A DNA stretch of 63,764 nt, counting the filler, from Octopus bimaculoides (lineage: Eukaryota), in NCBI RefSeq assembly GCF_001194135.2. It is 13 parts of 13 records of this genome, joined end to end, with 100 filler letters (N's around TTAATTAATTAA, not from the genome) between each part and the next. Parts side by side here need not be neighbours in the genome. Positions count along the whole stretch, not along the records: positions 4,674 to 8,110 come from NC_068983.1; 12 more parts are not named here. One strand, 5' to 3'. Both the position numbers and the translations under genes were made by a program. Positions within the stretch are counted from its first letter, which is position 1, and each line of letters opens with the position of its first letter. Below the pieces are notes generated by a model that searched no databases, had not been told where the DNA came from, and was given only the letters and a program-made list of their open reading frames with translations. Below are positions 1-63,764 of this stretch, one piece after another.

Positions 1-554
1 CAATGACCTTCATGAGGTAGTGTACTGAGTGACACCGCTATGTTTACCTCACAAGTTGTGAAATTTGTGTTTTTGTGAATACGTGTATGCTGTAGTCTGG
101 GATTTTGTCATGGAGAGGAACAAAAAGTCAATGCAAAATTTTGAGTCAAAGTTGGGATGTCTGTTCGTATACGCTCTCATGATGATAGCAAGTTAATATC
201 ATAATAGCTCTCTGTGTGTGTCCATGTATGCGTGTGTGTGCATGTGTTTGTGTGTGCGTGTGTGTGTGCGTGTATGTCTGTGTGTGTGTGGGTGTATGTG
301 TTTGTGTGTGTATTAGTATGTACGAGTGAGTGGGTGTGTGAGTGAGTGAGTGAGTGAGTGAGTGTGAGTGAGTGATATCACAGAGGTGTAGATTTAGTGT
401 TCATCTTTACTAAATATATAAATAATGGGTCTCAAATTGCATTTAGCAAGGTATCGTAAATTTTGTCCTGAATTTCGTTCGCTTCACTTGTAAATTATAA
501 CTGAAGTAAATACAAAATTTGCATCATCATCATCATCATCATCGTTATTATTGT

Positions 555-605
<51 letters not shown>

Positions 606-613
606 CTGTAGTT

Positions 614-659
<46 letters not shown>

Positions 660-674
660 CAGCAGCAGCAGCAC

Positions 675-879
675 GGCGAACTGACAGAATCGTTAGCATG
701 CCAGACAAAGTGCTTCGCGGCGTTTCGTCTGTTTTAACGTTCAGAGTTGAAATGCCACCGAAATCGACTTTGCCTTTCTTCTTTTGGAGTTGATAAAATA
801 AGTACCAGTTGGGCACTGGTGTCGATCTAATCGATATAGCCCCTCCCGAAATTGCTGGCCTTGTGCAAAAATTTGTAAT
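675..879 (+). mobile_element. tRNA-derived SINE, family A (head GGCGAGCTGGCAGAATCGTTAGC type)
   Basis: Shares head, GTCGACTTTGCCTTTC core and GTACCAGTT segment with many other copies in the window; ends in (CAT)/(ATT)n. Confidence 0.85.
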
Positions 880-908
880 CATCATCATCATCATTATTAT
901 TATTATTA

Positions 909-1440
909 TTGAGTGAGAGAGTAGTGACACTGGGGTAAAATATACAAAGCCCAATATACCCATCATGACTACCCATCTGATAAGAGTACACCAGGCATAT
1001 GCATCACAACCATATGTGCGCGACATGGGGATCTAATATCAAGATAAACAGCACATGACCTCGCAGGTGGGGCCCAGTTAGAATTTTCTTCGGGTCGGGT
1101 AGCCCATCCCGCTCAAAAGGTCACTGAATAAGGTTTGTTTAAGAATGTTGAGCAAAACACCCATGTTTCCAAAGGTGAATTATTCAAACCCCAAAGAACA
1201 CATGGCTATGATGCTCCCCCACTACTTCTGCTCCTTATCAGAGATGCACATATTGTCAGCCACCAAGGGACATGCTCAACTGGTTAAGGTCAAACAACTG
1301 ACAAGAAAATCTGTGGCACTGAGCAGAATATTTACTGTAGCCCATCTTTTATACCAAGACAAAACAATGTACATGATAACACTTCCAATCAATTAAGATC
1401 AGAAGCCATGAGAGCCACTGCCTGGTTATGCATTAGGGCA
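909..1440. repeat. Probable interspersed repeat, unclassified
   Basis: Complex sequence bounded by (ATT)n on the left and (ATT)/(GTT)n on the right; no coding motif recognised and no second copy in the window. Confidence 0.35.
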
Positions 1441-1779
1441 TTATTATTGTTGTTGTTGTTGTTGTTGTTGTTGTTAAGGCGGTATAAAATTCAGCAGCAA
1501 CAACAATATCAGTACGAAGTCAAACTGCAAATCTGCGAACACCAACACCACAACGAAGAGCACAAACGAAAATGAGATGGACTCAGCGAACAGCAAAACC
1601 AAGGACAAGGAGTATATAAAGAAGAACAAAAACAGCTCCACCAAATCAAAAAGGTTTGCAGACGTGGCCAGCGCTTAAAAAAGAAATGTTTTCGCTGGTC
1701 CTCGGTGAGAAAATAAAGGAACTGACCCAAGCCAAAAAAAATTTTAATTGAGTGGGGTAATGCAGCAGTATTTATGCCT

Positions 1780-2510
1780 TCTGAAGTGATGGAAATAAAC
1801 GAATCATGCTATTCCATATAATGATCATGGTATTCCATATAAGGCTTCTCATATTTTCTGCTACTCCATACATTTCCATTGTTTTTATTATCCAGGAGTG
1901 TGGTATCATACCGTATGCTTTATGATAGTCAACCCATGCCATGTTCAGGTTTATGTGTCTTCGCTTGCAGTTCTTGATAATTAGATTATCAATTAATAGC
2001 TGATCCTTCGTTCCTCAGCTTCTCTTTCGGTACCCTTCTGTTCAATAGGTAGCATCCCACTGCTTTCCATGTATCTGTACAGTTCACCGACCAACGCACC
2101 TGACATTTGTTTCCACATTAGCAGAAGGTACGTTATTGGTACAAAGTTGGATGCAACATTTCCCTTTTCGGGCTCCTTGGCAAACAACAACGTATTTCCC
2201 TCTTTCTGCAAGCACTCATCTAGCTGTTGGGCTATCCTTTCCTGGAGCCCTCTCAGTTTCTTTATCCAATAACCTTGAACCCCCATCCGGTTCTGGGCTC
2301 TTCTAATTTGGGAATTTTTTTATACTGCTTTTTTTATCATTTCTCTAATTATTTTTATGTCTTCTTGGCCGTCTATATTTCTTAACCTATCTTGGATTTC
2401 ATGCAGCCACTCCGCTTCATCATTATGCTCTACAGGTTGGTCCCAGATCCCTCTCCAGAATGCCCTACTTTCCTCTGCATTTGGTATCATTGTCACGTGT
2501 AATTGTCCAT
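1780..2510 (-). mobile_element. R4/Dong-clade non-LTR retrotransposon fragment (pre-RT and RT N-terminal part), disrupted
   Basis: Minus translation [48 protein letters not shown] with stops and frameshifts. Confidence 0.85.
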
Positions 2511-2529
2511 CTTATTATTATTAGTATTA

Positions 2530-2620
2530 TTATTTTATTGTCTTTGTTCAGCTTCTAACGCAGGAGATGTACTACGGTGTCAGCTGTTCATTACCAGTGA
2601 ACTAAGGTAACACCCCTTAT
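2530..2620 (-). mobile_element. Probable 3' UTR of another R4/Dong-like element ending in (AAT)n
   Basis: Short complex segment flanked on both sides by (ATT)n-like tracts within the R4 stack. Confidence 0.45.
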
Positions 2621-2644
2621 TATCATTATTATTATTATTATTAC

Positions 2645-2687
<43 letters not shown>

Positions 2688-2688
2688 G

Positions 2689-2940
2689 ATTTAACTCAGA
2701 TTCATTTTTATTCCTGCTAGAATTTATGTGGGTAGCCAGTTACTACCTGTAAAGTTAGGTATCCACAGGCTTTCGATAGTATTTCAAGTGCTTAAAACCC
2801 TCCTGATAATCTTTCCTGCCCCTTGAGGCAAACTTTCTGTAGAAGCTCTGCAGGACATTTTGTTCCATTCTCTTTCAATCACAAGTCTATATCTTTACTC
2901 ACAGTACCCAATGCACCAGTTATAACAGGCAGAACCTGTA
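2689..2940 (-). mobile_element. R4/Dong-like 3' end
   Basis: Minus translation VLPVITGALGTVSKD...LLQKVCLKG.GKIIRRVLST-stop, then 3' UTR and (AAT)n tail. Confidence 0.8.
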
Positions 2941-3006
<66 letters not shown>

Positions 3007-3007
3007 T

Positions 3008-3949
3008 TATGTTTGACTTTTGCTTTACATTTGTACAAGTTGGCTCCACGTCTCACCCAGAGACCTCAAGGGATAACAAGTTAGAAGTTCATGCTGGTGT
3101 TATGCCTAGGGTGCCATATATTTGGTTTTGTACATAGTGTTGTTCTAGAGAATCTTTAAGAAACCATAAGAAAATTATGTTTGTTTGAAAATTTGAGATT
3201 ACATAGATAGTATTTTGCGTAGGATATGGGCAGTTCCCATGAGCACTATCTTTTGAATTTCTGCCATTTGGCGTTTCCTGGTATCTGAGCTAGGTAGCAA
3301 TTAGCTCCTTTTGTTATCATTCCCAGGGCACCTATGGCAACAGGTATTGTTTTAGTCTTCAGGTTCCACATTTTGCTAATTTCTATTTCAAGATCTTTAC
3401 ACTTGCTCAGTTTTTTGTAGGTCTTGACAGATACGTTTATAGCGATTGGGACAGTCATATCAATGAGGAGGCATGATTTTTGTCTGAAGTCTTTCAATAT
3501 GATATCTGGCCTATTTGCATCTATATTTCTGCCAGTTTGAATGGCGAAGTTCCAGAGGAGTGAGATGTGATCATTTTCAAGCACTTGAGGTGGTTTGTGT
3601 TCGCACCAATTTTTATCAAGGGGCAAGTCCAGGTTTTTGAAAATTAAAAAGTGAATATATTGTGCAGCTCTATCATGTCTCTTGAGATACTCTGTAGGCG
3701 CAAGAAGACTGCACATGGAGACAACATGATCAATGATTTCAATTAGTTCCTTGTAGGTAGGCATTGATCTTGATCTGCTATGATAAACCCTTCTGTTTCA
3801 GATTTAAGCCAGAGGCCATTAGCCATTGATGGGTAAGAGTTTTGTCAACATCGGCATTATTCGCTCTCTTTGAGTATTTGCCATTCAGAGGTTTTTCTAG
3901 CCATTTATCAGTAAGAATATCTAAGGCAGCAGTTTTAGCACGGGTTTTC
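3008..3949 (-). mobile_element. R4/Dong-like element 3' portion with restriction-like endonuclease domain
   Basis: KRHDRAAQYIH, ANRPDIILKD...LLIDMTVP, KLSKCKDLEIEI, IPVAIGALG; 3' UTR then (AAT)n; 5' part lost in a gap. Confidence 0.92.
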
Positions 3950-4191
3950 NNNNNNNNNNNNNNNNNNNNNNNNNNNNNNNNNNNNNNNNNNNNNNNNNNN
4001 NNNNNNNNNNNNNNNNNNNNNNNNNNNNNNNNNNNNNNNNNNNNNNNNNTATATATATATACATACATACATATATATATAGATATGTGTACATATATAT
4101 ATACATATATACATATATACATATGTATATACATGTGTGTGTAAGCACATGCATATAATTTTCCTCTTTCAAAGGACAATCAATCTAACGG

Positions 4192-4232
<41 letters not shown>

Positions 4233-4530
4233 CGGTTGCCGATGGAAAGAGTAAAATTATAATTTTATTTATATTGATATTTTAATATATTAATGTAATA
4301 ATCCTGAATAGGTTGGTTTTCCTTCAGTATTAAATATTTTAATTTATGTAAATTAGCCACATGAATATTTCAGTTAAACTGCTTATCTAGCTCTAGGGTA
4401 ACACACGACTAGCTTAAAATATTCGATTTGTATATGTTTTACTGGACAAACCTAAGGAGTATTTACTTGTATTGTTTAAATTTGCATCATTTGTTAAAAA
4501 TTTATCCTAATAATGAAAGGCAAGAGTGTT

Positions 4531-4573
<43 letters not shown>

Positions 4574-4617
4574 NNNNNNNNNNNNNNNNNNNNNNNNNNN
4601 NNNNNNNNNNNNNNNNN

Positions 4618-4629
4618 TTAATTAATTAA
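4618..4629. other. Artificial gap spacer TTAATTAATTAA (also at 8155, 9910, 11881, 13522, 15636, 20863, 46112, 51387, 58843, 60542, 62486)
   Basis: Identical 12-mer with stops in all six frames, always embedded between N runs. Confidence 0.95.
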
Positions 4630-4758
4630 NNNNNNNNNNNNNNNNNNNNNNNNNNNNNNNNNNNNNNNNNNNNAAAGATGAACCAATAAAAAAAAAGAAA
4701 ATTACTAAACGGAGCATGACGTGAAAAATGGCAGAATATGGGGAAATATCAATAAAAT

Positions 4759-4777
4759 TTTATTTATTTATTTATTT
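4759..4777 (-). promoter_or_regulatory. Possible polyadenylation signal cluster (AATAAA repeats on minus strand) for the beta-lactamase-like gene
   Basis: TTTATT tandem on + strand about 620 bp downstream of the stop; such motifs are common by chance in AT-rich DNA. Confidence 0.25.
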
Positions 4778-4989
4778 CAAATTGCAATGTATTGATCTTA
4801 TATGATGTATTGATTTTGTAAAGAATACATCGATTTCAAACAAATTTTGATGATGGAAAATATGAAGACGTTTATCAAAGCCAGACGTTAAGTAGTTTGT
4901 GCAAAGATGTTGTTCATAGTGTGTATCTGTGTGTATAGATGTTTCTGTTTATGTGTGTTAATGAGAGTGCATATGGGTATACCAGTGTG

Positions 4990-5034
<45 letters not shown>

Positions 5035-5384
5035 AAGCGTGCGTACGCGCGCGTTCGTGATTTACTGCGGGTGATTCGCTCAGTCTTGTAACCAGAGTTT
5101 GATGTATCAGTATTTGACTAGATGAGACACGATGAGACACGATCACAGCTACGTCCTACTGAACTGATCTTTACAAAAGGAGGAAAACATTCGATGTAAT
5201 GTTTAAATAATAGCTCAAACCGTAACAATAATCTTCTTCGCTTTTTAATTGCGGAAAATGTTTTATAACCATAAAAAAAAACTGTATTCATTTAGGTAAT
5301 TTAATTTTTAATGACATTCCACCGCGTTTTTTAATAGTTTGTTTTGTTTTCAATTGATAAGTCTGTGATGTTCTGTTGCTTTTT

Positions 5385-7408
5385 TTAGTTCATTTTTTTG
5401 TTTTTTAAAGAAGTTTTTCGCTCAAGATAAACGGCATAATACAAAACGCCCTTCTTATTTACATAACCCACAAGCAGTTTCGGGAAATAGCTCCCTCTAA
5501 AGTAATGATAAGCAATAACTTCACCTACACCTGAAGCAGTAAGGTTATGTTTGAAGAGACCTTGTCTGGTACTGTCTCTGCGATAAATTACCGAAAATCG
5601 AGGTTTTTTATAGCGGCTTGAAGAATCCAGGTATGTCATGACTCGGCCAGATTTGAAATTTAGTTTCATACTAAAGATAAGATCTCGTAAACTGATATTC
5701 ATATACTCTTTAGAAAATTTAATGGGTTTCTTTTCCAGAATAAAGCATACCAATGGTTCGTGGTTTATGTGGAAAAAACTTTGAACCCGCGGAACGTAAC
5801 CCTTCTCGTTATATACATGAGCGAAGAGTTTATAACTTTGAGAATATTGCCGAATTCCGAATTTAATATCCACTGGGGGTTCTTTTTCCTTGTTAAAAAG
5901 TGCCATATATTTTTGCTTGCCTCCGTGTGAATAACTTGTATATGTTTGTATCAATTTCAGGTAGGCATCACTTCTTGCATAGACATGCTTGTAATGTAGA
6001 AGTCTCTTTTCTTCTAAACCATGTTCGAGATAGAAGGCGTCTGGAGTTTGACCAGGATTAAAGTGGGCTATAACACTGAAAAAAGTTTTTTCTTTAAACT
6101 CAAAAGCACTTATCCATTCCACTTTAAAGTCTTGTTCTCGGATGGCACTAACATATGCTGAAATATGTCTCTCTGGTACTTGATACTTAACGATCCGCGA
6201 TCCTTCGGCTGGAGTACCAATTTGAATATCTGACAGATCATAATTGAAATAATCAGGAGTATGAATATCGAAATTCTTTGCAAAATGTAAAATCTCTTTG
6301 TTGAATAAATTTTTGTTCTTTCTTCCAACTAACAGCATCACAAATGCATCAGCTGACGAATGTGTTGAGTTGTGGTGTTTATGGATAGACTTCAACAATC
6401 CTTTATGATAAAAGAGCATATCATCTGTGTTCATATCACTTTCTTGCCAAATATGGCCATGCTTGTTGACATTGACCCCAGCTCCCATCCAACTATCGGC
6501 ATGTCCAACTATACGGCTTGGTTTCTCCAAGAGCATTCTTACTCCGGACTCGTTGAGAAGATGATGGTCGCCAGAATAATCCAAACAACGAGAAAAGCGC
6601 ATTATATCATAAACATTGGAGTGCCATTCAACTCTGGCATGTTCTGGTGGAGCATGTAAGGTATTGGACGGCATATGAAATACAGCACCGTTCTTCTTGT
6701 TTTTCTCATCGTGATGGTGGTTAGCGATGCTAACCTTTGTATGCCACATACCACACGGCTCCAGAATGTGCTTGCGAACAAAATCAGCGTAGCCTAAATC
6801 TTGTACCTTCTCGATAATTCGTTCCAGTATGACGTAACCAAAATTTGAGTATGTCGAGTGTGTACCTGGTCGATCGTGAAGAGGAAGGGAAATGACATAT
6901 CTGATGACATCTCTCAGTTCTATTGGTCGAGATAACTTCATGATGTCAGTTATGTTGGGTACACGGTAGCCTTTAGATAAATATACAGAGTTCAGCAGAG
7001 GATCAAACAGAGGTGGTTTGTTTGCGTTCCAACCAGCAGCATGGCGCAGCAGATCATCAATTGTTATCTCATACAACAGTTTGTCAGTATGATGAGCGCC
7101 CCACGGTTTCAAATGGCCTAAAATCCCTCTTTTACCAAATACTTTACTTGTCAGCCCCAATTTGTTTTCTTCAGCTAATTTCAGAATGGAGACTGCAGTA
7201 AACATCTTGGCAATGCTTGAAATGGGGAACAACGTTTCTGGGATGATTTTGTGTTCTTTATGCAATTTCCCGTAACCTCTGGCATAAATAAGTTTGCCAT
7301 GTCTTGATAAAGCAATCGCTGCCCCTTCGTACTGGTGTTTGCTTAAAAATTTATTGAATGCCTCATCAAATGATTTATTGGTTGGCAGTTGATGATCAAC
7401 ACACACAC
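5385..7408 (-). CDS. Terminal coding exon of a serine beta-lactamase/DD-peptidase-family (class C-like) hydrolase with five C-terminal BTRD1/polyglycine-hydrolase-like repeats; 5' exon(s) not in this ORF
   Basis: Uninterrupted frame of 673 codons to the stop at 5385-5387. SxxK = S-I-A-K (7217-7206), YxN = Y-S-N (6851-6843), family-typical LLRHAAGW and PG..S.YSNFGY.IL..IIE segments. Minus-strand polypyrimidine tract TTTTTTGTTTTCTTTCTCTTCCATAG ends in AG at 7410-7409, giving a phase-1 exon start at 7408. The ORF-track start (TTG, MKCFLFSFSSI) is the translated acceptor tract. Confidence 0.9.
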
Positions 7409-7502
7409 CTATGGAAGAGAAAGAAAACAAAAAACATTTCAATTAATGGAATTTAATTAATGAAATACAAATACAAAGTCATATTTTCATTCATCCTTAT
7501 AA

Positions 7503-7667
7503 GCAATTCATCCGTTTCTATAGTCTGAGTTCAAATTCCGACGAGGTCGACTTTCCCTTTCATCCTTTCAGGGTCGATAAAATAAGAACCGGTTGAGCCC
7601 TGGGGTCGACGTAATCGACTTACTCCCTCTCTCGAAATTACTAGTCTGGTGCCAACATTTGAAACCA
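7503..7667 (+). mobile_element. SINE family A, 5'-truncated
   Basis: CTGAGTTCAAATTCCG..GGTCGACTTTCCCTTTCATCC..GGGGTCGA.GTAATCGACTT. Confidence 0.85.
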
Positions 7668-7737
7668 ATGAGTAAGGTTGTTGCTTTTTTGTTTTGTTTT
7701 GTTTTGTTTTTGTTGGGTTTTTTTTGTTTCTTTTTTT

Positions 7738-7897
7738 GAGAACCCAGGTTCGAAATTCCCTCAGGACACCTGATGAAGGCTGGAGAGTACATCAGCCGAA
7801 ACGTTGTGTTAACAACAAACAAGACGAGGACAAATATCCGTCCAATGTATATAATGTAAACAATATACATAATTCCTCATCTCTCAAATATAGAACT
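7738..7897 (+). mobile_element. Penelope-like element terminal fragment carrying the hammerhead
   Basis: About 160-bp repeat also present at 17777-17920 and partially at 60020-60097; CTGATGAAGG...CCGAAACG is the typical Penelope-like terminus. Confidence 0.7.
7765..7810 (+). ncRNA. Minimal type-I hammerhead ribozyme motif (Penelope-like element type)
   Basis: GACAC(7765-69) CTGATGA(7770-76) A GGCTG-gagagtacat-CAGCC GAAA CG T T GTGTT. Stem I GACAC/GTGTT, stem II GGCTG/CAGCC, core CUGAUGA and GAAA, palindromic stem III ACGU, cleavage triplet GUU (7803-7805). Confidence 0.8.
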
Positions 7898-8210
7898 CAG
7901 TTACCGAATTTCCTCGTGTAAAAGTTGCATTATTTTAGACTTGGTTTTTAACTGAAAAATTTGGAGTGCGAACTATAGTACAACTATGGAAGGAAATGGT
8001 TTTGTACCAAGCTTTTCATGAGTAAATACGTTAAATGATTGGATCGTAAAGATCGCTACTACTAGGATATATCTTTTATATTTTAACGTGTTTCGGTCAT
8101 CTGGCTACGGNNNNNNNNNNNNNNNNNNNNNNNNNNNNNNNNNNNNNNNNNNNNTTAATTAATTAANNNNNNNNNNNNNNNNNNNNNNNNNNNNNNNNNN
8201 NNNNNNNNNN

Positions 8211-9865
8211 CGAACGGACGAACGTACGTTCGAATTCATCTCCAACGGTGCAGAGGGAGGCTAAACGGACGAACGGACGTTCAAATTCCGCTCGAACGAT
8301 GCAGAGGGATGCAAAAGGGACGCACGTACGTTCGAATTCCGCTCGAGTGGTGCAGTGGGAGGTCGAACGGACGCACATAGTTTCGAATACCGCTCGAGTG
8401 GTGGAGAGGGAGGCCTAAAGGACGCACGTACGTTCTAATTCTGATCGAAAGGTGTAGAGGGAGACTGAAAGGACGCACGTACGTACGAATTCCGTACAAA
8501 GGGTGCAGAGGGAGGCCGAACGGACGCACGTACGTTCGAATTGGGCTCGAACGGTGCAGAGGAATGCCGAACGGACGGACGTACATTTGAATTCCGTTCG
8601 AAAGGTGGAGAGGGAGGCCGAACGGACGCACGTACGTTCGAATTCAGCTCGAACGGTGCAGAGGGAGGCTAAACGGACGCACGTACGTTCGAATTCCGCT
8701 CGAACGGTGCAGAAGGATGCAAATCGGACGCATGTACGTTCGAATACCGCACAAAACGTGCAGAGGAATGCCGAACAGACGCATGTACGCTGGAATTCAG
8801 CTCGAACGTTGCAGAGGGAGGATAAACGGATGAACGTACGTTAGAAATCCGCTCGAGTGGTGCAGAGGGAGGCCTAACAGACGCACGTACGTTCGAATTC
8901 CGCTCGAGTGGTGCAGAGGGAGCCTGAACGGAGGCATGTACATTCGAATTCCGCTCGAACAGTTCAGAGGGAGGCCGAACGGACGCACATAGTTTCGAAT
9001 TCCGCTCGAGTGGTGGAGAGGGAGGCCTAAAGGACGCACGTACGTTCGAATTCCGATCGAAAGGTGCAGAGGGAGGACGAACGGACGCACGTACTTTCAA
9101 ATGCTGCTCGAACGGTGCAGATGGAGGTCGAATGGACGCACGTACTTTCGAATTCCGCTCGAACGGTGCAGATGGAGGCTGAACGAACGCAGGTACGTTA
9201 GAATTCCGCTCGAAAGGTGCAGACGGATGCCGAACGGACGCGCGTACTTTCGAATTCCGACCGAACGGTGAAGAGGAAGGCCGAACGGACGCACGTACGT
9301 TCGAATTCCACTCGAACTGCGCAGAGGGAAGACGAACGGACGCACGTACGTTCGAATTCCGTTCGAACGGTGGAGAGAGAGGCCGAACGGACGCACATAC
9401 GTTCGAATTCCGCTCGAACGGTGCAGTGGTAGGCCGAACGAAGACACGAACGTTCAAATTTCGGTCGAAACGTGCAGAGAGTTGCCGAACGGACGCACGT
9501 ACGTTCGAATTCCGCTCGAACGGTGCAGAGGAAGGCCGAGTGGACGCACATACGTTCGAATGCCGCTGGAACGGTGCAGAGGGAGGTTGAACGGTCGCAC
9601 GTACGATCGAATTCCGCTCAAACGGTACAGAAGGAGTCCGAACTGACGCATGTACTTTCGAAATCCGCTCGAACGGTGCAGATGGAGGCCGGACGGACTC
9701 ACGTACGTTCGGATTCCGATCAAACTGTGCCGAACGGACGCACGTACGTTTGAATTCCGCTCGAAAGGTGCGGGATGTGGTCGAACTGACGGACGAACCT
9801 TCGAATTCCGATTGAACACGCACGTACATTCGAATTCCGCACGAATGGTGGAGAGTTAGGCCGAA
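8211..9865. repeat. CpG-rich 51-bp minisatellite, about 32 units, bounded by gaps on both sides
   Basis: Consensus CGAACGGACGCACGTACGTTCGAATTCCGCTCGAACGGTGCAGAGGGAGGC; period 51 (e.g. CGGACG at 8521 and 8572); the ORF track shows 17-aa repeats in multiple frames. Confidence 0.97.
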
Positions 9866-10003
9866 NNNNNNNNNNNNNNNNNNNNNNNNNNNNNNNNNNN
9901 NNNNNNNNNTTAATTAATTAANNNNNNNNNNNNNNNNNNNNNNNNNNNNNNNNNNNNNNNNNNNNTATATGCATGCATGTATGGTCTGTATGTATATTGC
10001 ATC

Positions 10004-10165
10004 ATCATCATCATCATCATTTAACACCTGTCTTTCATTCTGGCATAGATTGGACAGCTCAACAACCAGAGGGTTGCATTGAGCTCCAGTGTCTATGGCT
10101 GGATGCCCTACCTAATGCCAAGCACTTTACAGAGTGTACTAGGTGCTTTTCTTCATGGTATCAGC
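10004..10165 (-). mobile_element. RTE LINE 3' terminus with (GAT)n tail
   Basis: CTGGATGCCC..CCTAATGCCAA motif shared with 17405-17740, 19660-19825, 49620-50400 and 50330-50565. Confidence 0.7.
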
Positions 10166-10984
10166 ATTAGCGCGATCAACAAGTAACTTACAAGACAAGA
10201 GCTACTAACAGAATTTGGGTGCAATATTGAGAGAGGTGGCTTTGTGCTAGGCTAAAATACAGTAGAAAGACAGGAACAGGTGTCATGCAGTAGAAGAGGG
10301 AGATGAGGTGTTAGAGCACCCCCTCAAGATGGATAAAGAATATAGAAAGGGACCAACAATCAAGAATGGCACAGTAGGTAGGTTTACCAGAGAGATGTGG
10401 ATAGAGGTGGGGGTAGAGGTGAATGCAGTGAATGGTAAATATAGGTGAAGATGTGTTGAAGGTAAATCTCAGTTTGGGGGTGAAGGCAAAGGGAAATAAA
10501 AGTGGGTTAAGAAAGAGGGGGTGATAAGTAATAGTACATAAAGGGGAGGAGAAGAATTACAGTATAAAATCATAGACAGATGAAAAACAGGGAAACTATT
10601 TGAAGCATGGGGGAAGAGAGCTGATGCACAATAACAGAGACATACAGGGGTAGATACACTGAGTGAAGAAAAAGGTTGGGAAGATGTCAATGGCAAATAT
10701 GAGACTATATTCATGAGGAAGGGGCATTTAGTGAAAAGTATGTTCAAGGATGATGTTGAGAATGTGGGATGAGTAATAAGAGAATTGATACTAAGGAGAG
10801 GGATAGTTTGTAGAAGAAAAGTACGATAGAGTATGTGCAGTTTTGCTCTCATATAATTGCAACAGATAGTGCTGTAGTTAGAATAGTAAAGGAAGGATGT
10901 ATATTACAAAAATGAGTTGTGGGGAAGGCTTGACATGTATAGGGGAATTTTGGGGACATAGACAATATGCTTTTAGGACCATTT

Positions 10985-11340
10985 TTTTATGTAGATGGAT
11001 GGGCCTTCTCAAGCATTGGGGAATCACCAATCAAATATTGGTCCTTTGTTATCTCCTCCATGAGACTCACAACCTGAGGTTCATCTTTTGGTAAATTGTA
11101 CCATGTCTTCCTCTGTCTGCCCCTTCTGCAAGTTCCATCAACATTTAGCAACTGGCACTTCTTTATGCAGTGTCCTCATCCATATGCATCACATGCATCA
11201 CATGACCTTGCCCTCTCTCCTGCATGCTACAGCTAATGTCTCTTATACCCAATTTTTGTCCCAACTCATTTGCACTTACTTTTATGGTCACATTGATATT
11301 GCACATCCAGTGGAGCATGCTAGCTTCATTTCTTTCTAGT
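10985..11340 (-). mobile_element. RTE LINE ORF 3' end, degenerate
   Basis: Minus translation LERNEASMLHWMCNINV followed by decayed GRPRKTW-type C-terminus. Confidence 0.75.
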
Positions 11341-11936
11341 CTTCACAAATTCTATGCATTCACAGTCCACATTTCGCAACCAAGTAGCATTACCAAATAG
11401 CATTACTGTTCATACACAAGAATTATACAATCAGCCTTTCACTCTGAGAGGCCTTTTGTTACTAACACAAATAATAGCTGTCTGAACTTTCTCTGGTTGA
11501 TTTGTTTTCTAGAAATTATAGCATACTATCTTCCTGTGCTGCTAAATAGGTCACCTAGATAACAGAAAGTATCTACTATCTCTAAGATCCTCTTGGGTAT
11601 TGTATATGTGTGTATGAAGAACCATTATGTTACTGTAAAGAAATCTCCAATAGAAATGATTGCTACTTGTTTAAGATACAATATTAACAAGAAGATATTT
11701 CATCACAAATATATTGACATTTTAGTTTCTTAAACACTTCTTTCAACTATTAAATTAATTCAATCGTAAATAGTGATACACCAATGGAATAACATTGATA
11801 ACATTTAGCACGTTATATATATATATATATATATATNNNNNNNNNNNNNNNNNNNNNNNNNNNNNNNNNNNNNNNNNNNNTTAATTAATTAANNNNNNNN
11901 NNNNNNNNNNNNNNNNNNNNNNNNNNNNNNNNNNNN

Positions 11937-12760
11937 CAGCCAACATTGAGAATGTGTCTGAGACATCTCTGATGAAAGCGTTCAAGACCCCTACTTGACG
12001 TTTGTACCGAGTCCACGTCTCACATGAGTAGAGGAGCGATGTCAGTACACATGCACGGTACACAGCAACTTTTGTTTGCCTTGCGATGCCATGCTGGGAC
12101 CAGACACGAGTCTCAAGAGACCGGAAGGAATTAGTTGCTCTTTGCAGCCTGAAAGATATTTTCTTATCCAGGGAACAAAAACGGATGAGTGTGCTGCCCA
12201 GGTAGACAAACTTGTCTACTACTTTCAGAATTGTTCCTTCAACCTAGATAGCTGGTTTCACATATGGATTTCCTGGTGCAGGCTGGAACATTAGAACAGT
12301 CTTGTCCAGGCTAATGCCAAGTCCAAATGCCTTGCAAGAAGCAGAAATGCAATTCATGAGTATTTACATGTCAACCACTGTATGAGTGACTAAGTCACAG
12401 TCATCTGCATAAAGCAGGTCACGAATAATAGATTGGAGAACCTTTGAATTGGCAGCAAATCGGTGAAGATTAAAGAGGCGGCCAGAAGATCGATATCTGA
12501 CATATATTCCCACAGAGCTAACCTTAGCAAAAGCATGAGTAAGAGCAGCAGCAAAGTACAAAGAAAAGAGAGTTGGGGCAAGGATGTCACCCTGCTTGAC
12601 ACCATTCTCTACAGGAATGGGTCCCGCCATGCCACCACCAACATTGACCCAAGCCTCCATCCCATCATGAAATGATTTAATTACAGATACAAAGTGGTCC
12701 GGACATCCAAGTTTGCCAAGTATTTTCCATAGAAAAGCCCTATTTACAGCATCAAAGCGT
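11937..12760 (-). mobile_element. RTE-clade LINE reverse-transcriptase fragment
   Basis: GVKQGDILAPTLFSLYF, LLYADDCDLV, YRACVLTSLLYSCETW. Confidence 0.92.
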
Positions 12761-13577
12761 TTTTGGTCCCCCCGAGATTACTGATAGGACTTGCTTTCTA
12801 TATTGTGTCTATGTACAAGCTTTTTATCTCTCTATACTTTTTACTTAGATTTCTTATATATTTTTTACATATTTATAGAGATAATGTTTTGTATATTTTT
12901 CACACATATTTTTTCTTTATTCGCCCTTCCACCCTGCTTTTTTCCTGTGCGTCTATAGACGTGTACATGGAACCTTTTGTGCGCGCTTGTGGATGCGTGC
13001 GTGTGTACGGGTACGTGCGTATATAGACGTATGTGCGTGCATGCGAGAATATGCGCATATAGACGCGTTTTGCCCTTATAGCTTTTTCACACTTTTTCAC
13101 ACTTTTTCTGTATTTTGCTTTTAGCCCTGTTTTTTTCTTGGGCATGTGCGTATATTGACGTATGCATAAACCTTTTTTGCGCGCGTGTGTATGGGTGCGA
13201 GCGTGTTGCGCGCGCGTGTGTGTGTNNNNNNNNNNNNNNNNNNNNNNNNNNNNNNNNNNNNNNNNNNNNNNNNNNNNNNNNNNNNNNNNNNNNNNNNNNN
13301 NNATATATATATATGTTTTTTGGCGAATGTGTGGGTGAACATGTGTGTGTGTTTCAAGCGAGGGTAGATGACTATATATACATATAGGCGCATGTACGTG
13401 GGTGTGCGGACGCGCATGTGTATGTATGGATTGGTGCGCTTACGCGAATACTATGTACTTTTTTACTCCCTTACCTTNNNNNNNNNNNNNNNNNNNNNNN
13501 NNNNNNNNNNNNNNNNNNNNNTTAATTAATTAANNNNNNNNNNNNNNNNNNNNNNNNNNNNNNNNNNNNNNNNNNNN

Positions 13578-13611
<34 letters not shown>

Positions 13612-13624
13612 TTAACGTAGTGGT

Positions 13625-13968
13625 GGTGCAATGGCCCAGTGGTTCGCGCAGTAGACTCGCGGTCATAGGATCGCGGTATCGATTCCCACACTGAGCTTTG
13701 TGAATATTTATTGAGCGAAAACACTGAAAGCTCCACGAAGCTCTGGCAGAATGTGGTGACGAACCCTGCTGTACTCTTTCATCCACAACTTTCTCTCACT
13801 CCTCCTGTTTCTGTTGTACCTGTATCTCAAAGGGCCATCTTTGTCGCACTCTGTGTCACGCTGAATCTCGCAGAGAACTACGTTAAAGGTACACNNNNNN
13901 NNNNCTCTGTGTCACGCTGAATCTCGCAGAGAACTACGTTAAAGGTACACGTGTCTCTGGAATGCTCA
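13625..13968 (+). mobile_element. tRNA-derived SINE, family C (recognisable Pol III A and B boxes)
   Basis: A box TGGCCCAGTGG (13632-13642), B-box-like GGTATCGATTCCC (13675-13687); tRNA-like head followed by SINE body. Confidence 0.8.
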
Positions 13969-14299
13969 GAAACACGCACGTTAATTTCACGAGCAGGCTG
14001 TTCCGTTGATTGGTTCAATTGGTACCCTCGTCGACATGACCGACGGAATGCCGTAGATATATTTACGTACACACACACACTCACAGATACACGCATAAAC
14101 ACAGACACTGACTCCCACACACTGACGCGCGCGCGCGCACCCACACACATACACACGCACATACATATATATCTATATATATCTGCAGAATAGTCGGTCC
14201 AAACTTGAAGATTCTGTATGTTTCAGTTTTGATGCATTGGTTAACAGTTACCAACGTTGGAGAGCATGATGATTAAGGTTGTAATTGAGAAGAAGTTGG

Positions 14300-14451
14300 C
14301 TAACATGGTGGATTGGAAGCCTTCTGAATATTGGGAAGCGTTACCTACATCATCATGAATCACGCCGGATAGCAAAATGCCGACATCATGACGGTTCTGC
14401 TGAAAGGTCTTGCTGTAATGAAGACTGCGATGCCGGGGTCCGCAGGAAGGG
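14300..14451 (+). mobile_element. Possible decayed Tc1/mariner-superfamily transposase N-terminus
   Basis: MVDWKPSEYW followed, across frameshifts, by KRY..IIMNHAG.QNADIM; truncated by a gap; weak. Confidence 0.25.
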
Positions 14452-15470
14452 NNNNNNNNNNNNNNNNNNNNNNNNNNNNNNNNNNNNNNNNNNNNNNNNN
14501 NNNNNNNNNNNNNNNNNNNNNNNNNNNNNNNNNNNNNNNNNNNNNNNNNNNNNNNNNNNNNNNNNNNNNNNNNNNNNNNNNNNNNNNNNNNNNNNNNNNN
14601 NNNNNNNNNNNNNNNNNNNNNNNNNNNNNNNNNNNNNNNNNNNNNNNNNNNNNNNNNNNNNNNNNNNNNNNNNNNNNNNNNNNNNNNNNNNNNNNNNNNN
14701 NNNNNNNNNNNNNNNNNNNNNNNNNNNNNNNNNNNNNNNNNNNNNNNNNNNNNNNNNNNNNNNNNNNNNNNNNNNNNNNNNNNNNNNNNNNNNNNNNNNN
14801 NNNNNNNNNNNNNNNNNNNNNNNNNNNNNNNNNNNNNNNNNNNNNNNNNNNNNNNNNNNNNNNNNNNNNNNNNNNNNNNNNNNNNNNNNNNNNNNNNNNN
14901 NNNNNNNNNNNNNNNNNNNNNNNNNNNNNNNNNNNNNNNNNNNNNNNNNNNNNNNNNNNNNNNNNNNNNNNNNNNNNNNNNNNNNNNNNNNNNNNNNNNN
15001 NNNNNNNNNNNNNNNNNNNNNNNNNNNNNNNNNNNNNNNNNNNNNNNNNNNNNNNNNNNNNNNNNNNNNNNNNNNNNNNNNNNNNNNNNNNNNNNNNNNN
15101 TATATATATACATATATATACACACAAACATGTACACAAACACACACATACGTACTCTCTCTCTCTCTCTCTCTCTCACGCTCACACACACATGTATACA
15201 TATATATATGTATATCAAAATTCTGGTAAGCATTTGTAAATATCACAATTTTCTTCTATTTTGTTTTTCATATATAATTAAAAATAATGAGTATCTATAC
15301 TGATAGCAATAAACTTCAATAGGATATTCTAACTTTACTTTTGTAAATATATTACTACTTATAACACAGATAATATTTCGACATTAAATATACAGAATTA
15401 GTTATTCAATACATATACAGCCGGAAATAACAGCAATTGGTTTAAATACAATGACTATAAACAAAATACA

Positions 15471-15591
15471 TTTTTCTACTTTAGGCATAAGGCCCGACAT
15501 TTTAGGCGGATGGGTACCAATCGATTATATGGACCCCAGTAGCAACTGGTAGTTAATTTATCGACCCCGAAAGGATGAAAGGCAAAGTCGA
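15471..15591 (-). mobile_element. SINE family A, 3' half
   Basis: ACTGGTA.TTAATTTATCGACCCCGAAAGGATGAAAGGCAAAGTCGA. Confidence 0.85.
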
Positions 15592-15862
15592 NNNNNNNNN
15601 NNNNNNNNNNNNNNNNNNNNNNNNNNNNNNNNNNNTTAATTAATTAANNNNNNNNNNNNNNNNNNNNNNNNNNNNNNNNNNNNNNNNNNNNAGAGACAGC
15701 TGATGAAGGGATATTCCAAGTGGCTTTCCGTTTTCCTATGTGTTCATTCCGTTGTCTGTAGTTTATTGTTCTAACGTCCTGTACCCTGATATGCATCTAT
15801 ATACACATGTAGATGAAAGTATGTACATATATGTGTGTATACATGTATATATATATTCTTTG

Positions 15863-15899
<37 letters not shown>

Positions 15900-15944
15900 G
15901 TGTGTGTATCTATCTATCTACATACACACACACACACACACAAT

Positions 15945-16110
15945 AGGCTTCTTTCAGTTTCTGTTTACCAAATCCACTCACAAGGCTCTGATTGACTCAG
16001 GGCTATAGTAGAATATATTTGCCTGAGGTGCCATGCAGTGGGACTGAAACCCAAACCAGAACCATGTAGTTTGGAAGCAAACTTCTTATCGCATAGCCAC
16101 ACCTGAGCCT
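15945..16110 (-). mobile_element. tRNA-derived SINE, family B 5' half
   Basis: CAAATCCACTCACAAGGCT..GGCTATAGTAGAA..GTGCCATGCAGTGGGACTGAA shared with 32040-32395 and 39280-39680. Confidence 0.85.
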
Positions 16111-16269
16111 ATAAAACGTGACATGCTTGCATCATCTAGATCTCCCAAGTGGTCAACGATTCAAGTACCACCTAGGATCAACGTAGCTTAACTTTGACGA
16201 TTGAATGAGAACCAATGCATTGAACATGATATATGGCTGTCATATAGTTGACGTGCGACCTGAATAAAT

Positions 16270-16580
16270 TTATATGAAATATTTTTTATAAACAAACTCA
16301 GAGGTGGTATGGGCATGTGTTTGAGGAAGGGTGAAGAGCATGTTCTGAAGAGGGTGATTGAGTTTGAGGTAAATGGAGTGTGAAAGCGAGGTAGACCGAG
16401 GAAAAGGTGGAGAGGACAGGTGGAGGAGGAGATTGGGAGGGTTGGTTTGAGAAAGGAGGACGTCCAAAACCAGGCAAGATGGCGAGATAGTGTAAGGGCG
16501 GTTGCTATGGCAATGAGGTAGATCCAGCCACCCCAGTTAACGGGGACAAAACCTGGATTTAAAACACTGGATAAAAAAAA
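16270..16580 (+). mobile_element. RTE LINE 3' end
   Basis: VLKRVIEFEVNG..RGRPRKRWRGQVEEE..V..QARWR, followed by short 3' UTR and A-rich end. Confidence 0.8.
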
Positions 16581-17250
16581 CAAAAGAAAGAAAAGAAATG
16601 TTGAGTGAATTGGTGTTCCAAAAGCTATTAATTAACATTATCATAGATGATGACTGTTGTCAGGGATCTCTTAGCTTAATGATACAAAGTGCTCAGCCCT
16701 AATTTGTGAGGCACATGGTTCAGTTTTCTGTTGCAACTTAGACTAGACATACGACTACTCCCCTACTCCCTTCTACCAGCTGAGTGGATTGGAGCTAGGT
16801 GAAATGTGAAGTGTCTTGCTCAAGAACGCACTGCATTTGCATCATGTAGGAATTGAAACCACAATTTTACAATCATGGGTTCAACAACCTAACCATGAAT
16901 CCATACTCCTACACATACACGCACACTCTCACAACACAACCACACATGCACATACACATGCACACACAGCCACAACACAACCACACACATGCACACATAC
17001 ATACACACAGCCACACACACACACAAAGCTGTTTCAATGAGTCAGATTTGATACTTTACTCTCTGACCTCTGCCTATTATTTTATCTTATCTCATCTTTT
17101 GTTTTTTGCATCATTAAGATTATTTTATCTCAACTGGACGATCACTTCTGGCTGATATCGTTTCAATGGTTTCAGCTCAACATATTTATTTGTTTACTCA
17201 TTTAGTTTACACCATATCTTATCTAACTTCAAAATTAAATAGTTCTTTAC

Positions 17251-17316
17251 CTTGAACATTATCTAAACAGACTGGAATTTGGGCTGCTGATCTACAAATA
17301 AAGCTGATACAAGTTT
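17251..17316 (-). CDS. Candidate 66-bp upstream internal exon (phase 1 to phase 1) of the beta-lactamase-like gene
   Basis: Minus strand reads TTTTTTTTTATCAG | 66 nt | GTAAAG. One open frame (TCISFICRSAAQIPVCLDNVQ-G) ends in phase 1 and joins exon 7408 in frame. No transcript evidence; may be chance. Confidence 0.3.
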
Positions 17317-17404
17317 CTGATAAAAAAAAATGACATAAAAAAGCATGACATACAGTACATCATACTAGCTTTTGTCCTCTGACCATGGATTTCAATATTT
17401 TCAT

Positions 17405-17740
17405 TCATCATCATCATCATCATCATCATCATTATTTAGCATCCATTTTCCATGCTGGCATGGGTTGGATGGTTTGACTTGGAACTGCTAAGCCGGAGAG
17501 CTACACCAAGTTCCAGTCTGATTCTGGCTTGGTTTCTACGGCTAGATGCCCTTCCTAATGCCAACCACTCCAATAGTGTAGTGGGTGCTTTTAAATGTGT
17601 CATGGGTGCCTTCTATGTGTCACTGTCACAAGTGCCTTTTACACGTCTCCACCACAGGTGCCTTTTATGTTTCACTATCAAAGATGCCTCTGATGTGTCA
17701 CCATCAAGGGTGCCTTTTCTGTGTCGCTATCTCAAGTGCC
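17405..17740 (-). mobile_element. RTE 3' terminus with (GAT)n tail
   Basis: CCATTTTCCATGCTGGCATGGGTTGGATGG..GATGCCCTTCCTAATGCCAACCAC next to (CAT)n. Confidence 0.8.
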
Positions 17741-17776
17741 TTTTACGAGTTGACGACGACGATGATGACGACAACA

Positions 17777-17920
17777 TTGAAAGATACCTTAAGAATGAGA
17801 ACCCAGGTTCAAAATTTCCCCAAGACATCTGATGAAGGCTGGAGGGTATATCAGCCAAAACATTGTGTTAACAACAAACAAGATGAGGAGAAATATCCAT
17901 CAAAATGTAAATAATGTCCA
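17777..17920 (+). mobile_element. Second copy of the Penelope-like terminus, hammerhead decayed
   Basis: Aligns to 7738-7897; core reads CTGATGA A GGCTG..CAGCC AAAA CATT (two CG>CA changes). Confidence 0.7.
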
Positions 17921-18049
17921 TTGAAGATGACTCACTTTTTACATTTAAAACTATGTGTATGAGTATACAGTATACTGTATGAGTATGTGTATGAGTATAC
18001 AGTATTAAGCTTTCAATTTTTATGAAATTGTTTTGAAAAAAAAATTAAA

Positions 18050-18350
18050 GTGAAAACCAACCTTGGCAGGACTTGAACTCAGAATATAAAGGTTTGGATG
18101 AAATGCCACAAAGCATTTCTTCTTTGCCAATGCTCTAATGATTCTACTGATGTCTCAGGTAGGCACTAAACAAGCAATTTTAAGGTGAAAAGCTTCAGCA
18201 ACAGCATTGACTTCAGCACTTAAAGACTGGTTCTTTATTTTATGAAGGACAGAGGAATGAAAGACAAAATTGACTTTGGCAGCAGTTGAACCTAGAAGAC
18301 ATACTGCAAAGCAATTTTTTTTGCAAAGATTCTAACAATTCTGCAATCTC
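18050..18350 (-). mobile_element. Two degenerate SINE family A copies
   Basis: GACTTGAACTCAGAA and GAAAGACAAAATTGACTTTGGCAG..TTGAAC remnants. Confidence 0.55.
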
Positions 18351-19040
18351 CTTTGAACTAAAAATCCCACAGTGTGTTGTTAGCTACTCAATGTACATAG
18401 CTTTTTATTTTCCTCCATTTAATGCCATCAGGTATATATGAATGATATAAAAACTCTTTCTATTTCATAAAGATAATCTTCACCATTATATAAGTTATTT
18501 ATTTATCTATTGGAACAAATCTTTCTTTAAATCTATTCCTGCCATGTTTGGAGGCTAAACATGGTGGAATCTTTTGAAACGAAACTCCAAAGCGAAAAAC
18601 ACCAACAAAAAAGAAAAGAAAGCCATTCCTTTGATCCTGTTAATTGTTGCCCTGACACATGTACTTAACTTCACTGACTTTATTACCAAGGACATCCATG
18701 TTCTACAAACTCTAGAATGTTCTGTATTAACAATTTCCTGTTTTCTTATTCCAACACGTCCTTAAGTGTGGCACTCATGTTCTCCTTTCTAGCCCTCCTC
18801 TCCACCCCCGCTCTCTCTCTCCCTCACTCTTTCTTTCTCACTCTCTCTCTCTCTCTCATTGTTTCATTTGCTCTGTCATCTTTTCCTTTTCTTTTTCCTT
18901 CTCTTCTCTCATCTTTTCATTCTCCTGCTTCTTCTCTCTCACATCTTCTCTGTCTCCCTCTCCTGCTCTCTCTTTCTCTCTCTCTCTCTCTCATTTGCTC
19001 TTTAAACAAGCTACCTACCACACAGCCACTCCTGCACCTA

Positions 19041-19069
<29 letters not shown>

Positions 19070-19092
<23 letters not shown>

Positions 19093-19168
19093 TAAGAAGC
19101 TTGCTTCCTAACGAGATGGTTCCAGGTTCAGTCCCACTGTGTAGCATTTTGGGTAAGTGTCTTCTTTT
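19070..19168 (+). mobile_element. SINE family B head
   Basis: GTGTGGTAAGAAGCTTGCTTCC..GGTTCAGTCCCACTG..TTGGGTAAGTGTCTTCT. Confidence 0.75.
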
Positions 19169-19623
19169 TACACACACACGCACATACATACATGCCTGAT
19201 ATATATACAATCAACCAGACAGGGGGGAAAAAGAAACCAGAAAGAAGAGAAAACATTATCCTGATAGTCACAGACACATCATCAACTATGGCTGGTTCCA
19301 CATTTACTTTGCCTTACCTTCAACACCTCTCTCACCCTTTTCTCTATCTCTCTATCTACCTCCTACCTCCTCCCTCCCACTAGATTATCATCCTTGACCT
19401 TTACTCTCTCACTGCAGCGCCATTACAATTCCAACCCCCACCCACCACCACACACATACTCCTCTCGCTGTACCTCAGTTCACTCAACAAACTGCAGAGG
19501 CCACCAGAAAATGTCCTCCCCTCGTTTGTGAAATATTTCCTGTTGGCAGATGACTGTTGTGTGGTGTAGAGGACATTGGAATAAGAACACACACACCCGC
19601 ACACACATACACATCACCATCAC

Positions 19624-19658
<35 letters not shown>

Positions 19659-19659
19659 A

Positions 19660-19825
19660 GTTTTTTTTTCCATGCTGCCATAGGTTGGATGGTGTGACAG
19701 AAGCTGGCAAGGTCAGTGGGGAACATCAGGTTCCAGTCAGCTGTTTTGGCATGGTTTCTATAGCTGGATGCCTTTCCTACTGCCAACCTTTCTACAGAAT
19801 GTATTGGGTGCTTTTATGTGGTGCC
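19660..19825 (-). mobile_element. RTE 3' terminus with (GAT)n tail
   Basis: TTCCATGCTGCCATAGGTTGGATGG..CTGGATGCCTTTCCTACTGCCAACC. Confidence 0.75.
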
Positions 19826-21179
19826 ATATATATATATATATATATANNNNNNNNNNNNNNNNNNNNNNNNNNNNNNNNNNNNNNNNNNNNNNNNNNNNNN
19901 NNNNNNNNNNNNNNNNNNNNNNNNNNNNNNNNNNNNNNNNNNNNNNNNNNNNNNNNNNNNNNNNNNNNNNNNNNNNNNNTATATATATGGTACTTGTTAT
20001 GTATTTGACGAAGATGATGATGAAGATGATGATGATGATGACGATGATGATGATGAAGATGATGATGATGATGATGATGATGAATTGAAGAATTTAGTTT
20101 GCTGATGAGGATTTCTGAGTTCAAATCCCACTGGGTTTTTGGTATTGCATTTCATCTCTGAAAGCAAGCGAAAACAACAACAACAAAATAACAGTAACGC
20201 TAACAACAACAGCAATTTTAATGGTGATGGTGGTGGTGATGATGATGATGATGATGATAGTAAAGGAAATTAGTGAGAAAGAAAGGAAAAAAAGAAAGAA
20301 AGAATGTAAAGAGAATCCTATCAACTGGCAAGAAATGGTGATGTTTGAGGGTGGGTAGAGGTTAGGGTGGGCATCTGCCATCAATGCTAAGCTTTAAGTA
20401 TATAATATGTAGCATCTAGTAAGTAATAGGTGTCTGGTTACACTGGGTCTCTCTCTCTCTCTCCCTCTCTCTCTCCCTGCCTCTTAGATATGTTGATTTT
20501 TATATCATTCACTCTGGGTAGTTAACACAGGTGAATGCGGCTTGTAACGATACACACATAGTCACACACACAAACACACACAGACACACACACACATGTA
20601 TATTGTGAAACTGAATATAAATTCAAACATATTTGTGTATATATGGGTGTGTGGGTATGTGTGTGTGCGTGCACGTGCCTGTGTGTGTATCTGTGTATAT
20701 GTATGTGTATACATACAGGTATATAGATATATATACATGTCTATCTATATATATATGTATATATATCTACATGTATATGTGTGTGTATATATATATATAT
20801 ATGTGTGTGTATATATATNNNNNNNNNNNNNNNNNNNNNNNNNNNNNNNNNNNNNNNNNNNNTTAATTAATTAANNNNNNNNNNNNNNNNNNNNNNNNNN
20901 NNNNNNNNNNNNNNNNNNTATATATATATGCCAAGTTTTGTCGAACTACTGTTGTTGTGCTCAATATATTTTCTGAAGTGAAGCTATGAGTTTGTCTTGT
21001 AACTCGCGTCTCATGCCAGTGATATCATCAGGCGAAGCTACCAGTATCCCCTATTGTTTGTATATTTTTATCCGTTAATGTGTGTCGGTGATCTGATACT
21101 TTGGTTATTTCATATGTTGTGTATTGTAGCTATGATTTCGGTAGAAACATAACTATCGATAGTAAACAACAATGATATC

Positions 21180-22330
21180 ATATTGAACTGGACAAGTGGA
21201 ACACACTACATAGCCGGTTAGAAAAATGGATACCTAAATATAAATTCCATTCATCCGCCATCCACAATGAAGACACATTAATAAAGTCAGGAAAAGTATC
21301 TCGAATATTTCATCTGATAAGGATATCTTCGAACACGCAGCATCATTCTACAACGATGTTTTAGAATAAAGCAGACTTAAGGAAGAGCTGCAATCACTAG
21401 AAAACAACATAAACCGACGCTAAATGTAAAGCCAGGTAAAGAAACATCATCTGGTTCCACCAACCTTCTGCATGAATGTTGCAACTTACATAGCACGCAT
21501 CTTACTGTCATTAACCACCAAGTACTTTCCAACTGAGCAGAAGCGCCAAGAATTCTCGAATAACATAAAAAGAAAAACACCATGCAATCACGAAACAACA
21601 ATACACATGAGCGTACTTGTGCAGTTGTACAAGTTCTAAAACATGCGCGGATATTGCTGACAAAATAACATACATTCTTTTCTACTCTAGACACAAGGCC
21701 CATTATTTTTGGGGAGGAGGCCTGTCGATTATATCGACCTCAGTACGCAACTGGTACTTAATTTATCGACCCCTAGAGGATAAAAAGGCAAAGTTGACCT
21801 CGGCGAAATTTGAACTCAGAAGGTAACGAAAGATGAAATACCGCTAAGCATTTCGCCCGGCGTGCTAACGTTTCTGCCAGCTCGCCGCCTTTCAAAATAA
21901 CATAGATTAGTAAGCAGTAATTTCACAAGAATAATAAAGAGAAATAGGCTCGATAAGCACTATTGACAGATCCTATAAAGTTATATACATAGCGAATACA
22001 CATACATTCCAAACCATGACAAAAATGAACGTAACATACTCGTCAAAACATTCTCTGGAATTTAAATGAAAGCAACACCAACGCAAATATATAATGGAAT
22101 GTTATATACCATGTACCTTTATTTATAAATGGCTTTGGAACTTCCTTTCTCTGTACCAGAGAAAAATACCACAGAATCACGAAAGACACATGGTAAGCAA
22201 TAAAGAATGAAGTTATTATATGATATAATCACCAAAAGAAATTAATCTTTAAAAAATGGTCCCAATCCCAAAACGGAATAAAAGAAAATAGCCTACACTC
22301 ACATTTACATAGATACTTCACCACACACAC
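21180..22330 (+). mobile_element. Penelope-like retroelement, C-terminal half, degenerate, interrupted by a SINE
   Basis: SSDKDIFEHAASFYNDVL, RNIIWFHQP..MNVATYIAR..LL.L..KYFP and KH.WNLNESNTN..I.W..I..CTREKY resemble Penelope RT-thumb/GIY-YIG-side segments. Confidence 0.7.
21673..21892 (-). mobile_element. Full-length SINE family A with 12-bp target-site duplication
   Basis: CAAAATAACATA at 21661-21672 and 21893-21904; intact head GGCGGCGAGCTGGCAGAAACGTTAGC. Confidence 0.93.
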
Positions 22331-23149
22331 ACGCACATACATACATTTACTAATCATTTCCCAACAAAACTTGTGGCTAAACTAAAAACCAATTGTCAGT
22401 CGGCAAATCTCCATTGGGGTACTTTTTCCAGCTCTGTACGCTCTGAAGTCATCTACCCTGGAGGCTAACTTTGCCCTTCATTCTTCCGGGTCGATGAAAC
22501 GACGTACCAGTTTAATACTAGATTTGATGTAATCTACTTCTATCAACGCATCTGCCCTCGTGACTACATTTGCTGTCGCTATTCCTGATTACGCTTCTGC
22601 GCACTACTATTGTTGCCGCTGTTACTCTTCGCCACTTACTATTCTTTAGGTTACAAATTTATTGTTATACCTTTATTTTATGCGTTGTTTCTATATCTAA
22701 TTTACTCTTATGACTAATAATTAATCAATTAACTACTTAATTCATTAATTGACGTATCCATTCATTCTTTCATTGAATCAATCATTCATTCATTCTTTAT
22801 TCAATTATTCATTCAGCCTCTCTTTAATTTATCCATTTAATCCTTCAATCAAATGAATTATATTTATTATTACTTTCAGTTACAAATTTCAGTTTTTAAT
22901 ATTAGCTTCAACGCTATTTTTTGCTATAATTATTGTATTTACTAACATTAATTGATGCATTTTATTTTCTATATTATTTCTATATTCATTCATTATTTAT
23001 CTGTTTATTTATACTTATTTATCGTATATATTTATTATCTTGCTTCCAGTACGGTTTAGTTTTGTTATTTTATTTAACGCTTTTAAATATATATTTATTA
23101 TAATTTTTGTGATATTTCTATATTTATGAAATAATTTATATCCCATACG

Positions 23150-23180
<31 letters not shown>

Positions 23181-23687
23181 GTATATATACATATATATAT
23201 ATATATTCTATTGCCCGTGTTTATTGATTTATCATTTTAATATTATTTATTATGTTATTTACTATATATATATTTAATGTGAAAATAAATATTTGTTGGC
23301 GTGAAAATTAAATGTTACATACTGTAAATGATTAATGTTTTATACACATACACATATACGCATACATGTATATATATAAGCACTGGTATGTATTTATACA
23401 CGCATATATACACATAAAAACAAGCCTATATTTACACACACACACACATGTTCGCGCTACATTTTATTACCGCCCCACGGTGGCTGTTAAAGTGTTATGT
23501 TGACCTTATGATGATAATGTTTTAATGAGATCGCCTGAAAGTAAGAACACTAGTTGTGTGATATTAATAGAGATAATGATTATGATGTTGTTCTTGCGGT
23601 TGTTATTGTGGTTGATAATGATGATGACGATGACGATGATGATGATGAAGGTGATGATAATAATGATAATAATAATAATAAAAATAA

Positions 23688-23724
<37 letters not shown>

Positions 23725-23780
23725 GCAATAATAATAATACTAATACTACTACTAATAATAATAATAATAATAATAATAAT

Positions 23781-24722
23781 ACAAATAGCCACAAAACACG
23801 AGCAAAACGAAAAACTGTTTTCAGTATTTAAAGAAGCTGACAAATACAAACAAGAAATCATACTACCTANNNNNNNNNNNNNNNNNNNNNNNNNNNNNNN
23901 NNNNNNNNNNNNNNNNNNNNNNNNNNNNNNNNNNNNNNNNNNNNNNNNNNNNNNNNNNNNNNNNNNNNNNNNNNNNNNNNNNNNNNNNNNNNNNNNNNNN
24001 NNNNNNNNNNNNNNNNNNNNNNNNNNNNNNNNNNNNNNNNNNNNNNNNNNNNNNNNNNNNNNNNNNNNNNNNNNNNNNNNNNNNNNNNNNNNNNNNNNNN
24101 NNNNNNNNNNNNNNNNNNNNNNNNNNNNNNNNNNNNNNNNNNNNNNNNNNNNNNNNNNNNNNNNNNNNNNNNNNNNNNNNNNNNNNNNNNNNNNNNNNNN
24201 NNNNNCTATGGAATAACAACAGAAAAAAGATAGTATAAACACACGCCAGAAAAGGTCACAGAAAACGAGAAAGCAACCATACTCCGGGATATGCCAATAC
24301 ACACAGATAGAGAAATTAAGGCAGATAGACCAGATATAGTTGTCAAAGATCATGAAGAAAAAAATGCTTTAGAGATGACAACGTTTCCCTAAAAGAAATG
24401 GAAAAACTTTCAAAATATAAAGACCTGGAAAGAGAGGTAACTCGAATGTGGAATCTAAAAACAGAAATAATTCCTATCATAGTAGGTACCTTAGGTATAA
24501 TAAAAAAATATTCAGACAAATACATAACAAAAACACCAGGACTTACAAATATATATAACATACAGAAAATTGCACTACTGGGCACTGCACACATCCTACG
24601 TAAAAAAACTTTCAATACAGTACCCATAAGAGCATCACAGCAAACCACAGCACATACCCAAGGCGCACAGAGCTGCGCTCGGTAGTGAAGTGAAAGCACG
24701 TTATAAAAATAAAACTACTGAA
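23781..24722 (+). mobile_element. 5'-truncated R4/Dong-like element flanked on both sides by (AAT)n (contains a gap)
   Basis: KADRPDIVVKD, EKLSKYKDLEREV..WNLKTEIIPIIVGTLG, IQKIALLGTAHILRK; (AAT)n at 23660-23780 and 24723-24790. Confidence 0.9.
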
Positions 24723-24723
24723 C

Positions 24724-24773
<50 letters not shown>

Positions 24774-24789
24774 TAATAATAATAACAAT

Positions 24790-25388
24790 AATTTTCGGTA
24801 GCCAGAGGCATTCAAAATCTAACTGAAACAGAAGAATTCAAAGAGATAAGAAAAAACGCTAGAATTAACAAATGGTTAGAAATGCAACTGCATGATCAAT
24901 TTATGCAACAAGCCGAAAGTGTTGGAACTGAAGATTGTTGATAGACGGGAGCTTGAAACTGGAAAAACAAAACGGTAACTATAGCTACTCTGGAAGAAGC
25001 GTTTAGAAAAAAACCAGATCAACAAAACTCAGCCAGACATCAAATGTAGAATCTGTAGGAAAAGAGACGAGAGTGTCAATCATGTTTTGAGTTAGTGCAG
25101 TATATTAACACAAAAAGAGTATAAGCGCATACATGACAACATGAGCAAAGAGTGCATCGGGATGTCAGCCGAGTGTATGGCATGAATACAACAGAAAAGT
25201 GGTCTGAATACAAACCAGAAGCCATGATAGAAAATGGAAATTACAAGATCTTGTGGGACTTCGTCATAAAGACTTACCATACTGTTTAGGCGAGAAATCT
25301 AGATATGATTATAGAAGACAAAATAAACAGTGTAATATCATAGATTTTGTAATTCCCTACGATAGCAGAGTTGATACCGTAGAAATTG
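24790..25388 (+). mobile_element. R4/Dong-like fragment (CCHC knuckle and REL region), degenerate
   Basis: KCRICRKRDESVNHVLS.C, YKRIHDN, KW.EYKPE..IENGNYKILWDF, FVIPYDSRVD. Confidence 0.85.
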
Positions 25389-25557
25389 AATTTTTGCTTT
25401 TGTTTATGTTTTGTGTGCTGTAACCTGTCTTTCGATAGTGACCGCTACGTCTTGGGTCCCAGTGGCAATAAACGAAATTATCCCCCTTCCTCCTCCTCCT
25501 CCTCCTCCTCCTCCTCCTCATCATCATCATCATCATCATCATCATTACTATTATCGT

Positions 25558-25800
25558 TATTCAGTAGTCTTATTTTTATCAAATGCTTCACTGCACTTTC
25601 TGTGCCGTGGGTATGTGCTGTGCTTTGTTGTGGTGCTCTTATTTTCAATGTGTTAAAAGTGTTTTACATAGGATGTGTGCGGTGCCTAGTTGTGCTATTT
25701 TATGTATATTATATATACTTGTAAGTCCTGGTGTTTTTATCATGCATTTGTCTGAATGTCTTTTTTGCCACACTTAATGCGCTTTACTATATGAACTGTT
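25558..25800 (-). mobile_element. R4/Dong-like 3' end (same family as 24400-24722)
   Basis: Reverse complement of the 3' end at 24480-24722. Confidence 0.85.
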
Positions 25801-25929
25801 TCTGTTTTTTGAACTCCACTTTCGAGTTACCTCTATTTTCAGATCTTTGTATTTTGAAAGTTTTTCCGTTTCTTTTAGAGAAAAATTGTAATCTGTTATT
25901 ATTATTTAAGATGTCGCACAGTATACAAT

Positions 25930-26260
25930 ATTGTGATGCTGTTGATTGGAAATATTGTGTGTACCGGGGGTTTGTACTGTCTGTCAAGTCACAACAAGGA
26001 TCTCAGACACACATTACTTTACGCAATATACGTGCAGTTCAAAGTAATACTGACTTTTGCAATACACCTAGATTGGAGGTTATTTCTAAACTTTCCAGAT
26101 GTTTTTCGGGTTGGGTGGTATTGAACCCAATGCTTCGATGACAAAGGGACAACCTTTATGTTTGACTCTCAAAGCTGCCATATCATAGCGATCTCAGTTC
26201 TCAAGTTTCCATACTTATGAATCTTTTCTCTTTACTCTTCCTTTTATGATAATATGTTGA
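25930..26260 (-). mobile_element. R4/Dong-like 3' end, different family
   Basis: KIHKYGNLRTEIAMIWQL..KVVPFVIEALGSIP..LQKSVLL.TARILRKV-stop. Confidence 0.8.
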
Positions 26261-26316
26261 TCTCATTATTATTATTATTGTTGTTGTTGGTGTTGTTGTT
26301 GTTGTTGTTGTTGTTA

Positions 26317-27080
26317 TTGTACTCAAGTAATGTATTGAAGTTAATATTGAAAGGGGAATCTTCCAAGGTGACTCGTTTCCTCCGTTACTATTTGTAGTTG
26401 CACTAATACCCATAACAATGTCACTTAGGAAAGTTGAGATGGGTTACCAATGTGAGAAGAAAGGCCCATCATTGAACCTTCTTCTGTTTATGGATGGCCT
26501 GAAATTGTTTGGGAAATCTGAAAAACAGATATATTCCTTAACCAAAACAGTCCAGAAATGTGATAGGGACATCGGTATATTTTGTTTTCCACTCTTTCAC
26601 GCTATGCATCAGAAAATTTGTGATGTTGATAGCAACACCGAACATCTGAAGGCATTCAACAATCCAAGAATGTGGGATCATATTATATTCCTTCTTAAAG
26701 TCAATCCAAGCCATAGACATGTTTGTATGGTGTTTAATTAATGACCAAGTGATCCTTGGAACCCCGAGAACTCTTCTTGCATCCTTTTTGTTCCCTTGGT
26801 AGGATGTTTTCCTGTGCCAGGAAAAATATGTCTTTGCCGTACATATTCCAGTGACTTCCAGATTATGTTTAGGCATGCTATGTGACGGTAGTTTCCCACA
26901 ATATTCCCATGTCTTCTTTCTTTCATGATAAGTGTTGTCCCCCCCAGTCACCATCCACCCGGCGACTGCACCTTTCTGGACACACTCATTCAATTGGACT
27001 GCCAGTCTTTCATGCACAACGTGGCATACCTTCAGCCAAAAGCCACGAATCCCATCTGGTGTGGGGGCTTTCCAGTTAGG
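26317..27080. mobile_element. R4/Dong-like RT fragment with an internally inverted segment
   Basis: Minus part 27080-26580 reads PNWKAPTPDGIRGFWLK..AWIDFKK.YNMIPHSWI..EWKTK; plus part 26317-26578 reads LYSS..EVNIERGIFQGDSF.PLLF..LLFMDGLKLF. Confidence 0.85.
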
Positions 27081-27121
27081 CACCGTGTGGTTAAGAAGCA
27101 AGCTTCTTACCGCATAGCCAC

Positions 27122-27234
27122 ATTCTTCTTCTTCTTCTTCTTCTTCTTCTTCTTCTTCTTCTTCTTCTTCTTCTTCTTCTTCTTCTTCTTCTTCTTCTTC
27201 TTCTTCTTCTTCTTCTTCTTCTTCTTCTTCTTCT
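27122..27234. repeat. (TTC)n microsatellite
   Basis: Pure trinucleotide run. Confidence 0.98.
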
Positions 27235-27596
27235 TGTCATTCATTAGACCGAAATCAATCATTTAAGGATGTGTTGTTTTAACACCCTGTTTCTAAATTT
27301 AATGAAACAGCATTTCTTTGTTTAGTAGCTTTACTGACAATCTCAGTTGAGTATGAGGTGTTGGCTTGCACTACTCTTTTGCTACTTGTTCTAAGTGTGT
27401 GTGTGTGTGTGTGTGTGTGTGCAATCGCGAGTTGACACGGGTGGTTTCAGTTTTGCCATCTTTCATCAGCGGAAGTTTAGAGTGTATAATGCACAATGCA
27501 TAGCTGAAAGATATTAGGTATCAGGAAAGTAACGTATCATTGCCGTGAGAGTGGCTGCTGCAGTTGCAAGCTTATAGGGAACTACATACATACATG

Positions 27597-27643
<47 letters not shown>

Positions 27644-28362
27644 ACACAAACACACACGCACACATACACACACAAACAGAAGCACATGCACATGCGATCG
27701 TACATACATGCGTACAAAAATACCCCGTTGTTTATGCTGAAATTCCAATGGCGGTGCCTTGGATCTAGGTTAGAAACCGGCTCTTTCTCTATTGACAAGA
27801 AATCTTGAAATAAAACTAAAAAATCACACACACACACAAATACACAAAGACACATACATACATACATACATACATACATACATACATACATACATACATA
27901 CAAAGTTACATATATAGTTACATACATCCTTACCTAAGTACATACATCCAAGTATTGCGTAAACAAGTGAGGACAGAAGCAAAAAACAAACTTCAACATA
28001 AAATATAATCAAGAATTTTCACATTTTATTAATCAACGCGGCCTACAGTTTAATCAGTTTATACAATTAAGCTTACTTCGTTGAATTAGGATGGTAGTTT
28101 TGCAATACTCCAGCTTCAGAATGTCACGTGTTTTGCTTGAGCGGTAGTTTGTGCATGTACGTATGTGCGAATGTATGTGTGTGTGTGTGTGGATGGGTGG
28201 TTGTGTATTTAGATGTATAGATGTATTCACAGATACGTATATATGTAACACTCCACACACATTAAAGCATATACAAACATCTATATATATATATCCATAC
28301 ATACAATGACACACGTACATGATCACACACAGAATCGTACAAAGACAAACATATGTAGACGT

Positions 28363-28420
<58 letters not shown>

Positions 28421-29123
28421 TACGCACACATATACTTATATAGGTAAACATATGTAAATTTGTGCGCATGTATACGTATATTTGTACGTGCGGAGTGCAA
28501 TATATAGAAGTGTATCGCGCAGTGGGTTATCAACCATTAAAATGGTGAAATGAACTGCGATAAATTTAATTTCTTTGAAATGAGAAAAGTATTACACAAT
28601 TTTCTGAACTGCAAAATAAATACAACACAATAGTCCCTTCAGGAAGAAGCGATGAACCTGATAATACTATTATAGCATTATCTTATTATTTTTAACTAAC
28701 AATTCTCTGAAGGAAATGACTCGGAGGAATAAAATTCTACCGAAAAAAGAAAACAGACTATTTTATATATTTCTACAAAGCGTTTTACTTCCATACTCTG
28801 TGAAATAGAATATTTCGCAAAGTATAGAATATTTATAACTATCTCATTTATCTCTGTTTTATTTCAAATAAAAAAATTAGTGGTTGTGATAAATAGTTTC
28901 AAATTAGAGAGAAGAGATAATTGCATCCACAGATAGAAACAGAAAATGGGTGCCATCTAAACAAATAGAAGATTAAATGTAGAAAAGTTTATAAAAGTAG
29001 CAGTATTATTATTATCAATTTTTTTTTGTCGTTTGAAATAAGGACATTTAATGTGTTTTGTATATACCTTAATGTATCTATCAATTTTCAGATTTACGTA
29101 TTTCAAAGTTTGTTATTCATTAC

Positions 29124-29182
<59 letters not shown>

Positions 29183-29776
29183 TCTTTTTAAATTCTAAAG
29201 CAATCCGTTGATAAAGTATATATATTTTTTTAATCTCTACCATACTATATAAAGAATTTTGTCTAAACAAAAACTACAAAAATAATAATCATAAAATAAC
29301 GATAATTGTTTTGTGTGTAAATGCAAAATTCTCGACAGAACTGGTTATAATAAAAATATATAAAATGCCGACAGTTCTTGCGTGAAAAAATTCTGTCTAG
29401 TGATAAAATCATGTCTTATAAATTAAGAATACTAAAGAGTTAGACAACAATGTTGGGTTTAATGTTTTATTTTAAATCCTATGTGAAGCAAATTGCACTT
29501 GCCAGTCCACAAGATTTATTATTAGAAAATTATTTCAACAGGAAAGTATTAATTATTCATGGGACCTTTAGCAATGAGCTAAGCGAAAGCGACAAAGAGG
29601 TAAGAAAAAATTCTACCGAAAAGAAAGAATGTAACATCTACTTGCAATATATGTAACTAGAGGAAAAGCTTATACAGCAAATGAGATATGTTGGTTGTGA
29701 TTGCTTACTAGGTGAATGGAATGCCTGAGTTTAAAAGAAATAGTAAGCAAAATTGTTACAGGAAGCTTGACTTTGT

Positions 29777-29850
<74 letters not shown>

Positions 29851-30466
29851 TGTGTGTGTGTGTGTGTGAAGACATTTTAAAAACATTACAGTCAGGAGTT
29901 TTGGACTGCATCCATGTCCCTTTATAGGGTCCACTAATTTGGTGCGATAGAGGAGTAAAAGTTATTCAGAAATCAAAAACCGAGCCTAAACCTTGCAGTA
30001 GAATCGACATCTAAGGTTCTAGATGATCATATGAGACCAGAGAAAGGATTAAATAGACGACGGCATGATTTGAACTCCGAACTCAAGGAGTTGGAATAAA
30101 TATCGCAAGACATCCTGTCCAACGCCCTCATATTTGCGCCGCTCCACCAACCTAAACCTGAAATCTTTTTCTTAGACTCTCGAAGGAGTTGTCTAAAATG
30201 ACTGAACATAGCTACCTCAGAATTATTCCCCTAAGACTCTCTAGCAGGCGAGATCGTCTTAGCGTTTCATCCATTCGAATCGATAAAATAGCACCAATAT
30301 AATATCCGCTTATCACTAACACGTAGGCACCTTAACGAGAGTTTACTCTGATGCAAGCATACGTCGCCTATAAATTTTTCTATACCCATGTAGACGTGCT
30401 AATACATCTGAAGACCCTAAACTTAAAGGAACACACACACACAAACACACACATGCTCACAGACGT

Positions 30467-30500
<34 letters not shown>

Positions 30501-30874
30501 ACATGCTCACAGACGTACACACACACACACANNNNNNNNNNNNNNNNNNNNNNNNNNNNNNNNNNNNNNNNNNNNNNNNNNNNNNNNNNNNNNNNNNNNN
30601 NNNNNNNNNNNNNNNNNNNNNNNNNNNNNNNNNNNNNNNNNNNNNNNNNNNNNNNNNNNNNNNNNNNNNNNNNNNNNNNNNNNNNNNNNNNNNNNNNNNN
30701 NNNNNNNNNNNNNNNNNNNNNNNNNNNNNNNNNNNNNNNNNNNNNNNNNNNNNNNNNNNNNNNNNNNNNNNNNNNNNNNNNNNNNNNNNNNNNNNNNNNN
30801 NNNNNNNNNNNNNNNNNNNNNNNNNNNNNNNNNNNNNNNNNNNNNNNNNNNNNNNNNNNNNNNNNNNNNNNNNN

Positions 30875-30911
<37 letters not shown>

Positions 30912-30913
<2 letters not shown>

Positions 30914-31205
30914 CCTAGTTCATCCCTTCACTGTGTGGTCTTTCCGGGTAGTCCTTAATGATGTCACAACCAAACTTCGAGTCTTTCCTTGGTCTGCTGC
31001 TGCTCTGTGTGACTTGACTGTCCCCTTTTTGATGTTACAAGCTCATCTTTTCCTTACCCTGTCTTGCTTTCGTTCACACATCACGGTGCCCTGCAGTATA
31101 GTCTTTACTGGTTCGGGGCTTCTCGTGCCACGGCCATAGCATTCCAGTTTCCTTGATTTTACAATTGCTCGCAGACACTTATAATAAGCCTGGGTTATTC
31201 ACATC
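30912..31205 (-). mobile_element. RTE-like LINE 3' end, degenerate
   Basis: IVKSRKLE.YG..TR...KTILQGTV...R..R.RKRW-like C-terminus. Confidence 0.65.
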
Positions 31206-32039
31206 CTCACTTTGTTAGACGTCGCATGTGCTTTGTATACGATATCTAAATACCTAGGAGCTGTCTATAGCATCACATTTCCATTACGCTTAACTTGGAA
31301 GCTTGGACATAAAACGAAACACACACACACACAAATACACAGACGCAAGTATACAAACACGCGCGGGTGCACATACAAGTCTACAGGCGACGAGCGACTC
31401 TAAATAGAAGCATAAAAGATGCAGAAGCTTTACGCATGCAGAGACATACCGATTCAAGTGTATATCCGTATAAATCTGCGTTTTATCGAAATATTTCTAT
31501 TAAACTGCTGAATACAAAAATGTTTATCCACATGCAAAGATATTTTAATATAGCTATTAGCTACACACAACCCCGCCAAAGACATACATACGTACACACA
31601 CATATACACACACATACATACGTACAGGCACAGTATGTGAGCACGCTTGTATGTGTGGTATATGTATGTTTTGTGCGTTTCAGTGAGCTTGCACACAAAC
31701 CTCTAGCGTCAAAACTTTAAAATATTTACAAATAGAAGTTAAAGTTATGCATACATTCAAATACAGAAACATGCCATCAATTCTAAAGCATACATCATCT
31801 ATCTGTCTGCCTGTCTGTCTGTCTGCCTGTCTGTCTGTCTGCCTGTCTGTCTGTCTGCCTGTCTGTCTGTCTGTCTGTCTACTTCTATTTATATATAGGT
31901 ATGTAAACAAATATTGCTATTTAGTTATAAAGTAAACCGTTAATATACTAGCTCAAATCATTTCGGAGACAACTATATACATACATACATACATACATAC
32001 ATACATACATACATACATACAAACATACATACATACATA

Positions 32040-32395
32040 GTTGTGGCATCTTGGGCAAGTGTCTTCTACTATAGCCTCGGGCCGACCAAAGCCTTGTGAG
32101 TGGATTTGGTAGACGGAAACTGAAAAAAGCCCGTCGTATGTATGTATATATATATGTATGTGTGTATGTGTATGTGTTTGTGTGTCTGTCTTTGTCCCAC
32201 CAACATCGCTTGACAACGGATGCTGGTGTGTTTATGTCCCCGTAACTTAGCGGTTCGGCAAAAGAGACCGATAGAATAAGTACTAGGCTTCTAAAGAATA
32301 AGTCCTGGGGTCGATTTGCTCGACTAAAGGTGGTGCTCCAGCATGGCCACAGTCAAAAGACTGAAACAAGTAAAAGAGTAAAAGAGTAAAAGAGT
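32040..32395 (+). mobile_element. SINE family B, nearly complete, (AAAGAGT)n tail
   Basis: CTTGGGCAAGTGTCTTCTACTATAGCCTCGGGCCGACC...GGTGCTCCAGCATGGCCACAGTC..GTAAAAGAGTAAAAGAGT. Confidence 0.92.
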
Positions 32396-32817
32396 ATATA
32401 TATATATATATATATACACACATTTGTACACACATACAGAAAGAAAAGTTTGCCATTTCTGGTTCTAGAATTCATTGAGTATCAAGCAATATTTTAATGC
32501 AAAAAGCACTGCAAGCTAGGCTGTATCTATAGTCAAGCTACTTATAACTCTTGCATCTTGTCTAATGAGTTCTAAGTAACGACCTCAAAAATGTATATTT
32601 AGTTACCACAACAAACGCGAGTAATTCCTTGGCTATGTGTGCATGATTTAACTCTACCGCCAGAAAATTTAGCGTGTGTTAGCTATGTTTGGAGAAGAAT
32701 TTACATACCATAATACAAATCAAAAATTAGTATCAGCAAAATTGTTGAAGAGGTATTTGAAGGTTTTAATACAACGGGTCATACCTCTTAAATTAAGCAA
32801 ACTTGTGCCACGCCATT

Positions 32818-33167
32818 ACCGTGCCATACATAAATAAGAGGGTAAAGACCCCCTTCAGTTATGTATGACAGTGGGATTTCGCCTAGAAAATTTCCGAACA
32901 AGGTTTTTTTTTTTATGGAAGACTAGCAGTCCTCCATGCATACCGACCTCTCTTCTCCACGCCACGGATGTTATCCAAGGGAGAGGCAAAGACCGATACA
33001 ACTGGGCACCAGTGACGTCGCAATTCATTTCTACGGATGAGTGAAAGGGAGCAACGTTAAATAAAGTGTCTTGCTCAAGAGCATAAAATTCCGGTCCAGG
33101 AATCGAACTCATTACCTCATGTTTGTGAACCTGATTCACTAACCACTGAACCATGCGCCTTCACAAC
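32818..33167 (-). mobile_element. tRNA-derived SINE (GTGAAGGCGCATGGTTCAGTGGTTAG head)
   Basis: Minus strand head with A box and B box (GAGTTCGATTCC), CTTGAGCAAGACAC core. Confidence 0.85.
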
Positions 33168-33239
33168 ATACACATGCATACACGTATATACATACGTACA
33201 CATGTATATACAAATAAATAAGTAAATATATGTGTGTAT

Positions 33240-33277
<38 letters not shown>

Positions 33278-35639
33278 TCAAATATAGATTGGATATATAC
33301 GTGCAAACATATACATGCATACAAATATATATATACATATAAACATACACACATGTACATATATATATATATATANNNNNNNNNNNNNNNNNNNNNNNNN
33401 NNNNNNNNNNNNNNNNNNNNNNNNNNNNNNNNNNNNNNNNNNNNNNNNNNNNNNNNNNNNNNNNNNNNNNNNNNNNNNNNNNNNNNNNNNNNNNNNNNNN
33501 NNNNNNNNNNNNNNNNNNNNNNNNNNNNNNNNNNNNNNNNNNNNNNNNNNNNNNNNNNNNNNNNNNNNNNNNNNNNNNNNNNNNNNATATATGTAAGCAT
33601 ACATACATATACACATATACATACATACATAGGTATATATATTTATACATACACACGCACATTCTCACATTATATGTGTGTGTGTATGTATACGCACACA
33701 CATACACACACACACACATATGCGCGAAATGAGATGACAAGAATAAATTTATGAAGTTCCTCTTTGTAAGTCAGATTGATTACATTTAAACAATATTAAA
33801 CTCAGTATAAAGATAATTACATTAATACTTTTATAGAAAAGCTGGATTAAGAGTCGATTATATATTGCTTCACCATCCATCGAGCCACTGGGTGTTGATA
33901 TTTATCTGCCACTGTGGATAAGTAGAGAAAATGACGACAACTGAAAGTGTATTTCGAATAATTCTTGAATTTAAGCTCAGAACGAAAATTAACTGCGATG
34001 AATAGGAAGAAGATTATAAACAGACCACACTTCCCCCTCCCCTTTCTTTCTCTCTGAGGCACAAACACAATACGCATACGTATCTCTATGTACTCGTTTG
34101 TCTATCAGTCTGTCTAGATTCCCTGGAATTAAAGGAGGAGATTATTTCCCTTTGTTTAGTTGTATGGGAGAGAGAGAGACAGAGAGAGAGAAAGACTAAG
34201 ACAGACAGAGGAAGGAAGAGACAAAGAGAGAGAGAGGTGACTAGGAGGATTAGAATGAGGCAGAATGAGGGAATGATAGAGAAAATGTGATAGATTGATA
34301 GGGCGAGGGGGAAAGGGGGAGGGAGGAAGAGAGAGAGAGAGAGAGAGTGAACGAATGAGGTAGAGAAATGCAACGTTATCAAGGATCAATAAATGGAATC
34401 AATTTGACTTCTACGCCATTTTGTGGCCGACAGCAAGTCGACATTAAGTTTAATGAATTCTAAACCAATGATTAAGATAACAATAGAAATAATGTTAAAC
34501 CAGTTAACAAAGCTGATAAAAAGAGATTACAGTGAATATCTCAAAATAAAAATGTATGAACGTTATAGAAAACTACAACCAGAGAACAGCAACAACTACG
34601 ACGATAATGACAACAATAACAGCAACAGTAACTACGAAAAGAAATATAAAAAATAATAACCGCAAAATCAGTTTCAGTAATAAAACGAGCACGAACAACA
34701 ACGACAAGGGCCAACAACATGAAAACATCAGGAAGAATGAAAGAGCAAAAATCAAAGTCATAAATAATATGGGGAACCTTAAATGGATAACAACAGTAGT
34801 AATAAACATGAAAATTGACTGAAGGTCAAAAAAGAAGCCACAGCAGTGAGCATATCAGAAAGATTGATGCAACAGGAAATACAACAGCAGACATTATTGT
34901 AATTGCACAATAAATTCAACTGTAGTTATAGTAGCAAATACTTTAGACAGAAAGTCTGCAACGATATAAATAGTGGAAATGGTAACAATTTAGCGATAAT
35001 TAGAAATATTACGTACGGTGCTGGATGATACTCCTCGGAGGCAGCTTGTGAAAATGGATATTAATCTATTCTTCACTTCTGAAGTTCTGAATGCCACCTG
35101 GAGCAAGAGCCAAAAATTACGTCTTAAATTTCAAGCAAGAATTACGGGAAAATTCCACAGTTTCGTGCAGGAAGCAGAGGTGAGACACTTAATTCAAATG
35201 ACTGTAATGGTGGATGATTACTGTATAATCGTAACTCCTATCCTCTTAGAATCATTGCCATTTAAGCAACATTTGAATGATATTTCAATAACTATCTCGA
35301 TTCCAATGACAGTAGGAAACTGAAGCACCAGACATAAAATCATCCACACTTTTTCAGGACACTGAAATTCGAAAGCAGTTGTTGGATCTGTGGTCTGATA
35401 GGCTTTGGTAGTTTAAATAATTCTTCAGTCCCGTGTGAAATATTTCAGTTACATGATTTTCAGGTCTACTTGACATACTCTAATTACAACAGACCTTTAC
35501 ACTCTCAAGCACATTGGACGCTACAGTCCTATAAACTCAGGAATAGATGAGATAATCATCTTTAGAAAAGCTTTTATCTTAGTTGTATGTGATTATGATT
35601 GACTTTGGTTAAAAAAGCAACAACATTGACGACAATAAA

Positions 35640-35925
35640 ATAATAGCAACAGCTACGACAGTCGCAAAGGTTTGGCAAAATAAATAATATGGTGACTACT
35701 ATAATTGCAAGTAATATTAGCAAACTTGGAGGAATTCTTAAAACATCGATGCGAATTCCTTGTTGCACTTCTGGCATTTCAATCCCAATTTTGATGCCTA
35801 AAAAGGGCATATCTCACATCTATTTTCACTCCCCCAGTTCACTCTCTATTTCGTATCTTATCTAAATTAACTATTGCATAACTATTTTCTCACACCGTCT
35901 CCGATGAAGGGATATAAAGCTGTAA
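35640..35925 (+). mobile_element. Possible decayed Penelope-like 3' end
   Basis: EEFLKHRCEFLVA resembles Penelope C-terminus; followed by GTCTCCGATGAAGGGATA..AGCTGTAAGAT, a hammerhead-like relic. Confidence 0.3.
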
Positions 35926-36168
35926 GATATTCTATTTATAAATGTTCTATTTATAAATCTTCACAACCTTGGTTTTTTTTTTATCTCAATCTTAAAAAAA
36001 AAAATATATATATATACACATGCTGATATATGACCTACGTCGTACTCCTTATTCGCATAATCACCGAACTTGGAGCTTAACTATGGTCCGTCCATAGCAC
36101 CTACTCAGCATTACTGCTAATGTGCTAGAAGAAGATCACATGTAATTTGTCTACTAAGACTGAATTGC

Positions 36169-36298
36169 TTCTGATGGATTCTCCGTCGATACTTACGCTG
36201 TAATTCCTGTTCGTGACATCCTTGATTCTTTTAATGTGCTTGTTCCCTGGTATTAAATTGATATTAATTAATATCCAATTTTTTACCCTACTGTTTTA

Positions 36299-36344
<46 letters not shown>

Positions 36345-36510
36345 AAAAGCGATTTTAATAAACTTTATAATAACCTGTTTATGTGAATTGCTGAAATGCT
36401 CACTCACGCGCACACACGCTGGTGACTCTTTTTGCTTGGAAACTCTGGTTTACATACTGATGTCACGAACAGGAATTACAACGTAAATATCAACGGAGAA
36501 TCCATCAGAA
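36169..36510. repeat. 52-bp inverted repeat (49/52 identical) around a 238-bp spacer
   Basis: 36169-36220 is the reverse complement of 36459-36510 apart from three positions. Confidence 0.95.
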
Positions 36511-37000
36511 ATTTTTAATAACAGAAAGAAAATAAATGTTCATGAGAATAGAACTGGCATGTATTGGTGGCAATCGTATCGCAAAAGAAGGGTTGTTTTG
36601 GTCACAGTGCATAAGTTCCCTTCCATAAAGTGTAAGGATAGGGTTAATCAAATCATCTACCATGTATTATTGATATTTATACGATCGATCTTGGGTGAGA
36701 ACAGAATTACAAAGGAACCTCCGCAGAGAATTCTGATTAAAAGTATATTGCTAGCCCGGCCTTCTGTTCTTGGTGCCAAGAAGTGTCGTCGTATGCGCGT
36801 GTGTGATTGTGTGTGCGTATGTGTGTGTTTGTGTGTGTGTGTGTTTGTGTGCATTTATATAAATGTATGTGTGCATATATATATATACATAAACATGTAT
36901 ATTAATATTAATATATGTATATATCTATGTGTATATGTGTGTATATAAATAGATACATACACCTAGGTATGGCACATACAAACATACACGCGCAATACAT

Positions 37001-37066
<66 letters not shown>

Positions 37067-37416
37067 TAAAGTATTACCTCAAACACCCGTTGATATCTAT
37101 GACAATGGAAATGGTTCCTCACACTGGCATAGAACCAATTCGCGTGGGGAAGTAGAAGAAGGAGAGGGGTTTAGTCGATTCATTCGATCCGAATAAAATA
37201 TTTATTTTATCGACCAAAACAGATGAAAGTGAAAGTCAAATCCGGGGATAATTCAACACGGAATATATTGAGAGTGGTGACATTAAACACGATAAGTTTT
37301 TAGTCCAATGTTCAAACGATCTCTCCGATTTGCCGATTTAAGATAATTATTATTATCATGATAAATCATTAAGAATAAAAGAAACTATTATCATAATTAT
37401 TATTATTCGTTATTAC

Positions 37417-37506
<90 letters not shown>

Positions 37507-37528
37507 TACTACTACTACTATTATTGAA

Positions 37529-37734
37529 GGCGGCGAGCTGAAAGAATCGTTAGCAGTCCAGGTGAAATGCTTAGCGGTATTTCGTCTGTCGCTACGTTCT
37601 GAGTTCAGATTCTGCCGAGGTCGAATTTGCGTTCCATCCTTTCAGGGATGATAAAATAAGTGCCAGTCAAGTACTGGGGTCAATGTGACAGATTGTCCCC
37701 CTCCCCACAAAAATCCAGGCTCTGTATAGAAAGA
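37529..37734 (+). mobile_element. Full-length SINE family A embedded in (ATT)n
   Basis: GGCGGCGAGCTG head; (ATT)n at 37419-37525 and 37735-37829. Confidence 0.9.
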
Positions 37735-37756
37735 ATTATTATTATTATTAATATCA

Positions 37757-37820
<64 letters not shown>

Positions 37821-37826
37821 CATCAT

Positions 37827-37986
37827 TATTCAGTAGTTTTATTTTTATAACGAGCTTTCACTTCACTACAGAGCGCAGCTCTGTGCGCCTTGGGTATGTG
37901 CTGTTGTTTGCTGTGATGCTCTTATGGTTACTGTATTGAAAATGTTTTCCGTAAGATGTGTGCAGTGCCCAGTTGTGCAATTTTCT
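37827..37986 (-). mobile_element. R4/Dong-like 3' end
   Basis: Reverse complement of 24565-24722; continues into a gap. Confidence 0.88.
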
Positions 37987-38386
37987 NNNNNNNNNNNNNN
38001 NNNNNNNNNNNNNNNNNNNNNNNNNNNNNNNNNNNNNNNNNNNNNNNNNNNNNNNNNNNNNNNNNNNNNNNNNNNNNNNNNNNNNNNNNNNNNNNNNNNN
38101 NNNNNNNNNNNNNNNNNNNNNNNNNNNNNNNNNNNNNNNNNNNNNNNNNNNNNNNNNNNNNNNNNNNNNNNNNNNNNNNNNNNNNNNNNNNNNNNNNNNN
38201 NNNNNNNNNNNNNNNNNNNNNNNNNNNNNNNNNNNNNNNNNNNNNNNNNNNNNNNNNNNNNNNNNNNNNNNNNNNNNNNNNNNNNNNNNNNNNNNNNNNN
38301 NNNNNNNNNNNNNNNNNNNNNNNNNNNNNNNNNNNNNNNNNNNNNNNNNNNNNNNNNNNNNNNNNNNNNNNNNNNNNNNNNNNNNN

Positions 38387-38446
<60 letters not shown>

Positions 38447-39279
38447 GATAAATAGATATATGAGCGAGGGAACGAAACAGGAAACGGTGTGATGCAGTGT
38501 TATCTTATAAAATGCTGGAGCTGTTAAAATACTTGTTATTTCTTATATCATCCCTCTGTGTATTTGTACAGTTGTCACACTTAACTACTACTGATTGTAG
38601 AGGCATTAACCTGATTTCAGCCTTTCATTACATCCTAGTGCATGAATACTACAATGAAACAATATTTTGTCTAATTATAAGACATTTTGTAACTTGTATT
38701 TACTAATTACCGTAAAGTAGGGAGAAAAAAATTAACGATGTTTTTTACCAACCTAAAATTAATTATCTACTTAACAAATACCATCAAAGAAAATTGACGC
38801 TACAATTTCCACAAGTAAACGAGTGTTGAGTTCGGACGTCTGCAGCAACTGTTGTGTTAATTTCCCCAGCTAATTTGCCGTACCGCAGCTATAATGAAAT
38901 ATGCAGCCCACAAATTCCACTAATCAGGAAGAGAAGGTCCGTGTTTTTCTTGATCTTAGCAGATATAAGTACTGATAAGATATAGTGCATCGTTCTCTAG
39001 ATTACTTCTAATACGAAGGGAGGTAATTACCTCCTAATAATTTGAAGCTAGTTTAGAGATTTGAATTTCAACGCAAGGAATGTGAAAGATTACGTAGCGT
39101 TCACATATGTTAATATATAATTTAATATTTTTTTTCTTAAAAGCTCTAACACGAAGTAGTTACAATCTTTTGTTAGAGGTAATCCTGTGAAGTACTATTC
39201 TGTCCTTTTTAGAAATCTTCAGCATCACGTAACCCGTAAACTTGCTAATTAGTTATATAATGAACAGGGAAATTACTAT

Positions 39280-39680
39280 TTTACCCTTTTACTCTCTTAA
39301 TTGTTTCAGTCATTTGGCTGCGGCCATGCTAGAGTACCACCTTAAAGGGTTTAGTCGAAGAAATCAACCCCAGGACTTATTCTTTGTAAGCCTAATACTT
39401 ATTCTATCGTTCTCTTTTGCCCAACCGTTATGTTACGGGGACGGAAACACACCAACATCGGTTGTCAAGGAATGGTGTGTGAAGGGAACTCAAAGGCAAA
39501 CACACAGACACAGACACATGCGCATATATACGACGGGCTCCTTTCAGTTTCCGTTTGCCAAATAAACTCACAAGGCTTTGGTTGGGTCAAGGCTATAGTA
39601 GAAAACACTAGCCTAAGGTGCCACGCATTGGGACTGAACGCGGAAGCATGTGGCTGGGAAGCAAGCTTCTTACCACACGC
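39280..39680 (-). mobile_element. SINE family B, full length
   Basis: Reverse complement of the 32040-32395 body plus head (GCAAGCTTCTTACCACAC). Confidence 0.9.
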
Positions 39681-40879
39681 GTATAATATATTTTTAAATC
39701 AAACACTAACAACATATGTATATATATATATATATATATATATCAATAAACTAGAAGGAACCATCAATAACTTCGTACTGCTATATAATATCAGTCTACC
39801 AAGATATGCCCCAGTAAAATAAATTAAGCAAATTCAGATCGAGAAATAGATGAAACCGCTTCAAACATGGTCGCACCTCACTGGAGAGCAAGGATCAGAC
39901 ACGTCATTGATAAGCCTAAAAGAGAAGCCGATTGAAATATTCGGCGAATAACCATGGAAAACCGTTGCGTAAGGACCAGGATAATGCTTACGGAGTGAGA
40001 ATAAGCAGAGGATCAGTGCGCTCCATTTTAACGGATTTGTGAATTCAGAGAATATGTACTAATACGAATACAAACATTCTTGAGCACGATGTTGATATCG
40101 TTTAGTTCATGTTGTTGATTCCGTTCTAATATCCAGCTTTGCGAAATGTTTAGTAATGAGAATAAATCTTGGAGGTGAGGCATCAGAAATCTCCTACATA
40201 ATCTCTGAAGTCATTTGATATACAAGAAAATGCCAAGACATTTTACACTTTAGCGCAGGTTGTGATCAGGTTAGTACCCTCGAGTATATCACGTTAGTGT
40301 CGGTTAACAAATGTATACATTTCATTTGCAGCGATGAAGTTATAAATCTACAGTTGTAACATTTGTTTATAAATCTTGTTTAAAACTACTGATACTTAAC
40401 AGAGATACTTTCGCTGTTGTTTGTTAATGTTTTATTTCTAAATTTCTCTCCTTTCAATACCTACATTATTTCATAATATTGGCTATGCAGCCTTACAAAG
40501 ATGTAGCTGCTGGATGGACAAAGACACAATGATAATGGAAAGAAAAAAATGGTTGGTGAGAGAAGTAGACAACGCCCGCCGCTTGCTGCTTCTCGAAAAC
40601 AGCGTTCTCTTTTTTCTTCAACAAAACAAAACGAGGTATTGAACCTCTTACCACAGATCAAAGAATGGAGGCAATCGTCTTTACAATTTAAGGCGCTGAG
40701 CCTCTTACCAAAAAATAAAAATTCAATTTCAAATCGAGGCACTAAGGCCTTTTACCTTTCCTCCTCGACCAGGTAATATGCCTCCCGAAGGCAATCCTGC
40801 AGGACCAGGGAAATGATATGTTCAGGGTGATGGACTCCTTTCCCAAGGGACCAATACAGTTTTGTTTTGTGGGGCCCTT

Positions 40880-41032
40880 TCTTGGGAAACTTAGCGGTTC
40901 GGAAAAAGTGGCCAATAGAATAAGTATTAGGCTCACAAAGAAGTCCAGGGCTCGATTTCTTCGACTAACAGGCGGTGCTCCAGCATGGCCACAATCAAAA
41001 TGAATGAAACAAGTAAAAGAATAAAAGAATAA
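40880..41032 (+). mobile_element. SINE family B 3' half
   Basis: AACTTAGCGGTTCGG..ATAGAATAAGTA..GGTGCTCCAGCATGGCCAC. Confidence 0.85.
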
Positions 41033-43197
41033 AAAAATCACCTGGCATTTGGCTATTCTCGGTTATAGTGAAGGGATTTCATTAACATACTGGCTTGGTT
41101 CGACATGTGCACAACATAGCATCCCTTAATCCACCAGTAATTCTGTTTTACATTAATATTTTTTGTGATTCTCGCTAAGTACAGATAGGTAATACTTAGC
41201 TCCAATTAAACGTGGATGCTTATATCACCAAAAGCCCATATGAGTTTCTCTCACGCTATCTACTGCAGTAAAGTTTCTTCTAATAAAACATCCACGTTTA
41301 AGAGAGGTTAAATATTACCATTTAGTATTAATACTGCCACTGTCCCTAATATATAACTAGGTACAGAGTTCACTCCCTGTACTGATTCGAGCGAGAAGAC
41401 GTTGCAGTCAATGCGTTGCACCAACTGATATGGGAGCTCTACAGTTTTAGTAGGCTATGAAGTAAGTGTTTTCTGCAACAAAAGGCTCCCATCAAAAATA
41501 AAATTTGAACCGAAAATGTAAAGAACCGGACACAACTACTGAATAGCATTTCAGCCTACGCACAGAGTACTAACAACTCGAAAGAAAATACCACATTAAT
41601 TATCTGCAGAGAAAGATATTTCATCTTTATGAAACTGTAAATTTGATAAATCGCTTACTTGTTTATTCATATATATATATGAGTTTGAAAGGCAAAATTC
41701 TTATATTTCCAAGAAAATTTGATGTGAATTAATGAAATATTCTTAAATGAGGATAATTAGAGATTGCTGTGTGTGTATATTATTTGAAATTATAAAAAGT
41801 GAAATAAAACGAACTATTGTTCGGAAAGTGTAAATATGAGAAAGGAAATTGTATGTTTGATAAGCAGTTTTACATGGATGTCATTGGAATCACCCAGAGC
41901 GATAGCATTACACACATTGAAAGGAATAGAAAAAAGAAGTAAAAGCAACTAATCATGGAAGTATTTCAGAAGGGAAGATACAGAACATCTTAGGGTAGTA
42001 ACAGAAAAAAAATATCATTATAGATGTATAATCCATAAAAATATAGTATTACGGATTAAACACATTTTGTTCTGTTTTCAAACATTACTTTGAGAGTCTC
42101 TGTTACACGGCAACATGGTGATATATGGAATATAGACATTGTCGCAAGTGTTAAAATAAATGTGATCTACAATCGTTCACGAAAGAAAATATGTCATATA
42201 TTAAAATCATGCAAAGCAATGATATTTATTTCTAGCAGAGAAAATTTTCTTTATAATGTATTTTTCGCAGAAATAAATATAATGTTACATAAAATATTAA
42301 AATATGTTATGATATAAAATTATATTTTACTTCAAAATTATATTCAACACTGAAAGCAGTAAATGTTATTCTGTTTTAATGTATATATTACAATAGAGTA
42401 GTTGAATACTCACACATACATATATACGTACAGACATGCAAGCATCAATACGTGTATTCACGTAATTATGTATGTATGATGACAAAGTTCCTAGCCGTCG
42501 CAAGTGAATATGTTCTGGGAGCCTGTACCTTGTATCGAGATTACATTTGTTATTTCAGGTTTCTACAAGCCGTCAGCAAAGATATTCACGTTCTCCACCT
42601 TTTCTCTCAGCGAAATACCTAGAATATGACAGACAGAGAGAGCTTCATCGGTAGTCAGTCGGTACTCATATTTTACATCAGCAGACTTCAGCAACATGAA
42701 ATGAAGTACCTTTCGAAAGGTACAACCTATCCTCCGGTTCAACACTAGGGCATGTTTATATACATATGCCTAAATATATAAGCAATTATGTACATATATA
42801 TATAGACACACACGCACACTCACACGAATAGTTCATAAAGCATTATGAGATATATATAAATGTATCAAATTTTCTTTTTATTAAAGCCAAACAATTCAAG
42901 TCATAAGAAATGTTTAGTACTAGTACCTGCTATTTCAAAGTTTCAGTGTTAGGAGTGATAATGCATCTTCTGTCAAAAAAACAGATAGAGAAATCCTACA
43001 CTCTCAAAACATCCAATTTTTCCATTGAAGTTACAGAAAGAAACATTGGAAACTTGAGAATAAAAGAAGCTATTTTAAGTAACAAGTACAGCCGCGAACT
43101 GATATCAACTGCTTGCAGCTGACTGGTCGCATGAGTAACGCAAAATGACACTTCATACTACACACGCTACTGAGCAGACACAAACACACACACACAT

Positions 43198-43237
<40 letters not shown>

Positions 43238-45048
43238 NNNNNNNNNNNNNNNNNNNNNNNNNNNNNNNNNNNNNNNNNNNNNNNNNNNNNNNNNNNNNNN
43301 NNNNNNNNNNNNNNNNNNNNNNNNNNNNNNNNNNNNNNNNNNNNNNNNNNNNNNNNNNNNNNNNNNNNNNNNNNNNNNNNNNNNNNNNNNNNNNNNNNNN
43401 NNNNNNNNNNNNNNNNNNNNNNNNNNNNNNNNNNNNNNNNNNNNNNNNNNNNNNNNNNNNNNNNNNNNNNNNNNNNNNNNNNNNNNNNNNNNNNNNNNNN
43501 NNNNNNNNNNNNNNNNNNNNNNNNNNNNNNNNNNNNNNNNNNNNNNNNNNNNNNNNNNNNNNNNNNNNNNNNNNNNNNNNNNNNNNNNNNNNNNNNNNNN
43601 NNNNNNNNNNNNNNNNNNNNNNNNNNNNNNNNNNNNNNNNNNNNNNNNNNNNNNNNNNNNNNNNNNNNNNNNNNNNNNNNNNNNNNNNNNNNNNNNNNNN
43701 NNNNNNNNNNNNNNNNNNNNNNNNNNNNNNNNNNNNNNNNNNNNNNNNNNNNNNNNNNNNNNNNNNNNNNNNNNNNNNNNNNNNNNNNNNNNNNNNNNNN
43801 NNNNNNNNNNNNNNNNNNNNNNNNNNNNNNNNNNNNNNNNNNNNNNNNNNNNNNNNNNNNNNNNNNNNNNNNNNNNNNNNNNNNNNNNNNNNNNNNNNNN
43901 NNNNNNNNNNNNNNNNNNNNNNNNNNNNNNNNNNNNNNNNNNNNNNNNNNNNNNNNNNNNNNNNNNNNNNNNNNNNNNNNNNNNNNNNNNNNNNNNNNNN
44001 NNNNNNNNNNNNNNNNNNNNNNNNNNNNNNNNNNNNNNNNNNNNNNNNNNNNNNNNNNNNNNNNNNNNNNNNNNNNNNNNNNNNNNNNNNNNNNNNNNNN
44101 NNNNNNNNNNNNNNNNNNNNNNNNNNNNNNNNNNNNNNNATATATATATATATATATACTTTATACTAAAGCATATTACTCTACCTCTGGTATTTGAGTA
44201 CTCATTTTTCCACCTTGTTGCACATTGCATGTGCTTACTCCGGTATATATATATATATGTATATAGACAGAAGCTTCATTTCATAGAGTGAACGAGTGAA
44301 TGAAAGACAAAGAAAGAGTGAGATATACACAGAGAGAAATAGTCTGAAATTTTAAATGTCAACATATTTACTTGTGAAAGTTGGATGTTGGAACATTTTG
44401 TCTGGAAATTAATTTTTTTTGCTTATTATTATTTCAACAACAGATTTCAAAGTTTCAAAATATCGCTTCCTGTTGTCAATATTGCGCAAACATAATCTCA
44501 TAACACTTTCAAAAAATGTCATTATTGATGCAAGTAAAAGCCTATGCTACAACTACTAACTCATTGTCAGAACCAAAATATACAATCCCAGAACCTTACA
44601 CGTCCCATGCTTTCCATCCGCCATGGATTGTTTTATGAACACAGATTGGATAACAAAACCGTTCTTTTTACTTTTCCATTGTTACACTGTTTTCATTGTT
44701 CCTTCTTCAGCTAACCAATCTTAGCAGTGAATTATAGAAGTTCTTTGGATATTGTAATATCGATTCATTTTATATTGGACAAGCAGTAAATTGCAGTAGG
44801 TTACGCAAGCTCTACATTTCTATGTGAAGTATAAGCAAATAGACTTACAAACTGCCTCTATGTTTATGGCACAAGAACAAAAACAGCAATGAGGAAAAGT
44901 GGAACGTAGGTACGTACGTACGTATGTATGTCAATATATATGCTTGTATGTATGGGTGTATGCATGAATGTATGTATATGTGTATCTGTGCGTGCGCGTA
45001 TATGAGTATTCATATATATGTATATGTATATATGTATATATATGTATG

Positions 45049-45116
<68 letters not shown>

Positions 45117-45144
45117 TGTATATATACCTGTGTATGTGTATGTG

Positions 45145-45195
<51 letters not shown>

Positions 45196-45204
45196 GAACA
45201 ATCT

Positions 45205-45625
45205 TTAATCTTTTATGTTTTCGGTCATTCAACTGCGGATAAACTTCGGTCACCGCATAGAAATTTGAGTCGAAACATTGACCCTACTGCATATATTTTA
45301 TATCTGGTAATTATTCAACCGAGGTTGTTCAAAGGGAAGGGAATCAAACCAACATCGGTTCTAAAGCACTGGCAGGACACAACAACATGAACATAACACA
45401 ACACAAGTACACACTCACACATGGATGCATACATACATAGATACACACACATAGACGTATACATATATACACATAAGGGGTCGTTTGAGGTTTACAATTA
45501 CCCAATCTCCTCACACGAGGAGATTGGGTAATCGAACCGGTGTTATAACAAGACACTTGCCCATGGTCCTGCGCAGCGAGATTCAACCTGAAGCTATATG
45601 ACTGGGAAGCAAGCTTCTTCACTGC
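45205..45625 (-). mobile_element. Degenerate SINE family B-related copy
   Basis: CCAACATCGGTT, AAGACACTTGCCCATGG and GGAAGCAAGCTTCTT remnants. Confidence 0.55.
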
Positions 45626-46167
45626 GCATACTCATGTGAAACTTCTATATGTTTATGTAACTGAATGTGTGTATACATATATATGTATGTATATACATAA
45701 ATGTATATATACGGGGACACAGACTCTTATATATACAGACACACATACACACACATATATATCTGTTGCTTTTTCGTGAATTCTCCCATATATATATATA
45801 TATATATATAGACTTTGTAGCGACAGCCATGACTTTGAGACTCAGTCTCAACTCATGGCTCACCACTTTAGCCTGCGTGGATATCCACCCACCACCATCC
45901 ACACCGCCCTTGCCAGAGCACGTTCTGTGGACCGTGCATCTGCTCTCTCCCCCCGAACCCGCCCTGCCGTTTCCCGCCTCCCTTTTCCCCTCACCTACCA
46001 TCCCACCACCCTACCCCTCCAACGCTCCATTCTCCGAGCTTTTCGGCGCCTCCAGTCCGACCCCTCCNNNNNNNNNNNNNNNNNNNNNNNNNNNNNNNNN
46101 NNNNNNNNNNNTTAATTAATTAANNNNNNNNNNNNNNNNNNNNNNNNNNNNNNNNNNNNNNNNNNNN

Positions 46168-46350
46168 ATCGCTTGTCAACCAATGGTGGTGTGTTTATGT
46201 CCTCGTCAACTAGCGGTTCGGCAAAAGAGAGACTGATAGAATAAGTACTAGGCTTACAAAGAATAAATCCTGGGGTTGATTTGGTCGACTAAAGGTGGTG
46301 CTCCAGCATGGCCACAGTCAAATGACTGAAACAAGTAAAAGAGTAAAGAG
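46168..46350 (+). mobile_element. SINE family B 3' half
   Basis: Matches 32205-32395. Confidence 0.88.
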
Positions 46351-46389
<39 letters not shown>

Positions 46390-47029
46390 GAGAGTGAGAG
46401 GACATGCCATTAAGGAAAATTGTCATCAAAATGCATGTCATTAAACAAAGAGAGAGGCAAGAAACAAAAGTGAAGCTTACAAATAGTGAAGAATTACTGA
46501 ACAAGACAAAGTACAATGTGCACAAATGAAAGAAAAGATTAGGGAGAATCATTATAGATACATTATATTAATTACATAGAACAATGCTAAACTATCTGTG
46601 GCTGTCACTCCCAGTTGAGTATAAGTTGGAAGTATGTAAAATATTTTCACTAATTGTTTTTGGAGATCATGTTGTCACAAACAGACACCAACATCTTGTT
46701 GGTCCTTCCATTTTTGATTTAGGGGAACATGTTAACTGTGACAACTGGAGGGAAAGAGGATTATAACTGGGCTGTTATTTAAAACTGCATTTTCTGGAGT
46801 ACGAGTTGAATTTTGACCAAAATTTGCAGCCAAAGAAGGTAGGTTGGCTTATACATCAAAACAGCTAGGTTGGCTTATACATCAAGACAGCTTTGGAGAA
46901 ACAAACATTTCATGTGAAATGCATCAGGATTTTGGAAAGATAGCAAAGATGTTTGAATGTTTACACTGTATACCATGTCCACTTGTATGCTGGGAAATAT
47001 GGTGTGCTGAACTTGAAAGAGTGAAAGGC

Positions 47030-47520
47030 AAAATTAACCTTTGTAGGACTTGAACTCAGTATCCAAAGAGCTGGAACAGATATTGATTTCAAATTTCGGC
47101 ACAACGCCAGCAATTTCAGAGGCAGGAATTAGTTGATTATATCAACTCTAGTGTTCAACTGGTACTTACTTTATTGACCCCAAAAGGAGGAAAGGCAAAA
47201 TCGACCTCAGCAAAATTTGAACTCTGAACATAAGCAGAGACAAAATACTGCTAAGCATTTTGTCTGGCATGATTCTGCTAGCTTGCCACTTTACAGCTGG
47301 AATAAATATTGAGTTCAAATTTTGGTACAAGGCCAGTAGCTTTGGGGAGGGGACTAAGTCAATTAAATCAACCCCAGTGTTCAACTGGTACTTATTTTAT
47401 TGAACCTGAAAAGATGAAAGCAAAGTCGACGTTCACAGAATTTGAACTCAGAATGTAAGGATAGATGAAATGCCGCTAAGCATTTTGCCCGATGTGCCAA
47501 CAGTTCTGCCAGCTCACCAC
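47030..47520 (-). mobile_element. Three tandem SINE family A copies
   Basis: Repeated CAACTGGTACTTA..TTGA.C..AAAG..GAAAG.CAAA.TCGAC..GAACTC units at about 47035-47075, 47085-47290 and 47310-47520. Confidence 0.8.
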
Positions 47521-48499
47521 TTTATAACAGGAACAAATATTGCTATAGGTTCTATCCTACACTTTAGCAACTCTGTCAACTGACCATCTTCAAACAGAGC
47601 TGAATGATAAAAAAGGAAATGGCAGTAGGTATAAATGCTCTGGTGATTGCTGTTGTATGTTGTAGTTATAATACTCACCATTGGAAGTTAAATGAATTTG
47701 TAAGACTAGACAGGAAACCAGGAAAATAATGATAGCATTATTGATGAATATAGCAAGAGGAAAACTTCTATAATATATTTACTGCAGGACTGTAAAAATA
47801 TTTAGTAAAATATAAAAAGGAAAGTGAAACGATTAGTTACAAAACATGAGCAAAAATAAAAAAATAAATAAATTTTAAAAAACCTGTTTTCTGTCTCGAG
47901 GGAAACCGACAAATATAAATCAGAGGTTCAGGTAAAAACAGCAGCTGTGAGGAAGATGGAGAAATAACAACAGAAATGATTGAAAAATGCTAAAAACTGA
48001 CTAGGAAATAAAACTGTAAAATATTATTGGCAACCAAAAAAAAAGATTAAAAAAACAGAAAGAATAAAGAAAGGAAGTTTTTACATGACAAATACCTGAC
48101 AACTTGGAAAAGAAATGGATAAAGAAAATCCTAACATGGCACAGTAATCAAAATTGAGACAGAAAGATTCTGATTGTAGTATAAGACTTCCCATCAGACA
48201 GAACTAAAAATATATAATAGAATGCTGTGTAAAAATATGAACAGCAAAACATGTGGTGTCTATGAAAAAATAATCAATTGTATAGTTCCTGGATGTTTAT
48301 GTGTTCTTTTGCTAAAAACAGAATATATAAAGAGATATAAGAGAGGAAAGGGTTTTAATAAACTGGAAATAAACTACAAAATATATCAGCATTATGGAAT
48401 ACTGAAATGAAAGTGCTGCTATAAACAAACATTCAATGGAAAATATCTCAGTAAATAACAAAGTGACCATATACTGAGGAGAGATATGGTGGTTTAGAA

Positions 48500-49265
48500 A
48501 GATAAAAAGATTAATGAAAATTATTCAGATATTAGTGTCACAGTCTTGATGTATCAATGCCAATAAACAGCATTTCTGAAAGAAATGAGAGATGTGGAAT
48601 GTATCTTGATATAAATATTTGGAACTAGAAATAACCAGAGTGTCAGGGAGCAAAAAACTAATACAATCCCTAGAGTGTCTTGCAAACAATAAAAAGATAT
48701 GCAGAGAAATGCATCTCTAAAACATCAGGAATTAGACATATTCGTTGGTGTAGCAGAAGCATTGTAAACTGCTACGAAGGCAAAGGAGATGCCTTGGAGA
48801 AAGGAAATTATAGATGAGTCAAAATACAATATCAGATTATGAAGGTCATGAAGTGTCACAGCACAATTTATTCATGACAGAGTCGACCTAGATGAGATGT
48901 GGTTTGGCTTTGTGCCTAGCAGTGGTATCACAGATGCAATTTTCCTGGTAAGGCAACTGTAAGAGAAATATTTGGCTAACATTAAACCACTATTCCTGGT
49001 ATCTATTGACTTGGGGAAGGGCTTTGACAGGGTACCTAAGTAACTTAGTGGTTACTAAGGAAATTGGGTGTAGATGAATGGTCTGTGAGAGCCGTACAGG
49101 TGAGATATAAAGATGCAGACAGTAAATTGAGAGTCAACAATGATTTTAGTGACATATTTAGTGTGAAGGTAGGAGTTCATCAAACTTTAGTCCTCAACCC
49201 TCTCCTATTTATTCTAGTCCGATGAGTCATCAGGGAGTAATTTAAGACTGGCTTTCCGTGGGAAC
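48500..49265 (+). mobile_element. RTE LINE RT fragment, degenerate
   Basis: DEMWFGFVPSSGITDAIFLVRQL.EKYLA..KPL.LV.IDLGKGFDRVP, VGVHQ..VL.PLLFI, GFPWELLY. Confidence 0.85.
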
Positions 49266-49269
49266 TCCT

Positions 49270-49480
49270 CTATTCTTTTACTTTTTCTTTTTATTTGTTT
49301 CAGTCACTTGACTGTGGCCATGCTGGAGCACTGCCTTAAAGAGTTTTAGTCAAATGAATCAGGATTTATTCTTTTGTAAGTCTAGTACTTATTCTATTGG
49401 TCTCTTTTATCAAACTGCTAAGTTACAAGAACATAAACACATCAGCATTGGTTGTCAAGCAAGAGATGGGGGACAAACAC
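49270..49480 (-). mobile_element. SINE family B 3' half
   Basis: TTGTTTCAGTCA.TTGACTGTGGCCATGCTGGAGCAC. Confidence 0.85.
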
Positions 49481-49618
49481 ACACACACACATAAATACAC
49501 ACACCTGCATCTCCTTCTACACTGAAATAACCTACCAATTACATGTCTTCTGTATGTCTCTGTCTCTCTGTTTCTATCTCTCTATCTCTCCTTCTTTCAT
49601 CCTCTCTCATTCTCATTG

Positions 49619-49619
<1 letters not shown>

Positions 49620-49666
<47 letters not shown>

Positions 49667-50330
49667 CCATCATCATTTCATGTCCATTTTCCATGCTGGC
49701 ATGGCTTAGACAGTTTGACTGGAATTTGTAAGCTGAAGAGCTACACTAAGCTCCAGTCTGTTTTGGCTTGGTTTCTACAGCTGGATGCCCTTCCTAATAC
49801 CAATCACTCTACTGAGTATACTAAGTACATTCCATATATCACTGGCACAGATGACTTTTATATGTCACTAACATGGGTGCCTTTTACATGTCACTGGCAC
49901 AGGTGCCTCTCACAAGTCACTGACACAAGTGCCTTTTATGTGTCACCAACACAGATGGCTTTTACATGTCACTGACACTGGCCATGACCACAATTTCACT
50001 TTCCCACTTCTGATCTACCATTCACTGATCCCACCTTTCAAACCCATCAAATTTCTACAGTTGTCACCTACTCTTCCCTATCCACCCACACTCCCTGTTC
50101 TCTTGTCCCCACTCACTTCTTTTCACTCCATACCTATGGGATCCACCCTGACACTTCATCACCACAATTTCGACCTCTTTCTAGTTCCACCCTGGTCATT
50201 CCAGCCCTCTCTCTTATAATATGAGGAACCATGTAGATCCTATACAGTAAAAGCCCTGTTCTTTTCTCACTTCTTCCATCAGACATTAACTCCTCATCTC
50301 CAAGCAGCAGGCTGCCTCCCTTTCTAAAAT
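49620..50330 (-). mobile_element. RTE 3' terminus with (GAT)n tail and degenerate upstream sequence
   Basis: Shares CCATGCTGGCATGG..CTGGATGCCCTTCCTAATACCAA with 17405-17740. Confidence 0.7.
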
Positions 50331-50564
50331 CAAATGGGATCCTAATCTTGCAAACTGCATGACGGCCTCACTGGTGATGGTGTCACGAAAAAGGAGAAAA
50401 AGCACTCAATACATGTTGCAAAGTGGTTGGTATTAGGAAGGACATTCATTTGTAGAAACTAAACCATGGCAAAGCAAATACAGGAGTGTAGTGGAGTTTC
50501 TTGGACCCATCAGATCCTTGTCAAACCATCCAACTCATGTCCTGCATGGAGCATGGACATTAAA

Positions 50565-50565
<1 letters not shown>
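50330..50565 (+). mobile_element. RTE 3' terminus running into the long (GAT)n tract
   Basis: GTGGTTGGTATTAGGAAGG.CAT..GTAGAAAC..GCATGGA..ATGGACATTAAATGATGATG. Confidence 0.75.
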
Positions 50566-51000
<435 letters not shown>

Positions 51001-51003
51001 AAC

Positions 51004-51240
51004 AGAAAATAGTACTACAAGGCACTGCACACATGTTGTATAGAATTACTCTCAATACAGTAAAATTAAAATTCTAATCATCAAAAAAGGAAAATAGAAA
51101 AAGAAAGAAAAAAAAGAAGAAAGACAGCACTACACATACACAAGGCACACAAATCTGTGCTTGGCTATGCCAGTGAAAGCTCAGAATAACAATAAGACTA
51201 CGGGAACAACAACAAGCACAAAGAAACAGCAAAATAAACA
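51004..51240 (+). mobile_element. Degenerate R4/Dong-like 3' end
   Basis: AGAAAATAGTACTACAAGGCACTGCACACAT..CTCAATACAGTA resembles 24563-24722. Confidence 0.6.
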
Positions 51241-52057
51241 TATTTAATCTTTAATTATCCCAATCATCATTACCATTATCATCATAACTATCATCACCAA
51301 TCATATGATTTCTTAAATTTCTATCTTTTCTTTAAAGTAAAANNNNNNNNNNNNNNNNNNNNNNNNNNNNNNNNNNNNNNNNNNNNTTAATTAATTAANN
51401 NNNNNNNNNNNNNNNNNNNNNNNNNNNNNNNNNNNNNNNNNNAAGGGATACTACAATGAACTTCTTGACCAACCAACCACACCTGCGACTCTTATTATTA
51501 TTTTGCTTTCACGTTGTATTCTCTTTCATTTTTAAATAGATTAGCGTTTTTGCTTAGCCCATGGTCAACTCAGAATGAATAAATCTATTGTTCCATCCGT
51601 GGTCATTGCATTTTATTGTCTCTCACGTCAATGCGACTCCTATCCAAATCTTGTACTTCGAGTTTGAAGATAGTGAGGCATAATTTCAGCGGAATTTAAC
51701 TACTTTTTTGTAAAAAAAAAAAAAAAACTACGGGGAGGACTGCTGATTAGCTTCAAAGGAATAAGATGAAGGCGAGAAAGCAGTGGACAGATGAGAGGAA
51801 ACTAAGCAGGAAAGAACAGTGCAATCTTCGGGGAAATTAACAACGAATGTTTCAGTTTGTGAATGTAAGATAAAGATTATAAATGAAAGGATATTTCAAT
51901 GATAGTTATTGTGAAGTGGAATATGTAATATTTGTGTCGGTGATATGATATCACACTCGATATTAATAAACAATAACTTGAGATTACAGAACAAAGTCAA
52001 TACGCGCCTTTTTTTATCAATTCACACACACATACACAGATAAATATACACAAATCT

Positions 52058-52100
<43 letters not shown>

Positions 52101-53754
52101 TGTGTGTGTGTGCGCGTGTGTGTGTGTGTGTAAAAACGTATACATATTCATATATATACGTACAGCCATATATATTTGTGTGTTTATGTATGTGTGGGTG
52201 TATGTGTGTTTATTTATGTGTGAAATTTTGAATATGCAGATGTGTATATATTGTATGTATAGATGTGCGAATGCATGTGTATATGTGTGTGTGTGAATGT
52301 ATATGTATGTGCATGGCCGTGTTTATGTGTGTATATGCACGTGTGAGTATGTGTGTATAAGGAAATAGACGCACATGAACCTACATCAGAATGTCGCAAA
52401 GAGCATTCCGAGAAATCCCCGAGTTCTGTAAAAAGAATTCTAGGATTCTGCGAGATAAGGAGTTTTTTTAGGAGAATTGAATAAAAATTAATTTTAAACA
52501 GAATTGATATGCGCTATTTTAAGTAAATTCTATATTCATAAATGAATAGGTTCTTTCTCTAAAACAATCATTATTACATTTACTGTCTTATATAAATTAG
52601 AACGACGGAGGTAAATAGAGATACGGGTTCTTCTACTTTACACTACACTGTATGGCATTTGTGTGTGTGTGTGTGTGTATACGTATGCACATACGCGCAA
52701 CACATACGCACACACGCTCACATACACACACACACACACACAATAAAATACTATAAAAAATAAAATAACAGAAAGCCATCTAGTGCATTATTCTTTAAAT
52801 GAACAATTTGTCGTAAACAAACTCTTGATGTACAGAATGAGAAGCACGTTTAGTGACCTCTTTCTTTCTCTCCCGCTCTCTCTCTCCTTCTCTCTCTCTC
52901 TCTATCTCTCTCTCTCTCTCTCTCTCTNNNNNNNNNNNNNNNNNNNNNNNNNNNNNNNNNNNNNNNNNNNNNNNNNNNNNNNNNNNNNNNNNNNNNNNNN
53001 NNNNNNNNNNNNNNNNNNNNNNNNNNNNNNNNNNNNNNNNNNNNNNNNNNNNNNNNNNNNNNNNNNNNNNNNNNNNNNNNNNNNNNNNNNNNNNNNNNNN
53101 NNNNNNNNNNNNNNNNNNNNNNNNNNNNNNNNNNNNNNNNNNNNNNNNNNNNNNNNNNNNNNNNNNNNNNNNNNNNNNNNNNNNNNNNNNNNNNNNNNNN
53201 NNNNNNNNNNNNNNNNNNNNNNNNNNNNNNNNNNNNNNNNNNNNNNNNNNNNNNNNNNNNNNNNNNNNNNNNNNNNNNNNNNNNNNNNNNNNNNNNNNNN
53301 NNNNNNNNNNNNNNNNNNNNNNNNNNNNNNNNNNNNNNNNNNNNNNNNNNNNNNNNNNNNNNNNNNNNNNNNNNNNNNNNNNNNNNNNNNNNNNNNNNNN
53401 NNNNNNNNNNNNNNNNNNNNNNNNNNNNNNNNNNNNNNNNNNNNNNNNNNNNNNNNNNNNNNNNNNNNNNNNNNNNNNNNNNNNNNNNNNNNNNNNNNNN
53501 NNNNNNNNNNNNNNNNNNNNNNNNNNNNNNNNNNNNNNNNNNNNNNNNNNNNNNNNNNNNNNNNNNNNNNNNNNNNNNNNNNNNNNNNNNNNNNNNNNNN
53601 NNNNNNNNNNNNNNNNNNNNNNNNNNNNNNNNNNNNNNNNNNNNNNNNNNNNNNNNNNNNNNNNNNNNNNNNNNNNNNNNNNNNNNNNNCTCTCTCTGTC
53701 TCTCTCTCTCTCTCTTTCTCACTCTCTTTGTCCCTCTCTCTCTATATATATTCT

Positions 53755-53895
53755 TTTATTTTATTCTTTTACTTGTTTCATTCATTTGACTGAGGCCATA
53801 TTGGAGCACCGCCATTTAATCGAATAGATTGACCCCAGGACTTCTTTTTTGTCAGCCTAGTGCTTATTCTATCGGTCTCTTTTGCTGAACCGCGA
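53755..53895 (-). mobile_element. SINE family B 3' end
   Basis: TTTTACTTGTTTCA.TCATTTGACTG.GGCCAT..TGGAGCACCGCC..GACCCCAGGACTT. Confidence 0.85.
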
Positions 53896-54059
53896 AGATA
53901 TAATATATATATTTATTCATTTATATATAAGTGCACATTACTATGTATCCACTGCAGCCCATCTTACCAATCGGCTTACCACTAGGTTGGGATCAACAGG
54001 ATGTTAGGTAACAGTCCAATACTATAACCCTGCATTGTTCAGAGTTGGCAGTTACGGAA

Positions 54060-54960
54060 TGTATGCAATGGTACTATATGTGTAGCATTTCTTTTGAGGG
54101 AGAGAGGAACGATACCCAAAGGTCGCACAAGTGCCCGTGTGTTCCTTTGTGAGTGTTTTATGTGTTTTGGTTAAATGCTTTTGAGTTTTTGTTTTTTTAT
54201 TTTGTAGGTATTGAGTGTTGTAGATAAATTTACATATCTTGGAAGTGTGCTGATCGTGTTTGTTCTTTAGATGATGAAATAGCGAACCGCCTTCTAAAAA
54301 CATCTCAGACTTAAAGTACGAGTTTGGTCTAATGGAGATATTACCAAAAAACACAAAGGTTGCAGTGTACAGGGCTTGTGTAATTTCATCCCTTCTTTAT
54401 TCATATGAGACATGGGTGGTACAGACGAGGCACCTCAAATTACTAGAACGATTTCATCAGCGATGTTTGCGCTCTATACTGAAAAATTAAATGCATGAAC
54501 AAAGTACCAGATTCTGAAGTACTTGAGCGTGATGGTGTGGATGGCGTTGAAACCTAAAGTCATCGACGCAGACTTCGTCGGGTTGGGCATCTGTTAGGGA
54601 ATCTGATCAATACATACCCAAACGACTGTTATGTGCTCCGATAAAAGTAGCAAAAAGGCTGCAATGTAAACCAAACATTCGTATCAAAGATTTAATAAGT
54701 AGCTCTCTAAAGAATTTCAAAGAATGTAAACTAAGAGAGTGATGCAATGGACCCACCAAGATGGAGGAGAAATACTCGAGACGGCGCTGCCTTGTTTATA
54801 GATAGTGAGTAGAAGCAGGCACTTATTAAAAGAGAAGCAATGAAGGGTTTGCTTGTAACCAAGGGTCTTTCATTCCTAACTTGTGCAACCGTATTTGTGT
54901 CTCCCAAGCTGGTAAGTCATAAGCATGAGTACTCATTTATTTCCTCCGAAATCAGAATTA
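54060..54960 (+). mobile_element. RTE LINE 3' fragment with (AGA)n tail
   Basis: FTYLGSV..D.EIANRL..S, VYRACVISSLLYSYETW, RHLKLLERFHQRCLRSIL, RRLRRVGHL; pure (AGA)n 54963-55074 follows. Confidence 0.85.
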
Positions 54961-54962
54961 CG

Positions 54963-55074
54963 AGAAGAAGAAGAAGAAGAAGAAGAAGAAGAAGAAGAAG
55001 AAGAAGAAGAAGAAGAAGAAGAAGAAGAAGAAGAAGAAGAAGAAGAAGAAGAAGAAGAAGAAGAAGAAGAAGAA
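54963..55074. repeat. (AGA)n microsatellite
   Basis: Pure trinucleotide run; source of the poly-R/E/L ORFs. Confidence 0.98.
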
Positions 55075-55082
55075 GCGACGGG

Positions 55083-55889
55083 GGAAATATCACTACGCAT
55101 TTTGCCCGAAGTGCTAACATTTCTGCCACATCAATAACAATAAAGATAATAATAATCGACTCCAGTGCGTAACTTATTTTATCGGCTCCGAAAGTATAAA
55201 AAGCAAAGTCAACCTCGGTGGAGTTTGTACTCAGATCGTAAAGGCGGACAAAATGCAGGTAAGTATGTTGTCAACATGCTAACGATTCTTTTATACTCTA
55301 GACACAAGGCCCGAAATTTGGTGGGAGGGAGCTAGTGGATTAGATCGACCCAGTACGCAACTGGTACTTAATTCAGTGACCCCGAAAGGATGAAAGGCAA
55401 AGTTGACCTCGGCCGAATTTGAACTCAGGATGTAGTGACAGACGAAATGCCGCTAAGAATTTCGTCGGCGTGCGAATGATTCCGCCAGCAATAATAATAA
55501 TAATAATAATAATAATAGTAACCCTTTCTACAGGAAGCACAATGCCTCAAATTTGGGGGAAGGGATTAAGTTGATTACATCGATCCCAGTGCGTAACTGG
55601 TACTTATGCAATCGACCCCGATAGGATGAAAGGCAAAGTCGACCTCGGTGGAATTTGAACTCAAAACGTAACGACACACGAAATACCGCAAAGCATTTCG
55701 TCCGGCGTGCTAACGATTCTGCCAGCTCAATAGTAATAATAATAATAATAATAACAATAATAATAATAATAATGATGATCTTTTCTACCATAGGCACAAG
55801 CCCCCAAATTTTGCGGGAGGGAACCAGTCGATTAGACGAAATACCGCTATGCATTTCATCGGCGCGCTAACGATTCTGCCAGCTCAGTA

Positions 55890-55963
<74 letters not shown>

Positions 55964-56025
55964 GGCCTGAAATCTCTGTTGGGACGACCTAGTGTGTAAC
56001 TGGTACTTATTTCATCGAAAAGCAA
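55083..56025 (-). mobile_element. Tandem array of 5-6 SINE family A copies or fragments separated by (AAT)n
   Basis: Repeated GAAATACCGC..GCATTTCG.CCGGCGTGCTAACGATTCTGCCAGCTC heads directly followed on + by AATAATAAT tracts. Confidence 0.9.
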
Positions 56026-58599
56026 AGATAATCCAGCGTAGGGCCTCAAATTATAGCGGAAACAATACATTTCATTCCTCCAGTACCAATGTATTACAGG
56101 TACTCCTTTAGACTAGGGATTCACGCACTAAATGCCAAATGACAGCTCGATAAGAACTGTGATATTTAGCACTGTTCAAAACGCTAAGAGTTCTTTTATC
56201 TTATTCCCACTGAGGACGTCAATTTCTTATCTAAATTCAATAACACCTATTTCCAGGGCCGAGGGTTGACCATTCACTTTCACACACTCGCACACACATA
56301 CACACACCATGAATAACAATCCGAAGTGTATGTCAGTACGATTCGAACGTAAAAGAAGCGAGTTCGACACTGTACAGGCTTTCGAATCTGTTTTGTTTCA
56401 CCAGAATTTATTTCCCAGATAGATCAATAAAAAATGAAATACTTTTAATATTTCTGGAATCACCAATATCGTCTTCAGACGATAACAAATTCCATACATT
56501 TATAATGTCAAAAAAAAGTCATCTATTATATTCCGAAAAAAATATAACACAAGAAAAAATTCCCAAACTGACAACTTATGTATCTTTTCTTTTTTTTCTC
56601 TCTCTCTCTCTGGTGATAATTTCTTTTGTGTAGATAACTAGTAAACACCTGCTCACACGTACCTACCTCTAAATATCTGCTTATACATTCAAACACGCAT
56701 GCATTTACATATATTATATTTGTGTGTATACATACACGATTATTTATAGCTGTGATTTTGTGTGTATGTATGTGTGTGTGTGTGCGTGTGTGTGCGTGTG
56801 TGCGTGTGTGTATGCGTGTGTGTGTGTGTGTGTGTGTGTAAATATGCAGAACAAGTCGAATGAAGCAAAGTGAATACGCAACACAGTTTCGATTCCTGCG
56901 AGTTGCCGTTTCCATTGTATCGATAAAGATCTTCACACAATTTGGACGTACCTCTGCAACAGCACGAATATACCTCTGTTCTCCACAACAATCCAATGAT
57001 AGCAACAGTGATCCCACGTTAGTGAATAATAAAACTCAATGAACTGGCTTCATTCAACGTTTTCACGTGTAGGTTTTATTCCAAGACAGAAAAAAAATTA
57101 GAAAAAATGCAGAATAGAATTATTTCCAATCATCTATATTAGAGACTTTCCATTTTTCTTCTCTGGAGGAGTAGCTTGCTCACTCACTTTCTCTACTCAG
57201 TGAATGCAGCTTCTCTAGTTCCTCTTTTGTACCTAGTGAGTGTAGCTTGTGTACTTCCTTTCTATATTCAGTGAATGTAACAGATACATTTGAGAAAAGT
57301 GATTTTATGTAAATGCAAGGTTTATAAAAAAAGGAGTGCTGATATACAGAACAACAGATTATAGGAAGTTTCAGTGAACGTGATTCTAAAAGAATTAGAA
57401 CTAATGTACCGAGGGGCTTTTTTGTTGTTTTGATTTGATTTTTTGCTTTGTTTTTCTGAAGACAAAAACAAAACAGGCAGTTATATAATGTCGCACTGCA
57501 GCATATTTCTTGAAAGGAGAATGTTGCATTCTATGATATTGTTTATATTTCGACTGAAGTCGGTTTCATCAAACAAAAATTCAAGCCATGACTATCCCCG
57601 TATTTTTTATTAGTAACTGTCTCCCGCTGACTACATTATTTATTGTGTCACCTTTTAAGCTGGCAGTTGGGATTGGTATTGTGTTTGATTACTATTTCTA
57701 GTAGATCGAGCAAGAGGCTTTCCTCCATGTTTAAATTAATTCTGAACAGTACCTATCTCCCAATAATCAAGTTGTCTTTGATATTTAGAACTGAGGAATG
57801 TAAAGTAATTTCTTGAGACAAAAGCATTAAAAAATGCTACTACGTCTGAGATGAGTGGTTTTGTTAATAAGATAACTGTTTTCCAGGCTATTAACCTTTT
57901 CTCTAGAGATGGAAAAGAATTCATTATTTACATCTACACTAGGTTTGGGTCGAATTTCATTTCCATTATTATCTTTCGCTTAGCAATATAGATTCCACAT
58001 TTTGGCACGAAAACACAAACACTATATGTGTACATGTGTACATGTGTGGGTGCGCACGTGTTTGTGTGCAAGTATGTGATTCTGTTTATGTGCATGTGCA
58101 AAAGTGTGTGTGTAAAACCGCATTTGAAATACAGACACTACATATGTATATAAATAACAGCAGCAGTTAAAACACATTTAATCGTCGTTCCTCTGAATTT
58201 CACGTTACACTTTTCACACAACTAAAATTTATATTTACAGCCTTAAACAGGAGTAAAATATTTGATTAAAAAAAAGGGGGCAGTAAATTGTAAACAAGAA
58301 ATATATTTACCTATCTATTTTTATGCCACTGACAAAAATAAAGGGAGTGTAGTAGGGCTGCACCAGCACTAGCCTGCTACTCATATAAAGCTCAGTAGAT
58401 AGAAGCAACGTAAAATAAAGCACCTTGCTCAAAGATACAACGCACCGCTCGATCCCGTGAACGGTCTTTTGATTGTAAGCTCAACTTCCTAATTTCTTGG
58501 CTATGCACTTCCTAGATAGATATGTTACGTGTATGTATGCGTACACACACACACACACACATATTAATATATATAGAGAGAGAGATATACTGACTTCAA

Positions 58600-58745
58600 A
58601 ATACGGCAGCAATTTCGTGGAGGAAGTTTGTCAACTACATCTTATTTCAACGGCCCCTAAAGGACAAATAACAAGATTGACCGACTGAATTTGAACTTAG
58701 AACGTAAAGACGAATGAACTACTGCTAAGCATTCTGCCAGATCAC
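58600..58745 (-). mobile_element. Degenerate SINE family A
   Basis: GAATTTGAACTTAGAACGTAAAGACG.ATGAACTACTGCTAAGCATT. Confidence 0.65.
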
Positions 58746-58751
58746 CTTTCA

Positions 58752-58782
<31 letters not shown>

Positions 58783-59519
58783 ATATGTATATATGTATNN
58801 NNNNNNNNNNNNNNNNNNNNNNNNNNNNNNNNNNNNNNNNNNTTAATTAATTAANNNNNNNNNNNNNNNNNNNNNNNNNNNNNNNNNNNNNNNNNNNNTA
58901 TATATATATATACACATACATATATACATATATATATATATATGTGTATAATTATATATATATGTATATATATTTATTTATGTATTTATATATTTTTATG
59001 TATATACTGTATGCCAGTGTGTATGTATGCCTATGGTCTATTGTGTGTTGACATTTCAATGAGTCAACTTGCAAAACCTCTTCAAAAATAAAATATGAAA
59101 AGCGAAAAAAATAAAATGCTTATCCAGAACCAGTAAACTATTTCGAGATATTACAGTCCTTCCTCTGAAACGTTTAATGCACACAACTTCAGAAACAACA
59201 ACAGCAACAACAGGATGATCAAATTGTGGAGTATGCTGATCCTACTGATGATGGCTGCAATTATGAAAACCATGGAGTTTGCCATGATGTAATTGATGAT
59301 TTTGTAAGAGCTGTTGTTGTTGTTGCTGTTGCTGTCGATGATAATAATAAAGATGATGACAACAACAGCTATGATGGTTATTGACGATGGTGATGATGTT
59401 GAAATTTACTACATTATCAAAATAATGAGATTCTTGAATTATTTTGAACTGGATAATTTCTTTAAAAAAGTCAAATATAAGTATTTGTGCTTCTCTCTCT
59501 TTCCTTCTCTTTCTCTCAC

Positions 59520-59716
59520 ACACATGTGAAGACATGGTTGAGAGATCAAGGAACTTGCTTTCGAAATGAATGGTTAGTGGTTTTGTTCAGACTATGGGTA
59601 GTTTATCAGCTGGTGTTTTCATAGCTATGAGAACTGATGTTTTACGAAGGAATTTGGCACAAATAGAAACTGAAGAAACCTCTATGTATGTATGCATGTA
59701 TGGCTGTATGTATGTA

Positions 59717-59754
<38 letters not shown>

Positions 59755-60019
59755 TCNNNNNNNNNNNNNNNNNNNNNNNNNNNNNNNNNNNNNNNNNNNN
59801 NNNNNNNNNNNNNNNNNNNNNNNNNNNNNNNNNNNNNNNNNNNNNNNNNNNNNNNNNNNNNNNNNNNNNNNNNNNNNNNNNNNNNNNNNNNNNNNNNNNN
59901 NNNNNNNNNNNNNNNNNNNNNNNNNNNNNNNNNNNNNNNNNNNNNNNNNNNNNNNNNNNNNNNNNNNNNNAAGTGTCTTCTACTATAGCCTCGGGCTGAC
60001 CAAAGCCTTGTGAGTGGAT
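59520..60019 (+). mobile_element. SINE family B pieces either side of a gap
   Basis: AAGTGTCTTCTACTATAGCCTCGGGCTGACCAAAGCCTTGTGAGTGGAT at 59971-60019; degenerate head at 59520-59680. Confidence 0.7.
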
Positions 60020-60097
60020 AACAACAAACAAGATGAGGATTAATATCCATCAAATGTAAATAATGTATGCAATTTCTCATCTCTCAAATGTAGAACT
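60020..60097 (+). mobile_element. Third, 5'-truncated copy of the Penelope-like terminus (no hammerhead)
   Basis: AACAACAAACAAGATGAGG...CTCATCTCTCAAATGTAGAACT matches 7810-7897. Confidence 0.65.
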
Positions 60098-60597
60098 TTA
60101 AGAGATAAGTTAATAGTGATTTTGACACAATTTTCCTATATCTTTAGATGATACAAATGGCTCTTTCTTTGTGTAATTGCTTCAGTTTCAAAACAGTCAC
60201 AAATCAATTCACTTGCTATGCAAGTATCACTCTGAAATAAATTATTTTATTTTAACTTTAACATTTGCATCCATAATAATTCCTGAAAAAATTGATTTGA
60301 TGAAATTATGCTTATTTCATACACACACATATAGGTAGATATACATACATGTGTGTGTGTGATAGTTAAAACACCTTTACCCTTCATTATAATTCATACA
60401 AGCAATTATGATTTTCTTGGATAAAAATTAAGAGATAATATTCTAATATATCAACCTCTCCTTCATTGGACACTAAACTCTGCTTGCGAAGACCTGTNNN
60501 NNNNNNNNNNNNNNNNNNNNNNNNNNNNNNNNNNNNNNNNNTTAATTAATTAANNNNNNNNNNNNNNNNNNNNNNNNNNNNNNNNNNNNNNNNNNNN

Positions 60598-62050
60598 GGA
60601 AGAGAGTTTGTCTAAATGAAGTCTAGTTTGGTTTTTGTTCCAGGGTTAATACTACTGGTGCTATATTCCTGGTAAGACAGAAGAAACTCGCTAAAAATAA
60701 ATCTCCGTACTTGGCTGTTGCTGATAAAGCGAAAGCCTTAGTCAGGGTCCCCAGTTCCCTTGTATGGTGGTCATGGCGGAAACCAGGGATAGAAAGTCAC
60801 TGGTGAGAGCTATACAAGCCTTAGATATGGACGCTTTAATTAAGATGAGATTTGGCAACAAGTATAACGATAAATTTAGTGTACAAATGTGAGTTCACCA
60901 TGAATCAATCCTCAGACCTTCCTTTTTCATCATAGTCCTCCAGGCAATAACAGAGAAATTTACATCGGGCTTCCCATGGAAGCTCCCCAATGCTGATGCA
61001 CTTTTTCTTATATATGGGTCTCTAACAGAACTGGAGAAAAGATTTGAGGGGCGGAAACTTGTCTAGTATCAATGGGCATNNNNNNNNNNNNNNNNNNNNN
61101 NNNNNNNNNNNNNNNNNNNNNNNNNNNNNNNNNNNNNNNNNNNNNNNNNNNNNNNNNNNNNNNNNNNNNNNNNNNNNNNNNNNNNNNNNNNNNNNNNNNN
61201 NNNNNNNNNNNNNNNNNNNNNNNNNNNNNNNNNNNNNNNNNNNNNNNNNNNNNNNNNNNNNNNNNNNNNNNNNNNNNNNNNNNNNNNNNNNNNNNNNNNN
61301 NNNNNNNNNNNNNNNNNNNNNNNNNNNNNNNNNNNNNNNNNNNNNNNNNNNNNNNNNNNNNNNNNNNNNNNNNNNNNNNNNNNNNNNNNNNNNNNNNNNN
61401 NNNNNNNNNNNNNNNNNNNNNNNNNNNNNNNNNNNNNNNNNNNNNNNNNNNNNNNNNNNNNNNNNNNNNNNNNNNNNNNNNNNNNNNNNNNNNNNNNNNN
61501 NNNNNNNNNNNNNNNNNNNNNNNNNNNNNNNNNNNNNNNNNNNNNNNNNNNNNNNNNNNNNNNNNNNNNNNNNNNNNNNNNNNNNNNNNNNNNNNNNNNN
61601 NNNNNNNNNNNNNNNNNNNNNNNNNNNNNNNNNNNNNNNNNNNNNNNNNNNNNNNNNNNNNNNNNNNNNNNNNNNNNNNNNNNNNNNNNNNNNNNNNNNN
61701 NNNNNNNNNNNNNNNNNNNNNNNNNNNNNNNNNNNNNNNNNNNNNNNNNTTATCCAGGTGACCAAGTCAGCAGTGGAAAAATATTCTTCGAAAGTGTGGC
61801 TGCTAGAATAAGAATAGGCTGCGAAAAGTTCAGAAAGATTCTACCTCTGTTGGTAATGAAGAGCCTATCCCTCAGAGTGAAAGGCAGATTGTATTATGTT
61901 TTCGTCTGGGAGCAGCCATGGTACACGGAAGTGAAACATGAGCTGTGGCTGCAGAGGATATATGAAGGCTTGAAAGAAAGAAATCTAATATGCTCTACTG
62001 GACGTGCCATGTCAGTGTGCATGTACGGCAGAGTGTAGGCGTCTTGAAAG
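60598..62050 (+). mobile_element. RTE LINE fragments (RT domain and downstream part) across a gap
   Basis: 60598-61000 decayed FGF..TTGAIFLVRQ..LAKNK..YLA..D..KA..RVP; 61750-62050 AARIRIG.EKFR.ILPLLV.K.LSLRVKGRLY. Confidence 0.82.
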
Positions 62051-62540
62051 AAAAATCGCGTACAAGAGGTATCAGAATTGTACCTGAGAGANNNNNNNNN
62101 NNNNNNNNNNNNNNNNNNNNNNNNNNNGGATGAAGACAGCTGCGCAACGAAGTGTGTATCTCTAATTGTGGATGGAATTTGTTGACGAGATAAATCCAAG
62201 AAGACAAGGAGTAGGTTGTGAAGTATGATTTTGGAATGTGGGGNNNNNNNNNNTCCAAGAAGACAAGGAGTAGGTTGTGAAGTATGATTTTGGAATGTGG
62301 GGTCACACGCTGTTGATGACAATTGATCGTGACCTTTGGCGATTTGCTGTGCTTCCATTACAGAATATACTTTATTACCAACCATAACGTCAGGCATCAT
62401 GAACTATCAATACATAGATTTGTCTGCAAAGACTTCAATTCNNNNNNNNNNNNNNNNNNNNNNNNNNNNNNNNNNNNNNNNNNNNTTAATTAATTAANNN
62501 NNNNNNNNNNNNNNNNNNNNNNNNNNNNNNNNNNNNNNNN

Positions 62541-63462
62541 NAAATCCTGGATTATCAGTTGAAAAATTGGCAATAAAGCTTAGTTCAAACCCTACAACTA
62601 TTCATCGTCATCTTCAACAACTTAGAAAGGTTCTTAAACTTGGTAAATGGGTGCCTCATGAATTGTCCGAAAGCAACTGCAAATCCTGAGTTGACATCTG
62701 CTCTTCTCTCCATTCTTGCGAACTCATTTCACCCTTTTTGGATAGACTTGTGACTGGTGAAGAAAAATGGATCTTCTATCGAAATGTTAAACGTCGTAAA
62801 CAGTGGCTTGGTAAAATGGAAAAAGCTCAACCACAACTGAGATGGGAATTTCATGGGGAAAAGGTTCTTCTCTCTATCTGGTGGGATTGCAAAGGAGTAA
62901 TTTACTTTGAATTGTTACCATCTAATGCAACAATCAATGCTCAAGTCTATTGTCAGCAATTAGAGCGTTTGAACCAAGCTTTAAAGAAAAAAATCCCACT
63001 TTAGTGAATCGAAAAGGAGTGATATTTCATCAGGACAATGCGTGACTCCACACTGCAAAGATCACATCACAGGAGATCGAAGAGCTTGGTTGGGAAAAAA
63101 TTCCTCACCCTCCTTATTCTCCCAACCTTGCTCCTTCAGACTACCATTTGTTTCGTAGTTTACAGAATCATTTGGGGACATAACTTTCACAAGCCAGGAG
63201 GAGGTCGAAACTAACATTTCAGAGTTCTTCACTTTGAAACCAAAAGAGTTTTTCATTGATGGGACTAAAAAGCTTGTAAACAGATGGAAGGAAGTCATAG
63301 ATAATCAGGGAAAGTACATTGATGATTAAATTTCAATTAAATATAACATTTGATCGCTTGNNNNNNNNNNTACATTGATGATTAAATTTCAATTAAATAT
63401 AACATTTGATCGCTTGTTTTCTTTATTCAAAATTCGGACAGAACTTATGGGATGACCTGATA
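62541..63462 (+). mobile_element. Mariner (DD34D-type) DNA transposon, inactive, 5' end lost in a gap
   Basis: WVPHEL, LVTGEEKW, KVLLSIWWD.KGVIYFELL, IFHQDNA, HPPYSPNLAPSDYHLF; in-frame stops and frameshifts; right TIR-like end ..GAACTTATGGGATGACCTGA followed by TA at 63461-63462. Confidence 0.93.
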
Positions 63463-63764
63463 GAACACCCAGAATAATTTTTTAAAAAAACGTAGACACT
63501 TGAAAGACTTTCCCTCTATTCATTACTAAATGTCTTTCTCTCTTCTTCATTGTTAAGAGAAAGAAGTTAGAAAAGATCGATAGTATTTCAGTCTTATTGT
63601 CATTGTAAATGACTGAGGCATTCCTTTCTCGGATCTTTACAATCTGACCGACAGATTTTTAATTAATTTTTTTAGCTAAACACTTTGAAACTTCGGATAT
63701 TGATAGAATGTGTTACATACAACAGGGTTTACTCTTAACGTTTTTGACAAAATTTTGTATTTTA

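What the first reader, a model, noticed from the sequence alone, without database searches (positions are those of the whole stretch)
5385..7408. Bacterial-type beta-lactamase-fold hydrolase fused to five polyglycine-hydrolase-like repeats, encoded as a spliced animal gene
Seen: a 673-codon intact frame in an otherwise decayed repeat landscape, with SxxK and YxN motifs, and five ~50-aa C-terminal repeats (aa ~416-675 of the ORF track) of pattern H(G/N)L....Y......G(Y/F).P..v..y...G...y..iy.k. Established: this pattern characterises BTRD1 (bacterial tandem repeat domain / polyglycine hydrolase-like repeat). Fungal polyglycine hydrolases combine five such repeats with a beta-lactamase-fold domain, with the repeats N-terminal; here the order is reversed. 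The KVFG..GIL..L...D..L.EITIDDLLRHAAGW segment looks like bacterial serine hydrolases rather than mitochondrial LACTB. Inference: a horizontally acquired, domesticated peptidase/amidase, possibly acting on glycine-rich peptides or bacterial cell-wall D-amino-acid peptides in host-microbe defence, mucus or egg coats. This is the best candidate for an undescribed system here.
Basis: partly seen in the sequence, partly recalled or inferred. Interest (0 to 1): 0.88.

Follow-up and report, generated by a model that had tools for sequence, protein, structure and literature searches.

The report
Octopus secreted lactamase-fold hydrolase with repeat barrel
This is the main exon of an octopus gene for a secreted serine hydrolase (penicillin-binding-protein fold) joined to a five-repeat barrel also found in fungal polyglycine hydrolases; it belongs to an old, unstudied family present in many invertebrate phyla, so it is not a recent bacterial import into cephalopods.

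Summary
Window 7408..5385 (minus strand) is one 673-codon exon, preceded by a polypyrimidine tract and an AG acceptor. It encodes a PF00144 lactamase-fold domain with intact S64-x-x-K67, Y186-S-N and H334-K-G motifs, followed by five E-H-E-E repeats (aa 404-664).

The BTRD1 call is right, but only indirectly. Pfam BTRD1 does not hit this protein. It does pass its threshold in six orthologous-family members. A family profile aligns over all five repeats to bacterial BTRD1 arrays (hhalign 98.9%, E=2e-17). The only significant PDB fold match of the modelled domain is the Fusarium polyglycine hydrolase 7tpu.

The gene is not a cephalopod-specific acquisition. The same two-domain architecture and the same gene structure (signal-peptide exon plus one large exon) occur in bivalves, gastropods, a brachiopod, a nemertean, a crinoid, a hemichordate and amphioxus. 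An ancient bacterial origin remains possible but unproven. dN/dS against O. vulgaris is 0.2.

Many family members, including cephalopod paralogues, have lost the catalytic Ser and Tyr; this copy keeps them. Most likely it is a secreted acyl-enzyme peptidase or amidase whose barrel binds substrate. The substrate is unknown. No published description of the animal family was found.

The parts
5385..7408 (-). Terminal coding exon (exon 2) of the gene. It holds 2 bases completing a split Ser codon, 673 codons and a TAA stop, and encodes the whole mature protein.
   Evidence: ORF. Acceptor site and reading frame read. It is colinear with O. vulgaris exon 2 at 95.8% DNA identity with no indels.
7409..7436 (-). 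3' splice site: polypyrimidine tract (ttttttgttttctttctcttccat) followed by the AG acceptor at 7410-7409.
   Evidence: Sequence. The O. vulgaris gene model joins exon 1 to exactly this point. The TTG 'start' at 7442 is intronic.
7437..8110 (-). 3' end of the long first intron (about 29 kb in O. vulgaris). It contains a T/A-rich tract and repeat-like sequence. Exon 1 is not present in this piece.
   Evidence: No signal-peptide exon appears in any frame. Low-complexity arrays at 7678-7737. Window 7712-8110 has no match in the O. vulgaris locus.
6219..7379 (-). Lactamase-fold (PF00144, PBP / DD-peptidase type; MEROPS S12 from general knowledge) catalytic domain, about residues 10-396 of the exon-2 product.
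   Evidence: Pfam E=4.9e-40. Sequence matches to PDB 2qmi, 7tpu, 4gdn and 4y7p. Foldseek E about 1e-14 to 2qmi, 9sn1, 4gdn and LACTB. AlphaFold secondary structure.
7206..7217 (-). Motif I, S64-I-A-K67: the nucleophile serine and the general-base lysine.
   Evidence: Alignment to the family HMM and alignment A1.
6843..6851 (-). Motif II, Y186-S-N188.
   Evidence: Aligned to the equivalent region of 2qmi and 7tpu.
6399..6407 (-). Motif III equivalent, H334-K-G336. H334 is invariant in the 13-sequence alignment A1 (the window protein and its 12 closest full-length relatives); it varies in more distant family members.
   Evidence: H334 listed among the invariant columns of A1. Motif table, including the variant forms in distant members.
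6060..6197 (-). BTRD1-type repeat 1 (E-H-E-E), residues 404-449.
   Evidence: AlphaFold models. hhalign to bacterial BTRD1 arrays.
5892..6035 (-). BTRD1-type repeat 2, residues 458-505.
5730..5867 (-). BTRD1-type repeat 3, residues 514-559.
5577..5714 (-). BTRD1-type repeat 4, residues 565-610.
   Evidence: The Pfam BTRD1 hit in relative P0012 falls on the equivalent unit.
5415..5567 (-). BTRD1-type repeat 5, residues 614-664, followed by a short basic, disordered tail (KTSLKNKKMN) and the stop codon at 5387-5385.
4674..5384 (-). 3' flank, either UTR or intergenic, with a (GT/CA)n microsatellite at 4985-5033. It is conserved with O. vulgaris at about 93-96%.

Best explanation
The region is the second and main coding exon of an octopus nuclear gene. 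The product is a secreted two-domain protein. The signal peptide is encoded by a small exon far upstream, outside the window. The N-terminal roughly 390 residues are a PF00144 serine hydrolase of the penicillin-binding-protein / DD-peptidase / class-C lactamase fold. It keeps the full catalytic set: Ser64 nucleophile, Lys67, Tyr186-x-Asn188 and His334-x-Gly336. It should therefore work by the usual acylation-deacylation cycle on an amide or ester bond. The C-terminal roughly 260 residues are five E-H-E-E repeats forming the alpha/beta barrel known from the N-domain of fungal polyglycine hydrolase (Pfam BTRD1). Here the barrel follows the catalytic domain instead of preceding it. By analogy with polyglycine hydrolase and other lactamase-fold peptidases that carry accessory domains (e.g. 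Lip3), the barrel most likely binds or positions a macromolecular or peptide substrate.

The gene is one member of an ancient animal family. The family is present in molluscs, brachiopods, nemerteans, echinoderms, hemichordates and amphioxus, with the same architecture and the same exon layout. It was therefore inherited vertically at least since the bilaterian ancestor. In many lineages, including a cephalopod paralogue clade, the catalytic Ser and Tyr have been lost, so the family mixes enzymes and probable non-catalytic binding proteins. The window's copy is on the enzyme side.

Shown: exon structure, both domains, motif integrity, purifying selection, family distribution. Inferred: secretion, catalytic competence, the substrate-binding role of the barrel. 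Guessed (about 0.3): the substrate is an extracellular peptide of microbial type (D-amino-acid-containing or peptidoglycan stem peptides) or a glycine-rich linker.
For: Exon and splice site.

Host genome: 96% amino-acid identity and 95.8% DNA identity to an O. vulgaris chromosome, including non-coding flanks.

Catalytic domain: PF00144 at E=4.9e-40. Motifs intact. Fold matches at E about 1e-14.

Repeat barrel: five E-H-E-E units at pLDDT about 90, matching the published description of the PGH N-domain (PMC9912923). The only significant PDB fold match is 7tpu, at E=1.7e-5 and probability 1.00, with the next hit at E=0.2. hhalign against bacterial 5xBTRD1 domains gives 98.9% probability, E=2.2e-17 and 254 columns. 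Pfam BTRD1 exceeds its threshold in relatives.

Selection: dN/dS is 0.205 overall, 0.20 and 0.21 per domain, with no indels.

Distribution. Conserved two-exon layout. The animal lactamase domains cluster in 100/100 bootstraps. N-terminal hydrophobic leaders are present in full-length relatives. Transcript contigs of relatives carry UTRs.
Against: No biochemical or expression data exist for this gene or any family member. The signal peptide is read by eye from the orthologue, not from this window. Pfam BTRD1 does not detect the window protein itself. The Foldseek superposition on 7tpu is mediocre (TMq 0.42, rmsd 19.6). Catalytic residues have been lost frequently elsewhere in the family. This shows that catalysis is dispensable for at least some family functions, so this copy's main role could also be binding. 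Motif III is H-K-G rather than the canonical K/H-T/S-G.
Confidence: 0.75

Rival explanations
1. One reading: a bacterial gene transferred horizontally into the cephalopod lineage and then domesticated.
For: The nearest non-family hits are all bacterial lactamase-only proteins at 30-35% identity. The mature protein is encoded by one intron-free exon.
Against: Full-length two-domain homologues exist in bivalves, gastropods, a brachiopod, a nemertean, a crinoid, a hemichordate and amphioxus. The same layout (signal-peptide exon plus one big exon) is seen in abalone and a crinoid. The animal sequences cluster together. No bacterial protein with the lactamase-then-BTRD1 order was found among the best 150 of 1.84 billion representatives.
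Confidence: 0.03
2. Ancient horizontal transfer. A bacterial lactamase-fold gene (with or without BTRD1 repeats) entered the genome of a pre-bilaterian animal ancestor as an intronless ORF, gained a signal-peptide exon, and has been inherited vertically since. This is compatible with the best explanation and concerns only ultimate origin.
For: A single exon for the entire mature protein is conserved between protostomes and deuterostomes, with the only shared intron at the junction between signal peptide and mature protein. Both building blocks are predominantly bacterial (PMC9912923). No named hit came from fungi, plants, vertebrates or ecdysozoans with this architecture.
Against: The NJ tree resolved no bacterial sister group. 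The animal lactamase domains are no closer to bacterial BTRD1-lactamase proteins (mean distance 1.51) than to lactamase-only proteins (1.45). No bacterial protein with the same domain order was found. Non-bilaterian animals and protists were not specifically sampled. Descent from the early-eukaryote PBP set proposed by Peitsaro et al. (PMC2266909) is an alternative.
Confidence: 0.4
3. The protein is mainly a non-catalytic binding or structural protein (a pseudoenzyme-like receptor, lectin-like or matrix component), and the catalytic motifs are retained incidentally.
For: Across the family, the nucleophile Ser is replaced by N, A, G, D, E or Q. The Tyr is replaced by H, V, P, Q, R, T, L or F. 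This happens in many members that still keep full length and architecture, including cephalopod paralogues P0005-P0009. Other lactamase-domain proteins of molluscs (gigasin-6) are reported as shell-matrix components and settlement cues (PMC5854119 and PMC9456362).
Against: This copy and its orthologues (O. vulgaris, Argonauta, P0004) keep all three motifs (P0003 has G→N in motif III) while the sister paralogue clade lost the Ser and Tyr. dN/dS in the catalytic domain is 0.20. Gigasin-6 did not appear among relatives of a bivalve family member at E<=1e-20.
Confidence: 0.15
4. It is a functional equivalent of fungal polyglycine hydrolase: an endopeptidase that cuts Gly-Gly bonds in glycine-rich linkers of target proteins.
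For: The same two building blocks are present. 7tpu is the second-best PDB sequence match for the catalytic domain (E=6e-16) and the only PDB fold match for the barrel.
Against: The domain order is reversed. The catalytic domain matches the archaeal PBP homologue 2qmi slightly better (E=1.3e-16 vs 6e-16) and D-stereospecific peptidases 4y7p and 9s7k less well. PGH is reported to retain only two of the three lactamase motifs, whereas this protein has all three. The animal family does not cluster with BTRD1-lactamase proteins. No fungal PGH sequence was included in the tree.
Confidence: 0.1
5. It is a true beta-lactamase, a bacterial contaminant, or a decaying pseudogene.
For: There are weak hits to class C beta-lactamase models.
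Against: All NCBIfam class C scores are far below their cut-offs (41.9 against 415 bits). The characterised relatives PGH and Lip3 lack beta-lactamase activity. The flanks are eukaryotic (splice acceptor, microsatellite) and syntenic with an O. vulgaris chromosome. The frame is intact with dN/dS 0.2.
Confidence: 0.02

Closest known systems
Fungal polyglycine hydrolases / chitinase-modifying proteins (Fvan-cmp, PDB 7tpu), and the bacterial BTRD1x5-lactamase 'serine hydrolases' (e.g. Gimesia aquarii WP_197998529, Haliscomenobacter WP_373553872)
   Same: The same two modules are present: a five-repeat E-H-E-E alpha/beta barrel (BTRD1) and a PF00144 serine-hydrolase domain. All are secreted. The barrel is homologous over all five repeats (hhalign 98.9%). 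7tpu is the only PDB fold match for the barrel.
   Different: The domain order is permuted: the catalytic domain comes first here, and the barrel comes first in PGH and the bacterial proteins. The repeats are so diverged that Pfam BTRD1 misses this protein. All three catalytic motifs are kept, whereas PGH is reported to keep two. The host is an animal. The lactamase domains do not cluster with those of the BTRD1-first proteins.
Archaeal and bacterial PF00144 D-stereospecific peptidases and PBP homologues: Pyrococcus abyssi Pab87 (2qmi), Bacillus cereus alkaline D-peptidase (4y7p), dHy1 (9s7k), S. aureus Flp (4gdn), Streptomyces R61 DD-peptidase (3pte)
   Same: These are the best sequence and fold matches for the catalytic domain. 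They have the same SxxK / YxN / H-x-G motif set, and R61 also has His in motif III.
   Different: None carries a BTRD1 barrel. They are prokaryotic. Identity is only about 17-21% in the structural alignments.
Lip3/Lip7 DL-peptidases of Paenibacillus (PDB 9sn1)
   Same: An N-terminal lactamase-fold peptidase is followed by a C-terminal accessory domain that shapes the substrate cavity. Total length is similar (663 aa). They lack beta-lactamase activity.
   Different: The C-terminal domain is an unrelated beta-strand-rich module of about 150 residues. The catalytic tetrad is S-K-K-Y, with Lys rather than His in motif III. These are a functional analogy only.
Metazoan LACTB family (LACTB, LACTB-like 1 and 2, esterase-like; Peitsaro et al. 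2008)
   Same: These are animal genes with a PBP/lactamase-fold domain thought to be of bacterial ancestry.
   Different: LACTB is mitochondrial, forms filaments and has no BTRD1 domain. Sequence similarity is weak and partial (E about 1e-7 over about 50 residues). That study reports the catalytic Ser conserved in all metazoan homologues, unlike this family. Whether the 'esterase-like' echinoderm genes overlap this family was not tested.

Membership tests
Pfam PF00144 Beta-lactamase (PBP / DD-peptidase / class C fold) | HMM match above the curated threshold | tested here: met
   138.1 bits against a cut-off of 27, E=4.9e-40, residues 25-348 of the 685-aa ORF.
Pfam PF00144 Beta-lactamase (PBP / DD-peptidase / class C fold) | Three active-site motifs: SxxK, Y/S-x-N, K/H-T/S-G | tested here: met
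   S64-I-A-K67, Y186-S-N188 and H334-K-G336. The middle residue of motif III is Lys rather than Thr/Ser.
Pfam PF00144 Beta-lactamase (PBP / DD-peptidase / class C fold) | Lactamase/transpeptidase fold | tested here: met
   AlphaFold model with pLDDT 80 and pTM 0.84. Foldseek E=7e-15 to 2qmi, with hundreds of lactamase-fold hits.
Class C beta-lactamase (NCBIfam bla_class_C) | Score above the equivalog cut-off | tested here: not met
   41.9 bits against a cut-off of 415.
Pfam PF17660 BTRD1 (polyglycine hydrolase-like structural repeat) | HMM match above threshold on this protein | tested here: not met
   No hit at E<=1 on the whole protein, and none at E<=10 on the C-terminal half or its thirds.
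Pfam PF17660 BTRD1 (polyglycine hydrolase-like structural repeat) | HMM match above threshold on clear full-length homologues, and profile-level homology of the whole array | tested here: met
   Scores against a cut-off of 23 bits: P0012 32.9, Antedon 34.2, Branchiostoma 34.6, Lineus 35.5, Lingula 28.3, Solemya 25.0, Haliotis 26.2. hhalign of the family C-terminal domain against bacterial 5xBTRD1 domains: 98.9%, E=2.2e-17, 254 columns. A local HMM of the C-terminal domain hits the bacterial N-domains at up to 51 bits.
Pfam PF17660 BTRD1 (polyglycine hydrolase-like structural repeat) | Five tandem E-H-E-E units of about 44 aa plus short loops, forming a barrel (as in 7tpu) | tested here: met
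   Five E-H-E-E units in two independent models, pLDDT about 90, compared with the description in PMC9912923. Barrel closure could not be inspected because no coordinates were available.
Pfam PF17660 BTRD1 (polyglycine hydrolase-like structural repeat) | Structural superposition on the solved N-domain of 7tpu | tested here: inconclusive
   7tpu is the only PDB hit with E<0.001 (E=1.7e-5, probability 1.00), but TMq is 0.42 and rmsd 19.6 over 321 columns.
Polyglycine hydrolase (chitinase-modifying protein) family | Architecture: N-terminal barrel followed by C-terminal catalytic domain | tested here: not met
   The order is reversed in this protein and in all 45 animal family members. It is barrel-first in the bacterial relatives.
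Polyglycine hydrolase (chitinase-modifying protein) family | [quoted passage not shown] | not testable with these tools
   Requires a biochemical assay.
LACTB | Orthology to mitochondrial LACTB (close sequence similarity, mitochondrial presequence, no extra C-terminal domain) | tested here: not met
   Only a local match of about 50 residues at E about 1e-7. The orthologue has a signal-peptide-like leader. A 270-aa C-terminal barrel is present.
Recent horizontally transferred gene (cephalopod-specific) | Restricted to the recipient lineage, absent from sister animal phyla | tested here: not met
   Homologues with the same architecture occur in six animal phyla, and the gene structure is shared.
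Gigasin-6 (oyster shell-matrix lactamase-domain protein) | Detectable close homology to bivalve members of this family | tested here: not met
   No protein named gigasin-6 was among the 46 hits at E<=1e-20 for the Tegillarca member. The gigasin-6 sequence itself could not be retrieved, so distant relatedness through PF00144 is not excluded.

The most novel reading that the evidence does not exclude
The lactamase-BTRD1 proteins are a previously undescribed fifth lineage of animal penicillin-binding-protein-derived genes. The lineage would be ancestral to Bilateria, and secreted. It would have split repeatedly into catalytic and catalytically dead copies. Together these would act as an extracellular system that recognises (dead copies) and degrades (live copies such as this one) bacterial D-amino-acid or peptidoglycan peptides. 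This would be a logic parallel to catalytic and non-catalytic PGRPs.
Probability: 0.15. Interest if true: 0.75.

Novelty: new variant of a known kind. Interest (0 to 1): 0.5.

Why it matters
The barrel of polyglycine hydrolase is a fold with no known function, and it has been reported from all kingdoms. Here it is joined, in the opposite order, to a lactamase-fold hydrolase in a family that runs through at least six animal phyla and has never been studied. The family offers natural experiments: live and dead catalytic sites on the same scaffold, sometimes in the same genome. These could show what the barrel does and what animals use PBP-derived enzymes for outside mitochondria. It also corrects a tempting but wrong story of cephalopod-specific horizontal transfer. 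The layout of one exon for the whole mature protein, conserved between protostomes and deuterostomes, is a clean case for testing very old bacterium-to-animal transfer.

Tried and rejected
1. Pfam BTRD1 on the window protein, on its C-terminal half and on its thirds gave no hit.

2. A profile of the C-terminal domain against PDB sequences gave only noise.

3. The large homology search with the C-terminal alignment returned nothing at all, not even the family itself. I treat that as uninformative, not as a negative result.

4. Single-sequence self-alignment for the repeats was not above shuffled controls.

5. The full-length Foldseek search listed only lactamase-fold entries in its top 50. 7tpu did not appear until the C-terminal domain was modelled and searched alone.

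6. Lip3 (9sn1) looked like a same-architecture match because of its length, but the paper shows that its C-terminal domain is a different module.

7. A link to gigasin-6 was considered and not supported.

8. Sample accessions of the transcript contigs were not found in the literature, so several family members remain unassigned to species.

9. Two members on 0.5–6.4 Mb contigs (4.37 Mb for P0142; 0.5 Mb read, up to 6.4 Mb recorded, for P0129) were checked as possible bacterial chromosomes. They are gene-poor eukaryotic scaffolds.

10. Rfam, tRNA and tandem-repeat scans of the piece found only a microsatellite and low-complexity tracts. A weak mir-297 match is the (GT)n repeat.

11. The NJ tree did not resolve a sister group for the animal clade. 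The exact-split bootstrap was only 14/100, and only the tolerant cluster measure is robust.
Full report
**1. What is in the sequence.**

In the piece 4674-8110, the only long open frame lies on the minus strand, 7442..5385 (685 codons counted from a TTG). Reading the DNA shows a pyrimidine-rich tract and an AG at 7410-7409, immediately before GTGTGTGTTGATCAT. There is no ATG between that point and the catalytic motif.

The best database match is an Octopus vulgaris protein, 96% identical. It begins MDYRNLSFCATLLIALFTSS and then continues VCVDHQL exactly where the window's frame resumes after the AG. In the O. vulgaris chromosome, residues 1-20 lie in a separate exon about 29 kb upstream of the exon that encodes the rest. 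That leader exon is not present in the roughly 700 bp of intron held in this piece.

The real feature is therefore exon 2, at 7408..5385. It comprises two bases completing a split Ser codon, 673 codons and a TAA stop.

The piece is 95.8% identical in DNA to the O. vulgaris locus, including the non-coding flanks. It is octopus nuclear DNA, not contamination.

**2. The catalytic domain.**

Pfam PF00144 matches at E=4.9e-40. NCBIfam gives only far sub-threshold matches to class C lactamases, D-aminopeptidase, PBP4B and AmpH.

By sequence, the best solved relatives are:
- the Pyrococcus abyssi PBP homologue 2qmi (E=1.3e-16);
- the Fusarium polyglycine hydrolase 7tpu (E=6e-16);
- S. aureus Flp, 4gdn;
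- Bacillus alkaline D-peptidase, 4y7p.

LACTB gives only a local match of about 50 residues at E about 1e-7.

The motifs are S64-I-A-K67, Y186-S-N188 and H334-K-G336. An AlphaFold model built from the family alignment (pLDDT 80, pTM 0.84) matches lactamase-fold structures at E about 1e-14.

**3. The C-terminal half.**

Single-sequence self-alignment is also no better than shuffled sequence.

(a) I cut the family alignment into the five proposed units and compared the profiles. Nine of ten pairs align in register, with a best P of 1.4e-4.

(b) Two AlphaFold runs give five consecutive E-H-E-E units at 404-449, 458-505, 514-559, 565-610 and 614-664, with pLDDT about 90. This is the topology published for the N-domain of polyglycine hydrolase: five structural repeats, E-H-E-E, 44 residues plus a loop of 5-6 residues (PMC9912923).

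(c) I searched the isolated domain model against the PDB. It has exactly one significant match, 7tpu (E=1.7e-5, probability 1.00), and the next hit is at E=0.2. The superposition is only moderate, however (TMq 0.42).

(d) Pfam BTRD1 passes its 23-bit threshold in clear full-length homologues: P0012 32.9, crinoid 34.2, amphioxus 34.6, nemertean 35.5, Lingula 28.3, Solemya 25.0 and Haliotis 26.2. A profile of the octopus-family domain also aligns to the five-BTRD1 N-domains of bacterial proteins over 254 columns, at 98.9% probability and E=2.2e-17.

The domain is therefore a strongly diverged five-unit BTRD1 array.

**4. The family and its distribution.**

An exhaustive HMMER search of 1.84 billion representative proteins with the full-length profile found about 45 clusters (at 50% identity) with the same lactamase-then-barrel architecture. 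Every named member is an animal:
- Cephalopods: Octopus, Argonauta.
- Gastropods: Haliotis (four species), Aplysia, Pomacea, Elysia.
- Bivalves: Tegillarca, Solemya, Mizuhopecten, Sinanodonta, Mactra.
- Brachiopod: Lingula.
- Nemertean: Lineus.
- Crinoid: Antedon.
- Hemichordate: Glandiceps.
- Amphioxus: Branchiostoma.

All are annotated only as uncharacterized, hypothetical, 'Beta-lactamase-related domain-containing' or 'protein flp'.

The unnamed members sit on transcript-like contigs with AT-rich UTRs or on gene-poor eukaryotic scaffolds.

Proteins with the opposite, polyglycine-hydrolase-like order are bacterial: Gimesia, a Methyloligellaceae MAG and Haliscomenobacter. They carry four or five strong BTRD1 repeats.

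Bacterial lactamase-fold proteins with long C-terminal tails among the top hits carry TIG or Por-secretion domains, not BTRD1.

In a neighbour-joining analysis of the lactamase domain (243 sequences, 299 columns), all 45 animal sequences fall on one side of a split with two unclassified extras. That cluster recurs with Jaccard >=0.9 in 100 of 100 bootstraps. No sister group is resolved. The animal domains are also no closer to the barrel-first bacterial proteins than to lactamase-only ones.

**5. Gene structure.**

The same layout occurs in both octopus paralogues, in abalone and in the crinoid: a signal-peptide exon of about 20-26 codons, a long intron, and then one exon for the entire mature protein. 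Amphioxus has two extra introns near the 5' end but still ends in a 554-codon exon. The layout therefore predates the protostome-deuterostome split.

It is what one would expect of an originally intronless gene that acquired a leader exon. This keeps an ancient bacterial origin on the table but does not prove it.

**6. Selection and catalytic status.**

Against O. vulgaris there are 29 amino-acid differences, no indels, dS 0.096, dN 0.020 and dN/dS 0.205. The two domains are almost equal, at 0.20 and 0.21.

Across the family, the catalytic residues are far from universally kept. A cephalopod paralogue clade (P0005-P0009, including O. bimaculoides LOC106876528 and an Argonauta gene) has N-I-S-K and H-S-S or H-S-H. 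Tegillarca has A-L-S-K and V-S-N. Amphioxus has S-L-S-E and L-S-D. Lineus has S-M-S-H and F-S-I. Several unnamed members have D, E, G or Q at the nucleophile position.

The window protein and its orthologues keep all three motifs. The ten cephalopod sequences form one clade, and the dead paralogues form a sub-clade within it.

**7. How it most likely works.**

Shown: an expressed-type gene structure, a two-domain protein, an intact catalytic triad or tetrad, and purifying selection.

Inferred: secretion through the leader exon; acyl-enzyme hydrolysis at Ser64 with Lys67 and Tyr186 as bases and His334-x-Gly lining the site; and the barrel acting as a substrate-binding or positioning module. The last point rests on analogy. 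A substrate-positioning role has been suggested for polyglycine hydrolase. In Lip3, a different C-terminal domain demonstrably shapes the substrate cavity.

The substrate is unknown. The nearest characterised catalytic domains act on D-amino-acid-containing peptides, on peptidoglycan-type peptides or on glycine linkers, and none of the close ones is a true beta-lactamase. I therefore favour an extracellular peptidase or amidase acting on microbial-type peptides, at roughly 0.3 probability.

The repeated loss of catalysis in relatives suggests that binding, probably through the cleft plus the barrel, is a conserved part of the family's role.

**8. Comparison with what is known.**

The protein works like a PF00144 peptidase with an accessory domain. 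It is a member of PF00144 and, at profile level, of the BTRD1 repeat superfamily. It is not a polyglycine hydrolase by architecture, not LACTB and not a class C beta-lactamase.

The 2008 survey of metazoan PBP-like genes lists four lineages, reports a conserved catalytic Ser in all of them, describes no repeat domain and includes no molluscs (PMC2266909). Full-text searches for BTRD1, PF17660 and polyglycine hydrolase found no description of an animal family. One paper notes the same barrel fold in a red-alga cuticle protein.

**9. Verdict.**

The family assignment is correct but needed indirect evidence. The evolutionary story is wrong at the level proposed (cephalopod horizontal transfer) and remains open at a much deeper level.

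This is a new, permuted, animal variant of a known module combination. It belongs to an unstudied pan-bilaterian family with an interesting mix of live and dead catalytic sites. Interest is moderate (0.5).

Noticed in passing
Relatives P0005-P0009 (including O. bimaculoides LOC106876528 and an Argonauta hians gene); alignment A1: A cephalopod paralogue clade (52-56% identical) keeps the full two-domain architecture but has Asn in place of the catalytic Ser and His-Ser-Ser/His in place of Tyr-Ser-Asn. These are probably catalytically dead copies sitting beside the live one. Similar losses recur in bivalve, nemertean, amphioxus and unnamed members.
   Followed up: partly
window 4985-5033, with a weak Rfam hit at 4997-5064: A (GT/CA)n microsatellite of about 24 units lies roughly 350 bp downstream of the stop codon. 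The sub-threshold mir-297 match (28.6 bits against 90) is this repeat, not a miRNA. The alignment to O. vulgaris breaks here, consistent with length variation.
   Followed up: yes
window 7530-7740 and 7712-8110 (intron, minus strand): The intron holds a repeat-like segment followed by an A-rich (T-rich on the plus strand) low-complexity tract, reminiscent of a SINE tail. No tRNA or Rfam match was found. The last roughly 400 bp (7712-8110) have no counterpart in the 71-kb O. vulgaris locus, suggesting a lineage-specific insertion or deletion.
   Followed up: partly
L007 (O. vulgaris OX597816.1), L009 (Haliotis), L010 (Antedon), L011 (O. bimaculoides), L008 (Branchiostoma): The gene layout (signal-peptide exon, long intron of 10-63 kb, one roughly 2-kb exon for the whole mature protein) is shared between molluscs and a crinoid. 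Amphioxus has two additional 5' introns.
   Followed up: yes
P0159 (Argonauta hians LOC115210556) and P0160 (Lingula anatina LOC106172838, 784 aa): These are further, more divergent family members. One is a third Argonauta paralogue with a weakly matching barrel (36 bits). The other is a Lingula protein with an extra N-terminal region of about 130 residues of unknown nature.
   Followed up: no
P0012 / L001 (JGI sample 3300009753) and L002 (SRR35106282): The same 694-aa family member (29% identical to the window protein, all motifs intact) appears on mRNA-like contigs in an environmental JGI data set and in an SRA run. The source organism is unidentified, probably a marine invertebrate in a plankton or metatranscriptome sample.
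   Followed up: partly
Tool behaviour: The large homology search with the C-terminal-domain alignment scored 2332 candidates and reported none at E<=0.01, not even the family's own members. This is implausible and is best treated as a failed search.
   Followed up: no
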